Assembly (NCBI GenBank): GCA_054600435.1
Contig: BAAIJX010000011.1
Coordinates: forward strand, 434,001 to 498,000
DNA: 64,000 nucleotides
Origin: Neophaeotheca triangularis
Lineage: Eukaryota
Direction of reading: 5' to 3'
Positions 1 through 64,000 of the stretch are shown in pieces (position 1 is the stretch's first letter; each line of letters begins with the position of its first letter). The notes below the pieces were generated by a model that saw only the letters and a program-made list of their open reading frames with translations, did no database searches and had not been told where the DNA came from. Made by a program: the position numbers and the translations under genes.

Positions 1-3000
1 GCTCCTCTCGGCAAGCTTCTGGACGGACACTCTGCTTTTCTATGAAGCTACACTGAAGATCATGCAGGTCTATCTCAAGCGTGGGCCTTTCCCTCAAGTT
101 GGTCTTGGCTACATCCATCTCGCCGCGCTCGGAGTTTCGAGATTTGGGCTGATGCAGTGCGGCATGGAATTCGGTAGCACAGCGCTCAAGTTCTTCGAAA
201 CTTTCCATGACGAGTCTTATACCGTTGGTCGAGGTCTTACTCTACAAGGCTTGTTCGTTGGACACCTACAAATGGATATGCATGCGCAATTTCCCTCGCT
301 TCATAGAGGCCTGGAGTCTGCCATTGCGGCTGGCGATAGAATTCTTCACTTGCTCAACATGGGCGCCATTGCAGCGTACAGGTTGTGGGGCTCGGAAAAT
401 CTGCAAGAGGTTGAGGCGTATGTTCTTTCTGTAGCTGACGAGTTTCCCGACTGGGCGGTGGACCTTCGAGGGGGAGCTATTCTTACTTCAGTGAGGCAGT
501 TTTCTCGCGCGCTCTGTGGGAAGACGTATGCCAGAAGCCCGTCGACTGTCTTTGACGACGAAACACACACGAGCGAGCAATGGGCCAAATTTGCTCAGTC
601 GCGCGCTTCTAATCCTCTCCGCCCGTTGGCAATCTACAACAGCTACAAGATCGAAGCCCTATACCGCTTCGGCTACTATCGAGAGGCTTACCAGCTTGGA
701 CAGGACATGGAGGGCAGCATCGATGACCTCATGTCAATGCGAAACGTTTACTCGATTTGCTTCTACCGCGCGCTTTCTACCTTGGCAATTGTCCGTGTCG
801 AACCCGATAGATCAGACAAGGAGCAGCTTCTGCGACGTGTGGCCAACCTCCGGGCAAGGATCGAGATCGCCGCATCCATCAACACCGCCAATTACGCCGT
901 CTGGCTCAATCTCATTGATGCTGAGCTAGCGGACGTCAATGGAGCCTACGGGAAGATGTTGAGCTGCTACGAAGCCGCCGTTGACCATGCGGTGCTTCAC
1001 GGGTTTGCCCTTGAGGAAGCACTAGCTCTCGAACTTTATGCCGACTGGCTTATTCGCAAGGGTGCATCCCGGCCGGCACGGGGTATCGTTCTGGACTGCA
1101 TATCAGCATATCGCAGGCTATCCGCACAAGGCAAGGCCGAGCACGTAACTGAGAAATACGACTTCCTCTTGTTTGGAACGCGAAGCAATACGACAGCTGA
1201 TGTTGGGACGCAAACTGTGGATATCACGCCTCAGAGCACTTCGTATACTGGTCTCGATCAGCACGCTATGGACCACGGAGCGCAGACTTCAGAAGACAGG
1301 ACGAAGGAGTGGCTCGAGCCTCGGGATTCTGCTGCTTCAGCTCAAGCACATGGTCAGGATGTGGCAACGGCAATGCCAGGCGGCATTTCTGCTGTGGGGT
1401 TGGATATGATCGATCTCGCCAGTATCCTCGAGTCTTCTCAGCTATTATCAAGTGAATTGGAGGTTGAAAAACTGCTCAGTAAACTCACAGAGATCATCGT
1501 CGAATCTACGGGCGCTGGCCACTGCGGCATTGTAATAGAAGATGGGGAACGTGGCTGGTGCGTAGCCTCGATTGGGTCCCCAGAGGGCGTTGAGGCGCCT
1601 GTTGATGGCATACCCCTCGAGAAAGTCGACGATCCTGTTGCGAGACAGGTCGCACTATACGTGCTGCGTTTCAAGGAGTCCGTTTTCTTGAGGAATGTCT
1701 TGGAAGATGAAAGATTCGCCAACGTACCGGAGCAGTGGCTTGCGGCCAACCCAGACGGCGCTAGCATGATAGCAATACCTATCTTGCACGGTGATGACGT
1801 TCTGTTGGGCTCTCTGTATTGCCAGGCTGCTCCCAACACCTTCACAGAGCGAACAGTCACTCTGATGAAGCTCCTGGTTAATCAAATCGCAATCTCTATC
1901 GCCAACGCCTTACTCTTCAAGCGAGTCGAGAAGGTGTCGGCGACCAACTCGTCCATGCTCGAAGTGCAGAAGCAGGCGCTTGATCAAGCTCGGGAGTCGG
2001 AGCGCAAGGCCAAGACCGCTGAGGCTCGAGCTATTGAAAATGTCCGCCTGAAAGAAGAAGCAGCCCGAGCGAAGTCCATGTTCTTGGCCAACGTCTCGCA
2101 TGAGCTGAGGACACCGCTGAACGGAGTCATTGGCATGAGCGAGATGCTCAAAGCCACGCCACTCAATAAAGAACAAGAAGAGCATGCAGATTCGATTCGC
2201 GTATGTGCAGACACTTTGTTAAGCGTCATCAACGACATACTCGACTTCTCCAAACTAGAGGCTGGCAAGATGCAAGTGTTTTCGGTCCCGCTATCTTTGA
2301 CCGAGACGATTAGCGAGGTCGTGCGAGCACTATCATACACCAATTTGGAGCGCAACCTCAAGACCATCGAGCAATTGGAGCTAGACCCCAAGCTGATCGT
2401 TATGGGCGACCCAGTGCGTCTGCATCAGATTCTCATGAACTTGATGTCAAACGCGTACAAGTTCACCGCCAAAGGCAGCGTGACGGTCAGAGCCAAGGTC
2501 GAATATGAGGATGCCGATATCATCCGCCCTACCGTCTCCGTAACAGACACGGGTATCGGCATTTCCGAAGAGCAGCAGAAGAAACTCTTCCTCCCCTTCT
2601 CCCAAGCCGACTCTAGCACAGCCCGGAGTTACGGCGGCACAGGCCTTGGTCTCTCAATTTGCAAAGCTATCTTGGAATCCGTCATGAAGGGCAAGATCTG
2701 GCTCGAAAGCACGCCTGGGGTCGGTACCATTGTCTCTTTCACCCTGCCGTTCAAGAAAGTCAAGCAGACATCATCCACTACCGGTGGGCAACAGCAATCT
2801 CAAACAGTCACCGGCCGCGAAGCGGATCCGATGGCCATCTTCACCCCACCAGCCGTAGAGGAAGGTCCCGGCACCCGCCCCTTCGTCACTCTAGCCGGCA
2901 TCGCTCGCGATGAGCTCAAAGTCTGCATCGCCGAAGACAATCCTATCAACCAAAAAATTGCCGTCAACTTCGTCAAAAAGCTCGGATTTTACTGCGAAGC

Positions 3001-3811
3001 CTTTGGCGACGGGCAGCAAGCCGTCGATGCCCTCGGCCGCGCTTCTGCAGAGGGCAAGCCCTTCCACCTCGTCCTCATGGATGTGCAAATGCCGGTCCTC
3101 GATGGCTACAACGCGACACGCGAGATCCGCAAGCACGCCGACGGCCGCGTGAGCGAGGTTTTGGTCATTGCCATGACGGCGTCGGCGATCCGCGGCGACC
3201 GGGAGAAGTGCTTGGAAGCGGGCATGAACAACTATCTCGCGAAGCCGGTACGTGCGGATACCTTGAAGCAGATGCTGGAGAGCTACCTGCACCAGCCGAC
3301 GCGCACGATGCCGAATCTGCAGCAAGAGGCGAACCAGCTCGTCAGTAATGCTGTCAACCGAGGAGATCAGAAGGAGGGACTTAAGAATGCGCGGGATCAG
3401 GAGCAGCAGAAGGCCAAGGAGAACCGCTCCCAACAGCAGCAAGACACACGGGACATGTCGACGAACAACGCGCACACAGGCAACACCGTCGTCCCTCATT
3501 ACCCAGCTAGTGGAGGTCCCGTGCAAATTCCCGAAAGACCCAAGAGCGCCCGTAACCTTACGGAAGTTCACCTCGGGCCTCAGGAGATTTACAAGAAGCC
3601 TGCCGACTCTAGCACCACGATGAGTAATGCTGCGGGCGAGAACAGTTCCGAAAGCACGTCTCAGCAGCCGCGGGCTGGGGGTGCTGAAGCCAGGGAAACG
3701 CAGGACCGCGCTGAGAAGATGACAACGAGGGGTCAGGTTCAGCAGGCACGAAATAGCCTGATGGCTGACGAGCAGAGGATGAGGGGGCCTGGGAGAGAAG
3801 AGGGTCGTTAA
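1..3811 (+). CDS. Hybrid histidine kinase, 5'-partial (GAF-HisKA-HATPase-REC; resembles the large group X/Chk1-Mak2/3-type kinases)
   Basis: Frame is open from base 2. GAF region (SILESSQLLSSELEVEKLL...QIAISIANALL), H-box FLANVSHELRTPLNG, N/G boxes ILMNLMSNAYKFT, DTGIGI and YGGTGLGL, receiver LVLMDVQMPVLDG...KP. The long helical region upstream fits group X architecture (inference). Confidence 0.92.
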   Translation, partial: LLSASFWTDTLLFYEATLKIMQVYLKRGPFPQVGLGYIHLAALGVSRFGLMQCGMEFGSTALKFFETFHDESYTVGRGLTLQGLFVGHLQMDMHAQFPSLHRGLESAIAAGDRILHLLNMGAIAAYRLWGSENLQEVEAYVLSVADEFPDWAVDLRGGAILTSVRQFSRALCGKTYARSPSTVFDDETHTSEQWAKFAQSRASNPLRPLAIYNSYKIEALYRFGYYREAYQLGQDMEGSIDDLMSMRNVYSICFYRALSTLAIVRVEPDRSDKEQLLRRVANLRARIEIAASINTANYAVWLNLIDAELADVNGAYGKMLSCYEAAVDHAVLHGFALEEALALELYADWLIRKGASRPARGIVLDCISAYRRLSAQGKAEHVTEKYDFLLFGTRSNTTADVGTQTVDITPQSTSYTGLDQHAMDHGAQTSEDRTKEWLEPRDSAASAQAHGQDVATAMPGGISAVGLDMIDLASILESSQLLSSELEVEKLLSKLTEIIVESTGAGHCGIVIEDGERGWCVASIGSPEGVEAPVDGIPLEKVDDPVARQVALYVLRFKESVFLRNVLEDERFANVPEQWLAANPDGASMIAIPILHGDDVLLGSLYCQAAPNTFTERTVTLMKLLVNQIAISIANALLFKRVEKVSATNSSMLEVQKQALDQARESERKAKTAEARAIENVRLKEEAARAKSMFLANVSHELRTPLNGVIGMSEMLKATPLNKEQEEHADSIRVCADTLLSVINDILDFSKLEAGKMQVFSVPLSLTETISEVVRALSYTNLERNLKTIEQLELDPKLIVMGDPVRLHQILMNLMSNAYKFTAKGSVTVRAKVEYEDADIIRPTVSVTDTGIGISEEQQKKLFLPFSQADSSTARSYGGTGLGLSICKAILESVMKGKIWLESTPGVGTIVSFTLPFKKVKQTSSTTGGQQQSQTVTGREADPMAIFTPPAVEEGPGTRPFVTLAGIARDELKVCIAEDNPINQKIAVNFVKKLGFYCEAFGDGQQAVDALGRASAEGKPFHLVLMDVQMPVLDGYNATREIRKHADGRVSEVLVIAMTASAIRGDREKCLEAGMNNYLAKPVRADTLKQMLESYLHQPTRTMPNLQQEANQLVSNAVNRGDQKEGLKNARDQEQQKAKENRSQQQQDTRDMSTNNAHTGNTVVPHYPASGGPVQIPERPKSARNLTEVHLGPQEIYKKPADSSTTMSNAAGENSSESTSQQPRAGGAEARETQDRAEKMTTRGQVQQARNSLMADEQRMRGPGREEGR

Positions 3812-4559
3812 AGGAGCTACGTTTCTACGGCGTTTGGGGTGCCGGCCGTTTTGGACGGCAACGGAAAGGACCAAGCGAAGCAGAATTTGTCGAGTTTCTT
3901 GCTCGTGCTGCATGTGCGCGTCTTTGGGTTTTGCCGATTCATGGGACTAGAAGGTTTCTCGAAAGGATATCCCTTCTTTGTGCTTTTTTCGAAGAGAGCA
4001 TTTGGAGTTAGTCGGTTCTTTGAGCCGCGTTTAGGATAGCATAGCATTGGTGTTTTTGTCGTGGTAATAATCCACGGGCTCGAGACTCATACGTTTCGGT
4101 AGCAATGCATCTCGACTAGCTACGATGTAGGAATTCGGAGATTGGAAATTATACTAGTAGTAATTGTCGTTTGCGTTCGATTCGTTCATTCAGTGAAGAG
4201 CATTTAGTTGGTTCTCTTTGTCACTCGTTATTAAAGGTAATTATCTATCTTATAGAATTCGGAATGACTGCAAGACTCCCCCCACTGCATCAAAAGGTAT
4301 TGTCGCTTCCATCAACATTAGCCGTGCCTGGTCATCGTAAAAGCCATCTACCGCCATCCCTCGTGAAGCCCAAACGCCAGGTGTTTTAAGCAACGCGGTG
4401 GCACCGCAAAACATGCATAGAAAAGAAAAAGAATAACTCAAACCCGGTGCTTTCTTCCGTGGTAAAACCCAGACTCAACCTCCAACGCCATCCCGCTAGA
4501 CCTGCTAAAAAACGAAAGCCAAAAGCTGCACGCAAACCGACAGAACTCGAGCCTCACTT

Positions 4560-5756
4560 TCAATAACTTTGATCGTACAGCTTCTCCCTCCTCGTCATAG
4601 TCCGCACGCACATCGCCTTGACCTGCTCCGTCTGTTTCGATTCAGGCGCATGCACATACCAACCCGCGCCCTTTGAAGCCGGCTGCTTGACGAAAACCAC
4701 TTGGTCGGCTTTGATCCTCGTCAAGTAATCCAGGAACCTGCCATCGGTGCGCGTGATGCTTTTCCTGCCCTGGAAATGCATCTGCAAGCGCTGCAGCTGG
4801 CCGTAGTCCGCCAAGTGCCGTAGGACAGACATGAGCACATCGTCATGGACGAAGCGGCGCTCTTCAGCCGTGCTAAGGTCCGGGTTGAGGGAGGGCACGG
4901 CGTCTTCGAATGAGAAGGTGAGGCGGCGGATGAAGCCCGTGTTAGTGGGACCGATGGCTTTGAGGAATCTGCGCGCGCTGCGGAAGCCAACCTCGTTCCA
5001 TTCTTTGACCCAAAAACTGCCGGCGCGCATCGTCATGCGGCGGAACAGGAACTCGTTTTCGCCGTAGAGGATTGTGCGGCCTTCGTCGTGGATCTGGCGG
5101 CAGGTGCGGAGGAGCGCGGCGCTTCGGGAGAAGTTTTGCGGGGAGCTGAAGTTGAAAGGATCCTCGTGGACGAAGGCAAGGTTGTAGATCTGGTTGCGCA
5201 GTTCGGCGGGGAGGTCGAGGAAGCCGGCCCATTCGCTGTCGGCGACTTTGCTTTCCGGTCGGTCCTGTACGTCTGGGGTAGACTGAGTGAGGGCTTTGCT
5301 AGGAAGGCTGGACCGGCGAGAGGTTGAGCGACGGGTGGAGAGTGGAGCGGCATCGAGGGACTTTTGGAAAAGTGAGGCAACGTCTAGGTTCACAATGAAC
5401 GGTCCTTGATGTCCGAGAGGCACGTTGAAGGTGAGCTGCACAGGGGGTATCACGGAATTGAGCGGCGAAAGAGAAGTGGCGTGTTGGTGCTCATCTTCAG
5501 AGAAAAACTCATGATGAACAGATACGGCGTCGTCGTTGTCGGAAACACCGTTGGTCGACAACACCGGGGAGGGTGAGCGACGCCTTTTGCGTGGCTTTTG
5601 CAGGACTATGGTCTCAGCATCACCTTCGTCTTCGGGGTCTGAGATGGCGATTCCGGAGTCGGCAAAGGGGGAGTCCTTGTTGATTTTGTGGCCTGTTGAG
5701 CGCCGCGAAGGTCTGGTTTGGACGGTGTTGGTTCTAGGTCGCTTGATCGCAGGCAT
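4560..5756 (-). CDS. Hypothetical protein with an F-box-like/2EXR-like FLDLPAELRNQIY motif and a disordered N-terminus containing a basic NLS-like stretch
   Basis: Intronless ORF, first ATG at 5756 (MPAIKRPR). Motifs GFLDLPAELRNQIYNLAF and LLRTCRQIHDEGRTILYGENEF are typical of a widespread Pezizomycotina family; KPRKRRR. Confidence 0.75.
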   Translation of the reverse strand: MPAIKRPRTNTVQTRPSRRSTGHKINKDSPFADSGIAISDPEDEGDAETIVLQKPRKRRRSPSPVLSTNGVSDNDDAVSVHHEFFSEDEHQHATSLSPLNSVIPPVQLTFNVPLGHQGPFIVNLDVASLFQKSLDAAPLSTRRSTSRRSSLPSKALTQSTPDVQDRPESKVADSEWAGFLDLPAELRNQIYNLAFVHEDPFNFSSPQNFSRSAALLRTCRQIHDEGRTILYGENEFLFRRMTMRAGSFWVKEWNEVGFRSARRFLKAIGPTNTGFIRRLTFSFEDAVPSLNPDLSTAEERRFVHDDVLMSVLRHLADYGQLQRLQMHFQGRKSITRTDGRFLDYLTRIKADQVVFVKQPASKGAGWYVHAPESKQTEQVKAMCVRTMTRREKLYDQSY

Positions 5757-5987
5757 TGTGGAGGACAAAGTTGCTCGAGGTGGCGAAGGCGATGGGCATG
5801 TATGGGAGAAGAAGCAAGATCAGGACAGGCGGCGACGGCGACGGCGAGGTTTTGACCAAACAGAGGCTGAGGCGGGGTGACGGTGTTATGTGAGGTAAGA
5901 AGTGTAGTGTGGTGTAGTGTAAAGTAGTGTAGGTAGTTGAATGGTGGAGCTGGAGGAAACCTAGAACGTGATGGGATGAGGTCGAGG

Positions 5988-6073
5988 GCAGTAGCAGTAG
6001 CAGTAGCAGTAGCAGTCAATGGTCAGAAGGAAGGAGCAGATTACAGTTACAGCAGCGAGCGGTACAGACAGAC

Positions 6074-6107
<34 letters not shown>

Positions 6108-6335
6108 ATAGTCACGGTGGCACTTTCTAATAACTTTAAAAAAAAAATCAAACCTTGGGAGCATCGGCAGCGGATGATGGCACTGGACTGGCAAGATGGG
6201 ACGGACGTCTTGAAGCTTGGGAGGTGGCAGTGGGTGGTGTTTGACGGAAGTGCGCTGGGCTGGGCTGGCTGGCTACTACTAGTAGGTACTCTGCTCGGAT
6301 GATCTGATCTGATCTGATCTACCTTACCTTACCTT
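5988..6335. repeat. Microsatellite cluster: (GCAGTA)~5 at 5988-6016, (GTA)11 at 6075-6107, (GATCT)4 at 6301-6320 and (ACCTT)3 at 6321-6335
   Basis: Read directly from the sequence, in the divergent intergenic region between 5756(-) and 7193(+). Confidence 0.9.
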
Positions 6336-7192
6336 ACAAGATATTGATTAAGACATTTTCCATCATTCATTTAGGAAGCCCGCCAGACAGCGCGATGCTA
6401 GCTAAGTACCTACGTACCTAGGTAAAGAGGTATAGGTACAGTACCTAGGCTAGGTAGGCAAGTAGGTAAGTCAAGTAAGTTTAGTTGGCCATGGTCATGA
6501 CGAATCAAACAGACTTTTTTTCTTTTACCCTTAACGTCACCTCACGGCCAACGCAAACGCTCTAGCCCGGGCACTGCGCGGGCTTGGTGTAAGCCATTCC
6601 ATTGCGCAGGGTCTTCCGCGGTCTAAGTTGCCGTATGCGGGCTTCGGGAAGTACGCGGAACTGTCTGACGGCGCCGAGAGAGCGCAGGTTGCCGTCGAGA
6701 GCTGGGCAGGTTGTGTCGTGGTGTGTCCGCCTCTCTTACACGCCTCAGCAGACGCGACGGGACACGGGCAAAGGGGTGATTGGCGTAAGAAAAGGGGGTA
6801 GAACATTAAGTACAAATAATAGTAGTACACCAACTACTCCAATCAGATTTGTTCAGATTGCCCCTGACAAAAGGTGGTGAGTGGGCTCGAGGCATATCAG
6901 CATCATCCACGCTGCCCTGGCGCGAGGCCGGGCAGGTGAATGAGTTTGACGTGAACGCACTCATCGCTTTGGATATAGTTGTGTGAGGAAAGGAGAAGGA
7001 AAGGTCAACCCGATTGCTGCGGGCAAACACCTGTTATATGTAACGTGGGCAGCTGGTGTGGCCCATGCTGGCCTTGGCGTCTAGCTGTCTAGGTACCCAA
7101 GGTAACCTTACATCACTGCGTACATAGCTCCTCCCAGCCCCCCTTTCAGTCCAAACCCCCAAAGCCGATGAGCTGACCGCACACATCTCGCC

Positions 7193-9622
7193 ATGGACAC
7201 TGGGCCAGATCAGCATGGCGAGAAAGACCGCGATCGGGAGGGCGGCGACATTCCCCAACACCAAGGGGAGAAACCTAGAGAACTACCACCCGACTTGCCC
7301 ACATCGCTGGACGATAGAAAGACCTTTGCGGGTCACGATCAGGAGACCGAATACTACGACGCTTGGCAAGGGCAATCTCAATTCATAACGGCGCCGCGAA
7401 CAGCCCAGCCCCTCAACTTCAACCTGGCACTACACGAACCCGACGATGATGACGATGGAGCTTTTGGCAACGACGGCACTCGGTTTGCTAGCATGTACTC
7501 TGCGCAGGCACGCAAGGACGACTCGAACCCTGGCGAGGCTGAAGAAGATGACGTTTTGCAGGACGAGAAGCTGTCGCGTGAGCAGAAGACAAGTGCCTTG
7601 CAAGACCTACTGTTCATGGCCGCTAGCAACGGCGATGCTGGGAGAGTGATCAGGCTTGTGCGAGGGGAGGCATCGGAGTTTCTCAAGATTGATGCGGTGG
7701 ATTCTGAGGGCACGCCTCCACTGGTCTATGCGAGCTGCTTCGGACACAAAGACGTGGTGCTCGCTTTATTGAACGCTGGGGCAACAGTTGACGAGCAGGA
7801 TCGTAACAAGTGGACGGCATTGATGTGGGCAATCACGAACAGGCACAAGGAAATTTGTCGAATACTGCTGGACCATGGCGCGTCAACGGATGCCAAGTCT
7901 TCGAGCGGTAGAACTGCACTGGACTTTGTTCCGCCAAACAGCGAAATGTCAGAGTTTCTGCAAGGGAGTGGATATGGTATCGGGAATGCAGGCGTGACCG
8001 AGGACTTTTACGACTCTGGCTTCTCGCACGATCGATTCGAACAGGAGCTTGCGGAGAGCGAGACCCGGCGTAGGATGATGATGGAGAGCTCGATCAACTT
8101 GGAGGTCGATTTGGGTAATTTGGGATTGGACGAGCAGCCAGAGTCACCGGACGAAACAGAGGAAAGTCAGGCGTTCGTATGGGACCGGTGCCTGCACGAC
8201 CAGATGTTTGTATTCATGGAGGAAGACATTGAACGGATACTGGATATTGTCGTTACGAAGATGACACCCCAACGGTCGGCCTCGCAGAAGCCTGTTCCGG
8301 CCAACCTTATCTTCTTAGGAGCACGGTATGCCCACTACCACGCCAATCAGGATCTCCTCCGCAATTGGCTTGAATCCGCTCAAGACAAAATCTTCGCTGT
8401 CGTGGACAAATACCAGTGGGATATGACGATACTAGCGTTCTGGATCTCAAACGCTACTTTATTGCTCTACTACCTGAAGAAAGACACTGGTTTGACTGCG
8501 CAGACTTCCGAATTCCAGGCTCAGATGGCTGAGCTAATTCATGAGATCTATGTTCTGATCATAAGAGACGCCGAGAGGCGCATGGATAAGGTGCTAGACG
8601 CCGCGATACTCGATCATGAGACTATTCCAGGCTTCGAAGAGATCCAATTCCAGAACGAATGGAACCTGTTCAGATCCAAGAAGCAAGTCAAACCCGAACC
8701 TGCAGAGAAACGCTTCAGACCACCCTCGCCAAAACGCAAAGCGCAGGTGTCGCCGCGTAACATCACCTCGTTATTATCCTCCACTCTGTTCGTGCTGGAT
8801 CTTTACGACGTACATTCGGTCATCACTGCGCAGATCCTGTCGCAACTGTACTACTGGCTAGGGGCTGAAATATTCAACCGTATGATGTCTAACAAGAAGT
8901 ACCTAGCCCGGACAAAAGCCATGCAAATACGGCTCAACATCTCTATTCTGGAAGACTGGGCTCGCATAAACAAGAGACAGCCCGAGCATTATGAGAATGG
9001 AGCCATGACTGCAACGGGTGAAACTACTGAAGAGGCTGCGCGACGCCATCTGGCACCTGTGGTCCAACTTCTACAGTGGCTCCAAATCCTGTCTTCTGTC
9101 GGAGAGGATCACACCGCCATTGAGAGTACCCTGCAGCAGATACCGACAATGACCACGAAGCAGCTCGTGCATGTCGTCAAGCATTACCGGGCAGAAGTGG
9201 GTGAGAAGACGCTGAGCAAAAGTGCATTGAAATACGTTCAGGAGGTCAAGAACCGGCCGCCGCCTAATCCTTCTGGGCTGGAGACTGTACCACAGACACC
9301 GGTAACACCTCAGAGCGCGGGCGCCCAAAACGGTGCACCGGCGTCACAGTCGACACCGACAAAGGCTCCAGAGCTCGTCCCAGACAGGGAAGACGTCCCG
9401 GAAGGCAATCTACTCAACCCAGCGTTACTGCTGCCTTTCCATCTCCCGACGTCTACGGACATGCTCATCAGCTATGGAGCAGGCTTCGGTGGTGTCAACA
9501 AAGAGCGCGAGAGGCGCTATATTCCCAGCGTACCGCCAGAGTTCCTTGCGAAGCTCGACCCTTCAGACGGTCAGAACAGTCAAAATCTGTATGAAAACGC
9601 GCGTTGGAGTAGCAGCTCTTGA
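7193..9622 (+). CDS. Ankyrin-repeat and DIL (dilute) domain protein
   Basis: 809-aa ORF. Ankyrin repeats (GTPPLVYASCFGHKDVVLALLNAGA, KWTALMWAITNRH, GRTALDF) and a C-terminal DIL-type segment (QILSQLYYWLGAEIFNRMM...AMQIRLNISILEDWAR). Confidence 0.88.
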   Translation: MDTGPDQHGEKDRDREGGDIPQHQGEKPRELPPDLPTSLDDRKTFAGHDQETEYYDAWQGQSQFITAPRTAQPLNFNLALHEPDDDDDGAFGNDGTRFASMYSAQARKDDSNPGEAEEDDVLQDEKLSREQKTSALQDLLFMAASNGDAGRVIRLVRGEASEFLKIDAVDSEGTPPLVYASCFGHKDVVLALLNAGATVDEQDRNKWTALMWAITNRHKEICRILLDHGASTDAKSSSGRTALDFVPPNSEMSEFLQGSGYGIGNAGVTEDFYDSGFSHDRFEQELAESETRRRMMMESSINLEVDLGNLGLDEQPESPDETEESQAFVWDRCLHDQMFVFMEEDIERILDIVVTKMTPQRSASQKPVPANLIFLGARYAHYHANQDLLRNWLESAQDKIFAVVDKYQWDMTILAFWISNATLLLYYLKKDTGLTAQTSEFQAQMAELIHEIYVLIIRDAERRMDKVLDAAILDHETIPGFEEIQFQNEWNLFRSKKQVKPEPAEKRFRPPSPKRKAQVSPRNITSLLSSTLFVLDLYDVHSVITAQILSQLYYWLGAEIFNRMMSNKKYLARTKAMQIRLNISILEDWARINKRQPEHYENGAMTATGETTEEAARRHLAPVVQLLQWLQILSSVGEDHTAIESTLQQIPTMTTKQLVHVVKHYRAEVGEKTLSKSALKYVQEVKNRPPPNPSGLETVPQTPVTPQSAGAQNGAPASQSTPTKAPELVPDREDVPEGNLLNPALLLPFHLPTSTDMLISYGAGFGGVNKERERRYIPSVPPEFLAKLDPSDGQNSQNLYENARWSSSS

Positions 9623-9903
9623 ATGAAAATTGAATCAAAGCACCAAAACATTCGAAGATACAGTAGTATCCATGGATACCTTACCTTGATATTTGCCCCA
9701 CCATTCATCCCACTTCCAGCGATGTCGGCGTTGCTTGGTCGGCTCCGCAGACAGCTTAGCTCTCCACAGCTTAGGGTCAAGGCAAGGTTGTTTATGAAAC
9801 GAAAAACGAGTCACTACTACCACCTATCAACTACTGTACCTTAGTCCTACTCGAGCTCGCAATCCTACAGTGATAATACCTACCAAAGAAACGATTCGCC
9901 AGA

Positions 9904-11058
9904 ATGGAAGTTCAAACCATGTTGCCAGAAGTCGTGAAAGACACCATCTTTCCAGAGGTGAAAGCCATCAAGGCAGAGGACATTGACGCAACATTCAAAT
10001 CAGACAGCATAGGTACAGCTAACCACCCAATTCAACAAGAACTCCTCTTTCCTAACTCTTTCTCAACCACAGACTTGATCAGCAAACCCCTCGGCTCCCG
10101 TATCCTCTCCTTCTCCGACGAATGGTTCGCCGGCGCCGATAACCTCACGACCCCCACCGCACCTGTCCGTAAACCAGGCGTCTTCACCTACGCAGGAGCC
10201 TGGTACGATGGCTGGGAAACTCGGCGCCACAACACGCAACCCTTCGATTACGTCGTCTTCCGTCTGGGCGTCGCCAGCGGCAGAGTCCGCGGCGTTGAGA
10301 TTGACACCGCCTTCTTCAACGGCAACCAAGCGCCGGAGGTAGGCGTGCAGGGCTGCTTCGCAAACGACGACAAAGAGGAGGAGATCAAGAGCGAGGCCTA
10401 CGCCAACTGGGAAACAATCCTACCTCCGCAGCCCTGCGGCCCCTCCCAGCGCCACGCCTGGTTCGTCCCCGCCAGCGTCAGCGGCAAACCCTACACCCAC
10501 ATCCGCCTGCAAATGTTCCCCGACGGCGGCATTGCGCGTTTCCGCCTGTATGGTGATGTGCTCCCCGTGCTCCCCGAGTCGGCGGATCAGGTCTTCGACC
10601 TCGCGGCCACGGTCAACGGCGGCGTCGCTGTCGCCTGCAGCGACCAGCATTTCGGCACAAAAGACAACCTCCTCCTGCCGGGCCGCGGCGTGGACATGGG
10701 CGACGGCTGGGAGACCGCCCGCAGCCGCGGCGTGCACGTCGACTGGACCATTATCAAACTCGGCACCGCCGGTACCATTGAGAAGCTGGTCGTCGACACC
10801 GCGCATTTCCGCGGCAATTTCCCGCAGAAAGTGCAGATCTTCGCTGCTAGCGCTGGTGAGCAGGCGCCCAAGCATGATGATCATGAGGCGTGGGTCGAGG
10901 TTTTGGCGCCTCAGAAGACGGGGCCCGATGCTGAGCATGAATATGCTGGAGATGTGTTGAAGGAGGTGCAGGGTAAGGTTTATGGGTTCGTTAAGTTGGT
11001 CATTATTCCTGACGGGGGTGTCAAGAGGATACGGGTATGGGGGAGGAGAGCTGCGTGA
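9904..11058 (+). CDS. DAL2: Allantoicase; probable 60-nt in-frame intron at 10013-10072
   Basis: Two allantoicase repeats (FSDEWF...WYDGWETRRHN...FPDGGIARFRLYG and SDQHFG...DMGDGWETARSR...DTAHFRGNFP...IPDGGVKRIRVWG). GTACAG...CTAAC...ACAG intron gives S-I-D-L-I on splicing. Confidence 0.93.
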   Translation: MEVQTMLPEVVKDTIFPEVKAIKAEDIDATFKSDSIGTANHPIQQELLFPNSFSTTDLISKPLGSRILSFSDEWFAGADNLTTPTAPVRKPGVFTYAGAWYDGWETRRHNTQPFDYVVFRLGVASGRVRGVEIDTAFFNGNQAPEVGVQGCFANDDKEEEIKSEAYANWETILPPQPCGPSQRHAWFVPASVSGKPYTHIRLQMFPDGGIARFRLYGDVLPVLPESADQVFDLAATVNGGVAVACSDQHFGTKDNLLLPGRGVDMGDGWETARSRGVHVDWTIIKLGTAGTIEKLVVDTAHFRGNFPQKVQIFAASAGEQAPKHDDHEAWVEVLAPQKTGPDAEHEYAGDVLKEVQGKVYGFVKLVIIPDGGVKRIRVWGRRAA

Positions 11059-11668
11059 GTGGAGAGAGGGTGGAGGAGGTCGAGCCGGATAGGTAGGATG
11101 CTTCGAGCCCGCGGTAAAAAACAGGAAAAGTTTCTTCCATTCAACTTGGCGCTTCCTTGCCTCCTTTTCGTGATAGTCTCACGCTTTTGAGTGAGCGCCT
11201 TCGAGGTCTCTTCTACTTGGTGCGTACGCCGCCGAGTGCGATGTTTTCAGGGTCAGAGTTTGGGTATGTGTTTGGTCTGGTACAGCATGACTATTCAAGT
11301 GCAGGAAGGCTCACGGCATTGAGACAAGTTGGATGGACTCGGGTTCTTATTTATTTTACTTGCTTGTTCCGTTGGCTCCCAGTTGGAGCAAATATCAAGA
11401 ATTCCGATCGTGAAGGGATGGGGCCCCGAGCGATGGCAAACTCAGACCGACCCTGATGGATTGCTATTGGGACACCGGACTAATACGAAAATGCGAGGGC
11501 TGCTGTGCTCCCCTTGCTAACCAGTTCTCTTCAAGCGCATAAGCGCAAAACTCCCCAACACCTCGCTTGCCCACGCTGCCCACTGGCCCAAAAAACGAGG
11601 GAGACGAGAAAGAACCAAGACCAAGACAAAAGAAATGACCATGACCACCGTCTGCCAACCAACAACTC

Positions 11669-14079
11669 TCACGCCCCAACCCCCAAACCCCCCATTCCCG
11701 CTCGCATGCTCTCCACCGTCCGCAACCCAACGCCCTTCATGCCGCCCAACTGCCTCAAACTCGTAACACCCCCTTCTCCATCCCCCTCCTCCAAATCGCA
11801 GAGACAATTGACAATCGCCTCGGCCTTTTTCGCACCAACACCTTTGAGAAGTTTGATTTGGCTCACGTCCTTGGTGTTGATGATGCGGAGTAGGTGCTTG
11901 GTGCGCGGGGTTTGCGCCGTCAGTGCTGTGGCAAGTTCGTCGCTTGAGGACGTGGCGTCGTCTGCTTCGTCTGAGGAGTTGTCGGTGGGTGGTGGCGGGG
12001 AGTGTTTGGGGGCTGCATGGTATTGGTGGTGCTGGGAGGGGGCTGTGAGGGAGCGAGCGGCCGGGTGGGGGCGTTGGCGGATTTTGGTGCGCGGTTTGTA
12101 TTGGAATTCATCCTCATCGTCGGAAGCCTGATGAGTTGCAGCGCTAGGGGAGTCGTGGTAGTCTGCGTCGGCGTCGTCGCTTTTGAGGGCTTTTCGGCGT
12201 GCGATGGGTTTGGAACCTGGTGCTGTGATTTGCTTTGTCTCGGGCAGGGCGACACCGCCGCTGCCCGGGGCGTCGGACTTTCTCTTGTCCGCCTTCTTCG
12301 CGTCGATGCGCTCCTGTAGCGTTGCCATTTTGCGCACTAGCTTCTCATTGCCGGGAAAGTGCGGTAGAGCGAGCTGGTACATTTTCAGCGCACTTACTTC
12401 CTCACCTCGTACTTGGTGTTGCTTGGCCATGAGGAGGTATTGCAGCCCTTCTGCTCGCTCGGTTTCTTGACCCTGCACTCGCTTCTCGAGCGCTTCCAGC
12501 CGCTTCTGCACTTCATCCGAGATGGGGTCGCCGGTCGACATCGTCGTGGAGTCTGCACGTTCAGCCAAAGCTTCGGTGACTTTGCGTTCGATCAGAGCCT
12601 CGATGGCGTCTTTCGATAAGCTAGCTTCTACTTCCTGCTTCATCGTTCGTGTGTTGCTAGATTCATTGGTACGAGCTGCTTTCGCCGGACGGCTGAGAGT
12701 TTGAACCATCTCTGTGCTTGGCCTCTTAGGTGACCGCGGTGGCGCACCCGGGGCCCTTGCTTGACCAGTGTTTGCGAGGTTGCTGGGCCTCTGCGTTGGT
12801 CGCGGCTTGTCTGAGAAGACAGCAAACTGCTTCGCTGGCTTCGGCACACTGGTCGCTACATCCTTGAGATGGCTGTTCTGTGATAATATCTTGGACCGAA
12901 GAGGTTGCCTGTTGATGGATTGGACCCCTGATGCATGCGCCGAAGGCCCGTCCAATTTAGACTTTCCTTGCGGGAGTTCCCTAAAGAATGGCTGGTTCTC
13001 GATCTCGTTGGTTTCAATCTTCTTGGTCCGGTTGGCGAAGTTCAGACTGGAGATGGTGTCCAGATGGTAACTCTTCACTGGGGCCAGGTTCAAGATCATG
13101 ACCGTCAACCCATTGTTCTGCCCAAGAGACAAGATGCGGGTCATCTTGCTCTCTCTGTATGGTATGCGATGCTGCTTCTTGCTAATTGCCTCGACACACT
13201 GCGCCAAGACGAACAGGCTCTTGTTGATGCTCGCACTTTCCACCAGCCGATCTTTGTTGTTGTCCGTCCGCCTGTTGTCTTCCGAGCCTGCAAGATCGAT
13301 TGCAGAAGCCGTGCTGACTCTCGTCTGTTCCCCGGTCGTTTGAGTGACCTTGACGCAAAGAATGGCATGCGACCGAGAAGAGTGAGCGTTGAGCTTGGTA
13401 GCAGAAGTCGACCGGTTGACGTTGGCCTGGTCATAGAGACTCTCGAACTCTTTGAGCGTCGTGCAAGGCCTTTCAGTGAGACCTACCACCACCGTCTTAC
13501 CATTGTTGTCGCGAATTGGAAGGCCAGCTGCTGTTCGTTTCTCGGGCGCCTCGAAAAGGTCAAACACGCGGTCGTTGTAGATTTCGTAGTAGCTCATGGA
13601 CACATCCACCGAAGAATCCCCTCCGCCATCCTTTTCAATCTTGCGCGCCTTCCGGTAGATGCTCGATAGAAGACGTGGAATCACCCCCCTCTCAGCCAGC
13701 GATTTGCCTCCTCTCATTGTATGCGTTTTCCCTGTTCCTGTGACTCCGTAGGCGAAAAGAGTGACGTCGAGACCCTTAAAGAGGTGTTTGACAGTAGGCG
13801 CCACTGTACCAAAGTCAGCCGCTGCTCTCCCGTTCGCCTTGCCCGCCTGAAAGCGCTGCACTCACCCTCCTTGTCAAACAGTTGGGCCTGTGTCGCGTCG
13901 GCATCGTAGACACCATTGAATTGGAACGTGTAGGCCTCGCCCTCGTTCTTAGGATTTGGAATGCGCACAGTTGTCTTTTCATCTGTTGATTCGCGAGACT
14001 CTGCCGTCACGATCCGCTCCTTTTCCTGCTCGGCCTTGAGCAGTGGTCGTATGCGCGCCACAACACGCACGCTGCTCAT
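11669..14079 (-). CDS. Kinesin-10 (Kid/KIF22-like) motor with C-terminal helix-hairpin-helix; exons 14079-13866 and 13803-11669
   Basis: N-terminus SVRVVARIRP, P-loop GVTGTGKT, switch I NAHSSRSH, switch II DLAGSE. Two HhH motifs (LKGVGAKKAEAI, MKGVGLRTVESM). Intron 13865-13804 GTGAGT...GCTGAC...ACAG restores KE-V-APTV. Confidence 0.9.
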
Positions 14080-14388
14080 GGTGAAATAAGTGTCCACGTG
14101 TTGGGATGCGAAGAATGAGTCTGCACCACTGAGCAGTAAAGTTCTATGGCGGGTGTAAGTAGAGCTGGATTACTGTATGGCCTGGTCGTCGGCCAGGCAA
14201 CGGGACGTTCTAGTATGCTTAGTAAGACCTTATCTAGGGCTGAAGGCAACCCCAAGCTTCACCCACACTCCAGCATGGTACAACAGGACCGGAAGCTTTA
14301 ATGAATGTTAAATCAATTGCTTTCAACCACCTCCCACCTCCACTCGTCTTGGTCCGACACGCTCAGGAAAGGGGCCGGGGTCCTGAGT

Positions 14389-15384
14389 ATGCTGCCCTTG
14401 CGTGTCTCAACGACACTCCTGACACTTGCGCTCCTCGTTGTCTTGGCCGTAGCAGAACAACTTCCTCGACACCAACCAGGCTTCTCTCTCGGCGACCAAT
14501 TCATCCCCAAGAAGCCAGGCCATCGTAGACCAGTACCACACTTGTACTGGAAACGATACTCCGGACAAACCTTCATTGGCGCCCACGACAGTCCAGCCTT
14601 AAGGACCGAGGACAATGGCTTCTCACTATCAGGCAACCAATACTTCAATGTCTCGGTGCAACTCGAGTCTGGTGTTAGGCTGCTCCAAGCTCAGGGCCAT
14701 CATGATCCCGAAGGCTCTACAGAGATTCGTTTGTGTCACTTTAACTGCGCTTTGATGGACGGAGGTAGCCTAAACGAATACTTGCTGCACGTCAAGGACT
14801 TCGTAGAAGCCAACCCCTACGAAATCGTGACTCTTCTCTTTGTGAATACTGGACCTCGCTTGTGGCAATGGTCCAAAGCCTATTACGAGACGGGTATCGA
14901 CCTCTTGTCTTTCGTAGCACCGCCAGAACTTCGCCACGGCTACATGAAGACAGGAGACTGGCCCACCATCGCAGAGATGGTCGCCACCAACAAGCGAGTC
15001 GTAACATTCATCTCCAGTGGTGCCAACGAAGCCATTGTGCCCTTCCTCCTACCAGAATTCGACTATGTATTCGAGACCAATTTTGGCATCGAAGCCCCAG
15101 ACCAGTACACATGCCTTCCAGATCGGCCCAGATACCCCGGTACTACGATACCTGACCGCCTAAGCCTGGTCGATCACTTCCTCTAAGCAAAGTTTCTGGG
15201 TCTTAGGTACCCTAACGCGACTTACGCAAACACTACTAACGCTGCTGGGTTCCGTGTTGGGATGTTGGGAGAGCACGCTGCGAGATGTAGGGGCTTATAC
15301 GGAAGGAGACCCAACTTCTTGCTTGTAGATTTCTTTTCCGAGGGCGATGTATTCGATGTTGAGTACGGGATGAATGCAAACTGA
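14389..15384 (+). pseudogene. Secreted PLC-like (PI-PLC X domain) phosphodiesterase interrupted by an in-frame TAA at 15184-15186
   Basis: Signal peptide MLPLRVSTTLLTLALLVVLAVA; motifs FIGAHDS, GNQ, QLESGVRLLQAQGH, LCH, NPYEIVTLLFVN, WPT. The same frame continues for 65 codons past the TAA with family-typical GRRPNFLLVDFF, ending at TGA 15382-15384. Confidence 0.8.
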
Positions 15385-15742
15385 GACTCAAGGTAGGGTG
15401 TCGTCCTTGAGCTGGACCCGGCGCGACAAATGATATTTGGACCGAGCACCTCATGAGGTAGGCTAGAAGCGAAGTAGGGACATTGACACAGCACTGACGG
15501 TGCACAGGATATTGCTTCTCGTGAGATTGAGGGCCATAGGGCCATCGTTGATGATGCTGGACTACGAATGCAGCTCAGGCTGTGACTACTGAAAACCATG
15601 CAATGGCGCTATGCAAACAATAGAAGTGTGCGTGACTGAGGTCACCGTGGCCACCCAGGACTAGGTCGCTCCGGACTCCCTGATTCGCCTTCGCCTTGTT
15701 CAACATACTCAACATTCAAAAACCAAAAGTATCCTACCAACC

Positions 15743-16186
15743 ATGAATAAACTACCAGCCGTCAGCCACGGAGGCATCGAAGCTTTATCCGAAATTCAGA
15801 CCCCTCACACGCCTCAAGTCAGCCAAACCCCTGATCCACCACACGAGGAGACGATGGACATCGACGACCCATTCATAACCGAAGTCATCACCTCCCTCCT
15901 CTACAACCACCCTGACATGAAAGCCCAACTGCGAAACCCGACGGCCTCCGCTTTCAAGACAGCTCTAAGCGCACAAACAAACTCAGAGTCCCAGGCGACG
16001 CCCGAAGCCCTTGACCGAGCGAATCTGCCAATCACAGAGGTGCAGCCGAGAAAGCCCTTTCCTGGTCTCGTGGAAGCTGGGTTTGCGCCAGAGGCCAGGA
16101 TCATGGTGCGAAGGGCAAATAGGAGGCTCACGGCGAGGGGCGAAGAGGCTATGTTGCGTAGAATGATCATGGAGTTGGTGCCTTGA
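15743..16186 (+). CDS. Hypothetical protein (147 aa), no recognisable domain
   Basis: ATG in good context (CAACCATG) after an A/C-rich leader, with a coding-like composition. No homology recognised. Confidence 0.45.
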   Translation: MNKLPAVSHGGIEALSEIQTPHTPQVSQTPDPPHEETMDIDDPFITEVITSLLYNHPDMKAQLRNPTASAFKTALSAQTNSESQATPEALDRANLPITEVQPRKPFPGLVEAGFAPEARIMVRRANRRLTARGEEAMLRRMIMELVP

Positions 16187-16989
16187 GGATATGCGAGGGC
16201 AATGAGATGCGCATGGGGCAAGGGAGTGGGATGCGTGATCGTTGGGTACCGCTAGAGGAAGGCGGTGGTTTGGATGTATGTCAGCGGGTTCCTGCGGACT
16301 TTTGTATTCCGACACTCTCGTCCTTGATGACAATAGAGGCTCACGGATGATTACTCTGGGGCTTCTTTCTATTCTGAATGACGAGCGGACGATGGGGCAC
16401 GGGTATCCTCTGCAGCAAATTAATGGCTGACTGCAGGACGCGATGAGCACCTCCTTCTCTGCAGGTGGTTGCTCACTTGCTTGTTGGTCGATTGTCTGCT
16501 CCTGTAAATATCTTCTACGACCGTTTACTGATAGCTCTCACGATGCTATAGACTGTGCCGACCGCAGCCGAACAACCTTGCAAGAAGATGCGGCTACTAC
16601 ACCCAGATGCCAAAACATCTAGACCATGTCTTCACAACCATGCATAACTTCGCTACGCCCGTAATGCCTGAACCGCTCAAGAAGCAGCTTGATGATTGGC
16701 GCGTCGACTGGAGTAAACTAAATGGCTGGCCGAGGCATGGCACGTGGAGGCGGAAGCGGGACAGACGACGACATCGCATCACTACTCACACACACGCACA
16801 TTTTATATTATACACGTGTAGAGCTGCATAGATAAACTCTCGCCAGCTCATTATAATACACACGACGGCCGGAAAGGTAGGCACACGCGACCGCACCCTC
16901 TTCTTCTTTTCTCAGACGGGAGCATCGTCCGTCTCCTGTCATCCACACTCGGGCTCCCATCTCTCTTCTACCCAAACGAAGCCGCGAAA

Positions 16990-18698
16990 ATGTTAAGGAA
17001 CCTTATCGACCGGCAATCGACCAACACGGTCTTGTTCAGCCTGATCCTAATCCTGCTGTGGGCCAACAAACTGCTGCTGGAGAAGGCACGCGTTTACCTC
17101 GTGCTCCTAGCGCTCAGCAGCCTCTGGTACGCCAAAACCCTCATCGTCGCGCTATGGACCGAAGACCGCATTTCGCGACTGGGCGCCCACGCGCCCTCGC
17201 GCTGGTCCTGGACACCCTGGAACATTGGCATGCTGCTTGCCGCCGTCAAGCACGTGCGCGCGCACAGCAACCTGGCCTTCTGGCAGGACATGTTTGCGCG
17301 GTACGGCCGTGGCGCCAGGGGGTACACGGTCGAAGCGGTGACGGCGGGCGAGCGCGTCATCTTGACGGCCGATGAAGATAATATCAAAGCCATCCTAGCG
17401 ACGCAATTTGCGGATTTCGGCAAAGGACCGCAGTTTCGACGGGATTGGAAGGATTTTCTCGGTTTGTCCATTTTCACGACCGACGGCGAGATTTGGCACG
17501 ATTCAAGGATGCTGTTGCGGCCGCAGTTTATCAAGGACCGCGTGTCGGATCTGCATACTTTTGAAGACCATGTGGCGGTTTTGCTGCCGCAGTTGGGAGG
17601 TGTGCACGAGGGCGCGACGGTGCGGGCGGACGATTTGTTTTTCCGCTTCACCTTGGATGCGGCGACGGACTTCTTACTGGGCAAAAGTGTGGATTCTTTG
17701 ACGAACCGGCAGGCTGAATTTGCTGATGCTTTTGGTGAGGTGCAAAGGGTGCAGAGTCTGATTGCCAGGGCAGGACCGCTCAACAGGTTTGTCCCGAGGA
17801 AGACGTTTTACCAGTCCCTGGAGATTTTGAATCGGTTCGTCGAACAGTACATCGATCAGGCGCTGGACTTGTCGCCCGAGGAGCTGGAGAAGAAAACAAA
17901 GTCGGACGAGGGCTACACCTTTCTTCACGCCATTGCCGGGTGCACGCGCGACCGTGAGGTCCTGCGCGATCAGTTGGTTGCTGTACTCCTCGCGGGCAGA
18001 GACACGACAGCCGTGACGCTGTCATGGCTATTCTACGAGCTCTCCAAAGCCCCGAACGTAGTCCGAAAACTGCGTGAGGAGATCGGGAGCTTTGTTGGCT
18101 TCGAGAGAGTGCCTACCTACGCTGACCTCAAGTCGATGCGGTTCCTGCAGCACACTCTCAACGAGATCCTACGGATGTACCCAGTCGTACCTTACAATGT
18201 CCGCGTGGCGTTGAAGGACACCACTCTCCCCAGTGGAGGCGGACCGGATGGTACTCAGCCAATAGGAGTGCTCAAGGACACGCCTGTCGGGTACAGCACG
18301 CTGGTCTTGCAGCGACGAGCAGACATTTACCCGCCGACTTCTCCAGTGTTCGCGGACCCGGCAATCTTCTCACCAGAACGATGGGACAGCTGGACGCCCA
18401 AGTCTTGGACTTATATTCCCTTCAACGGCGGTGAGTTGCAGCCTCTATACCTAATCCGCATGCCCACCAACTTGCGCTCTGCTAACAATATCACCACCTA
18501 GGCCCACGCATCTGCATTGGCCAGCAATTCGCGCTGACGGAAATGGCCTACACAGTGGTGCGCATCCTGCAGACGTACGAAAGTCTAGACTGCAAGAGCG
18601 AAGAGTTCCCGGGCCTAAAGAGCGAGATAGTGCTGCAGCCGGCACGCGGCGTCAAAGTCGCCTTTCACAAGCCTCGTCAAGAGAAGTCGCAGCGTTGA
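16990..18698 (+). CDS. Cytochrome P450, CYP52 clan (alkane/fatty-acid hydroxylase-like); exons 16990-18430 and 18502-18698
   Basis: N-terminal membrane anchor, [11 protein letters not shown]-helix [13 protein letters not shown] (ExxR), PERW. The heme motif FNGGPRICIG is reconstituted across intron 18431-18501 (GTGAGT...GCTAAC...CTAG). Confidence 0.93.
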
Positions 18699-21600
18699 GA
18701 GTTGAGACGGTTTGGTTGCCAAGGCGATTTAGTCAGTGGTATTGCGATCAACGGCTTTGAGCTTCTTTGTAACCCGTGCTGCGACCATCACGTGTTCATG
18801 CGGTCCGGCGGCGTGAGTGCTTGGGGGAGAGGTTCAAGGCGTTGGGTTAATTTGGCTGAACGGCTGTATTCAACGTTTCTTTACAATGCAGCACCCCAGA
18901 GTGTACGTCTTGGTAGTTCGTTCAAGGGCCGCCATCAAGCGTGATACCTGCAACTGTCATCACTTCCGCCAACCGTTCAAACGTAGGGCAGCGGCGCAGT
19001 CACAACTGTTTGCTCGCGTTGCTCTCATGTGAGCGGGGGATTAGTCGACTTGTTTACTTGGTTTGTGGAAGTGAGACCCTCGATCGATCCGCTCTGCCAT
19101 AGCCTAGGAATCTTATTACCACGGACCGGGAGACAGTCTGGCCAGGGACTGCCGCGTAATGCCATCGCAACCAACGACGCCCAACGTTCCCCGGTAGGCG
19201 AGGATCCAAGTACCTGAGTCGACGACTCCTGAGTCCTGACTAGTCATAACGGCTGGGAAAGAAGAACCGGTGCCGGGGAATCTACGTCCGGAGGTACCGG
19301 GTGTAACTACTAACCAGGCCAACGACGTACTAAGAACAGAGAGAGCCCCGAGAAGCGCAACGGCACCGAGGGAGGGCACACGGGGTCGCTGCAGGAACGG
19401 GCTGTCTGTGCGATTTTGTAGAGAAGAGCGCCGATCGCTTGCAATCGGTCCCGAAGTCCAAATGGAATCTTTGCATCGTTTGCCTTTTTGGCCATTATCG
19501 TAGATGACATTCGTCCCATCTGCGATTGCTGTGAGGGCTGTTGTAGATGACAATTTCGGGTTTGAGCTGTTTTCGAGCCAGCTTTAGGGGCAGAAACAGT
19601 TGAGCTCAGTTAATCAAAGCAAAGCACGCCTTTGCCCTTTCTGCTCTTTGGAGGCACAGACTGCCCGACTGTTGTGATGATAATGCGTGCCATGTACCTG
19701 CATGGAGGCTGCATTATTAGAGCCGCACATGGCGAACAGGGGGAGGGGGCGCAAGCTGTCTCGGCTGTTTGACTGTAGCGCACGTGCTTCGACTCCTTTC
19801 TTCCCCATATTGATTCTAGTACGGGGGACAACGCCGTTCTTTGCACTATCGGAACCGAGGGGAAGAGAGGGACAGGGACGAGGGGTGAGTCGCAATTGTT
19901 TGATCTCGGTTCTGTTGTTGGGGTGTTTTTCTTCTTCCCTGTTCCGGGGGGTTGGGAGAGGGCGATTGCGATGGCTGCCGAGTTGGCGGGTACCCGTAAG
20001 GTCAAACGGCTTCTCCTCTCGTGCTGTGACTCCTGTGAGCATGCAGAGCTACCTACGTAGGTGTCTTGGTTACATGAAAAGCTGCAAAAGGTGCACATGC
20101 AGTATCAAGAGGTAGACGACGAAAAGCAGACTAGTTATAAGCCGAAGGTACCTAAAGAAGAGGAGCACCTCACACTACAGCTGCATGCTACTTCCTTTCA
20201 AACCTGTTTCCTTCCTTCCTTGGTCGAGGCCGAGCAGACACGCCGCAACTTCTAGAAGCTGCGGTGATAGCTTCAGTGTTGTACATACTATGTAAGTACC
20301 TGTACGTTATGCAGTGATGCGCTAATAGTACTAGTGAGCGTTGTAAGAGGCGTTTTGTGCGTTTGCCGGCAGAACGAGAAGATGCCGACCTAGTACCTAA
20401 CCACCTAGGCAGACAGGCATTTTGCTATTGGCTCGAGGCCCAACGTGTGAACGACTCCGACTCCCGTCTCCTGCGGGTCATCACATCTGCGCTTGTTGTT
20501 TCGTCACCGTTGCTTAACGTTTTTCCATGCAGGACAACAAGTGCTGTAGGCTGTTGTGTGTAGGAGTCACGGCCACCCACCTTTCGGGCCTCCCCCAAAA
20601 CGGTACTCGGATACTCTCCAGCTGCGCGAACGCGTAAACTTTCACAGGGCTGCTATTACTAGTTCCATCCGCGAAGAGACTGACGAAATTTAGTGCAGGA
20701 CTAGTGGGGGGAGAGGGGGGCTCTTTTCCGCCCCGGAAGCGCTCCCCAGTCAGTCCCCAATTTATATGTGATAGTTTGACTCTACATGCTCGGCACGGCA
20801 AAAAAGTTCTACTAAGTACCTAGTCACTACTACTAGTAGTAGTAAGTAGTGGATGCGGTATGGCGGGCCAGTGGCCAGTGGCGGCGGGTGGTGCATGAAT
20901 ATGATGCTGCTTACCCTGCTTTGCCTGGAAACGGGAGTGGGGGTGGGAAGTGCACCAACGGCCGCTACGCGCTTCCTTGCACGGGCGTCGACATGCACCT
21001 GCAGCCTTCCAAATCGTCGTAAAAGCTCCTTCCACCCTGACCATTAGGAACCTTATCCTTGCTTTTCTACACTCTTCACCGTACTGTACATGGCCATTTA
21101 CGTCTACCGCATCGAATACCTGCTGTTTGTGGTTTGTTGTGAACAACGACAACAACAACAACAACACCCGCCCCGCCCCGCCGCTTGTACGGAATAGGCC
21201 GAGTCCGAGTCGTCAGGTATCGAACCAAGTCCCGTGCGTCCCGGGACCTTCTTCACGGATAAACTTTGAATTCCCCCGATTGCTTGCTCCACTGCCCGCT
21301 TTAGGTAGTAAGGTAGCCTAGCCTAGTAGGTACAGTAAAGTACTGGGTACGCCTCGGCCGCCTCACATGAATTATTATTGAGAACATTGAGAGTTTGAGA
21401 GACCCTCGAAAACCACCACCACCTCCACCACCTCCACCCTTCTCTCGACTGCGACATTACCTGCTTCTACTACTGCTACTACATATCCACCTCATCCTTT
21501 TACAACTCGACCAGCATCCTCAGGCACCCCTCTCGATAAACACACCCACTTACAAACATACTGCCTGCCTTTGCGGAGACTGCCTTACTCCACCCCACCC

Positions 21601-21754
21601 ATCACTAGCCTCATATCCACGGCCGAGCCTCTCCGTTACTGCAGCCCTTCCACCGGTCGACCCGCTACTTCTGCAAACACCTGCTCGCCTACCACACCAC
21701 TGGCGTCTCTACCCATTTCCACCAAGCCTTAGAAGCTTGTTATTACCTACAAAC

Positions 21755-23167
21755 ATGGCCGCCTCTACTCACTCGACATCGCCCTCGTCCGAGACTTTTT
21801 CATCCTACCAATTGATCCTGGATCATGTCCTCACCTACCCCGGCAGCTATGAGATCCCTCTGCGAACCATGTACGCGCTCAACAGCGCGCCGAGAGCGCA
21901 GTCGGTGCACACGCGTTCCGGCACGCCCTCCAGCTCGACAGATAGCTCGCCCGTTAGCCCACAGTTCCCTCCGATGCACGACAACGCCGCCTCTCAATCC
22001 TTCACCGAAAGCCTCATGGCACAAATCCAACAACTACCCAACCAGTCCAATTCCCTCCCGCCGACTTTCATAACCTCTTTCGTCAGGAGATGCTTCCCCC
22101 CGGAGCTCGTCCTCGTCGACTTTCCTCAGGCCCTCACCGGACTCGACTACCTCAAAGACCTCGAGACAAGACGGCGTCGCGAAGTCGCTGGCGCAATGGC
22201 TCGTATGGACATTGACAACAAGCACACTTTTGAAGCTGACGTCCATGGTCTGGCCGACAAGTACCCCGGAGTCATTCAATGGATCAAGGCGATCGAGGAG
22301 AAAGAGCGCAAGATCGAGACATATTACACACAGCTCTACGTTGCCCTCAGACGGTGGATACTCATCAATGAATTGTCCTTGCAACCGTTCAACAAACACA
22401 ACTGCGTCGCCATGCTCAACACCCTCTACCCGCCCGTCATTTCTACACCCCCAACTTCGAAGCTCACCGCGCCAATCCTAAAAGCTCAACGCGACGGTTT
22501 CTTCAAATACATTCAGGGTGTGGAAAAGAGTGGACCTCGCATTTTGGGTAACCTCATGGCTCAGGGAAAGGGCCCAAGCGAAGACAATGGCTGGCCAGCT
22601 GTTTGCCGCACTCTAGGCATGTACCTACAACTCGCCAACAGCATCATCAGCGAATGCCACGATATTTCGCAAGTCTCGGACGTCTCCCCCAAAAAGGAGA
22701 AGACCGCCCGTTCAGCGCGCAAAGTCGACTCTGGGGTTAGCTTTGGCAGTGCAAGCAGCAGACCCTCCACCAGTGGCAGCGAGCCCCCCGTCTCACCAAT
22801 GGAAATCAGCAGGCCCAAAACACCATCTGGCAGCAGCAGCAGGCCAGGCACGGCAATGGAGAAGCTAGCGCGAGGGCTAAAAAGCATTGGTCGCAGCCGG
22901 ACGGATGTCACCGAAATTACCGAAATGGTCGACAGCCGGCAGCCTCCCATGCCCACATCCGAATCCAAATACAAGGGCCTGCGCAAGATGCGGAGCATGG
23001 GCGCCATAAGCGACCGTAACGGCAGCAAAGTCAGCCTCAACAACGTCCGAGTCGGCAGCGACGCCCCTGCCTTTGATGCAGAGGAGATGCGCCGCCAGCG
23101 GCAAAAGTACGAAGCAGCCTCCGTGGGCTCAAGACAGCACGGTTACAGCAACAGCCATGAAGTGTGA
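21755..23167 (+). CDS. Conserved fungal hypothetical protein (470 aa)
   Basis: ATG in AAACATGG context. Structured core (YQLILDHVLTYPGSYEIPLRTMYALN...VDFPQALTGLDYLKDLETRRRRE...LRRWILINEL) and a Ser-rich disordered tail. Function not recognised. Confidence 0.8.
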   Translation: MAASTHSTSPSSETFSSYQLILDHVLTYPGSYEIPLRTMYALNSAPRAQSVHTRSGTPSSSTDSSPVSPQFPPMHDNAASQSFTESLMAQIQQLPNQSNSLPPTFITSFVRRCFPPELVLVDFPQALTGLDYLKDLETRRRREVAGAMARMDIDNKHTFEADVHGLADKYPGVIQWIKAIEEKERKIETYYTQLYVALRRWILINELSLQPFNKHNCVAMLNTLYPPVISTPPTSKLTAPILKAQRDGFFKYIQGVEKSGPRILGNLMAQGKGPSEDNGWPAVCRTLGMYLQLANSIISECHDISQVSDVSPKKEKTARSARKVDSGVSFGSASSRPSTSGSEPPVSPMEISRPKTPSGSSSRPGTAMEKLARGLKSIGRSRTDVTEITEMVDSRQPPMPTSESKYKGLRKMRSMGAISDRNGSKVSLNNVRVGSDAPAFDAEEMRRQRQKYEAASVGSRQHGYSNSHEV

Positions 23168-24428
23168 GACCTGCAAAAGCACCCCGCCTAACTTGCCAGG
23201 CTCGCCCATAGCCTACGAAACGACTCTTGATACCTCGATTTCTCGCGATGATACCACGACAACGTGCAAGCCTCCTCTTTCTTCGGCTGGCGCGCTCATG
23301 TTTGCATTCTCTATTCATTGTTACTTTTTACCCCACGGACTTGAGCGGTATTTTCTAGCCTATCCTTCTTTTTCCGGCTTTCTGTACTGGCGCTCGGGGG
23401 GAGGGGGTGTAAAAAAAAAGACGCCAACAGGCGGCGTCAAAAGATGTTGGACGGCGAGGACCCTCACGGGTCGAATGGAGCAAATCTGGCAATTATGATG
23501 CCTTTGCGCATCAGGAAGGGGGGCAATGGAACGCGGAAAAAGGTCGCGGGTGATGGTGGTTCGTTTACGACCAAGTGATGAAACTAAATTGAGCACGGGG
23601 CTGGATGGGCACACTGATGATCACGATGATGTTGAATGTAAAGCAGTAGGAGGGCAAGAAGACATCGGGGTTCGAACCCCCCTTGCCATGTAGAAAGAAC
23701 CAAGAAAACAAAAAACTTGCCGAAATCATGACTACTGTTCTTGCTCACACCCAGTTTCGTCGCTCGTGTATAGCAGGTAGGTGATTTCACCCGTCCCGAA
23801 CCACTGGGACTCGACGCTGCATCTACATAGTAGGTACAAGCCCTTTGACCGGTTCGCCTTTTCTCCGCACGCTAGCTCAGCAGAAGTATGGAGTCTTTCG
23901 ACTTCCGGAGCCCTTGTTTTAAACTCCGAGACAAACCTCTAGAGCTACCGGACCAGACATGCGAGACCAACCATGCTTCCGGCTTTTGGAGTTGTTCGGT
24001 ACACCGGAAGTTTACCTACCCATACCCTAGGTACGGTCGGATAGGGGGCTTAAAGGCAATTTTAATGAAGAGAACAGGGGAACCGGAGACGGGGATTTGG
24101 GGAATCATCAAATGCTCCGAGTGAGTTTCGGGAGCCTTGATGGGTTGGGATTAGAGCGGCTTTCATGACGGTTGCCTACCTATGTATATACATGTGACGA
24201 GTCTGGGTTGCCATTGAAGACGAAGGAATGTATCCAGAAGTTACGGGCCTGTCGGTGCTTGCTGGGTTGAATGGCCGCCATCGACCAGCGAACCGGGTTC
24301 ATCTATCATCGTACTCTATCTATCCCGAGCTCGCCGTGATGTGCGGCGCGCTCATTCGTATTCTGGAGCGTTTCGAATCCCACGTCGCCTTTGATGCCGA
24401 CCTACCTTTCTTAACGCCCATCGACCAT

Positions 24429-26201
24429 TCAAGCAGTCTCGAGCGTGCACTCCTCCCCTTCCAAACAATAAGGCATCTGAATCGGATACGCCCTGACGCC
24501 CCTGGCCACCAGCCTCTCCCTCATCTCACTCAATCTCGGCGCGGCGTCAACCTGACTGCGGTTCCTGCCCTCGGCATCCTTGGCACCGCTCCAAAGCACC
24601 TCGCCCGCCGCCGCAGCACGCGGCCAAACCATGTCGTCCAAATTCACCGTGTCCGTCTGCTCGCTCCAGATGTGCACTTCGCCGCCGAGAACGAGGTGGT
24701 GGTTCTCTTCCGCTATCCCCGTCAGTGGGTCGTAGCTGTAAATGAGTCGCCAGTTCTTGTACGGGTCGCAGTAGTCCTGGTACGGCCAGTATTGATCCGC
24801 GATTTCCTGTGGGAAATTGAGCCACTGGCCCCGGCCGCAGTCGAGGTACCAGTAGTTGTAGTTGCCGGCGAGTCCGCGGTAACCCCTACTCACGATTTCA
24901 GCGAGTGAGGTGTCGCTTAGCCAGGACTGGATGATGGTTGTATCCGGCAGGGTGAGGTTCCAGTCTAGCAGCATCTCTTCCCAGACTACGGGGGTGAAGG
25001 AGGAGGCGGCCAGTTGGGCGAGGTTGCGGTCCATGAATTGCTGCATCAGTGGTTGCAGGACGCTGCTGAGGTTGGAGTTTACCGTGTCGTCGAAGAGGTA
25101 GGCTTGCATGTTTACTTCGTCGCCACCGAGGTGAAAGGTCTGGGTGTATGGGGAGAGACGGGGCAGGAGGTCGGCGAAGAGGGTTTCGAGGAAGTCGTGG
25201 ACGGCTGTGGAATTCAGTTTGAGGCTGCCGGTTGGGGGCTGGTTGGCGTATTCGGATGTGTAGGGCTGGATGTTGAAGGCGGCAATGAGTTCGGGGTGCG
25301 AGTACCAGATTGAAGATGTGTGGCCCGGTTGATCGATCTCCATGACGACTTCCACGCCTAGAAGAGCACCGTATTTCTGGATGGCTTTGACCTCCTCGGG
25401 CGAGTAGGTCTGGCCTTTGACGTAGCGTCCTTTTTCGGCGAGGTCGGGCAGACAGGGTACTTCGAGAGGCCAGGACTGCGAGTCCGTAATGTGCCAGTGT
25501 AAGCGGTTCATCTTGTTGTAAGAGAGAGCGTCGATCTGGCGGTACATGTCAGCCACGGGCTTGAAGGTCCTCGAAGTGTCGACATTAAGCCCTCGCCAGG
25601 GGAACATGGGAGAGTCTGCAATCTCCACTGGAGCGAAGGGACTGTAAGTGCCACCGTTGCTGTGCTCGTAGAATAGCTGCGTGAAGGTCGTCAAGCCGTA
25701 AAGGATCCCGATTGACGAAACGCCGGTAATGACAACATCGCCGTCTTCTGAAACAATCAACGTGTAGGACTCGTCGACGCTGCCAACTTTCGGTCTATTA
25801 ATGTCGTCGGGGTCCGACTGATTTCGCTGTAGGACGATGGATTTGACAAACGTTTGATCCTCGGTCGAGGGCTCGAAGTCCGATGTTCGATTGTGAAACT
25901 TCCAAGGAACGAAATTCTTCTTGAACAGAGTGTCGTACGTTCGCTCTACAGCATTGGTCACGATGTCTCCAGCATCGTTGTCTTTTCTGATTGACGGATT
26001 CTCGTCGTAGCTCTACAAAAGATCAGCGGGTGGCTCCATGTTTTCGTAAGACTGGACATACATAAGAAGCGCCATTGTAGTTGATCTTGACATTTTCGTC
26101 TATCCAATTACGCTGTCGCCGTGAGTATATGTGGAAGGCAATGGCCATATCGCCGACGCGCTGCCCACGAGCAGGGCGGCCGCAAGAGTTGGGAAGAGCA
26201 T
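24429..26201 (-). CDS. Beta-N-acetylhexosaminidase (GH20), secreted; 1-nt frameshift near 26106 and intron at 26061-26013
   Basis: Signal peptide MLFPTLAAALLVGSASA followed by IWPLP. GH20 motifs WRGLNVDTSR, KMNRLHWHITDSQSWP, EIDQPGH, catalytic FHLGGDEVN, WYLDCG, LGGEVHIWSEQ, WPRAAAAGEVLW. Confidence 0.9.
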
Positions 26202-26700
26202 GACTTCTATGAGATCCTCGGGGATTCCGGAGTGGTATCGGTCGAGCCTTCCTTGGCAGAGCAAAGAGGATAGAAACAGAAGAAAGATACCTAGGTAGGA
26301 AAAGGGAAATGATGGAACCTCTTTTTGACCGAGGGAGGGCACTGCGGTAATACTTTAAAGCATTAATTGTGGGGGTCCCGGCAGCGGGGATCTTAGGCAG
26401 AGTGGGGTTTGGGGATGGTCAAGACGTTACACCCGCTATCAAACCAAAACTCACCCGTCCCGACCCCGATATCAGCAAGAGAGAATGCCATGCCCGTTCC
26501 GATGCAGTGGGATTGAATGACAATGAAAAGTTCACCGTCCTTAGTGCTACACGCGTGAGGTTTGGCTGTCATAAGGGGGCACCTCTGCGGCAAGAACTGA
26601 GGATCTTTACTCCTGTTGAACGTATCCGCAGGCATCGCGAGCGGTGGAACACTGGAAGCTGTTTGGCTAGGTTAGATTACTTTCGGATGGCCGTCCGATT

Positions 26701-28177
26701 TCACAACGGCAGCTTCTTGTGCTTGTACTGCCTTCCACCAGATCCGTACATAGCCGCACCTTGCCCATTACCCGAGAGACGATACTCGTGAATCATCAGA
26801 CCCTCAAGACCAACGGGACCCCTTGCGTGCACCTTGTTGGTGCTGATACCCACTTCCGTACCAAAGCCGAACCTCATACCATCGCAGAATCGAGTACTGC
26901 AATTCCAGAATTTGCATGCGGAATCTACAGCGTTGCAAAAGCGATCGGCCACCTCCTTAGAAGCGGTGATGATGGCGTCTGTGTGATGCGAGCCGTGCGT
27001 ATTAATGTGCTCAATGGCTTCGTCTACAGCGGCCGTCGAATTGGAGGAGTTGGCGGGTATAGTCTTGATGGCCAGAGTCAAGTCGAGGAACTCGGTATCG
27101 TAGTCTGCTTCAGACACGTCTCGTAGCCCCGCCGCTTCGCCTTTGGTAAGTTTGCTAGATAGAGCGGCATTGGATGGGCCATCGCAGCGCAACGAGACAC
27201 CCTTTGCAATCAGAGCCGACGCAACAGCAGGCAATAAAGTCCCTAGAACATCCTCATGAACCAAAAGCGTCTCGACTGCATTGCAGGCTGCCGGGTAGTC
27301 TGTCTTCGAGTCGACGACCACGCTAACTGCCATGTCTTTGTCTGCGTCCGAATGCAAGTAAAGGCTGCAAAGTCCGTCTGCGTGGCCAAGTACTGGCATG
27401 TGCGCCTTGATCTGGCAGTGTCTCACCAGTTCATTGGAGCCTCTGGGAATGACTAAATCGATGTATTGACTGAGCTCCAGCAAAGGATCAACGGCATCAC
27501 GAGTAGTGACCAGTTGGATGGAATCGTTGGGCACCTTGGTGGAATCAAGAGCGTTCGAAATCACGGTCGAGATGGCCTTGAAAGATTCAGTTGACTCTTT
27601 GCCGCCTTTCAAAATAGCAGCGTTGGCTGACTTGATAGCCAAAGACGCAATGTTTGCTATGACCTCGGGGCGCGCTTCGAAAATGATCAAGAGAACACCG
27701 ATCGGACATGTCTGTCGCTGCAGAATCAGACCGTCGTCGAGTTCTGTCATTAGGTCCACCCTGCCGACTGAGTACGTCAGCAGGGTGTTCAGTAAAAAGA
27801 AAAAATAAATCAGACGAATGCAGAATCTGTTCGCCAGCACCAAATTCACGTAATGAAAGACTTAGAGGCCACCTACCTGGATCTTCGAGCTCACGAACAT
27901 CTTTGATACCCTGCAGCATGTCGTCGAACTGGCCGGGTCTCGAGAGGTCCAATCGTTTGAGGATGCTTTGACTCAGCTCGCCATTGGCTGCCGACTTCTT
28001 TGCGAGCTCCAAGTCCTGAGCATTGGCCGACAAGATGTCTTCCCTGGCAGCTGAAAGGGCACGGTGAACTTCGGTCAGTGCTTCGTTTCTGGCCTCGGTG
28101 GACAAGGTAGCAAGCGTTCTGGAAGAAATCTTCGCAGAACGGGCGGCCTCTTGCGGCGAGGCGTTTGTAAGGGACAT
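26701..28177 (-). CDS. PRO2: Gamma-glutamyl phosphate reductase; exons 28177-27877 and 27767-26701
   Basis: Motifs PIGVLLIIFEARP, LKGGKE, IDLVIPRGS, VLGHADGLC, DYPAACNAVETLL, GSHHTD, STRFCDGMRFGFGTEVGIST, HARGPVGLEGL. Intron GTAGGT...CTGAC...CAG gives DP-V-GRV. Confidence 0.95.
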
Positions 28178-28903
28178 GGCTACGGCTCGTAGGAACAGTA
28201 GTCGAATTGCGAGATGGTAAAGGTTGAAATCGGACTGATATAGCTCGAGATTATTAAAGGAAGATTCGATTCTGTCGTCGTTGCCGGATCGGGAGTCATC
28301 GACGGTCGGGTGAATATTGGGTACTTCCGAGATGCCAAGATATACCGTCTTCTAAGATTGTACAGGTACCTACTTTACCTACTGTAGGTAGGTTATGTTA
28401 CAGGTACCTAGGTAGATTTTACAGGTAGCTGCGGCTTATCAGCGGGCGCCGGCAAGCTTCCCGGACCCGTCCGAGCTCCCGCCCCGTTTCCCCCAGCCAC
28501 CGAACGTGGCAGACTTGCCAGCCTCACAAACAGCTTCAGCACTCTGGCCAGCGTTCTAAATCTCTCACAGCAACGGACGATCATCACAACACACTCGCGT
28601 CTTGTTCCAAGCTTCTTCGCGCTGACGCGTGCCAGGTAAGTGCGATGGCTGGGTACCTGGACCATCTGGAGTTAGTAGTCAGGTCTTTTTCCATCTTTGG
28701 CGCACTTATGCTCCTTGCCTACCGACATCGTACTGCCCTGTACTCCACTTCCATTCCTCCTCACAAGCGAGCATCTCCATCCTCGTCTTCCTAAAACCCA
28801 AGCAAAAACATTTCCATCACTGCAGCATCCCTTCTACCCCTTCTCGAGAAACTCCATCACTTCGAACTCGAGGGGCATGCTATCCCCTATAGCTTTCCTG
28901 GCC

Positions 28904-30069
28904 ATGCGACCTTCGTTGCGCCTCGCGAGCTTAGCAACCATCGCCGCTCTAATATTCCCCGAGAAAGCGTTATCACAGACGTTCAGCGAGTGCAATCCCA
29001 CGACTGAGTCCGGATGTCAGCCAAACCCAGCGCTTGGCTCATCCTTTTCCACTGACTTTAGATCTGGCCCTTCCGATCAATTCACTGGCACCGGAAACCC
29101 GACCTACGACTCCGATGGCGTTTCGTTCGTCGTCGCCCAACCAGGCGACGCTCCTACACTATCGTCCGAATGGTACATCATGTTCGGACGCTTAGAGGTC
29201 ACGATGAAGGCGGCACCGGGAGCAGGCATCGTCAGCTCTGCGGTCTTGCTCTCCGACACATTGGATGAGATTGACTGGGAATGGCTTGGAGCGCAAAACG
29301 ATGAAGTTCAAAGCAATTTCTTTGGACAGGGTCAAACAACAAGCTACGATCGGGCTGCGGTACACTCAATCGGCGACACACAAGGCAATTTCCACACCTA
29401 CACAATCGACTGGACCGAGAACCAGATCGTGTGGCAGATTGACGGGGAAACAGTCCGAGTGCTTGCCGCAGACGCTGCTCAAGGACAGTACCCGCAAAGC
29501 CCCTGCCAAGTCAGAATCGGTGCATGGAGTGGTGGTGACCCTAACAATGCTCAAGGTACCATCGATTGGGCCCAGGGACCAACGGACTTCTCTGCCGGTC
29601 CTTTCACCATGGTGGTCCAGTCTGTGTCAGTGACTGACTATTCGACGGGCTCGCAATATGCCTATGGCGACCAGAGCGGCAAGTGGACCTCGATCATGTC
29701 CACTGGCGGGAGGGTCAATGGCAACGCCGACGGTTCCCATATTGACGCCGATGCACCCGAGATTACATCAACGACCTCAGGAAATCAGCCAGGCGGTTGG
29801 GGTCCTCCATCCACCTTCAGCAGCGCCGTCGTCACGAACACTAATTACCCCGGCCTTCCATCTGGGTGGGTTGTCAACAGTGATGGCAAAGTCCGTCCAC
29901 CCAGTGCGGCCCCTGTGAGTAAGCACCATATCCCTTATTCCTAAGCGTCCGTGCACTTTATTGTTGAACGATTGCTAACATGCTCTCTTCAGTCGACGTC
30001 CCAGCCCGCCTCGTCTACCTTATCGCCGGCTCCGTCAGCCTCGGGATTCTGCTCGGATGCAGCATATGA
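28904..30069 (+). CDS. Crh-family GH16, short GPI-anchored isoform from the alternative donor at 29919; exons 28904-29918 and 29993-30069 (363 aa)
   Basis: Donor GTAAGC at 29919 spliced to the same acceptor gives ...PPSAAPVIDVPARLVYLIAGSVSLGILLGCSI*, a small-residue omega region plus hydrophobic tail. Confidence 0.7.
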
Positions 30070-30460
30070 AGTCCAGACGCAGTTCAATGAGCAAGGATTC
30101 TTGACTACGGTCACAGCACCTGCAGGCATTTCCACCGGCTTCGATAACCGCGGCTTTCCAACGACCAGATACCCCTCAAATTGTGCGACGAAGAATTACC
30201 CATTCCAAGTGGGAGCGGTTCTGGGACAGGGCAACGAACAAGACGCTCAAACGTCCACTGGAGAGCAAGGCTCTGGTAATGGAGTGCTCACGGTCACTGC
30301 CGCCTCTTCTGAAGGGACAGAGACGCCTTCTCAGAGCGATGGGAGTCAGACTGAAGAAACTGAAGGGTCGCAATCCGAAGGTAGTGTGGCTGGATTGCGG
30401 TGGGAAGCGACGGTCTTCTCTTTGATACTAGCGATAGTGCTCGCGTTGGGAATTGCATAG
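28904..30460 (+). CDS. Crh-family GH16 chitin/glucan transglycosylase, GPI-anchored; long isoform with exons 28904-29914 and 29993-30460 (492 aa)
   Basis: Signal peptide followed by QTFSECNP; YIMFGR, GIVSS, catalytic DEIDWE, FHTYTIDWT, YPQSP. Donor GTGAGT at 29915, branch GCTAAC at 29974, acceptor AG at 29991-29992. Hydrophobic C-terminal tail TVFSLILAIVLALGIA. Probable 5'UTR intron donor GTAAGT at 28636. Confidence 0.88.
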
Positions 30461-30975
30461 CGAATGGCGTCTCTGCCGGACCAAGTGCTGGTGTGCTGGC
30501 ATGTACAGACTGGGCATTCGCATTCGCATTTGAAGGCAGAGAGAGGCTTTGGGGTCAAACGTGGGTGGGATTGGGTAACGAATGAATTACGATGCGCTTA
30601 CGAACTGGTGGCCTTGTCACATTGGACATAAGTACTATGAAGTAGGTAGTACCTGACAAAGCTGATACGATATCTTATACCAGTTTACTACAATACATAT
30701 AAGTCACCTTATTTATAGCCCGTGATTAGGAGACAGCAGATTAATCACGTGCTCGTTCTGGAGAACCTTTTACTAAACGCTTCCCCACAGACGGGTCCAG
30801 GTACATACGAATGGAGCTAGAGCCAGTAGTAGTAGTGCAAGATGGGGTAAGGTACTTGTCATAGGCTCCGATTAAACCGGTGGAAGCCGCGTTGATGGTG
30901 TTATTGTCGTGTTGTCTTGAAAAGTCTCTGACGGACCATAGCTAACTTACAGCGCCCGACGCTTCTGGCTGTAGG

Positions 30976-30983
30976 TATAAATA
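30976..30983 (+). promoter_or_regulatory. TATA box (TATAAATA) upstream of the NAD-GDH gene; a 5'UTR intron follows at 31117-31230
   Basis: Consensus TATAAATA. Downstream CAG|GTAAGC...CTGAC...TACAG lies before the ATG at 31311. Confidence 0.55.
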
Positions 30984-31310
30984 TCACGTAAAGACCGAGC
31001 CTGAGCCTGTGTGCCAATAATGCATTGCATGGCTCTTTCCAATCCATAAACTCTCCCCCAGCCTAGACCCGATCCTCCATACAGTACTTAACGTACCGCA
31101 AGACAAGGCTGAGCAGGTAAGCAACATGCTCTGGTGTCGGGTGAGATCCAGAGTGGTCCATGGTGAAGCTGTCAATGCAGCGGTAGCTCAGTTCCTTGCC
31201 GGAGGCCTGTATTCTGACGGCGTCGTACAGCCAGCCCGATCACCGCCTCCAGAGTCTCATCCTAACAACGTCCGAACGACCAATTGATCCATCCCGGCCT
31301 TGATACAATC

Positions 31311-34300
31311 ATGGCGGACAACAGCAATGGCAATGGCAAGCTCGACGGAGCCAGCGGTAGTGGACCGCATAACAAGCTCCTCGAGCAGATTATCAGAACT
31401 CCTCAGCGCCAGCCTTCCCCCCAACCCACTCACTTGTCGGTGCCGGGGTCGAAAATACCCAAAGTCCTCCACGAGTCTGGCTCAGGCTACGTGGCGCCCA
31501 AGTTCGAGGGCAAGGAGAAGCAAATGGACGAGGTCATGGATTCCGTGGAAGAGAAAGGCTTCATTCCGCCCGAGTTTGTAGAGCAAGAGACGAAGTGGTT
31601 CTACGAGGAGCTTGGCATCGACGACATGTACTTCAGCACGGAGAGTGTGGATGCGATTGTCAGCAACATACACTCGCTGTGGGCAGCCAAGGTCGCGGCT
31701 TATGCAAGAGATGATAAGCAGCTGGAGATTAGGTTGGACAAGGAGGCTGCGGACCATGCGCTGTACATTGACACGAGCAAGCCAGGTGTGTCGACCCCCG
31801 ATGGTCCAAAGTATGAGGCCAGGCTAGAGAGCAAGTACCTCGACGGCAGCAGAGGAGCCAACAGCTACCGCGTCGAGACTTTCAGGTCGAGTAGCAAGTT
31901 GCCAGGCGACACGGAGCAGCAGTTGAGGTGCTACTTCGTCTACCAGTCGATCTTCAAGAACAGCAAGCCGGCTGCTGACGAGACGCGGGTGGAGGAGCTG
32001 GCCGATGTACGCTTCATGCAGAAGGCCACCAAGAACACTCTCGAAATCTACCAGCAGACGATGGACAAGGCCGTCAGCAGGACAGGGCCAGTCATCGAGC
32101 TTTTCGATATCGAAGGTACCCGAGAGAAGCGAGTGATTGTTGGTTTCAAGCAAGGGTCCGCACTTGGTCTGTTCACTGCGCTGAGTGATCTCTACCACTA
32201 CTACGGTCTTACGAGCTCCAGGAAGTACGTTGAGCAGTTCTCAAACGGCATCTCAATCATGTCCATTTACCTCAAGCCGGCGTTCGGGTCTTCAAACAAA
32301 TACCCTCCGATCGAGGCGAGCATCCACCAAGTCGTCAAGGAGCTCTCTCTGCTCTATTGTATCCCGCAGAACCGATTGCAGTCGCATTTCAGCCAGGGGA
32401 GGCTCTCACTCCAGGAGGCCATCTACGCGCATTGCGTCTGGGTGTTCGTGCAGCAATTCCTCAACAGATTGGGCACTGAGTATACGACGCTTCAGTCAAT
32501 GCTTGACACGAGCAACAACGCCCACGCAGAGCTGCTCTCGAAGCTGAAGAAACGCCTGAGGAACGAGACCTTCACAGCCGACTACATCCTCGAAATCATC
32601 AACCAGTACCCGGACTTGATTCGCCCACTTTATCTGTCATTCGCCACGACTCATTATGTTCAAACTCGCGGCGAGCAAGACAACTTCCTGCCCACCCTCT
32701 CTTACCTCCGTCTCAAGGTCGAGCGTGTCATGACCGATGAGGAGCTTGGCGACTTAATATCACAGACTGCCGTGAACGAGCATCACGAGCTGGTCATGTC
32801 CGCTTTCCGCACCTTCAATAAGGCCATCGTCAAGACCAACTTTTACACGCCCACCAAGGTTGCTTTGTCGTTCCGTCTCAACCCGAGCTTCCTGCCTGAA
32901 GAGGAGTATCCGCAACCACTGTACGGCATGTTCCTGGTCATCAGCTCCGAGTTCCGGGGTTTCCATCTTCGATTCAGGGATATTGCACGCGGCGGTATCC
33001 GCATCGTGAAGTCAAGGAGTAAGGAGGCGTACGCTATCAACGCTCGCAGCCTTTTCGACGAGAACTACAACCTTGCGAATACGCAGCAAAGAAAAAACAA
33101 GGACATCCCAGAGGGCGGCAGCAAGGGTGTGATATTACTTGACGTTCAACACCAGGACAAAGCCACGGTGGCTTTTGAGAAGTACATTGACAGTATCATG
33201 GACCTGCTCTTGCCGCCGACTAGCCCTGGCATCAAAGATCCAATTGTCGACCTTGACAACAAAGAAGAGATTCTCTTCATGGGTCCGGATGAGAATACTG
33301 CCGATCTCGTCGACTGGGCTACTGAGCATGCAAGAGCAAGAGGTGCGCCGTGGTGGAAATCGTTCTTCACGGGCAAGTCACCCAAGCTTGGTGGTATCCC
33401 CCACGATCACTATGGCATGACCACCCTCAGCGTGAGGGAATACGTCCTTGGCATCTACAGGAAACTCGAGCTCGACGAAACCCAAGTGAGCAAATTGCAG
33501 ACTGGCGGTCCGGACGGCGATCTTGGAAGCAACGAAATCCTGCTTGGTAGGGAGAAGTACTGCGCCATCGTTGACGGTAGCGGCGTGCTCGTTGACCCGC
33601 AAGGCCTTGATCGTGCAGAGTTGCTCAGGTTGGCGAAGGAACGCAAGATGGTCTCGAACTACGACGCTTCAAAGATCTCCAAAGAAGGCTACCTTGTCCT
33701 CGTCGACCAAACCAACATCACGCTGCCTTCTGGCGAAGTGGTGCACAACGGCACAACCTTCCGCAATACCTTCCATCTACGAGGCAAGGAACAGTACGAG
33801 ATGTTTGTCCCTTGCGGAGGCCGGCCGGAAAGTATCGACTTCTCATCGGCGTCGAAGCTCATCAGCAATGGCAAGGCAATTGTGCCGTACATCGTCGAGG
33901 GCGCCAACTTGTTCATTACGCAAGAAGCCAAGCTGCGTCTTGAAAAGGCAGGCTGCATCGTGTTCAAAGACGCCTCTGCCAACAAGGGTGGCGTGACCTC
34001 CTCGTCTCTCGAGGTGCTGGCCTCTCTATCCTTCGACGACGACGGCTTCATAGAGAACATGTGCATCAAGCCCGACGGTACGGTGCCGGACTTCTACAAG
34101 TCTTACGTCAAGGAAGTCCAAGGTATTATTCAGAACAATGCCCGCTTGGAATTCGAAGCAATCTGGCGTGAGAACCAGGAGACTGGCATCTCGCGCAGTG
34201 TGCTCTCCGATCGTCTCTCCATGGCTATCACGAAGATGGACGAGGAGCTGCAAGGTACTGGCCTCTGGGATAACGTTGAGCTGCGCAACAGCGTCCTCGG

Positions 34301-34556
34301 GGATGCCCTGCCAAAGATGCTGCTTCAGGAGATCGGGCTTGAGAAGATCCTTCAAAGGGTGAGTGCTCGATTGCAAGGTGAACTAGAGGGACTGTGAGTA
34401 ACTAACCGCGTGGTTTAGGTGCCCGACAACTACCTCCGTGCCATTTTTGGCTCTTTCTTGGCCAGTCGCTTCATCTACTCGATGGGCATATCAGCCTCAC
34501 CGGTTTCCTTTTACGCTTTCATGAACCAGCGTATGGCCGCGGCACAGAAGGCATGA
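31311..34556 (+). CDS. GDH2: NAD-specific glutamate dehydrogenase (large fungal type); exons 31311-34358 and 34419-34556
   Basis: Motifs RQPSPQPTHL, SGYVAPKFEGK, FHLRFRDIARGGIRIV, KNKDIPEGGSKG, GPDENTA, QTGGPDGDLGSNE, EGANLF, DASANKGGVTSSS. Intron GTGAGT...CTAAC...TTAG gives QR-VPDNYLRAIFGSFLASRFIY. Confidence 0.96.
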
Positions 34557-35158
34557 CCAACCTGCGCATGGCACGGTAATTTCGGAAGAAGCATTGCAGT
34601 CGGCGTTCTCAAGTGGGCGTAACACAAAAGCAGGAATGTGGTCAGGGGTGGACAACAGCGCTCGGACGAACAAATGCATTCTTCAGGCGTAACAACAAAA
34701 GCGCAAAAGCAAATGAGTGGTTAGAAGCTTCGTAGACAAAGCAATGTCAAGTAATTGGGCTACTGACGGGATTCTAGAGGCTGATGCTTTATTTTGACGT
34801 GCGAGTAGAGGTTTGAGCCCAGACCCCTTCTCCCGAAAGTTCGGCTGCGCTTTACAGCTACCACCTACCATCCCCTCTTGTTGACAACGAACTGCGCCTC
34901 CACCATCTCCTGTCACTCTCCACTCTCCAAAGCGCGCGTTGATCTTGCACCTTCGCTTCAACTCATCCTAAAAGGTATGTCAAGTCTACTGCTCACTCGA
35001 GAGGCGCTGGTCCCAAACCTCGCTCCTTGAGCGCGTCGGCCACGTCTTAACGCGCCTTGTGCTCCTCGTTGCATCTCTAAAACAAAAACTAACTTTGCGC
35101 GCAGCTCCACTCGAAGGGAACCAATCTCTGTTTCACTTACCCCACCTACATCACCACA

Positions 35159-35857
35159 ATGGCAGCCACCAAACGCGCCACCCCAGAGCCAACCGCTGTC
35201 CAGCGCCGCAGCTCCCGCGTCAAGGAGCAGGTCAAAGCAGCCGAAAATAAGGCGGCCAAGGCTGCACAGGAAGTTAAGGCCAACATCTCCAAGCCACGCA
35301 CCGCTGCGAAGCCAAAGGCCAAAACCGCGGCTGCCACCAAAAAGACGCCAGCTACCAAGGCCAAGACTACCAAAGCGAAAACCACCACCAAGGCCGCCAA
35401 GCCAGCCGCCGCCCCAAAGAAAAAGGCTGCTGCTACCACCAAGGCCAGGGCGCCTTCTCCTGCTAAGAGCAAGGCTAGGGTGACCACCACCACGAAGGGT
35501 AAACCCTCAGCCGGCATCAAGAAGTCTCCCCCGAGGAAGCGCGCCACAACCACAACGAAGCCCAAGGCCGACAAAAAGACTGCCCACACCGAGGAGTCTT
35601 GGTCCAACATGGTGCCGGACATGGACGACGTGACCAACACGCTTCATGGGGCCGTCGACAGCGCGAAAGGCGTTGTCAACAAGGTACGTGATGCTACTCA
35701 CCCTGAGCATCCGATGTCGCGTCTCCCCCTCAGAACTCTGCGTTCTAACACTGTGGCCTCGCGCGTTTAGGCGCTGCAGCAGGCTCCCCAAATGTCCCCT
35801 GGAGGTGCGAGAGGCAAATCTGCTTCTCCGAAGAGGAGTTTGACTGCCGGGCATTAG
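35159..35857 (+). CDS. Lys/Ala/Thr-rich basic protein resembling a histone H1 tail; exons 35159-35683 and 35771-35857, 5'UTR intron 34975-35104
   Basis: Low-complexity AAKPKAKTAAATKKTPATKAKTTKAK. Intron GTACGT...CTAAC...TTAG gives NK-ALQQAPQMSPGGARGKSASPKRSLTAGH*. No globular H1 domain seen. Confidence 0.75.
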
Positions 35858-36746
35858 GAGGGCTTCTCTATGCCGGGGGCTTTTTTTTTTTACGGAAGGC
35901 TTCTCATTCTGGAAGGCTTCTCTCGTTTTCGATGCGCATGAGTGGTTTCGGTATTCTTTACTGCCCAACGACTTTTTTTTCTTTTTGGAAAATTTCGTTT
36001 CGATGGGCTGTGCGCGAGAAAGGGCTGGGTTATGGTATTTCTTGAGTGGGCGTGCGCGTTCCTACTTTAGCGTTCATACTCTGAAGTTGTACCATCGTGA
36101 CTTGCAACATTAAAGAATGCTCTGCTTTGCGTATTGGTCGTTCTCTTGAGCACTGCCTCTCTCCCATGCCAAATAGTCAAAGGCGACATGCTGTACAAAG
36201 GGGGAGGCGCTCTCAGGGGTAGGTGTTCTGGCACGCTAGGATCAGCCATGGCTGATGTCTCAGCTCTGTTCCCGTATCATGCGCCGGCAACAAAGTCTTC
36301 CTATGGGGTACGTCTATCAACTGACCGCCGAAGCAACAAACCCGTGATACAAGTGCACGAACAGAGCGTGATCACAGGCATCGAGTTCAGTAGATCTATC
36401 GTCCTGGAGTCGGCCGAGAAGCGACGAATAGCCGACGATTTGGCGCTAATGGGAGACCACCCTTCAGTTGTCAGTCACGGAGCCGACATTGGCGAATGAC
36501 AACCCTCTCTCAAGACTCACAACGCAAACCCTTCACGATCACACCGTCGATACGACGCCAACGCTCGCTACATACCTACCGAGAAACGCCCTCATATACG
36601 CAACCTACAACCTGGGACCCTAAAGGCGCGCCAAGAGATTGAAATCTCAAAGTAACCTGTCCATCCACGCGATCAGTACGGCATGAAACCCCAATGAGGG
36701 CACACGCGAAGGAACAAGCCCAAGAACAATTCAAGAACTGCCTCTC

Positions 36747-37990
36747 ATGAGCACCCAACCTATTCCGCCTCCCGAATCCTCCAACGCGCCCACCCCAACA
36801 CCCTCCCCAGCCGCCCCGACCATGGCGGCCATCACCGAAAAACTCCCCGAACCACCGCCAGCGCTGCATCCCTTCCGAGAATGGGTCTCGCAAGCCGTTG
36901 TGGCCTCCTTTGTCGCCGGAGGTGTCGCCGGCGCGGTTTCCCGCACCGTTGTGTCTCCGCTCGAGCGCCTGAAGATCCTCCTCCAGGTCCAGACAGTCGG
37001 GAGAGAGGAGTACAAGATGGGCATTCACAAGGCACTGGCGAAGATGTGGAGAGAGGAAGGTTTCAAGGGTTTTATGGCGGGCAATGGTACGAATTGCATT
37101 CGTATTGTGCCGTATAGCGCCGTGCAGTTTGGGAGTTACAGTTTCTATAAGAGGGTGAGTTGACCTCTGTTATTATCTTTCTAAGGGAAACTGCGTGGCT
37201 CAAGAGGACAGCTTGTTGCGGTTGAAAGCGATAATGGGAATACTGAATGACCGCCTGAATACTACTAACCTCAGCGGGCAGTTTTTCGAAGATTCACCCG
37301 GCCACCCCTTGGGGCCACTACAGCGCCTATCATGCGGCGCCCTCGCCGGTATTACCTCTGTCACTGTCACCTACCCACTCGACATTGTTCGCACCCGTCT
37401 CTCCATCCAATCGGCCTCGTTCAAGACTCTCTCAAGAGACGCTGGTAAAAAGCTACCAGGAATGAGCCAGACGTTAGTTCACATGTACAAGACGGAAGGA
37501 GGTTTCCTCGCCCTTTACCGTGGTATAATACCTACAGTAGCCGGCGTAGCGCCCTACGTAGGCTTGAACTTCATGGTGTATGAGACTGTCCGACAGTACT
37601 TCACCCCCGAAGGCAGAGAGAATCCCAGCGCATTTGGCAAACTAGGAGCTGGTGCCATATCCGGGGCAGTGGCGCAGACTTGCACATACCCCTTGTGAGT
37701 GTTTGACTACAGCCAGTCTTGTTAGCTTCCCCCAACTAACCCGAGCTTTTAGCGACGTTCTGCGCCGACGTTTCCAAATCAACACAATGTCCGGCATGGG
37801 CTATCAATACAAGTCCATATTCGATGCGGTTCGTGTGATCGTCGGGTCCGAAGGCGTAAGGGGACTTTACAAAGGCATCGCGCCTAATCTCTTGAAGGTC
37901 GCGCCGAGCATGGCTAGCAGCTGGCTCAGTTTCGAGTTTGCAAGGGACGCTTTGGTCGCGATGAAGCCGGAGCCGGCCGACGAACGATAG
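36747..37990 (+). CDS. Mitochondrial carrier (SLC25), YPR011C/SLC25A42-like nucleotide/CoA-type; exons 36747-37154, 37282-37694 and 37753-37990
   Basis: Three Px[DE]xx[KR] repeats: SPLERLK, YPLDIVR and [11 protein letters not shown] (across intron 2). Also [17 protein letters not shown]. Canonical GTGAGT donors and CTAAC branch points. Confidence 0.92.
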
Positions 37991-38852
37991 CAGATGACTA
38001 TACTGATCCACATTTGTCGAAGACAGTCGAGTGGGAGCGAGTGAATGAACTTTAGCGTGTTCTTACGGAGTTTTTGAGGCGTAGCAAGAGACGGTACCCA
38101 AGTATGGGTGGGTTTTGTGGGAGGTGTGTTGCACTTGCATGGAAAGGCACATATATGATCAAGGAGCGAGGCGTTTGGCATGACAAGCACCCTCGCAAAC
38201 ACTTGAGAAGGAAATCCTTACCTTGCGGTTCTGCTATTCAAGAGGCGCTGCGCTCCTTTCGCGCCCTTTGGCAAGATCAGTCGGCCGACTTGGACTTGCT
38301 GGATAGACGTGTACAATACCGCTTGTACTTACAATGAATGATGCATTGGTTATCGTGGAGGCCTAGGGGCGATTTTTTCGCCGTATACCCAACATGCAGT
38401 GTAATCGAGGGTCAGCAACATCAATCTGACCTGTCCGGGGCATTGACTTAGTGTCCTACAATTGATTACCTTAGCTTACGTTTGAAACGACCAATGACGG
38501 CTTGCCATTCGACGTCACATGTCCAGTGTTGTTCACATGTCACCTTGACTACCTTATCAGTTCACCTTTCCCAAGACCAACTGTCAATCAAGCTACCCTT
38601 TGACCTCCAACAACGCTCCTGAGTGCACTACAACTCTCCACTTGACCAGGCAGCATTTTGGCGTGCTGTTCTTTATCTACTTGGTGAAGCATGACACGCT
38701 GAGTCGAAAGCTGCTGGGGCTTGCTGGATGCCCGCCTATTACCTGCTGAGGAGGCAGCTTGGATCCCGCTCTGCATGCTCGACGGTACTGACCGGAAGCC
38801 ATCTTCTAGCGTTTGTTTGCCTTGATCAGTTCATGAGCTCAAAGTTGCAACA

Positions 38853-41525
38853 ATGATGGCCTCCCGGGTTCTCTCCCGCTATCTCCCCGTTGCGGAGGGC
38901 GATATCTCAGCCCTCGAGGAGTCACGACGCGAATCTGGCGTTCGAGGGGATGTCGAAGCACAGCGTAGCGGCCCGCCACTGCACACCTTTCACGACAATG
39001 ACGATGACCCTGACGATTTCCTCTATGACCCCTCGAACGATCCCGAGCGGGCATCCTCCCCCGACCTCTCGAGCCCTGAAGCACGACCGACATCGAAGGG
39101 GGAAAACGTTGAGGGAGGGCACAGGCTCAAGAGTGCGGACGAGATAGCCCAGCAGGGGATTGAGGAAAACGAGGATGTCCCAGGCTCACTGCTGATGGAT
39201 CATACCAGGCCAAGGGCTCAAAGAGGCTTCCCGCCTTCGCGTAACGAGCATAGTAGCAGACAAGCGGGAACAGACGCACAGTGGCAAGCTACGCAACTCC
39301 AACAGGGGCTCTATACAACGCGACCTCTGCCGAAACGGGACACCTCACAATTTCCGCAAGCCCATGGGCCAGCTTTCATAGCGCAGCGAGACCCGCAAGC
39401 AGACGCCATGTGGCTCTACACAAATGCCAGCAACCTTGACGCTTTCCTTCTTGAAGTCTACGAGTATTATGTAAACCACGGCCTCTGGTCCATGATTCTT
39501 GCCAAAATTATCAACCTGTTGACGGAGCTCTTCGTCTTCACGTTTGCCACGTTCCTCACCACCTGCATTGATTACTCAAAAATACCCAGCAGCAAGTCCA
39601 CGACCGAGGTCATGATCCCCAAGTGCATGGCAAAAGCTTCTTGGGTCACGAACATCGCAACCTTCTTCTTCGTCATCTGGTGGTTATACTCGTTGGGCAA
39701 GTTGGCTGAGGGTTATCAGAACTGGTCCCGTATGCGTAACTTCTACGAGCACGTCCTTGGTATAAAAGACTCCGACATCCAAACCGTTTCCTGGGTGAGG
39801 GTTGTGGAAGGTCTTGTTAGGATCAGGAACGCCAACGTCGCTACCGCAGATCTATCTTCTCAAACAAGACGGTACATGGCGAAGAACTACAACAAGCCCC
39901 AAGAACGCTTCAACGCGGAAATCATCGCCAACAGACTCATGAGACGGGCGAATTATGACGTGGCAATGTATAACAAAGACATATTGGACTTCACCTTACC
40001 TGTGCCCTTGTTAGGCATGCGGCAGTTCTACTCGAAAAGTTTGGAATGGAGCATTGAATTCTGTTTGACGAACTTCATTTTCGATGAGCAAGGGGCCACC
40101 AGACCCTATGCCTTGGAAACAAGGAACCGAGCAGCACTCGTGGAGGCACTTCGAAGACGGCTGCGCATTGCAGCGATAGCGAGCATCGTAATGGCACCAT
40201 TCAATGTCGTCCGGTTCTGCATTCTTTACTTCTTCCGCTACTACACCGAATTCACCAGAAATCCTTCGAGGGTCAGCGCTCGTACCTTTACGCCTCTTGC
40301 AGAATGGAAGATGAGGGAATTCAACGAGCTCGATCACGTCTTCCAACGCAGACTCAGGCAAGCATATCCTTTTGCCAACGACTATCTCAAACAGTTTCCA
40401 AAAGACAAGACGGACCAATTGTGTCGATTTATAGCTTTCATCAGCGGGGCTATCGCTGCTGTGCTGACGTTGGCAACCCTCTTCGACCCTGAGCTCTTTC
40501 TGGGCTTTGAAGTCACGCCTGGTCGCACTGCGGTGTTTTGGCTTACTGTGATGATCGGCATATTCGGATTTGCCCACGGATCGTTACCTGACGAGAACGA
40601 AGTCCACGACCCAGTGTTACACCTCAGAGAAGTCCTCATGTTCACCCACTACATGCCAGCCCACTGGAAGAACAGGCTCCACAGCAATGAGGTCCGTATC
40701 GAGTTTTCGGCATTATACCAAATGAAGGTCATGATCTTCCTCGAGGAGATCCTCAGTCTTATCGTCGCACCGCTGATACTCCTGCGAAACGCCAACACAC
40801 GCAGCGAGCGCGTCGTGGACTTCTTTCGAGAACACACCGTCCACGTCGACGGCGTAGGCTACCAGTGCAACTTCGCTGTGTTCGGTTTTAAAAAGGACCC
40901 GTACACCGAGGATCCGACCGCTGCGCTCCGGGAACCTGATGGTTTGCGCGACGACTACTTTGGCCTGAAAGACGACAAAATGGCCGCCTCGATGCAGAAC
41001 TTCATGCAATACTATAGCCACTATCAGCAGCGGTCAGGAGCACGAAGGAATCAAGGATTCCAGCCCCCACCAGCGTTCCCGAACCCTTTATCATCTCGCC
41101 CTCCCTCCGACAGTCGCATCCTGCCAAACCCGCAAGGCCGGCCCAGCTCCTCTGCCAAACCCGGGAAATCGACACTTCTAAGCCCGCGCCAGCACGCTTC
41201 GCAGGCGCCCAAACTCTCGCCGGCGCAGCTCTCCCGTCAGCAAAGGACTCTTAATCCCAGGCCCCACGGCGATTCTTCTGGCACCAAGCCTTTAGCGGAA
41301 GTAGGCAGTCCTCCCACTACGCATGGCGTCACTGAAAGCCGAATGATGGCCCAGGACAGCGATCTGAAAGACTTTGTCGACGCACCTGGCAAAGAGCAGC
41401 TGGAGAGCGACACCGAGGGTGAGGACGCGAGAGACGGCGTTCCCGGTCAGGAAGCCGGCGTTCTGGGGATGCTGTATCAGTTTTCCAAGGCGAAAACTGA
41501 GCAGGGTACGGGCGTTCATATTTGA
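38853..41525 (+). CDS. ATG9: Autophagy protein Atg9 (lipid scramblase)
   Basis: 890-aa intronless ORF. Motifs NLDAFLLEVYEYY, IANRLMRRANY..AMYNKDIL, W.MREFNELDH.F.RRL, YLKQFP, THYMP.HW, LEEILS...P..L, DFFREHTVHVDGVGYQC.FA.F, KMAAS..NF. Confidence 0.93.
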   Translation: MMASRVLSRYLPVAEGDISALEESRRESGVRGDVEAQRSGPPLHTFHDNDDDPDDFLYDPSNDPERASSPDLSSPEARPTSKGENVEGGHRLKSADEIAQQGIEENEDVPGSLLMDHTRPRAQRGFPPSRNEHSSRQAGTDAQWQATQLQQGLYTTRPLPKRDTSQFPQAHGPAFIAQRDPQADAMWLYTNASNLDAFLLEVYEYYVNHGLWSMILAKIINLLTELFVFTFATFLTTCIDYSKIPSSKSTTEVMIPKCMAKASWVTNIATFFFVIWWLYSLGKLAEGYQNWSRMRNFYEHVLGIKDSDIQTVSWVRVVEGLVRIRNANVATADLSSQTRRYMAKNYNKPQERFNAEIIANRLMRRANYDVAMYNKDILDFTLPVPLLGMRQFYSKSLEWSIEFCLTNFIFDEQGATRPYALETRNRAALVEALRRRLRIAAIASIVMAPFNVVRFCILYFFRYYTEFTRNPSRVSARTFTPLAEWKMREFNELDHVFQRRLRQAYPFANDYLKQFPKDKTDQLCRFIAFISGAIAAVLTLATLFDPELFLGFEVTPGRTAVFWLTVMIGIFGFAHGSLPDENEVHDPVLHLREVLMFTHYMPAHWKNRLHSNEVRIEFSALYQMKVMIFLEEILSLIVAPLILLRNANTRSERVVDFFREHTVHVDGVGYQCNFAVFGFKKDPYTEDPTAALREPDGLRDDYFGLKDDKMAASMQNFMQYYSHYQQRSGARRNQGFQPPPAFPNPLSSRPPSDSRILPNPQGRPSSSAKPGKSTLLSPRQHASQAPKLSPAQLSRQQRTLNPRPHGDSSGTKPLAEVGSPPTTHGVTESRMMAQDSDLKDFVDAPGKEQLESDTEGEDARDGVPGQEAGVLGMLYQFSKAKTEQGTGVHI

Positions 41526-41912
41526 GCGGTGCTTGAGACCATGGTGACTCCCTGGCGACGGATGGTGTGTTTTGTGGCTTGGTTAGATACCCCTGAGATA
41601 TGATACCTTCGAATATCCATCCCCCAATCGTAGCTTATTGATCGTTCTGATGCAGCTGTTCTGGATTGCATTGTAAACAATGTCACTGCTATCCATGACC
41701 ATTGCCCCACGATATGCTGACATGTTATGGCTTGCGTGTAAGGTTACATATTCGCACCTCTTCAGGTTCAATGTAGCGCGCCCTGACGGCGTCGGCTTTT
41801 ACAAACACAAAGCCTGACTCGACTGCAAAACGACTTCTTGCGAATTGCTGCTAATGTGTGGATAATGTTCTATTTCTAAAGCTTAAACAATCAAGCCAAG
41901 TGCAACAAATGC

Positions 41913-43646
41913 TCAATGACCTTCCAAAACCTCTTGCACACCAATACTGCGCTGACAATCGGCAAGGATCCTGGCCTGCTTAGCAATGTCGCCCAAGTGG
42001 CCGATGACTTTCTCATTGCCTTCTTGGAACCCATACAGCGCGTATGGAATCTCGACATCCTCGCAAAATTCCCTCACCAGCTTCTGAGCTCTCCGCAGAT
42101 TGTGCCTTGGCATGCGAGGGAACAGGTGGTGGACAGCTTGGAATTGCAAGCCGCCGTGGAAGAAATCCAGCCATTCTGGGCAGTCAACGTCCATGGTCGT
42201 CCGCAGCATGCGCTGGGGAAACGACTCGGCAGGGCCCAAATCAGCGGTTGACATGGCGAAATGGGATAGGGTGATTTGGACGTGTACCATCATGGTCACG
42301 GCGTGGCTGATCATCACGTAGACGAAGCGATCCCAGCCGGTGGGGAGGCCTTTGTAGAGAGTGAAATACCCAAACCACGTCCAGAAGAAGACTTGTCCAG
42401 CTGCTTCGAAGTAGCGGTGCCACCATGCGGGACCCTTGCGTGGTCCAAGGCCGAGCAGGATGTACTCCCAGCTGAGGCGGTAGAGGTTGAACCGGCCAAA
42501 AGTGAGGATCGGGTAGTAAAGGTAATGCTGGTATCGCAGGGCAAATTTGGCGAAAGGGTCATAAGTCATGATGCGCTCGTAGTAGGTGCTTCGGAGACTG
42601 TCAAAGAAGCGATGGCTGACAGCGAAGAATGGCATGTGCTGGATATCGGGATCGTGTTCGGCGCTGTTCGTAACGATGTGGTGGACGTTATGATTGCGTT
42701 TCCACCAGCAGCATGAAAGACCTCCAAGGTAGTTGGAAATGAACATGCCTATAACGCTGTCCGTTTGGAAGTCGTGGGTGATACCCATGTGGCCGGCGTC
42801 GTGAACTGTAAAGACCAGTTGGTGCCATAACAAACCCAAGCAGACAGCGCTGAGCTTGAACCAGCCGTACTGGAGGGAGATGTATGACATGACGCCCAAA
42901 AAGGTATATCGAGCTATTTCAATAGCGTAGGCGGTATAGTTGCAATCATAAAGCCGCTCGGCATTTAGTCGCTCGTCCAGCTGCTTGTATTTTGTAATGA
43001 TGTTGGCTTGCGTTTCGCTGTCGAGGCTCGGGAATGTTTCGAGATCGCGTTGTAACTCTTGCTGAGTCCTACTATCACCAGGGCTCGCCTCTTTCTGGGC
43101 GGCAGCGCCTTCTTCCAGAGCCATTGTCGAGAGAGACGTTGAAGAAGACGACGCACTCACAGCTCCGTTGCTTCCTCTCCTCCTCCTCCTCAAGCCAGAC
43201 GAGCCATGGTCGACCGCGTCAAAGACGGGCGATGGTTCTTCGGACCCACTTCTGCTGGAGCCTTCGCTTCTTTCTCCTTGTACCAAACTCGAAGCCTCTT
43301 TCTCATCCTGAGAGCCCAGCTGCACCCGTCGCTTAAAGGTGCCTCCTTGAAGGGGCGGCAGGAAGTCTTTCCACGGCCCGCTTATCCTTCCAATCTGATA
43401 TCTGTCCATCAAGGCTCGCGTCTGCAGGGAATGGAACGCCTTGACCTCGTTGGTGGCGTCTCGTCCGACCATGTGGAGGATTGCCTTGTCGCCGCCGGGG
43501 TGGTAGGGAAGCCAGGCATCTACCTTGAGGACCTTGTCATCGACAATGACGACCTTCCTACCGTCGGCAATGAGGTTCTCGATGTCATGGCGTGAGAGGA
43601 TCCTGTCCTTGAGACGAGAGGATCCGGCATCTCGCAAGGGTACCAT
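41913..43646 (-). CDS. SLD1: Sphingolipid delta-8 desaturase (cytochrome b5 fusion)
   Basis: Cyt b5 motif WLPYHPGG...GRDAT; His boxes HDAGH, HNVHH and QAVHH. The start is taken at MVPLRD (43646); an in-frame ATG also exists at 43742. Confidence 0.92.
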   Translation of the reverse strand: MVPLRDAGSSRLKDRILSRHDIENLIADGRKVVIVDDKVLKVDAWLPYHPGGDKAILHMVGRDATNEVKAFHSLQTRALMDRYQIGRISGPWKDFLPPLQGGTFKRRVQLGSQDEKEASSLVQGERSEGSSRSGSEEPSPVFDAVDHGSSGLRRRRRGSNGAVSASSSSTSLSTMALEEGAAAQKEASPGDSRTQQELQRDLETFPSLDSETQANIITKYKQLDERLNAERLYDCNYTAYAIEIARYTFLGVMSYISLQYGWFKLSAVCLGLLWHQLVFTVHDAGHMGITHDFQTDSVIGMFISNYLGGLSCCWWKRNHNVHHIVTNSAEHDPDIQHMPFFAVSHRFFDSLRSTYYERIMTYDPFAKFALRYQHYLYYPILTFGRFNLYRLSWEYILLGLGPRKGPAWWHRYFEAAGQVFFWTWFGYFTLYKGLPTGWDRFVYVMISHAVTMMVHVQITLSHFAMSTADLGPAESFPQRMLRTTMDVDCPEWLDFFHGGLQFQAVHHLFPRMPRHNLRRAQKLVREFCEDVEIPYALYGFQEGNEKVIGHLGDIAKQARILADCQRSIGVQEVLEGH

Positions 43647-44163
43647 GGTGTAGGTATCGTTGAGGTTGTCGGGGTGGTAACCAGGAAGAGAAGTTACGTA
43701 CCTACATAGACCGAAGGTAGTGTAGGTAATGGAGGTTGACATTGAAAAGCAGCTGGACCCTGGCCTCAGGCAATGACCGCCGCAAGGGTCGTTCACTGCA
43801 GGTGGTCCTTCCCCACCTGGCGGTGGCACTAGGAAGTACCTACCCTCACTACCGTAATGATAAGGTACCCAGGTAAGGTACCTAATAATTGACGCCTTTC
43901 GCGTGGGGCTGAGCACTGACTCTGACTGGGTGGAGGCTTGGCAACGACAGCTTAGGCAGCTCTCTCGTCATTGGTGCCTGTTACAACTTCCCGTCGGGTT
44001 ACCTAGTACCTACAGTAACCCTACCGTGAGCTACTCACCTTCCGTCGTTTGCAGTCTTGCGCCACCACACTCTCACTTCCACCACTTCTACTACACACCT
44101 CTTGACTCTGACCTGGTACATCTCCTGCTCTCACAGTATCGATTGGCTCCAGAATCGCCCATC

Positions 44164-45633
44164 ATGGCGAGCCACCTGCCAAAGATGCTGGCCTTCCCGC
44201 CCGACGAACAGCTGAGCCCCGACGAATACGACGTGAGAATCAGAGAATACTACAAGGAACTTAAGGACATGCCAGCCTCGGCCTGGACGGGCACATTCGA
44301 AAAGAAGCGCGTGCTGGACCTCCTCAACCCTACAGTCAACTCCCTTGCCTACCTCTTCGCTTTGCTGGCCAACCGCGATGCGAACAAGAGCAACAAAACC
44401 TTCCAAATAGACCTACTCGAGCGCGCCGTCATATTCAGCACATCATTCGACCAGAAACAGATACGCTATGCGGGCATGTATTGGCGGCACTTGTTTGAGT
44501 GGATGATCGAGTCCTTCCGCAAGCAGGGTATTCAGGATCTCACACCCCTCTCGGCTGCTATTCTGCACCTCGACCCGACCGCAGCGACCTTTACCACGAC
44601 TCATCTCGCCTTCCTCCGTATCTGTATGGATCAAGGTTCACCTCGCCAAGCACTCCCGATCCTTGACAAGAACCTGCTCTCCATTCCTCGTGGCACCGTT
44701 CCGAATGCCCCCGAGGTCCTGTCCGACGACGAGCTCCTCAGCAACGCATACATGACTAAAAGTTCTGGTTTCTCACTGAAGATGTCGGTCGAGTACATTT
44801 TAGAGTACTACCTTCTCGGCGCACAAGTCTACATTGGTCTTCGCAGATGGGATCGCGCGCGTCTCTTTTTGGAACAAGTCATACTCTCGCCTTCGTTTGC
44901 GGGTAATAATGGCAGCGCTTTGCAGGTGGAGGCTTACAAGAAATGGGTCATGGTGGGTCTACTGTCTCAGGGAAGCACGTTCAACCAACCACGCACAGCG
45001 GAACAAGCAATCATGGCCAGTATCAGAAAGTTGTCGCGGGCATACGAAACACTGGCTGAGATCTTCGAGAAGAGGGATTGGCTCAAGTTCCAGGCAGAGA
45101 TGGCTGTAGGCTGGCAGCTGTGGGATAACGATGGCAATTTACGCTTGGTGACAGAAGCAAGCGATGCGCTGTTGAAGTATCGCGTCATCGATCTGCAGAA
45201 GACGTATGCCGCACTGCCCGTCAGCAGGGTTGCCCATTCCCTTGGATTTAGTACCGACGAGACCTTTGGGCTGTTGACGAACCTGATCCAAACGGCCCAA
45301 GTCCACGCGAGTATCGCGTCTGCTGCCAGTGGGGCTCCGGGCGACGCCGTTCTCCGCTTTCACTTGGGCAACGGATACGGAAGCAACATAGCGCAGCAGA
45401 ACGCAGATGTCGAGGCCCAGACCAAGCGCATTGAAGAGCTCGTCAAGTACATCCGCGACGCCGATCGACAGTTGCAACTGAGCAAGGAGTTCGTCGACGT
45501 TACCAAGAGGACCCGCAAGTTGGGACCAGATAGCGACCCGACGGATCAGATGGATCTCGATTACAGCGGACCAACAGGGGGTATGGGAGGTGGCGGCTTC
45601 GACGATGGCGAGGAAGACCTGATGGTGAGATGA
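44164..45633 (+). CDS. CSN3: COP9 signalosome subunit 3 (PCI domain)
   Basis: Motifs FDQKQIRYAG, AILHLDPT..TFTTTHL, ILEYYLLGAQVYIG, SALQVEAYKKWVMVGLL, DGNLRLV, RVIDLQKTYAAL. Ends in an acidic tail DEEDLM. Confidence 0.85.
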   Translation: MASHLPKMLAFPPDEQLSPDEYDVRIREYYKELKDMPASAWTGTFEKKRVLDLLNPTVNSLAYLFALLANRDANKSNKTFQIDLLERAVIFSTSFDQKQIRYAGMYWRHLFEWMIESFRKQGIQDLTPLSAAILHLDPTAATFTTTHLAFLRICMDQGSPRQALPILDKNLLSIPRGTVPNAPEVLSDDELLSNAYMTKSSGFSLKMSVEYILEYYLLGAQVYIGLRRWDRARLFLEQVILSPSFAGNNGSALQVEAYKKWVMVGLLSQGSTFNQPRTAEQAIMASIRKLSRAYETLAEIFEKRDWLKFQAEMAVGWQLWDNDGNLRLVTEASDALLKYRVIDLQKTYAALPVSRVAHSLGFSTDETFGLLTNLIQTAQVHASIASAASGAPGDAVLRFHLGNGYGSNIAQQNADVEAQTKRIEELVKYIRDADRQLQLSKEFVDVTKRTRKLGPDSDPTDQMDLDYSGPTGGMGGGGFDDGEEDLMVR

Positions 45634-45831
45634 AGATTGACGGGCAAGGTGCCGATGATTCACATGGACTTAGCGAAGGAGTTTATCATTACGTGCATAC
45701 GAGGCGTTTGAGGCATTACTAGTTTTGTGGCATGGCCCGCACACAGACATGCGGCCAAAGCGTTGATGCATAAATACATACGGCTACATAGCTGCTGGAG
45801 TGAATAGCTCTAAAGACCGAATGACAAACTT

Positions 45832-47162
45832 CTAATCGTGCTTATTACACCTGGCCAAGGGAGGGCCGATGGGGGTGATGTCAATGGTGGACACCATGAC
45901 CTTGTTGTCCTGCCCGCCAATCCAACCTCCGCCGGCGACCATGATCTGCTCCGGGTCTGGCATCACCATAACGAACTTCGTGTAGCTTCCTTCCATCCCC
46001 GTTGGAACCTTGGTCCAGGCTCCCGGCGCGCCGAGGTTGTGATTCAAGAAAACCTCGGAGTTGGAGCCGTCGGTGACGACGATTGTGCCGAATGGGCCTC
46101 CTGCCGGCGTCCACACGTTGGTGGGGCTTCCAATGGGGATCGTGCCGTCGGTGGCTTGCAGCAGATGGCCGGGTTTCGAGTCAAAGGTGAGTGGGCTGTC
46201 CGAGATGCGGTAGTGGACGGCCAGGTTCTCTTCCTCGTAGCCGTGGTACTCGTAAGTCATGATGTAGTTGCCATAAGGGAGCTCAGAGACGATGGGCATG
46301 CCGGGACGGGCCTCTTCGTCGTCGAAGCGAATGTCGAAGACGAGGTCGCTCCAGCGGTGCAGATCGGTGGTCGTCTGGTGCACCATGGCTTGTCCGTAGC
46401 GGTCATCACGCTGATCGCTGTAGTAAAGGATGAGAGTATGGTCGTACATGAAGAAGAACCTGCACTTATGATAAGCCTTGTTTTCCCTATCAAATATGGT
46501 ATGGGGGACTCAACGGTTCCCAGATTGGCGTCACGTCGTTTGTAGGGGAAGCGTAGCCTCCACGAGCTACGCTGGATACAAAGTGCCAAGTGTAGCTTCG
46601 GGACAAAGTTAGCTTGATTGATGTTAAAGAAGTTTCGTTAATCGACCCACCCAACGTCCGTCGAAGCGTAGATGTCAATCTTCGTCTCAGAGAGGTCCGC
46701 GGGAATGCTGTTCGCAGCCAGGAGCAGTGTACCAGCTGAGTAGTTTCCAACGGGCTCTGCTAGCTCGTACAAATCTGGCTGATAGCGCAGGCCCCATCCA
46801 TTCACCTGGTCATAGACTTTGGCACGCTCGGACCAGGTTTGTCCTCCATCGAGCGATTGATAGATGGGCATGTACGGGTTTTCTGGGCAATTCTCGGGGC
46901 ACGTCTGGGTGTTGTTCTCCGTAGGGAGATAGTTTTCCCAAGTTGCGAGGATGACGTTGTCAGTCTGGCAGTTTTGATTGAGGAGGAGAGTGCGCGCGTA
47001 GAGGGTGCGAGGGACCGTATAGTTCTCCGGGGGGTCGAAGATGGTGACATTCTGCAAGAGCGGCGGGCCAGAGGATTCATGACCATGGTAAGCACCGCGC
47101 TGAGCAAATGCTGACGGTACCAAGAGGGAGCTTGCAAGGGTAAGGGAGGAAAGAGAGAGCAT
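45832..47162 (-). CDS. Secreted BNR/beta-propeller glycoside hydrolase, GH93 (exo-arabinanase)-like; exons 47162-46651, 46595-46515 and 46459-45832
   Basis: Signal peptide; TLYART, LATWENY, Asp-box SLDGGQTW, GWGLRYQP, YASTD.GYTW, PIWEP-F across intron 2, YYSDQRD, RPGMP, TYEY. The intron 2 donor is atypical (GTTGAG). Confidence 0.85.
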
Positions 47163-48967
47163 GCTGGGCAGAACTGACAGTATTCTTGACGCGATGAGTG
47201 TGAGGAGAAGGAAGGGGAAGGAAACGGGGACCTGGTCGCATTTTGTTTACTAGCCTAATTACTGAAGGCCGTCCTCTTGGTATATGATGGATGCCAATGC
47301 CCTATCAGGTCGGGGAAGTGGAGCGTTGCTCGAAGAGGCCAAGGGCATGCAGGTACAAGAAGTTGGTCCGCTCCCGGTGGTTGTTGGGCAGATGGTACAC
47401 CTCACTGTAGGAGGCAAGCGGCATTACTTTTTCATCCAAAATTCAGCGGGATAATAGATAATAGCAGTGTCCTCCATAGGTGCTGGAGAGTGACAGCTCC
47501 ATATCCAGGCGACCCGACGGTCGTCATTCTAGGTAAAGTAATAGGCCGTGAGGCTCCAACGTCCCCATTTGGCCTCGAGTCCAAGCCGGGCGAGGGTCGC
47601 CGCAAGTAGGAGACGCAGATTGCTGTACAGTTATGCAGGCCGGTGGAGAGGATTCAATTTCGCTAGGAGAAACGTACAGACGATGAGGAGGTGAAGTGAG
47701 GAGATCAGCAGTACCCCGGCGATGGCTTCGCCTGAGTGGGGAGAGCGGCCGGGGAAGTGTCTCCACATACTTGGCCACCTGGGCACCCGCAGTTTCCAAC
47801 TTTTCATCCCTTGATCACCTTCACTCACTTTCAAAGTTCCATTGCGTTTCGACCTTTCCTGTCCAAAAGGTCTAGTATCTACAGCTTGCGATTTGTTTGT
47901 GAACCGTCTTCCACCGTTGATGTTTCCTCGACCATGCAAACGATCTCTCCAGCTGCCGTAATCATCCTGGCAATGTCGACAGTGCGGAAGGTCACAGGCA
48001 TTGGAGACTATTCCAAGCCTTAGGCAAGATACCTTTCTCGAAGGACAATATCTGCCCGTGTATTAGTGCGGCAGCAAAACTACTAAGTCAGGACCGACAA
48101 TATATCCTGGACACAGTACGTGGCCGACATTTCGCACCACAATGTCAAGACGTAGGGGATACCCATGTCCTCGATGCCTCTAGCATCTCTGTTCGATGGC
48201 CAATTCAGTTCCCGTGGGCACGACACGCTCTTCAATCGCAAGAGCAGTGAGAGACTACCCAGCTTCTCGGCACTCCGAGTATCCAAAATAGAACTGAAAT
48301 CCCCTCGACTGCTTCATGACGGTCGTTAAAGCATTCGCGAAGGCAGGTGACCAAGTCGGCGGCGTGGTCCGCGATCATGCTGCGGGGCGTCGAAAACTGT
48401 GCCAGTTCTAGCATCATCCAATCTGCGGTGCCGGGACCGGGGCCAGCTCAACTACCGGCCGAACCTCTTGTGGTACAGGTCGTGGGTAGGATCAACGGTG
48501 TAGTATCGATGGAGCTGTTGGCCCACGTCCTCTAGGTTCAACCTGCCAGAGTTCACAAGAGCAAACCCGAGGAATGTAAAAAACGACGAGACAGGTAGCC
48601 AGTAAGTAGCCTCATCCGTGGTCATGCATTACGCGATGCGGCTATGGTTAGGTACAACTGAATGGCGCTTGATGCCGCAGACTGTGATGGTCGCGGAGCA
48701 AACCCCTGCTCCTAGTGACAGTGGACGCGAGAAGTAGGCTACTACGATAAGTCCGCAGAGTCTCGTGGCTTGTTGTTTGCCTTCCACGGGAACGGTTTTG
48801 GCTTTCTCTTGGGCAGTTAGTTAATGGATGAGTCCAGTCACGCACCTTTCGCCTTTGCGGTTGTACTTATTTTTTGTCGAGCGTTTCCGATGGTCTACTC
48901 TCTTCGATACTCACTTATTATCAAGCTACTCCTATATACGAGCAACCCTCATCAACCCAAAGTCTCC

Positions 48968-49825
48968 ATGTCCCGTGAGCAAATGAATACCGACGACTTC
49001 GACGACGGCGTGTCGGAAAGCAACGAATCTGAAGTGAGCACGCGATCGACGAGTTCCACCTACACGGATGAAACCATTACCACAGAGGGCGAACGGGTCG
49101 GGGGACCAGTCAGTGAGCACACCCGCGATGAGGAGCTAGAGGACTACTCGGTAGAGTCCGCCATGCGACATTCGATGCACACACTGCAATTGCAAGATGC
49201 CGACAATCTGAACAGAGCACTTCAAGAAAGTACGCTGGCTGAAGAAGCCGACCTAGCGGAGGCAATGCGACTTTCCAGACAGGAACTTGACCCTAGACAG
49301 CTGGAAAGCGAGCTGCTTGAGCGGGCTCTACGATCTTCCTGTGCAGTAGCGCCGAAATACCAACGCAGTGACAGTGGTCAACACCAGCAGAATCCAATGC
49401 AAGCGGCCTCAAATTCTCGGTTTCCGTCTTCATACGAGGAGTATCGAAGCCGTAGACCTGGCTCTCTGGATCCTCGCGTACCGAGGCCATCTTTACAACG
49501 TTCGGTCCAGCAGTCTGACGAAGCCATATCGGCGGAGTATCGCCGCTCTGGCCTGAGACGCACATCGCCGACTCCAAGCATTGTCACTATTGGACGAGCT
49601 ACCACTCAGCAAGAAGCTCAGGAGGCAGCGCGGCAGGACCTATACCAGAGGCGCCGTAGAGCCTCCTCTTCTGTTCAGACGGACAACATTTACGCTCACG
49701 AGCAAGGTGCTTCAGGTACACACGATGGCTTAGCATATGGCCGCAAGATTAGCGAAAGCGAATCCGGGGACGGTAGTGATAGCAGCAGCGAAGCCTCTAC
49801 GGTCGTTGGAAATAACGTGCCTTAG
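48968..49825 (+). CDS. Hypothetical disordered protein with tandem UIM-like motifs
   Basis: 285-aa ORF from ATG 48968, acidic and Ser-rich. Motifs EEADLAEAMRLSRQE, ADNLNRALQESTL, SELLERALRSS, DYSVESAMRHSMH. Confidence 0.65.
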   Translation: MSREQMNTDDFDDGVSESNESEVSTRSTSSTYTDETITTEGERVGGPVSEHTRDEELEDYSVESAMRHSMHTLQLQDADNLNRALQESTLAEEADLAEAMRLSRQELDPRQLESELLERALRSSCAVAPKYQRSDSGQHQQNPMQAASNSRFPSSYEEYRSRRPGSLDPRVPRPSLQRSVQQSDEAISAEYRRSGLRRTSPTPSIVTIGRATTQQEAQEAARQDLYQRRRRASSSVQTDNIYAHEQGASGTHDGLAYGRKISESESGDGSDSSSEASTVVGNNVP

Positions 49826-50312
49826 CGAAGATGATGGGTTGATATCACTTTGCGTTTGAATGCCGGACCTTGTCAGTGTGGAAAGGAGTGTAATTCACGC
49901 GCGTTCTACAACCTGAGGTGCACTTCAAGCTCGGTCTGTGTGCAGTGGCCATATCCTAGTACCGATCTATATAGGGCGTCGAATAGTGTTTTACTCGAAC
50001 GATCCCTCGAAACTGTATGTTTTACCGTATACGTCTTGTAAGTGCCATCGAAATACTGCAACTCAAACCCTTGACCTACCTACACTGGGATCTAGCCAGG
50101 CACGGAATACGGGCAGCCCTGCAGGTGCGTCTCCGCAGCGACTACCTAATCAATCACAACGTCATCTGCCCAGAGAGCACCCGCAGGCATGGGCCACCTG
50201 CACCTGGGGGGCGGGAGCTCCATGTTCCAGCTCCCAGCTCTGTCGCCTGCTCTCTTATTACTACCTACCTATCACCCACCACCCATCAAACAAACACCCA
50301 GTCAACGCAAAT

Positions 50313-51642
<1,330 letters not shown>

Positions 51643-52475
51643 ATCATTGAGAAGGTGACATAATCGAAGAGCGAGTCCGGCGTGTGAACGAGGGTTGAGT
51701 ACATCAGCAGAGTGTCTTTTGGTGGGCTGTAATTATCTCTGATTGGAGGAGCCAGTCTACAGTCTGCGTACTGTTAGTTCCTCATGAACAGTCGAATCGT
51801 CCCAGCAGTTGATGACGCACGCCTCTTTCTAGCTACTACCTTAGTGTTTGATACGTATGATGCTGGGTAGAGACCATTCCAGGTTGTTTTATGTCGTAAT
51901 GACGAAAGTTGTTCCTGTCAGCCTTAATGGAGTTACTACTGTAGCTGTCTACCAAGTTCGGTTTATCGGGGACTGCCGGGTTCGCTGTGGAGGTCTACCC
52001 CAGACAGATTGAGAGTTGAGACAGCCAACGCGCAGTGGACGCATGTGACACTGAAGTCGAGTCGTGACTGATTGGAACCAAGTCGCTACCTATCGTGCCT
52101 ACTGACCTACCTCCTTACCTGCCTAGGACGAAGAATAAAGAAGCATCCGTAGCCTCAAATAATGAAACAATCATCACATCATCATTATCATCATCATCGT
52201 TTGCCTGATGCATCGCTGCAGCCAACATGTAGCCAGAATACACTGAGACTCTCTACCGATCCATCGCTTTCAACCCAGCTTATCCTGACATCGTAACCTG
52301 ACATCAAAACGCAGCATCGCGTCTGAGCGGGACTGTTGAGACGGAACCCGCGGCTGGCAGCCTCACGACACACAATCAGCTGATCCGGCTGCCTGATCGA
52401 GAAGCGTCTTTCACCTTCCCGAGCCCTAGCTGCTGCCAGGAAGATACACTTGCGCCGACTTCTCCAACCGCAACT

Positions 52476-55400
52476 ATGTCGACACCCACTCGTAACCTCC
52501 AAGCCCACGCTGGCAGCTCTTCGTCTACGACCAAGCAGTCGTGGAGACCAGCGAAATCGAACAGCCGTCGATCGCAAGCCCGCTCGCCTCGCCGCAGTAT
52601 GGAAATACCAGAACGTTTCAATATCCTGGAAGATGAGGACGAGGCCGAAGAGCTGGAGCACAACGGCCCAAATGGACCGAGGGGTATGCAGCAGAGCTTA
52701 ATTGGTCTCATGGCTACAGCCGCAAAGAGTCGCAGGCCAAGGGGAAGCAAGCCTATTCAACAAGATAGCGGGAGCGATTCAGAAGATGGCCAGAGGGACG
52801 AGGCACGCACGTCCCCGAGAGTAGGCCATCTGGATAGCGGCGAGGATGGTGCAGTCGGTAGAAGATTCAGTTCAGATCAAGATGTGGCGAGGAAATCACA
52901 GACATCACCGTCACAAGGTAGCCAGCACCGCAGGAAAGACTCAACATTCAAGACTCTGTTCAAACCGGTGCGGGAGCGTGTCCAGCCCAGTAAACAGGAC
53001 AACATGACCCAGTCCCAGATACTCCCAGATAGACCGAGTTCAACAGAGATACCAGAGAGGCCTGCCAGCACCGGACCTTTTGACCACAGACTACATCTGG
53101 ACCGTCGAATTCAAGCCGAGCGTCAAGCTATAGAGTCATCAGGCACTCCTTCTCAGCAGAAGCAAAGTGTGGGAGATCGTGAAGCGGGCGAGGAAGTAAA
53201 GTCTGCAGAACCACCCACCCTGGACCAAACACTTCGCGACATCTTTCAGTTCGACGAAGTAGAGAAAGTGTTGTCTGAATACCCTTGCTGGTACCTGCAA
53301 AGCGTGTTACTACAGGGCTACATGTATATCACGGAAAAGCATGTTTGCTTCTATGCCTACTTGCAACGGAAAAGCAGCACGGTCATCAAGTCCGGCCATC
53401 TCGAAAAGCGCGGCCAAAAGAATCCTAGGTACAACCGCTACTGGTTCCAGTTGAAGGAAGATGCACTGTCGTACTACGCCAATCAGGCGGAGCCATACTA
53501 CCCTCGTAACATCATCGACCTGCGCTACGGTATCTCAGCCGCGATAGCGCCCGCCAAGGGACAGTCAATCAAAGATGCAACACGCTTCAGCGTGACTACC
53601 GACGAGCGCACTCACTACTTCCAAGCTGACAGCGTTGTCAGCGCAAAAGAATGGGTCAAACAACTGCAAAAGGTCATCTTTCGTTCCCACAACGACGGAG
53701 ACAGCGTCAAAATCTCAGTTCCACTTGCAAACGTGATCGATGTCGAGCAAACCCCTGTCATCGATTTCGCAGAGACCATAAAACTTCGAGTCATTAACGA
53801 GGACGAAACATTCGCTGTTGATGAATACTTCTTCACTTTCTTCAATGCTGGAGATGACGCCCTGAAACTCCTGACAGTTCTCACGGCAGACAACAACAAC
53901 CTCGAGGCCACCGAACTCGCTGCCAGCCCAAAGGCCAAGCTTGCCAAAGCGCCGACTAGATCTATTCTCGGAGAAAGCCAGAAAGATCGTCTGTTAACCT
54001 CACCTGAAGGTCGTCACCGTGAATTAGTCCGTGCAACTCCGTCGCCATCATCTGCTACCCGTGGAAGAGTAAGCGGCGAGTCATCGCGCTCCAGCCTTGA
54101 GGGCTCTAGGTCTAGCTTTGACCGTCAACGCTCCAGCATGGAGAGAGACCGTCGTGGGGTGCCTGGTCATGACAAGATTGACCATACACGGACCGGGAAA
54201 CGGTCTCAATCTCCCCTGCCAGACACTTTGAATGAATCTACAGAATCCTTCTCATCCACACCAGAGCAGGCCACCGGGAATGGCGTGGACATATCAGCAA
54301 GCCAAATGCTCACCGGTGACGAGGCTTTCAGATCGCCCACTTTGCGAGGAACTCACCTCCAGCGTCTCGCGTCTCAGCAGGGGCGACAAGCTTCACCCGG
54401 CTTGGATGCTACACGGTCCAAAGGTCAGTCGCCTTCAAAATTTCCGACCGACAGCTCGAATCAGGGCAACCCAGAAGACGGCACAGACTCGCAGACATCT
54501 GGCCATCATGGCAATCCAACTCTGGGAGGATACGCCTACTCGAAAGCCGCTCAGTTGCCATTCGTTGGAAAACACGTGACGTCTTGGCTGAGTAGCAGTC
54601 CGTACGAAACTTCTCGGACATACATGGGAAAGATAGGTGGTGCTATCGTCGGCGGACAAAAACACTACGCTGAGGCGGATGGGTTGTCTGCCGAGGACAG
54701 GATAGATGATCCCGAAGAGCATCTCGAGGCTGCGGAGGCGGAAGAGAGGTTCCATGCCCATTTCGCTCTGCCCAAGTCGGAACGGCTCAAGGCGACGTTC
54801 TTTTGCTACTTACACCGCGTTCTTCCCCTGTGGGGCAAGATCTACGTTGGAAGCAGTAGGTTCTGTTTTCGGAGCATCATGGCTGGTACTCGCACGAAGC
54901 TCGTCGTGCCTTTTCGGGAGATCGATAATGTCGTGAAAGAGAAGGGTTTTAGGTTTGGTTTCTCTGGTATGGTGGTTGTGATACGAGGGCATGAAGAGAT
55001 CTTCTTCGAATTCACCTCTGCTGCGCTACGCGATGACTGCACCGTTACTGTCTACAAGGCCTCAGACACGGCGAGAGCAGCTGAGTCCATAATGCTGACC
55101 GATGACGAAAAGGTAAACGCTGATTTTGCCGCCGCGGAAAATGTGCAGCTTCAGCAAGCGAGGAAGGCTGCAATTCCCGAAAGAGATGCCGAAATACCCA
55201 GAAGTATGAGCCGAAGTATTATGCAGGAAAAGCCCATGGTGTTTGACGATCCCAACGCCTCAGTACTCAATTTCAAGCCCGCACAACCACTTCGCGTGGT
55301 CTGCCTTACCATCGGCTCTCGTGGCGACGTGCAACCGTACATTGCGCTCTGCAAAGGTTTGCTTGCCGATGGCCATCGACCAAAGATCGCCACACATGCG

Positions 55401-56762
55401 GAGTTTGAACCTTGGGTGCGAAAGCATGGAATCGACTTTGCTTCCGTCGAGGGCGATCCGGCTGAGCTGATGCGCATCTGTGTGGAGAATGGCATGTTCA
55501 CTCCCAAGTTCATGTTCCAGGTCAACTCCAATTTCAGAGGTTGGCTGGATACTTTGCTAAACAGTGCTTGGACTGCCTGTCAAGATGCCGACATGCTGAT
55601 CGAGAGCCCCAGCGCCATGGCTGGGATTCATATCGCCGAAGCGCTTGGCGTGCCATATTTCCGTGCTTTCACCATGCCATGGACGCGAACACGAGCCTAT
55701 CCGCATGCGTTTGGCATACCTGCAAGGAAGATGGGCGGCGCGTACAACTACATGAGTTACGTTCTGTTCGACAGCCTATTCTGGCAGCTGAGCGCTTCGC
55801 AAATCAATCGGTGGCGCAGGAAAGCCATGTCCCTTCCGCCAACAAGCCTGGAGAAGCTGCAGCCTAACAAGGTCCCATTCCTCTACAACTTCTCGCCTAG
55901 TGTGGTGGTTCCGCCCTTGGACTTTAGCGACTGGGTTAGAGTCACGGGCTACTGGTTCTTGGACGAAGCCACGGACTGGGAGCCGCCCGCTGATCTTCTT
56001 GCTTTCATTGAAAAGGCACGCAGCGACGAGCAGAGACTGGTGTACATTGGGTTCGGCTCGGTCGTTGTCTCCGACTCAAAAGCCATGACGCAGCAAATTG
56101 TAAACGCAGTGCTCAAAGCCGGCGACGTCCGCTGCATCCTCTCAAAAGGCTGGTCAGACCGATTCGACAAGAAAACCGAAGGCAAAACCGAAGTGCCGCT
56201 TCCCCCTTGTATCTTCCAAATCGCCTCCGCCCCGCACGACTGGCTCTTCCAGCAAATTGACGCGGCAGTCCACCACGGCGGCGCCGGCACGACGGGCGCA
56301 AGCCTTCGCTGGGGCGTCCCAACCATCATCAAGCCCTTCTTCGGCGACCAGTACTTCTTTGCCAACCGCGTCGAGGACATTGGCGTGGGCTTGCACATCA
56401 AACGCATCACGGAGAATATCCTCGGGCGCGCTCTGTGGATCGCGACGCACGACGACCGCATGCGCAAAAAGGCTCGGGCGCTGGGCGAGCAGATTCGGCG
56501 GGAGAATGGCGTGGAGACGGCCATCAATGCCATTTACCGCGACATGGAGTACGCGAGGACTTTGGTCAAGAGGCAGCGCATTGGTGCCGGTGGCGAGGGG
56601 GAAGGCGAGGAGACTGAGGAGAGCTGGACTTTTGTCGAGAACGAGAGTGAGTTTGAGAGCATGCGGCGCGGCGACCCGATTGCGCAGCAGTTGCAGAGGA
56701 GCTCGCAGGCGGGACACACGAGTTTGGGATCCATGGTGCTCAAGGGGCGTTTTCGTGGGTAG
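52476..56762 (+). CDS. ATG26: Sterol 3-beta-glucosyltransferase (GRAM-PH-GRAM-UDP-glycosyltransferase)
   Basis: 1428-aa ORF. GRAM (EYPCWYLQSVLLQGYMY), PH (KSGHLEKRG...YWFQLK...EWVKQLQK), second GRAM, GT motifs TIGSRGDVQPY, PHDWLF, HHGGAGTTGASL, PFFGDQ. Confidence 0.96.
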   Translation: MSTPTRNLQAHAGSSSSTTKQSWRPAKSNSRRSQARSPRRSMEIPERFNILEDEDEAEELEHNGPNGPRGMQQSLIGLMATAAKSRRPRGSKPIQQDSGSDSEDGQRDEARTSPRVGHLDSGEDGAVGRRFSSDQDVARKSQTSPSQGSQHRRKDSTFKTLFKPVRERVQPSKQDNMTQSQILPDRPSSTEIPERPASTGPFDHRLHLDRRIQAERQAIESSGTPSQQKQSVGDREAGEEVKSAEPPTLDQTLRDIFQFDEVEKVLSEYPCWYLQSVLLQGYMYITEKHVCFYAYLQRKSSTVIKSGHLEKRGQKNPRYNRYWFQLKEDALSYYANQAEPYYPRNIIDLRYGISAAIAPAKGQSIKDATRFSVTTDERTHYFQADSVVSAKEWVKQLQKVIFRSHNDGDSVKISVPLANVIDVEQTPVIDFAETIKLRVINEDETFAVDEYFFTFFNAGDDALKLLTVLTADNNNLEATELAASPKAKLAKAPTRSILGESQKDRLLTSPEGRHRELVRATPSPSSATRGRVSGESSRSSLEGSRSSFDRQRSSMERDRRGVPGHDKIDHTRTGKRSQSPLPDTLNESTESFSSTPEQATGNGVDISASQMLTGDEAFRSPTLRGTHLQRLASQQGRQASPGLDATRSKGQSPSKFPTDSSNQGNPEDGTDSQTSGHHGNPTLGGYAYSKAAQLPFVGKHVTSWLSSSPYETSRTYMGKIGGAIVGGQKHYAEADGLSAEDRIDDPEEHLEAAEAEERFHAHFALPKSERLKATFFCYLHRVLPLWGKIYVGSSRFCFRSIMAGTRTKLVVPFREIDNVVKEKGFRFGFSGMVVVIRGHEEIFFEFTSAALRDDCTVTVYKASDTARAAESIMLTDDEKVNADFAAAENVQLQQARKAAIPERDAEIPRSMSRSIMQEKPMVFDDPNASVLNFKPAQPLRVVCLTIGSRGDVQPYIALCKGLLADGHRPKIATHAEFEPWVRKHGIDFASVEGDPAELMRICVENGMFTPKFMFQVNSNFRGWLDTLLNSAWTACQDADMLIESPSAMAGIHIAEALGVPYFRAFTMPWTRTRAYPHAFGIPARKMGGAYNYMSYVLFDSLFWQLSASQINRWRRKAMSLPPTSLEKLQPNKVPFLYNFSPSVVVPPLDFSDWVRVTGYWFLDEATDWEPPADLLAFIEKARSDEQRLVYIGFGSVVVSDSKAMTQQIVNAVLKAGDVRCILSKGWSDRFDKKTEGKTEVPLPPCIFQIASAPHDWLFQQIDAAVHHGGAGTTGASLRWGVPTIIKPFFGDQYFFANRVEDIGVGLHIKRITENILGRALWIATHDDRMRKKARALGEQIRRENGVETAINAIYRDMEYARTLVKRQRIGAGGEGEGEETEESWTFVENESEFESMRRGDPIAQQLQRSSQAGHTSLGSMVLKGRFRG

Positions 56763-57266
56763 ATTTTGGTGCTTTTTTTGGTTAGCGAGGCGTTAAAATG
56801 GAGGTAGGGAGTTGGGCATCGTGCCCACGGTATTCTTATTAGATCGGATCACGAGAAGCGGCTTGGGTTGTTACGTTGGCGTGGGACTACAGATGCGATA
56901 CCTGTGTTTTCACTCTTGGGACATAGAAATAGATTCGATGAAACGGACGTTGCCACGGTGACATCTTACGTTACAGTCACGATCAGTATAAAGACACAAC
57001 TACGAATGAGCCCATTTGAGCATCAGGGGATGATTGATAATCGTCATACATAATTCATTTCCCTTTGGTGGTGTTAGACTACAATTCACAACCGTTGTGG
57101 CCGCGCTTGGTAGGCATATAGTACACAAAGTCGTCTTGATTTGACGCCGAATACGCCTCACCGTGTCCTCTGAAATTGCCTCCCGTTTCGCGTGAAAGTG
57201 GTATCGCTCCCTTACTGCCCATGTTTCCTCAGTTTACCCAATTTTCTCCAACTTTTCCTTGCGCGC

Positions 57267-57926
57267 CTATCTGATAATTCCATCCTTGTGGTTTGGCGGC
57301 GGGCCGGGAGGCGCAGAGTAGTCGCTGTTCCCTCGGTTGTAGCCTTGGTACGTGTTGTTCGGCTGCTGCAACTCCATGTCATTGTTGCCGTAGTAGCTTT
57401 GCGCAGCGCCGTTATTCGGGCCAGGGTATGCTGGCGGGGGCGGGTTGTTGCTGTTGTTGTAGTATGGCTGCGCGTGCGTGGTGCCGTGGCTTTGTTGGTT
57501 TCCGTAGTATGGAGAGGCATTGTACGTCGCGGGGCCGTGGCCAGGAGGAGTGCGACCCAGCGTCCAGCCCGTGCCGCGGTATGGTTGATAGCCCCTCTTT
57601 CTGCGACGGCGAGCGGTAATGCATCTGTGGGTATGGTTAGGCTTTGCGCTTTCCTCGTGCTGTGAGGTGAAGCGAATACTCACGAGAAGAGGAAGAAGAC
57701 CAAGATTGCGCCGGCGATGACAAGACCCAAGACGAGCCACCTCACCCAGTTACTCCAGGATGAGCGATTGCTGCAATGAGTTCTGTGTCAGCGAGCCGAG
57801 TTTACAGGCGAGGCATACGCATACGCCATGCTGAGCAGTTACGAGAAGGGCTTACCGGTTGCCATAGTAGTATTGTCTCGCTTCAAGGTGCGGAGCTTCC
57901 ATGGTAACTGGGTCCATGGTCGCCAT
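57267..57926 (-). CDS. RCR-family single-pass membrane protein (chitin synthesis regulation/Congo red resistance-like); exons 57926-57856, 57770-57684 and 57624-57267
   Basis: Spliced product: ...SSWSNWVRWLVLGLVIAGAILVFFLFSCITARRRRKRGYQPYRGTGW...PPPPAY...YSAPPGPPP. Two canonical introns (GTAAGC...GCTGAC...GCAG; GTGAGT...CTAAC...ACAG). Confidence 0.8.
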
Positions 57927-58814
57927 GTGTGAGCCGAACATTGCGGCGAGTGTTTGGGGTGGTAGGTGAAGTTCGGGACAGGTGGAGGGGTTGGTGTAGA
58001 AATAAAGAAGGTGAGACAATCAAAGGACGATGTCGTGGGAGGTAGTGGTAGTCAAATACAATGGACGAAAGCAGTTCCCGGGTGATGGTAGGTGAATAAT
58101 GAGAGGTGGAAGTCGCGAAAGATGATGACGATGCACCATTTGCCATTCCGTCTGGGCAAGTACCCGCTTGAAGCAACCAAGGTAGGTAAGGTACCTCTAC
58201 CTAGCACGCGGCCATTTGCTCAGCCCTGTCTTGCCCGCGCTTTGTCCTTGAACAAACCTTTCTTTCCCGTTCCTTCATTGATTGTGGCGCAGCCATGGAT
58301 TACTGGTACAGATCTACTCTTACCAGCGGATGGGTAGTAATCCTATGATAGGCTATGTACTATGTAATGAATATAAGTTTGATCTAGGCTTTACCTGGGT
58401 AGGTCACGTAAGGCACGATAGGTAACATTACCTAAGTAGGTAGTAGTCAGCCTCACTTCCCCCACTGCGCCACCTCGGGCTTTGTGGCTGTGCGAATCGA
58501 GTCAGCCAAGCCTGCCCGTTCCAAGGGACCAAGAGTCCAAGATACTTTAGTACTATTGATCGACTCTCGAGATGCCCTACTTTCCCCGCCATTCAGAATC
58601 GGGTAGTCTACGCAACGTCATTACTCGACTGACCTGACGTTCCACGTATCGTACGTATCTCATCATTAAGAGGCAGGGCAGGTCTTCTACATACATCGCT
58701 GCTAATAAAAAGGCTTGGTAGGGTTCATCGTCGCTAATCTATGCAGGTCAATATCTGGCCAGAACGATGCTGATCCCGTAGCTGTGGTAAGAAGAACTCG
58801 TGTGGGGAGCTTGC

Positions 58815-58834
58815 GGGGGGGGGGGGAGGGGGGG
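58815..58834 (+). repeat. Poly-G tract G12-A-G7 (potential G-quadruplex)
   Basis: Read directly from the sequence; intergenic. Confidence 0.8.
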
Positions 58835-59792
58835 CAGTAGGCATGTCTCGTACTGAGGTAAAGACAGACTACTCACAGAGGTCGCAGCAGATTTCGTTCT
58901 CACAATTCACACACGGGGCACTAGAAGCCATACAATAATAATGATGCCGGTAGTATCGGCAATCTTAACTACGTAGTATACAAGAGGATCAGCATCGCGA
59001 CTCACCCTATGGTTACTGTCATGTTCGGGGCTTGCGCCAACGAACGAGTAGGCTGGCAGGCATTTTCACCGTAACAATAATAATAATAATAATGGTGCAC
59101 GAGGGGAAGGGGACAGGGATGCTGCCATTTCGATTTTCCAAGCCGATGCTGTACCGTACCGTCGCACGCCAGAGCTGCACTCCATGCCAACGCACGAATG
59201 CGCTGGCAAACGCACAGACCCTTGTCTTTCGAGCTTTACTACCCAGGTGTCTTGTCTTATTAGTACTCTCGTCGGCCCTCCTCGTCGCATTCCTCTGCGC
59301 CAGACTTCAGTAGCGTTTTGGAATGACAAAGCCATACAAGAGACGATTACAATGGTCATGAGACGACGAACCTCGACAACTTCTGGGACTAAGAACTCGC
59401 GGAATCGAGTAAAAATGACGGCAGCTGCAGCACCTCGCCTATAACACCTTGGATGATATCGAACGCTCAACACGCTGCGTATCATCATGCTACCGTCGCT
59501 CATATCTCATATCATGATTCGCATGTCGTCATCAAGCCCATGCCTACCCAAGAGAACAAAGAAAACCGTGATCCCGAACTCATGCCCGTAACACCAACAT
59601 CCCTCGGCCATCCGCTAACCATACCCATCCTCTTCTGGCCATTGCTGGCGCGTGGCTGGGTCGCCCCCTTCTTGATCTTCTAGTCCTATCCTGACATGGG
59701 TTTACGAGCTGCACGCTGTGCAGTGACAAGGCCGTCGTCTGTGATCTCCACACGTTTGGGTGGCCCGCCGATACGTATCGGGTTCTCGTGGA

Positions 59793-60708
59793 TTATTTGG
59801 TCGAACGAGCGATCAACCACTGGAGCACCGCGTCGAGATTGGTCTCTTCCTTGGCGCTGATACCGTAGCAGCTGACTTCTCGGTGTGTCACAGATTTCAG
59901 ATTGAGAGCGTCGATGAGTTCATCGACTGTCAAGTGGCCGTGAAGGTCGGATTTGTTGCCCAACACCAGGAGCGGGATCCCTTCCATTGCAGGCTTCTCC
60001 AGAAGAATGTGCAGTTCCTCCTTGGCGACAGGAAGGGCCTCCTTGTCGGCGGAGTCGACGATGAATCTGGGAGGAGCGTGAGTGAGACATTAGCGAAAGG
60101 AGATGCAAGCGATTGACATACACAATCGCGTTTACGCCTCTGCAGTAACGCTCCCACATTGACCGGAATCTGGGCTGGCCTCCGAGATCCCAGCTACCTC
60201 CTGTCAGCGGTCTGCCAAAGGGGTTCGCGCTGCCCGAGGATGGACCGGCCTTACCATTTCAGCGTAACATGGCCTTTCTGGACGCGCTTCATGTTGAAGC
60301 CCACGGTAGGTATTGAGCTGACAGGATTATCAACGACTTGTCTGATGGAGCAATATCGTCCGGTGGCTGGTGCAAAGCCGCGACCACTTACTCGATTGTG
60401 AATTCACCGCCCTTCGCGAAGATCATCAGCGCTATGCGAAAGTGCAAACGGGCAGGACGCCACTCACCGCGAGCACTCTTAGCAGAGAAGTCTTGCCTGC
60501 GTTCTGGAGTCCGATCATGGTGATGTCCATCTCGGTGGCCCTGCATGGCGCTGGACGTTAGCGGCCAAGTTATGAAGGCTGCAAGACGAGATAGTCTCGT
60601 CGGACCGTGGGCGAATAGATGTATCAACGACGAGAGAAGAGCAGGACTTGGCCCATACCAGAAGAGGCTGAGGAGCCAATCATAGATGCGTCTGAAAATG
60701 CCAGCCAT
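59793..60708 (-). CDS. ARL8: Arf-like small GTPase Arl8; exons 60708-60659, 60540-60468, 60411-60392, 60317-60255, 60193-60122 and 60066-59793
   Basis: Five canonical introns give [35 protein letters not shown]...[10 protein letters not shown]...[21 protein letters not shown]...GNKSD...[13 protein letters not shown]. Confidence 0.95.
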
Positions 60709-61096
60709 GATGGGCAGCGTCGATGGTCAGGATGCCTGTTGCCGAGGGGTACCTTTGTTTGGCAACGGCGACGGCGTGTAGACCAGTAGTAAAGGAGGCG
60801 AAGAGGTAGTCAGGACTCAGGCAACAAGGAGAGGCTCGGGGCGCAGAGGCGACGGTAGAAGTCAAGGGTACCTGGGCTTCTGAGTGGATTGCAGCCTTTC
60901 CTCGCTAGGTGCGGTGCGGGGGGTGCCAGCCTAGCCCGTTGTTAGACAGCACGTGTTGTAGTGGAGCGCAGATGCGTCGTAGTAGTAGTAAGGTAAGGTA
61001 GGCTGTAAATGATACACAAAAAATCAGTAACAAAGTATTATGCAGCGGCCGGCTTTGTTTCTGCAAGCTTTGTCGCCGATGGATAAATGTACGGAT

Positions 61097-61132
61097 GGTG
61101 GTGGTGGTGGTGGTAGTGGTGGTGGTGGTGGT
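61097..61132. repeat. (GGT)n microsatellite with one interruption, in the ARL8/RPA2 divergent promoter
   Basis: Read directly from the sequence. Confidence 0.85.
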
Positions 61133-61733
61133 CTGGCAGCTCTCTTCCTCTCTCTCACAAGACCTCGGTTTCCAGGAGAGCGCGCCGTGGGTGATGGTAC
61201 CTACCTACACAGAACACGCAGGCCTGGAGGTGTCACGGGTTTGCAGAAGCGGCACGAGCTGCGTGAGCTGCTTTTCGCTGCGGTGCTGGGCGCATCAACA
61301 ATAGTAATTAATCAGTCAATAATCACCAGTTGGCGCATGTGATCTGTAGGTAGTGGATCTGGGTCCCATCCTATACTTCCTACCTAGGTACTATCCAGGC
61401 TTGCAATTAATTTAATGCAGGTGCATGTGCATGTGCAAATTGATAGGTGCCGCCTTTGTCTACCCAATGTCACGTCACGTGCCTATAGCAGAGCTCGAAA
61501 CTTTTTATGCGCTACGCTACGCTAGTATAAGCTCCTACATACTCTTCGACTTTTGCGAGGACTGCACGTACTACTGCTGCACCTCTTGCCTGCACATTGC
61601 CTTGCTTCTGGAGTCGAAGAGAAGGTGGAGGAGTCTTATTTTGCGGTCCCTGTGTATCCAGCAAAAAAGGGGAAAACCCGTCCTCAAGCGCGACACCGAG
61701 CCGGACTTTTCTTTCCCATTCAGTGCCCAGACA

Positions 61734-64000
61734 ATGGCACCTTCAGCCACTACTACGGCCACAGCGACAACATGGTCAACCGAGTTTGACACCAAGCGTC
61801 GCCATCGGCTGTTTCGAGACCCGCCAAGGGACCACACGGCGTATCCTTCCCTCGCCGAAGCAATCAAGCCGCATGTAGGCTCCTTCAACGGTATATTTGC
61901 GCCAAACGGACAGTTACACCATGCGCTTCGAGATGTCGGCACAAAGACCTTTCTGGACGGCGATCCGTCCTCCGCAGGCGCCGACGACGAGTCCGAGCCT
62001 GTGTCGCGCAACCGGCTGCAGCTGAGGGTCCGCGAGGTTTTTCTCGAAAAGAGCATGCTTCCGCCGAGTAATAAGGTTGAGACGAACAAGAGGGAGATAT
62101 TACCGGTTGAATGCAGAGAAAGACACGCCTCATATCGGGGAAGGTTTCGCGGGCGGCTAGAATACAGGATAAACGATGGGGATTGGAAGGAGTCCATTCG
62201 GGAGTTCGGCCATGTGCCCATCATGTTGCGCTCCAACAGGTGCCATCTCGAGGGTCTCACACCGAAGGAGCTGGTTGACAAGAGGGAGGAAACTGAAGAG
62301 CTCGGCGGCTACTTTATCGTGAACGGCAATGAGAAGCTAATTCGTATGCTCATCGTGAATCGTCGCAACTTCCCCATGGCCATTATAAGACCGTCCTTTG
62401 TGAATCGAGGCGCATCATACACGAAGTTCGGCATTCAAATACGTTCAGTGAGACCAGATCAATCCTCGCAAACCAACGTCCTGCACTATCTGGGCGACGG
62501 CAACGTCACGTTCCGATTTTCTTGGAGGAAGAATGAATATCTCGTTCCTGTCATGATGGTACTGAACGCTCTGACCGAAACAAACGACCGCGAGATATTT
62601 GAGGGACTAGTGGGACCGGCCGGTAGCAAGGGCCTGGAGGGAAAGCAATTTGTGACCGACAGGGTTGAGCTATTGTTGAGAACATACAAGGCGTACGATA
62701 TTCACGGGAAAGCGAAGACAAGGGCATATCTGGGAAGCAAATTCAGAATCGTGCTTGGCGTTCCCGAAGATCTCAGCGATGATGAGGCCGGCACGGAGTT
62801 TCTGCGCAAGATTGTTTTACCTCACCTCGGTTCCTACGACGTCACGGATGCCCAGGATGCGGACAAGTTCAGGATGCTGGTCTTCATGACCAGGAAACTT
62901 TATGCCCTAGTCGAAGGGGAGTGCTCCATCGACAATCCCGACGCTGTTCAAAGCCAAGAGATCCTTCTTCCCGGAGCCCTCTACGGAATGATTATCAAGG
63001 AGCGGGTAGAAGAGTGGCTCACCTCTGTCGGCGCTAGCTTACGAGACTGGAGCCGCAGCAACCAATACCCAAAGTTCACCAGTAAAGAATTTGAGCGAGA
63101 CTTCATGAACAAGGTAGTGCGAAAAACGAATGAAAACCTGGGCCAGGCACTTGACTACTTCCTTTCAACGGGCAACCTTGTCAGCCCTAGTGGATTGGAT
63201 CTCCAACAGACCTCTGGGTTTACAGTCATGGCTGAGAAGATCAATTTCTATCGATTCATCAGCCACTTCAGGATGGTGCACAGAGGTAGCTTCTTCGCGC
63301 AGCTGAAGACAACAACAGTCAGAAAGCTGCTCCCGGAAAGCTGGGGCTTCTTGTGTCCCGTACATACCCCAGACGGTAGTCCATGTGGGCTGCTGAACCA
63401 TTTGGCTCACAAGTGCAAGATTGACACTGAAGGCTTCGACACATCTCATCTCCCACAACTCATCGCGCAACTTGGCCTCGCGAGCTCTTCGGCAGCAACG
63501 CTTGCAGACAGTGTGGTTGTCCAACTCGACGGACGTATCCTGGGATTCTGTTCTCCCAAGCAAGCAAAAGTGATTGCAGATACCCTGCGATACTGGAAGG
63601 TTGGGGGCAACCACAACATCCCTCTCGGCTTGGAGGTTGGCTACATACCAAGCTCTAACGGTGGGCAATACCCTGGCGTGTATATGTTTTCTACGCCTGC
63701 ACGGATGCTTAGGCCTGTCAAATACCTCCCGCTTAATCGAACGGACTTTGTGGGCCCTTTTGAACAGCCCTTCATGTCTATCGCGTGTACGGAGCCGGAA
63801 ATCGTCTCAGGAGATTCAACGCATGTCGAGTACGATCCTACGAACATATTGTCGATCGTCGCGAACCAGACACCTTTCTCCGACTTCAACCAATCGCCTC
63901 GAAACATGTACCAGGTGAGTTCTCAAGGACCTTCCAATCTGCATCCCTCTATATTGCTACTAACACTTCCTCTCCTAGTGTCAAATGGGCAAGCAAACTA
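61734..64000 (+). CDS. RPA135: RNA polymerase I second-largest subunit (A135), 3'-partial; intron 63915-63978
   Basis: Missing from the ORF track, probably because the frame has no stop inside the window. From ATG 61734: PHVGSFN, ECRERHASY, GGYFIVNGNEKLIR, VRPDQSS, HFRMVHRGSFF.QLKTTTVRKLLPESWGFLCPVHTPDGSPCGLLNHL, PFSDFNQSPRNMYQ|CQMGKQ. Confidence 0.96.
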   Translation, partial: MAPSATTTATATTWSTEFDTKRRHRLFRDPPRDHTAYPSLAEAIKPHVGSFNGIFAPNGQLHHALRDVGTKTFLDGDPSSAGADDESEPVSRNRLQLRVREVFLEKSMLPPSNKVETNKREILPVECRERHASYRGRFRGRLEYRINDGDWKESIREFGHVPIMLRSNRCHLEGLTPKELVDKREETEELGGYFIVNGNEKLIRMLIVNRRNFPMAIIRPSFVNRGASYTKFGIQIRSVRPDQSSQTNVLHYLGDGNVTFRFSWRKNEYLVPVMMVLNALTETNDREIFEGLVGPAGSKGLEGKQFVTDRVELLLRTYKAYDIHGKAKTRAYLGSKFRIVLGVPEDLSDDEAGTEFLRKIVLPHLGSYDVTDAQDADKFRMLVFMTRKLYALVEGECSIDNPDAVQSQEILLPGALYGMIIKERVEEWLTSVGASLRDWSRSNQYPKFTSKEFERDFMNKVVRKTNENLGQALDYFLSTGNLVSPSGLDLQQTSGFTVMAEKINFYRFISHFRMVHRGSFFAQLKTTTVRKLLPESWGFLCPVHTPDGSPCGLLNHLAHKCKIDTEGFDTSHLPQLIAQLGLASSSAATLADSVVVQLDGRILGFCSPKQAKVIADTLRYWKVGGNHNIPLGLEVGYIPSSNGGQYPGVYMFSTPARMLRPVKYLPLNRTDFVGPFEQPFMSIACTEPEIVSGDSTHVEYDPTNILSIVANQTPFSDFNQSPRNMYQVSSQGPSNLHPSILLLTLPLLVSNGQAN

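Follow-up and report, generated by a model that had tools for sequence, protein, structure and literature searches.

A Crh-type GH16 gene of Neophaeotheca triangularis carries two 5′ splice sites that overlap with an offset of 4 nt, and probably yields a compact and an extended form of the same enzyme through the choice between them. The gene lies in a 64,000-nucleotide stretch of contig BAAIJX010000011.1 (positions 434,001 to 498,000; hereafter the window). The 77 nt that follow the intron are open in two frames, both frames are conserved among related fungi under mutual codon constraint, and each of the two splice junctions is used in relatives. Neophaeotheca triangularis itself probably makes both forms.

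A Crh-type GH16 gene with one intron

The gene is encoded on the + strand with a single intron. We numbered residues and isoforms from the first ATG (28877), which is the start also used in annotated orthologs; a second ATG is found at 28904. Its main features are as follows:

28877..29914, + strand: exon 1, with 346 codons when counted from the first ATG, ending in phase 0 (...PPSAAP)
29264..29281, + strand: catalytic motif DEIDWE, residues 130-135, corresponding to the GH16 Crh motif D-E-x-D-x-E
29897..29914, + strand: PPSAAP, the small-residue stretch closing exon 1, candidate omega region of the short form
29915..29992, + strand: intron, 78 nt via donor 1 and 74 nt via donor 2, with a single common acceptor
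29915..29920, + strand: donor 1, GTGAGT, phase 0, leading to frame A and the long form; 6/6 against GTRAGT
29919..29924, + strand: donor 2, GTAAGC, phase 1, leading to frame B and the short form; 5/6 against GTRAGT
29974-29979, + strand: branch-point-like GCTAAC within the intron
29991-29992, + strand: acceptor AG, serving both donors
29993..30069, + strand: dual-coding segment, a Ser/Thr/Pro linker in frame A and a hydrophobic tail in frame B
30065..30169, + strand: YD-repeat-like module, part of the long form, with two hairpins of the pattern Y/F-D/N-x-x-G-F-x-T-T (from the alignment)
30386..30460, + strand: hydrophobic C-terminus of the long form with stop TAG; helix predicted at exon-2 residues 132-154, candidate second GPI signal

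Exon 1 encodes a signal-peptide-like N-terminus (hydrophobic, judged by eye), a GH16 domain and a conserved end, ...YPGLPSGW..GKV.PPSAAP. Residues 72-232 match PF00722 in Pfam with an E value of 3.4e-47 (160.6 bits, cut-off 22), and the best structure match in the PDB is 6ibu/6ibw, “Probable glycosidase crf1” (E 1.2e-72), followed by a beta-glucanase at 1.5e-13. DEIDWE pairs with DEVDWE of 6ibu in the alignment. The Pfam match, the DEIDWE motif and the similarity to the A. fumigatus Crf1 structure thus place the gene in the GH16 Crh family, and its product is a Crh-type GH16 chitin-glucan transglycosylase by predicted activity. Among named relatives the nearest is Vermiconidia calcicola, with 67% identity, and the Dothideomycetes named in the original prediction fit. 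Exon 1 closes with PPSAAP, PASSAA, PPSSAP or near variants, six residues long, in 43/43 unique loci, and this stretch may be the site (omega region) at which GPI is attached in the short form.

Two donors open two frames of the same 77 nucleotides

From 29993, frame A runs through 155 open codons to a TAG stop at 30458-30460. Frame B takes the first 77 nt of exon 2 as a 26-residue C-terminus with its TGA stop at 30067-30069; directly after PPSAAP, this tail opens with a brief polar spacer and continues with some 19 hydrophobic residues. Both frames are open, and splicing connects each of them to the reading frame of exon 1. Reading through the intron instead gives ...VSKHHIPYS and a stop, which is the 355-aa ORF P0004. 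Counted from 28877, the products are 501 aa via donor 1, 372 aa via donor 2 and 355 aa with the intron retained. The original prediction placed the donors at 29915 and 29919, GCTAAC at 29974 and the acceptor AG at 29991-29992, with both frames open and read-through into VSKHHIPYS, all of which we find in the sequence; its lengths of 492, 363 and 346 aa are right when counted from the second ATG at 28904 and do not hold from the first (501/372/355).

Every GTRAGT includes a GT at +5. The extended motif GTRAGTRAG is present at 3 sites in the window, where 1.64 would be expected; a count of at least 3 was also obtained in 27 of 100 shuffled sequences, so the tandem-donor motif by itself is not above chance here. 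What is above chance is the conservation of the motif jointly with both reading frames.

Conservation across fungal loci

A metagenome scan provided 80 related loci, 59 of them unique. The same intron layout, with introns of 54-87 nt, recurs in related loci. Acceptors were not set automatically in L019, L022, L069 and L073; three were taken from frame A and that of L069 was placed by hand, by analogy with L074. An in-phase GTnnGT is kept in 51/59 unique loci, 49 of which were evaluable. The original prediction looked to orthologs for the second donor and for an alternative frame that is not stop-ridden, and all 49 evaluable tandem-donor loci carry both frames: frame B gives a tail of 21-32 codons closed by a stop, and frame A is open well beyond the overlap. 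The YD-like motif is present in 47/49. The frame-B tail measures exactly 26 codons in 18/43 unique loci. The arrangement spans Dothideomycetes-like and Leotiomycetes-like sequences.

Among 48 unique loci, donor 1 matches GTRAGT at 6/6 positions in 31, at 5/6 in 16 and at 4/6 in 1, and donor 2 matches at 5/6 or better in 44. Donor 1 departs from the consensus at +3 or +4 (GTCAGT, GTTAGT, GTACGT) in 16/48, and its +3 position is a purine in 30/43 loci, where 868 Val codons would predict 33%.

Only a phase-1 donor is present in L017, L021 and L023, which keep the short tail and have no long frame; the joint loss of donor 1 and of the long frame indicates that a frame out of use does decay. The long frame of L009/L010 terminates shortly before its hydrophobic end. 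Several lineages have fixed the donor-2 junction by intron loss: intronless L079 matches, to the base, the junction that donor 2 gives in its relative L073, and the same outcome is seen in L072 and in the intronless short form of Extremus antarcticus. No intronless donor-1 form was found among the loci examined.

Codon choice in the two frames

Serine TCN codons shifted one base earlier always read Phe, Leu, Ile or Val. In the overlap, frame-A serine is written 318 times as TCN and 2 times as AGY, whereas exon 1 has 993:451 and the later part of frame A 305:119. With frame A recoded synonymously, just 1.65% of trials per locus produced a frame B as hydrophobic as the one observed. Leu, Val, Ile and Phe codons of frame B end in C 75% of the time and in G 3% of the time; the corresponding values in exon 1 are 50% and 15%. 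Synonymous recoding of frame B left frame A open in 47% of trials per locus, while frame A is open in 43/43 unique overlaps observed. Divergence at the three frame-A codon positions, calculated from 18 loci, was 0.24/0.35/0.48 in the overlap, 0.27/0.25/0.55 in exon 1 and 0.29/0.30/0.63 in the module. Each frame thus constrains codon choice in the other, which points to selection on both, with the limit that the loci are mutually related, so that P values overstate independence.

The C-terminus of the long form

Downstream of the linker, the structure model of exon 2 (mean pLDDT 58.9, a low overall confidence) has four predicted strands in the YD-like module, at residues 25-59. The match of this module to RHS_repeat in Pfam is weak (E 0.034), and bacterial YD/Rhs proteins appear among the profile matches of exon 2. 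Most sequences recovered by that profile search are stand-alone ORF calls of 80-160 aa, with few full-length proteins; a comparison of the exon-2 protein with longer proteins found no homolog at E 1e-6. After the module, the long form continues into an acidic Ser/Thr-rich stretch and then a second hydrophobic end. A hydrophobic 12-residue window is present in 34/36 complete frame-A ends of relatives and in 43/43 frame-B tails, compared with 0% of internal control windows. From this hydrophobicity and the small-residue motifs, both tails are candidate GPI signals.

Junctions in contigs and annotations

We matched intron-free contigs from Logan, ENA and JGI to intron-bearing counterparts that fall in the same 90% cluster; their presumed RNA origin is judged from their length and these counterparts. 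The donor-1 junction is found in P0420 and P0421 compared with P0422 (Fulvia fulva cluster), in P0424 (Sphaerulina) and in P0403 and P0404 (Cenococcum/Glonium), and the Oculimacula annotation carries it as well. The donor-2 junction is found in P0428 compared with P0427 (Cercospora), P0101 with P0126, P0165 (21 contigs) with P0219 and P0398 with P0399, and also in P0210; these contigs come from Cercospora, a Pleosporales-like fungus and several Leotiomycetes. Each cluster shows one junction type in its contigs (Fulvia donor 1 only, Cercospora donor 2 only) and no species shows both, in assembled contigs, which drop rare variants. One Leotiomycete contig, P0181, is a fully spliced long form in which an upstream phase-0 donor (ACG|GTAACT or GTAAGC), located 90 nt ahead of donor 1, is joined to the usual acceptor; not every lineage thus depends on donor 1 alone for the long form. 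RNA-library contigs of Neophaeotheca triangularis itself, from 3 RNA-type runs, comprise five pieces at 29405-29890 and 30211-30489, none of which lies across 29891-30210 or contains a joint.

Existing annotations are split between the forms, with models of 386 and 495 aa in Hortaea, 388 and 504 aa in Elasticomyces, and 376 and 495 aa in the Glonium/Cenococcum cluster. As a result, counts of GPI proteins and CAZyme architectures are inconsistent in these fungi. In C. fulvum, supplementary tables list CLAFUR5_09569 (“putative extracellular glycosidase”, GH16_18) with 3 transcript and 3 protein isoforms in both isolates, the Pfam domain and signal peptide being unchanged among them (PMC11694984); this gene is tied to the Fulvia ortholog by product name only. 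It appears in tables only, and the main text of that article makes no mention of GH16, GPI, glycosidase, crf1, cell wall or A5SS. Proteome data for products of the gene were not found; the Sclerotinia wall proteome, in the portion accessible, lists another Crh gene, SS1G_04497, and not the ortholog SS1G_10043 (PMC6638348).

Proposed mechanism and alternative explanations

Splicing from donor 2 (29919) would shift the frame by one base and place the 26-residue tail after PPSAAP, in the layout of a GPI signal, to give a compact enzyme of 372 aa. Splicing from donor 1 (29915) would keep the frame and read the same 77 nt as a serine-rich linker leading into the YD-like module, the acidic Ser/Thr-rich stretch and the second hydrophobic end, 501 aa in all. 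Both C-terminal ends would be cleaved and replaced by GPI, and donor choice may set the distance of the catalytic domain from the membrane or how the enzyme is tied into the wall. The original prediction held that selection keeps the same DNA coding for a Ser/Thr/Pro linker as well as for a hydrophobic tail of the anchor type, chosen by a 4-nt donor shift, and this is supported by the 49/49 loci, the codon constraint, the co-loss of donor 1 and long frame, and the presence of each junction in relatives.

Four other explanations were weighed. The strongest of them, though improbable, is that every lineage uses one donor constantly, with the other frame a functionless passenger and no switch within an organism; this fits the single junction type per cluster (donor 1 in Fulvia, Sphaerulina and Cenococcum/Glonium; donor 2 in Cercospora, the Pleosporales-like fungus and Leotiomycetes), but both frames are intact in 49/49 evaluable tandem-donor loci, each frame shows codon constraint, and the long frame is gone where donor 1 is gone. 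If CLAFUR5_09569 is the ortholog, its 3 protein isoforms in both C. fulvum isolates also argue against constant use of one donor. We give rather less credence to the idea that the short form alone matters in Neophaeotheca triangularis and that the long frame is a relic or rare splicing noise. Intron loss has indeed fixed donor 2 (L079, L072, Extremus antarcticus) with no intronless donor-1 counterpart, and the long frame of L009/L010 ends just before its hydrophobic end; however, the module diverges in the pattern of translated sequence (0.29/0.30/0.63), frame A is open in all 43 overlaps where 47% would be expected, long-form contigs come from the Fulvia, Sphaerulina and Cenococcum/Glonium clusters and from a Leotiomycete, and frame A in the window is complete, with both module and hydrophobic end.

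The long form might instead be made in Neophaeotheca triangularis from a donor other than donor 1, as in P0181 with its phase-0 donor 90 nt upstream. This is very unlikely, as the 150 nt before donor 1 of the window contain no phase-0 GT matching GTRAGT at 5/6 or better, such a donor is present in only 6/48 unique loci, and the donor-1 junction itself occurs in contigs of Fulvia, Sphaerulina and Cenococcum/Glonium and in the Oculimacula annotation. Hardest to credit is the proposal that only the long form is real, donor 2 being a by-product of GTRAGT and the frame-B tail a side effect of a serine-rich linker written in TCN. It draws on the GT at +5 of every GTRAGT, on the hydrophobic reading of any shifted TCN and on a motif count in the window that is not beyond chance. 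Near-exclusive TCN (318:2) is, however, the very anomaly to be explained, the frame-B stop holds its position (21-32 codons, exactly 26 in 18/43), and the proposal is contradicted by loci with only the short tail and by the donor-2 junction in many intron-free contigs and intronless loci.

A switch between compact and extended forms is the preferred explanation, and a probable one. Whether it is also an ancient regulated switch seems to us evenly balanced: in this stronger reading, the switch would predate the split of Dothideomycetes and Leotiomycetes, the 4-nt shift would toggle a compact, near-membrane form and an extended form with a YD-repeat-like, wall-binding module, and the 77 nt would be under two-frame purifying selection through the relation of serine TCN to hydrophobic xTC. 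If true, no dual-coding alternative-splice event with such deep conservation would have been described in fungi before, and the event would offer a natural way into the placement of GPI enzymes in the wall. One gene appears to supply a chitin-glucan cross-linker in two anchored forms by the least change that splicing allows, and the effect of anchor context on wall versus membrane placement becomes testable by two point mutations.

Comparison with known systems

Conserved, protein-changing alternative splicing is rare in fungi, with few cases that have a clear reading. Fungal alternative splicing creates cryptic peroxisomal PTS1 C-terminal signals. Another conserved splicing event is SKI7/HBS1 (PMC3597508). 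As far as these accounts go, the Crh gene resembles both in that conserved fungal splice variants alter the C-terminus and hence the fate of the protein; there, however, a signal is added or removed, whereas the predicted Crh isoforms share the kind of candidate signal and differ in the body between enzyme and anchor. In animal NCAM and acetylcholinesterase, splicing picks a C-terminal exon with a GPI signal. Those genes use separate exons and switch between GPI and non-GPI products, unlike the one exon and two frames of the Crh gene.

Within the enzyme family, A. fumigatus crf1 has the reported variants Crf1, Crf2, Asp f 9 and Asp f 16, which are likewise C-terminal variants of a GPI-anchored Crh enzyme (PMC2721682). 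We considered Crf2 as an instance of the same phenomenon and rejected it, since it is described there as an in-frame loss of residues 328-389 without recognisable splice sites (PMC2721682). Asp f 16, which involves frameshifts, is called doubtful in the same source, whose available sections do not describe a tandem donor or dual-coding exon (PMC2721682). Our literature search, which included sources available in part, found no description of such a two-frame splice switch in a Crh gene.

Delta-4 tandem donors and dual-coding exons are already known as kinds, and the Crh case is a fresh variant of them. INK4a/ARF is a human example of dual coding. Human dual-coding exons produced by alternative splicing are described, in the portions available, as one exon read in two frames with selection on both (10.64898/2026.05.28.727796; PMC13160074). 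The present case differs in being a fungal gene with an overlap of only 77 nt, which is read either as a linker open to glycosylation or as a hydrophobic tail of the anchor type. Mammalian delta-4 tandem 5′ splice sites (A5E-delta-4) similarly have GTs 4 nt apart, arising from the GT at +5/+6 of GTRAGT, with a choice that shifts the frame; most coding events of this type are predicted, in the text available, to introduce premature stops and to be NMD targets (PMC2423196). Both predicted Crh outcomes, in contrast, are complete proteins with matching candidate C-terminal signals, conserved across fungal classes. In the Crh overlap, the relation between serine TCN and hydrophobic xTC makes the two readings compatible and offers a simple general rule by which one stretch of DNA can encode a glycosylated linker together with a signal for membrane anchoring.

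Gene structure and products of the tandem donors

The locus is a GH16 Crh-type gene whose first exon matches Pfam PF00722 (GH16, E = 3.4e-47) and carries the catalytic motif DEIDWE in its GH16 domain. The nearest solved structure to this domain is Aspergillus fumigatus Crf1 (6ibu, E = 1.2e-72), followed by bacterial glucanases at 1e-13. Past ...PPSAAP the sequence reads GTGAGTAAGC, which places two donor hexamers at the exon end:

28877-29914, forward strand: exon 1, ATG at 28877, 346 uninterrupted codons
29915, forward strand: donor 1, GTGAGT
29919, forward strand: donor 2, GTAAGC
29974, forward strand: branch-point-like GCTAAC, read in the sequence
29991-29992, forward strand: acceptor AG, common to both donors

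Donor 1 opens 155 codons of exon 2 from 29993 to a TAG at 30458-30460, encoding first a Ser/Thr/Pro linker, then two Y/F-D/N-x-x-G-F-x-T-T motifs, followed by an acidic Ser/Thr-rich stretch and, at the C-terminus, a hydrophobic segment (frame A, the long form). Donor 2 shifts the frame by one base and yields a 26-residue tail from the same DNA, ending in TGA at 30067-30069 (frame B, the short form). Reading through the intron adds nine residues before a stop, giving the 355-aa ORF recorded for the window (P0004). When checked against the window sequence, all coordinates of the original prediction were correct; its protein lengths had been counted from the second in-frame ATG (28904) and not from the first (28877). 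An open frame of 1043 codons lies on the same strand about 0.8 kb downstream (31266-34397).

The tandem-donor motif by itself is not beyond chance: the window contains three copies of GTRAGTRAG where 1.64 are expected, and at least three appeared in 27 of 100 shuffles. The two further sites, 51300-51308 and 60078-60086 on the forward strand, both read GTGAGTGAG. A Ser-rich linker written in TCN codons also yields hydrophobic residues one base earlier even without selection, so the case rests on comparison with relatives.

Conservation in related loci

We scanned metagenome contigs using the aligned final 105 residues of exon 1 and obtained 80 loci, 59 of them unique. An in-phase GTnnGT was present in 51 of the 59 (GTGAGTAAG, GTCAGTAAG, GTGAGTGAG, GTACGTAAG and others), and 49 of these 51 had enough sequence to evaluate. 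All 49 retained the tandem donor and both open frames, with a single acceptor, a frame B of 21-32 codons before its stop, and a frame A open far past the overlap. A YD-like motif followed in 47; the other two had a plain Ser/Thr-rich stalk and a hydrophobic end. The GTACGTAAG group is made up of Leotiomycetes (Hyaloscypha, Sclerotinia, Botrytis, Oculimacula and others), so the arrangement predates the divergence of Leotiomycetes and Dothideomycetes. Among the eight unique loci without a tandem, three broke off at a contig end; three (L017, L021, L023) had one phase-1 donor and kept the short tail, with no long frame downstream; and two (L072, L079) were intronless and ran straight into the short tail, with L079 matching to the base the sequence that donor-2 splicing of its relative L073 would give.

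The exon-1 protein search returned 1733 proteins with E of 1e-30 or lower, 120 of which were listed. Among the matches listed, the closest named relative was Vermiconidia calcicola (67% identity; Dothideomycetes, Mycosphaerellales), and annotated orthologs fell into two length classes: about 365-390 aa with a frame-B-like tail (e.g. Oleoguttula, Recurvomyces, Saxophila, Patellaria, Westerdykella), and about 465-510 aa with a frame-A-like linker and module (e.g. Dothistroma, Fulvia, Polychaeton, Glonium). Single 90% clusters contained the same gene annotated as both forms in different assemblies: Hortaea werneckii (386 and 495 aa), Elasticomyces (388 and 504 aa), and Cenococcum (376 aa) with Glonium (495 aa). 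ORF calls on unspliced contigs ran past the exon end as PVSK, PVSE and the like, which is the translated tandem donor. In several (e.g. P0030, P0038, P0427) the intron and the short tail shared a frame, and a transcript retaining the intron would therefore still encode a hydrophobic end. Some deposited gene models translate the intron (PVSK...) instead of removing it (P0035, Cercospora zeae-maydis; P0096, Corynespora; P0441, Friedmanniomyces), one of them with an intron-encoded hydrophobic stretch at its end. Deposited long-form models P0014 and P0017 (Friedmanniomyces) and P0007 (Elasticomyces) use junctions other than donor 1, either after ...SGK or with PPSAAPV joined far downstream, which may be predictor artefacts or real. 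Long forms with a related module are also annotated in Xylariales (Sordariomycetes) (P0370, P0393-P0395; Biscogniauxia, Camillea).

Use of the two junctions

RNA-library contigs on the window gene covered 29405-29890 and 30211-30489 only. They were 99-100% identical to the gene and came from three RNA-type runs (X1-X3), which belong to two studies carrying the labels marine and air metagenome; all three covered the 3' part of exon 2, past the short form's stop. For relatives, we compared protein-collection clusters pairing intron-bearing genomic and intron-free versions on contigs of 1.7-2.9 kb.

Junctions in intron-free contigs of relatives
Donor 1, Fulvia fulva cluster: P0420 and P0421, against genomic P0422 (PVSK and a 20-codon in-frame intron)
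Donor 1, Sphaerulina: P0424 (3 contigs)
Donor 1, Cenococcum/Glonium: P0403 and P0404
Donor 2, Cercospora: P0428, against P0427
Donor 2, Pleosporales-like fungus: P0101 (5 contigs), against P0126
Donor 2, Leotiomycetes: P0165 (21 contigs), against P0219
Donor 2, Leotiomycetes: P0398, against P0399
Donor 2, Leotiomycetes: P0210, against intron-retaining P0400

Judged by their length and their intron-bearing twins, the intron-free contigs probably derive from RNA, and the loss of a further, upstream intron in P0398 supports this. Oculimacula yallundae has an annotated long form that carries the donor-1 junction as well. No species among the clusters compared showed both junctions. A candidate Fulvia ortholog, matched by product name only, is CLAFUR5_09569 (“putative extracellular glycosidase,” GH16_18), for which the supplement to a splicing study of C. 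fulvum (PMC11694984) tabulates three isoforms each at transcript and protein level, in both isolates and with Pfam domain and signal peptide unchanged; the gene is not discussed in the text of that paper.

The route to the long form differs between lineages. P0181, a fully spliced Leotiomycete long-form contig, uses another phase-0 donor 90 nt upstream of donor 1 with the same acceptor, and its splice omits 30 residues including the conserved PSGW...PASSAA stretch. This upstream donor (ACG|GTAACT or GTAAGC) was found in L034, L042 and L070 only, and any phase-0 donor-like site at most 150 nt before donor 1 in 6 of 48 unique loci. The window has none in those 150 nt, which leaves donor 1 as the sole evident way to make the long form there.

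Selection on both reading frames

We performed two-frame codon and recoding tests on 43 unique overlap sequences (29993-30069 in the window), whose mutual relatedness means that P values overstate independence and leaves effect sizes unaffected. Frame-A Ser codons in the overlap were 318 TCN to 2 AGY, against 993:451 across exon 1 and 305:119 in the downstream part of frame A; an AGY codon in the overlap would put a stop or polar residue in frame B. In per-locus trials of synonymous recoding of frame A, 50% left frame B open and only 1.65% gave it the observed hydrophobicity. Of 417 frame-B Leu/Val/Ile/Phe codons, 75% had C and 3% had G as the third base, compared with 50% and 15% of 2243 such codons in exon 1. 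Synonymous recoding of frame B preserved an open frame A in 47% of per-locus trials, against 43/43 in the observed sequences. These patterns indicate that each frame constrains the other. Purines occupied base +3 of donor 1 in 30 of the 43 loci, where Val codon usage would predict 33%; this excess fits a donor function superimposed on Val coding.

Divergence at frame-A codon positions 1/2/3 (18 loci with 26-codon tails)
Overlap: 0.24 / 0.35 / 0.48
Conserved exon-1 stretch: 0.27 / 0.25 / 0.55
Module: 0.29 / 0.30 / 0.63

Third positions were damped in the overlap (0.48 vs 0.55 in exon 1 and 0.63 in the module). First positions of the linker are conserved to the same degree as those of the catalytic domain, and the module evolves as ordinary translated sequence does.

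C-terminal ends and the long-form module

Mean hydropathy reached 1.6 or more over some 12-residue window in 43/43 frame-B tails and 34/36 complete frame-A ends, and in none of the internal control windows. The exceptions were L064 and L009, which stops just before the hydrophobic end. L009 and L010 are the same sequence on two contigs, with frame A reading ...GGRVRVW, a stop, then LTACSALLAALMVASCVV; a long form there would be without an anchor-type tail. A small-residue stretch, a spacer and a hydrophobic tail form the textbook GPI signal layout, and the short tail follows a conserved P-P-S-A-A-P stretch and an eight-residue spacer. Both ends are candidate GPI-attachment signals.

The long-form module (30065-30169, forward strand) is putatively YD-repeat-like. 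Its Pfam match to RHS_repeat is weak (E = 0.034), its profile (alignment A2) also recovers bacterial YD/Rhs proteins at E = 1e-6 to 1e-4 (P0362, P0372, P0379, P0391), and relative P0071 is named “YD repeat-containing protein” in one JGI source. The structure model places four strands in it, at low overall confidence.

Comparison with known systems

The core observation, two donors 4 nt apart opening a dual-coding exon, is real in the window sequence and conserved in relatives, and the best interpretation of the locus is a two-frame splice switch that would yield a wall enzyme in two anchored forms. We found no description of such a switch in Crh genes in the literature searched. The variants reported for A. 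fumigatus crf1 are of a different, partly doubted kind (PMC2721682). Delta-4 tandem donors are a described mammalian class for which NMD is the predicted outcome in most cases (PMC2423196), and splicing-made dual-coding exons have been catalogued in humans.
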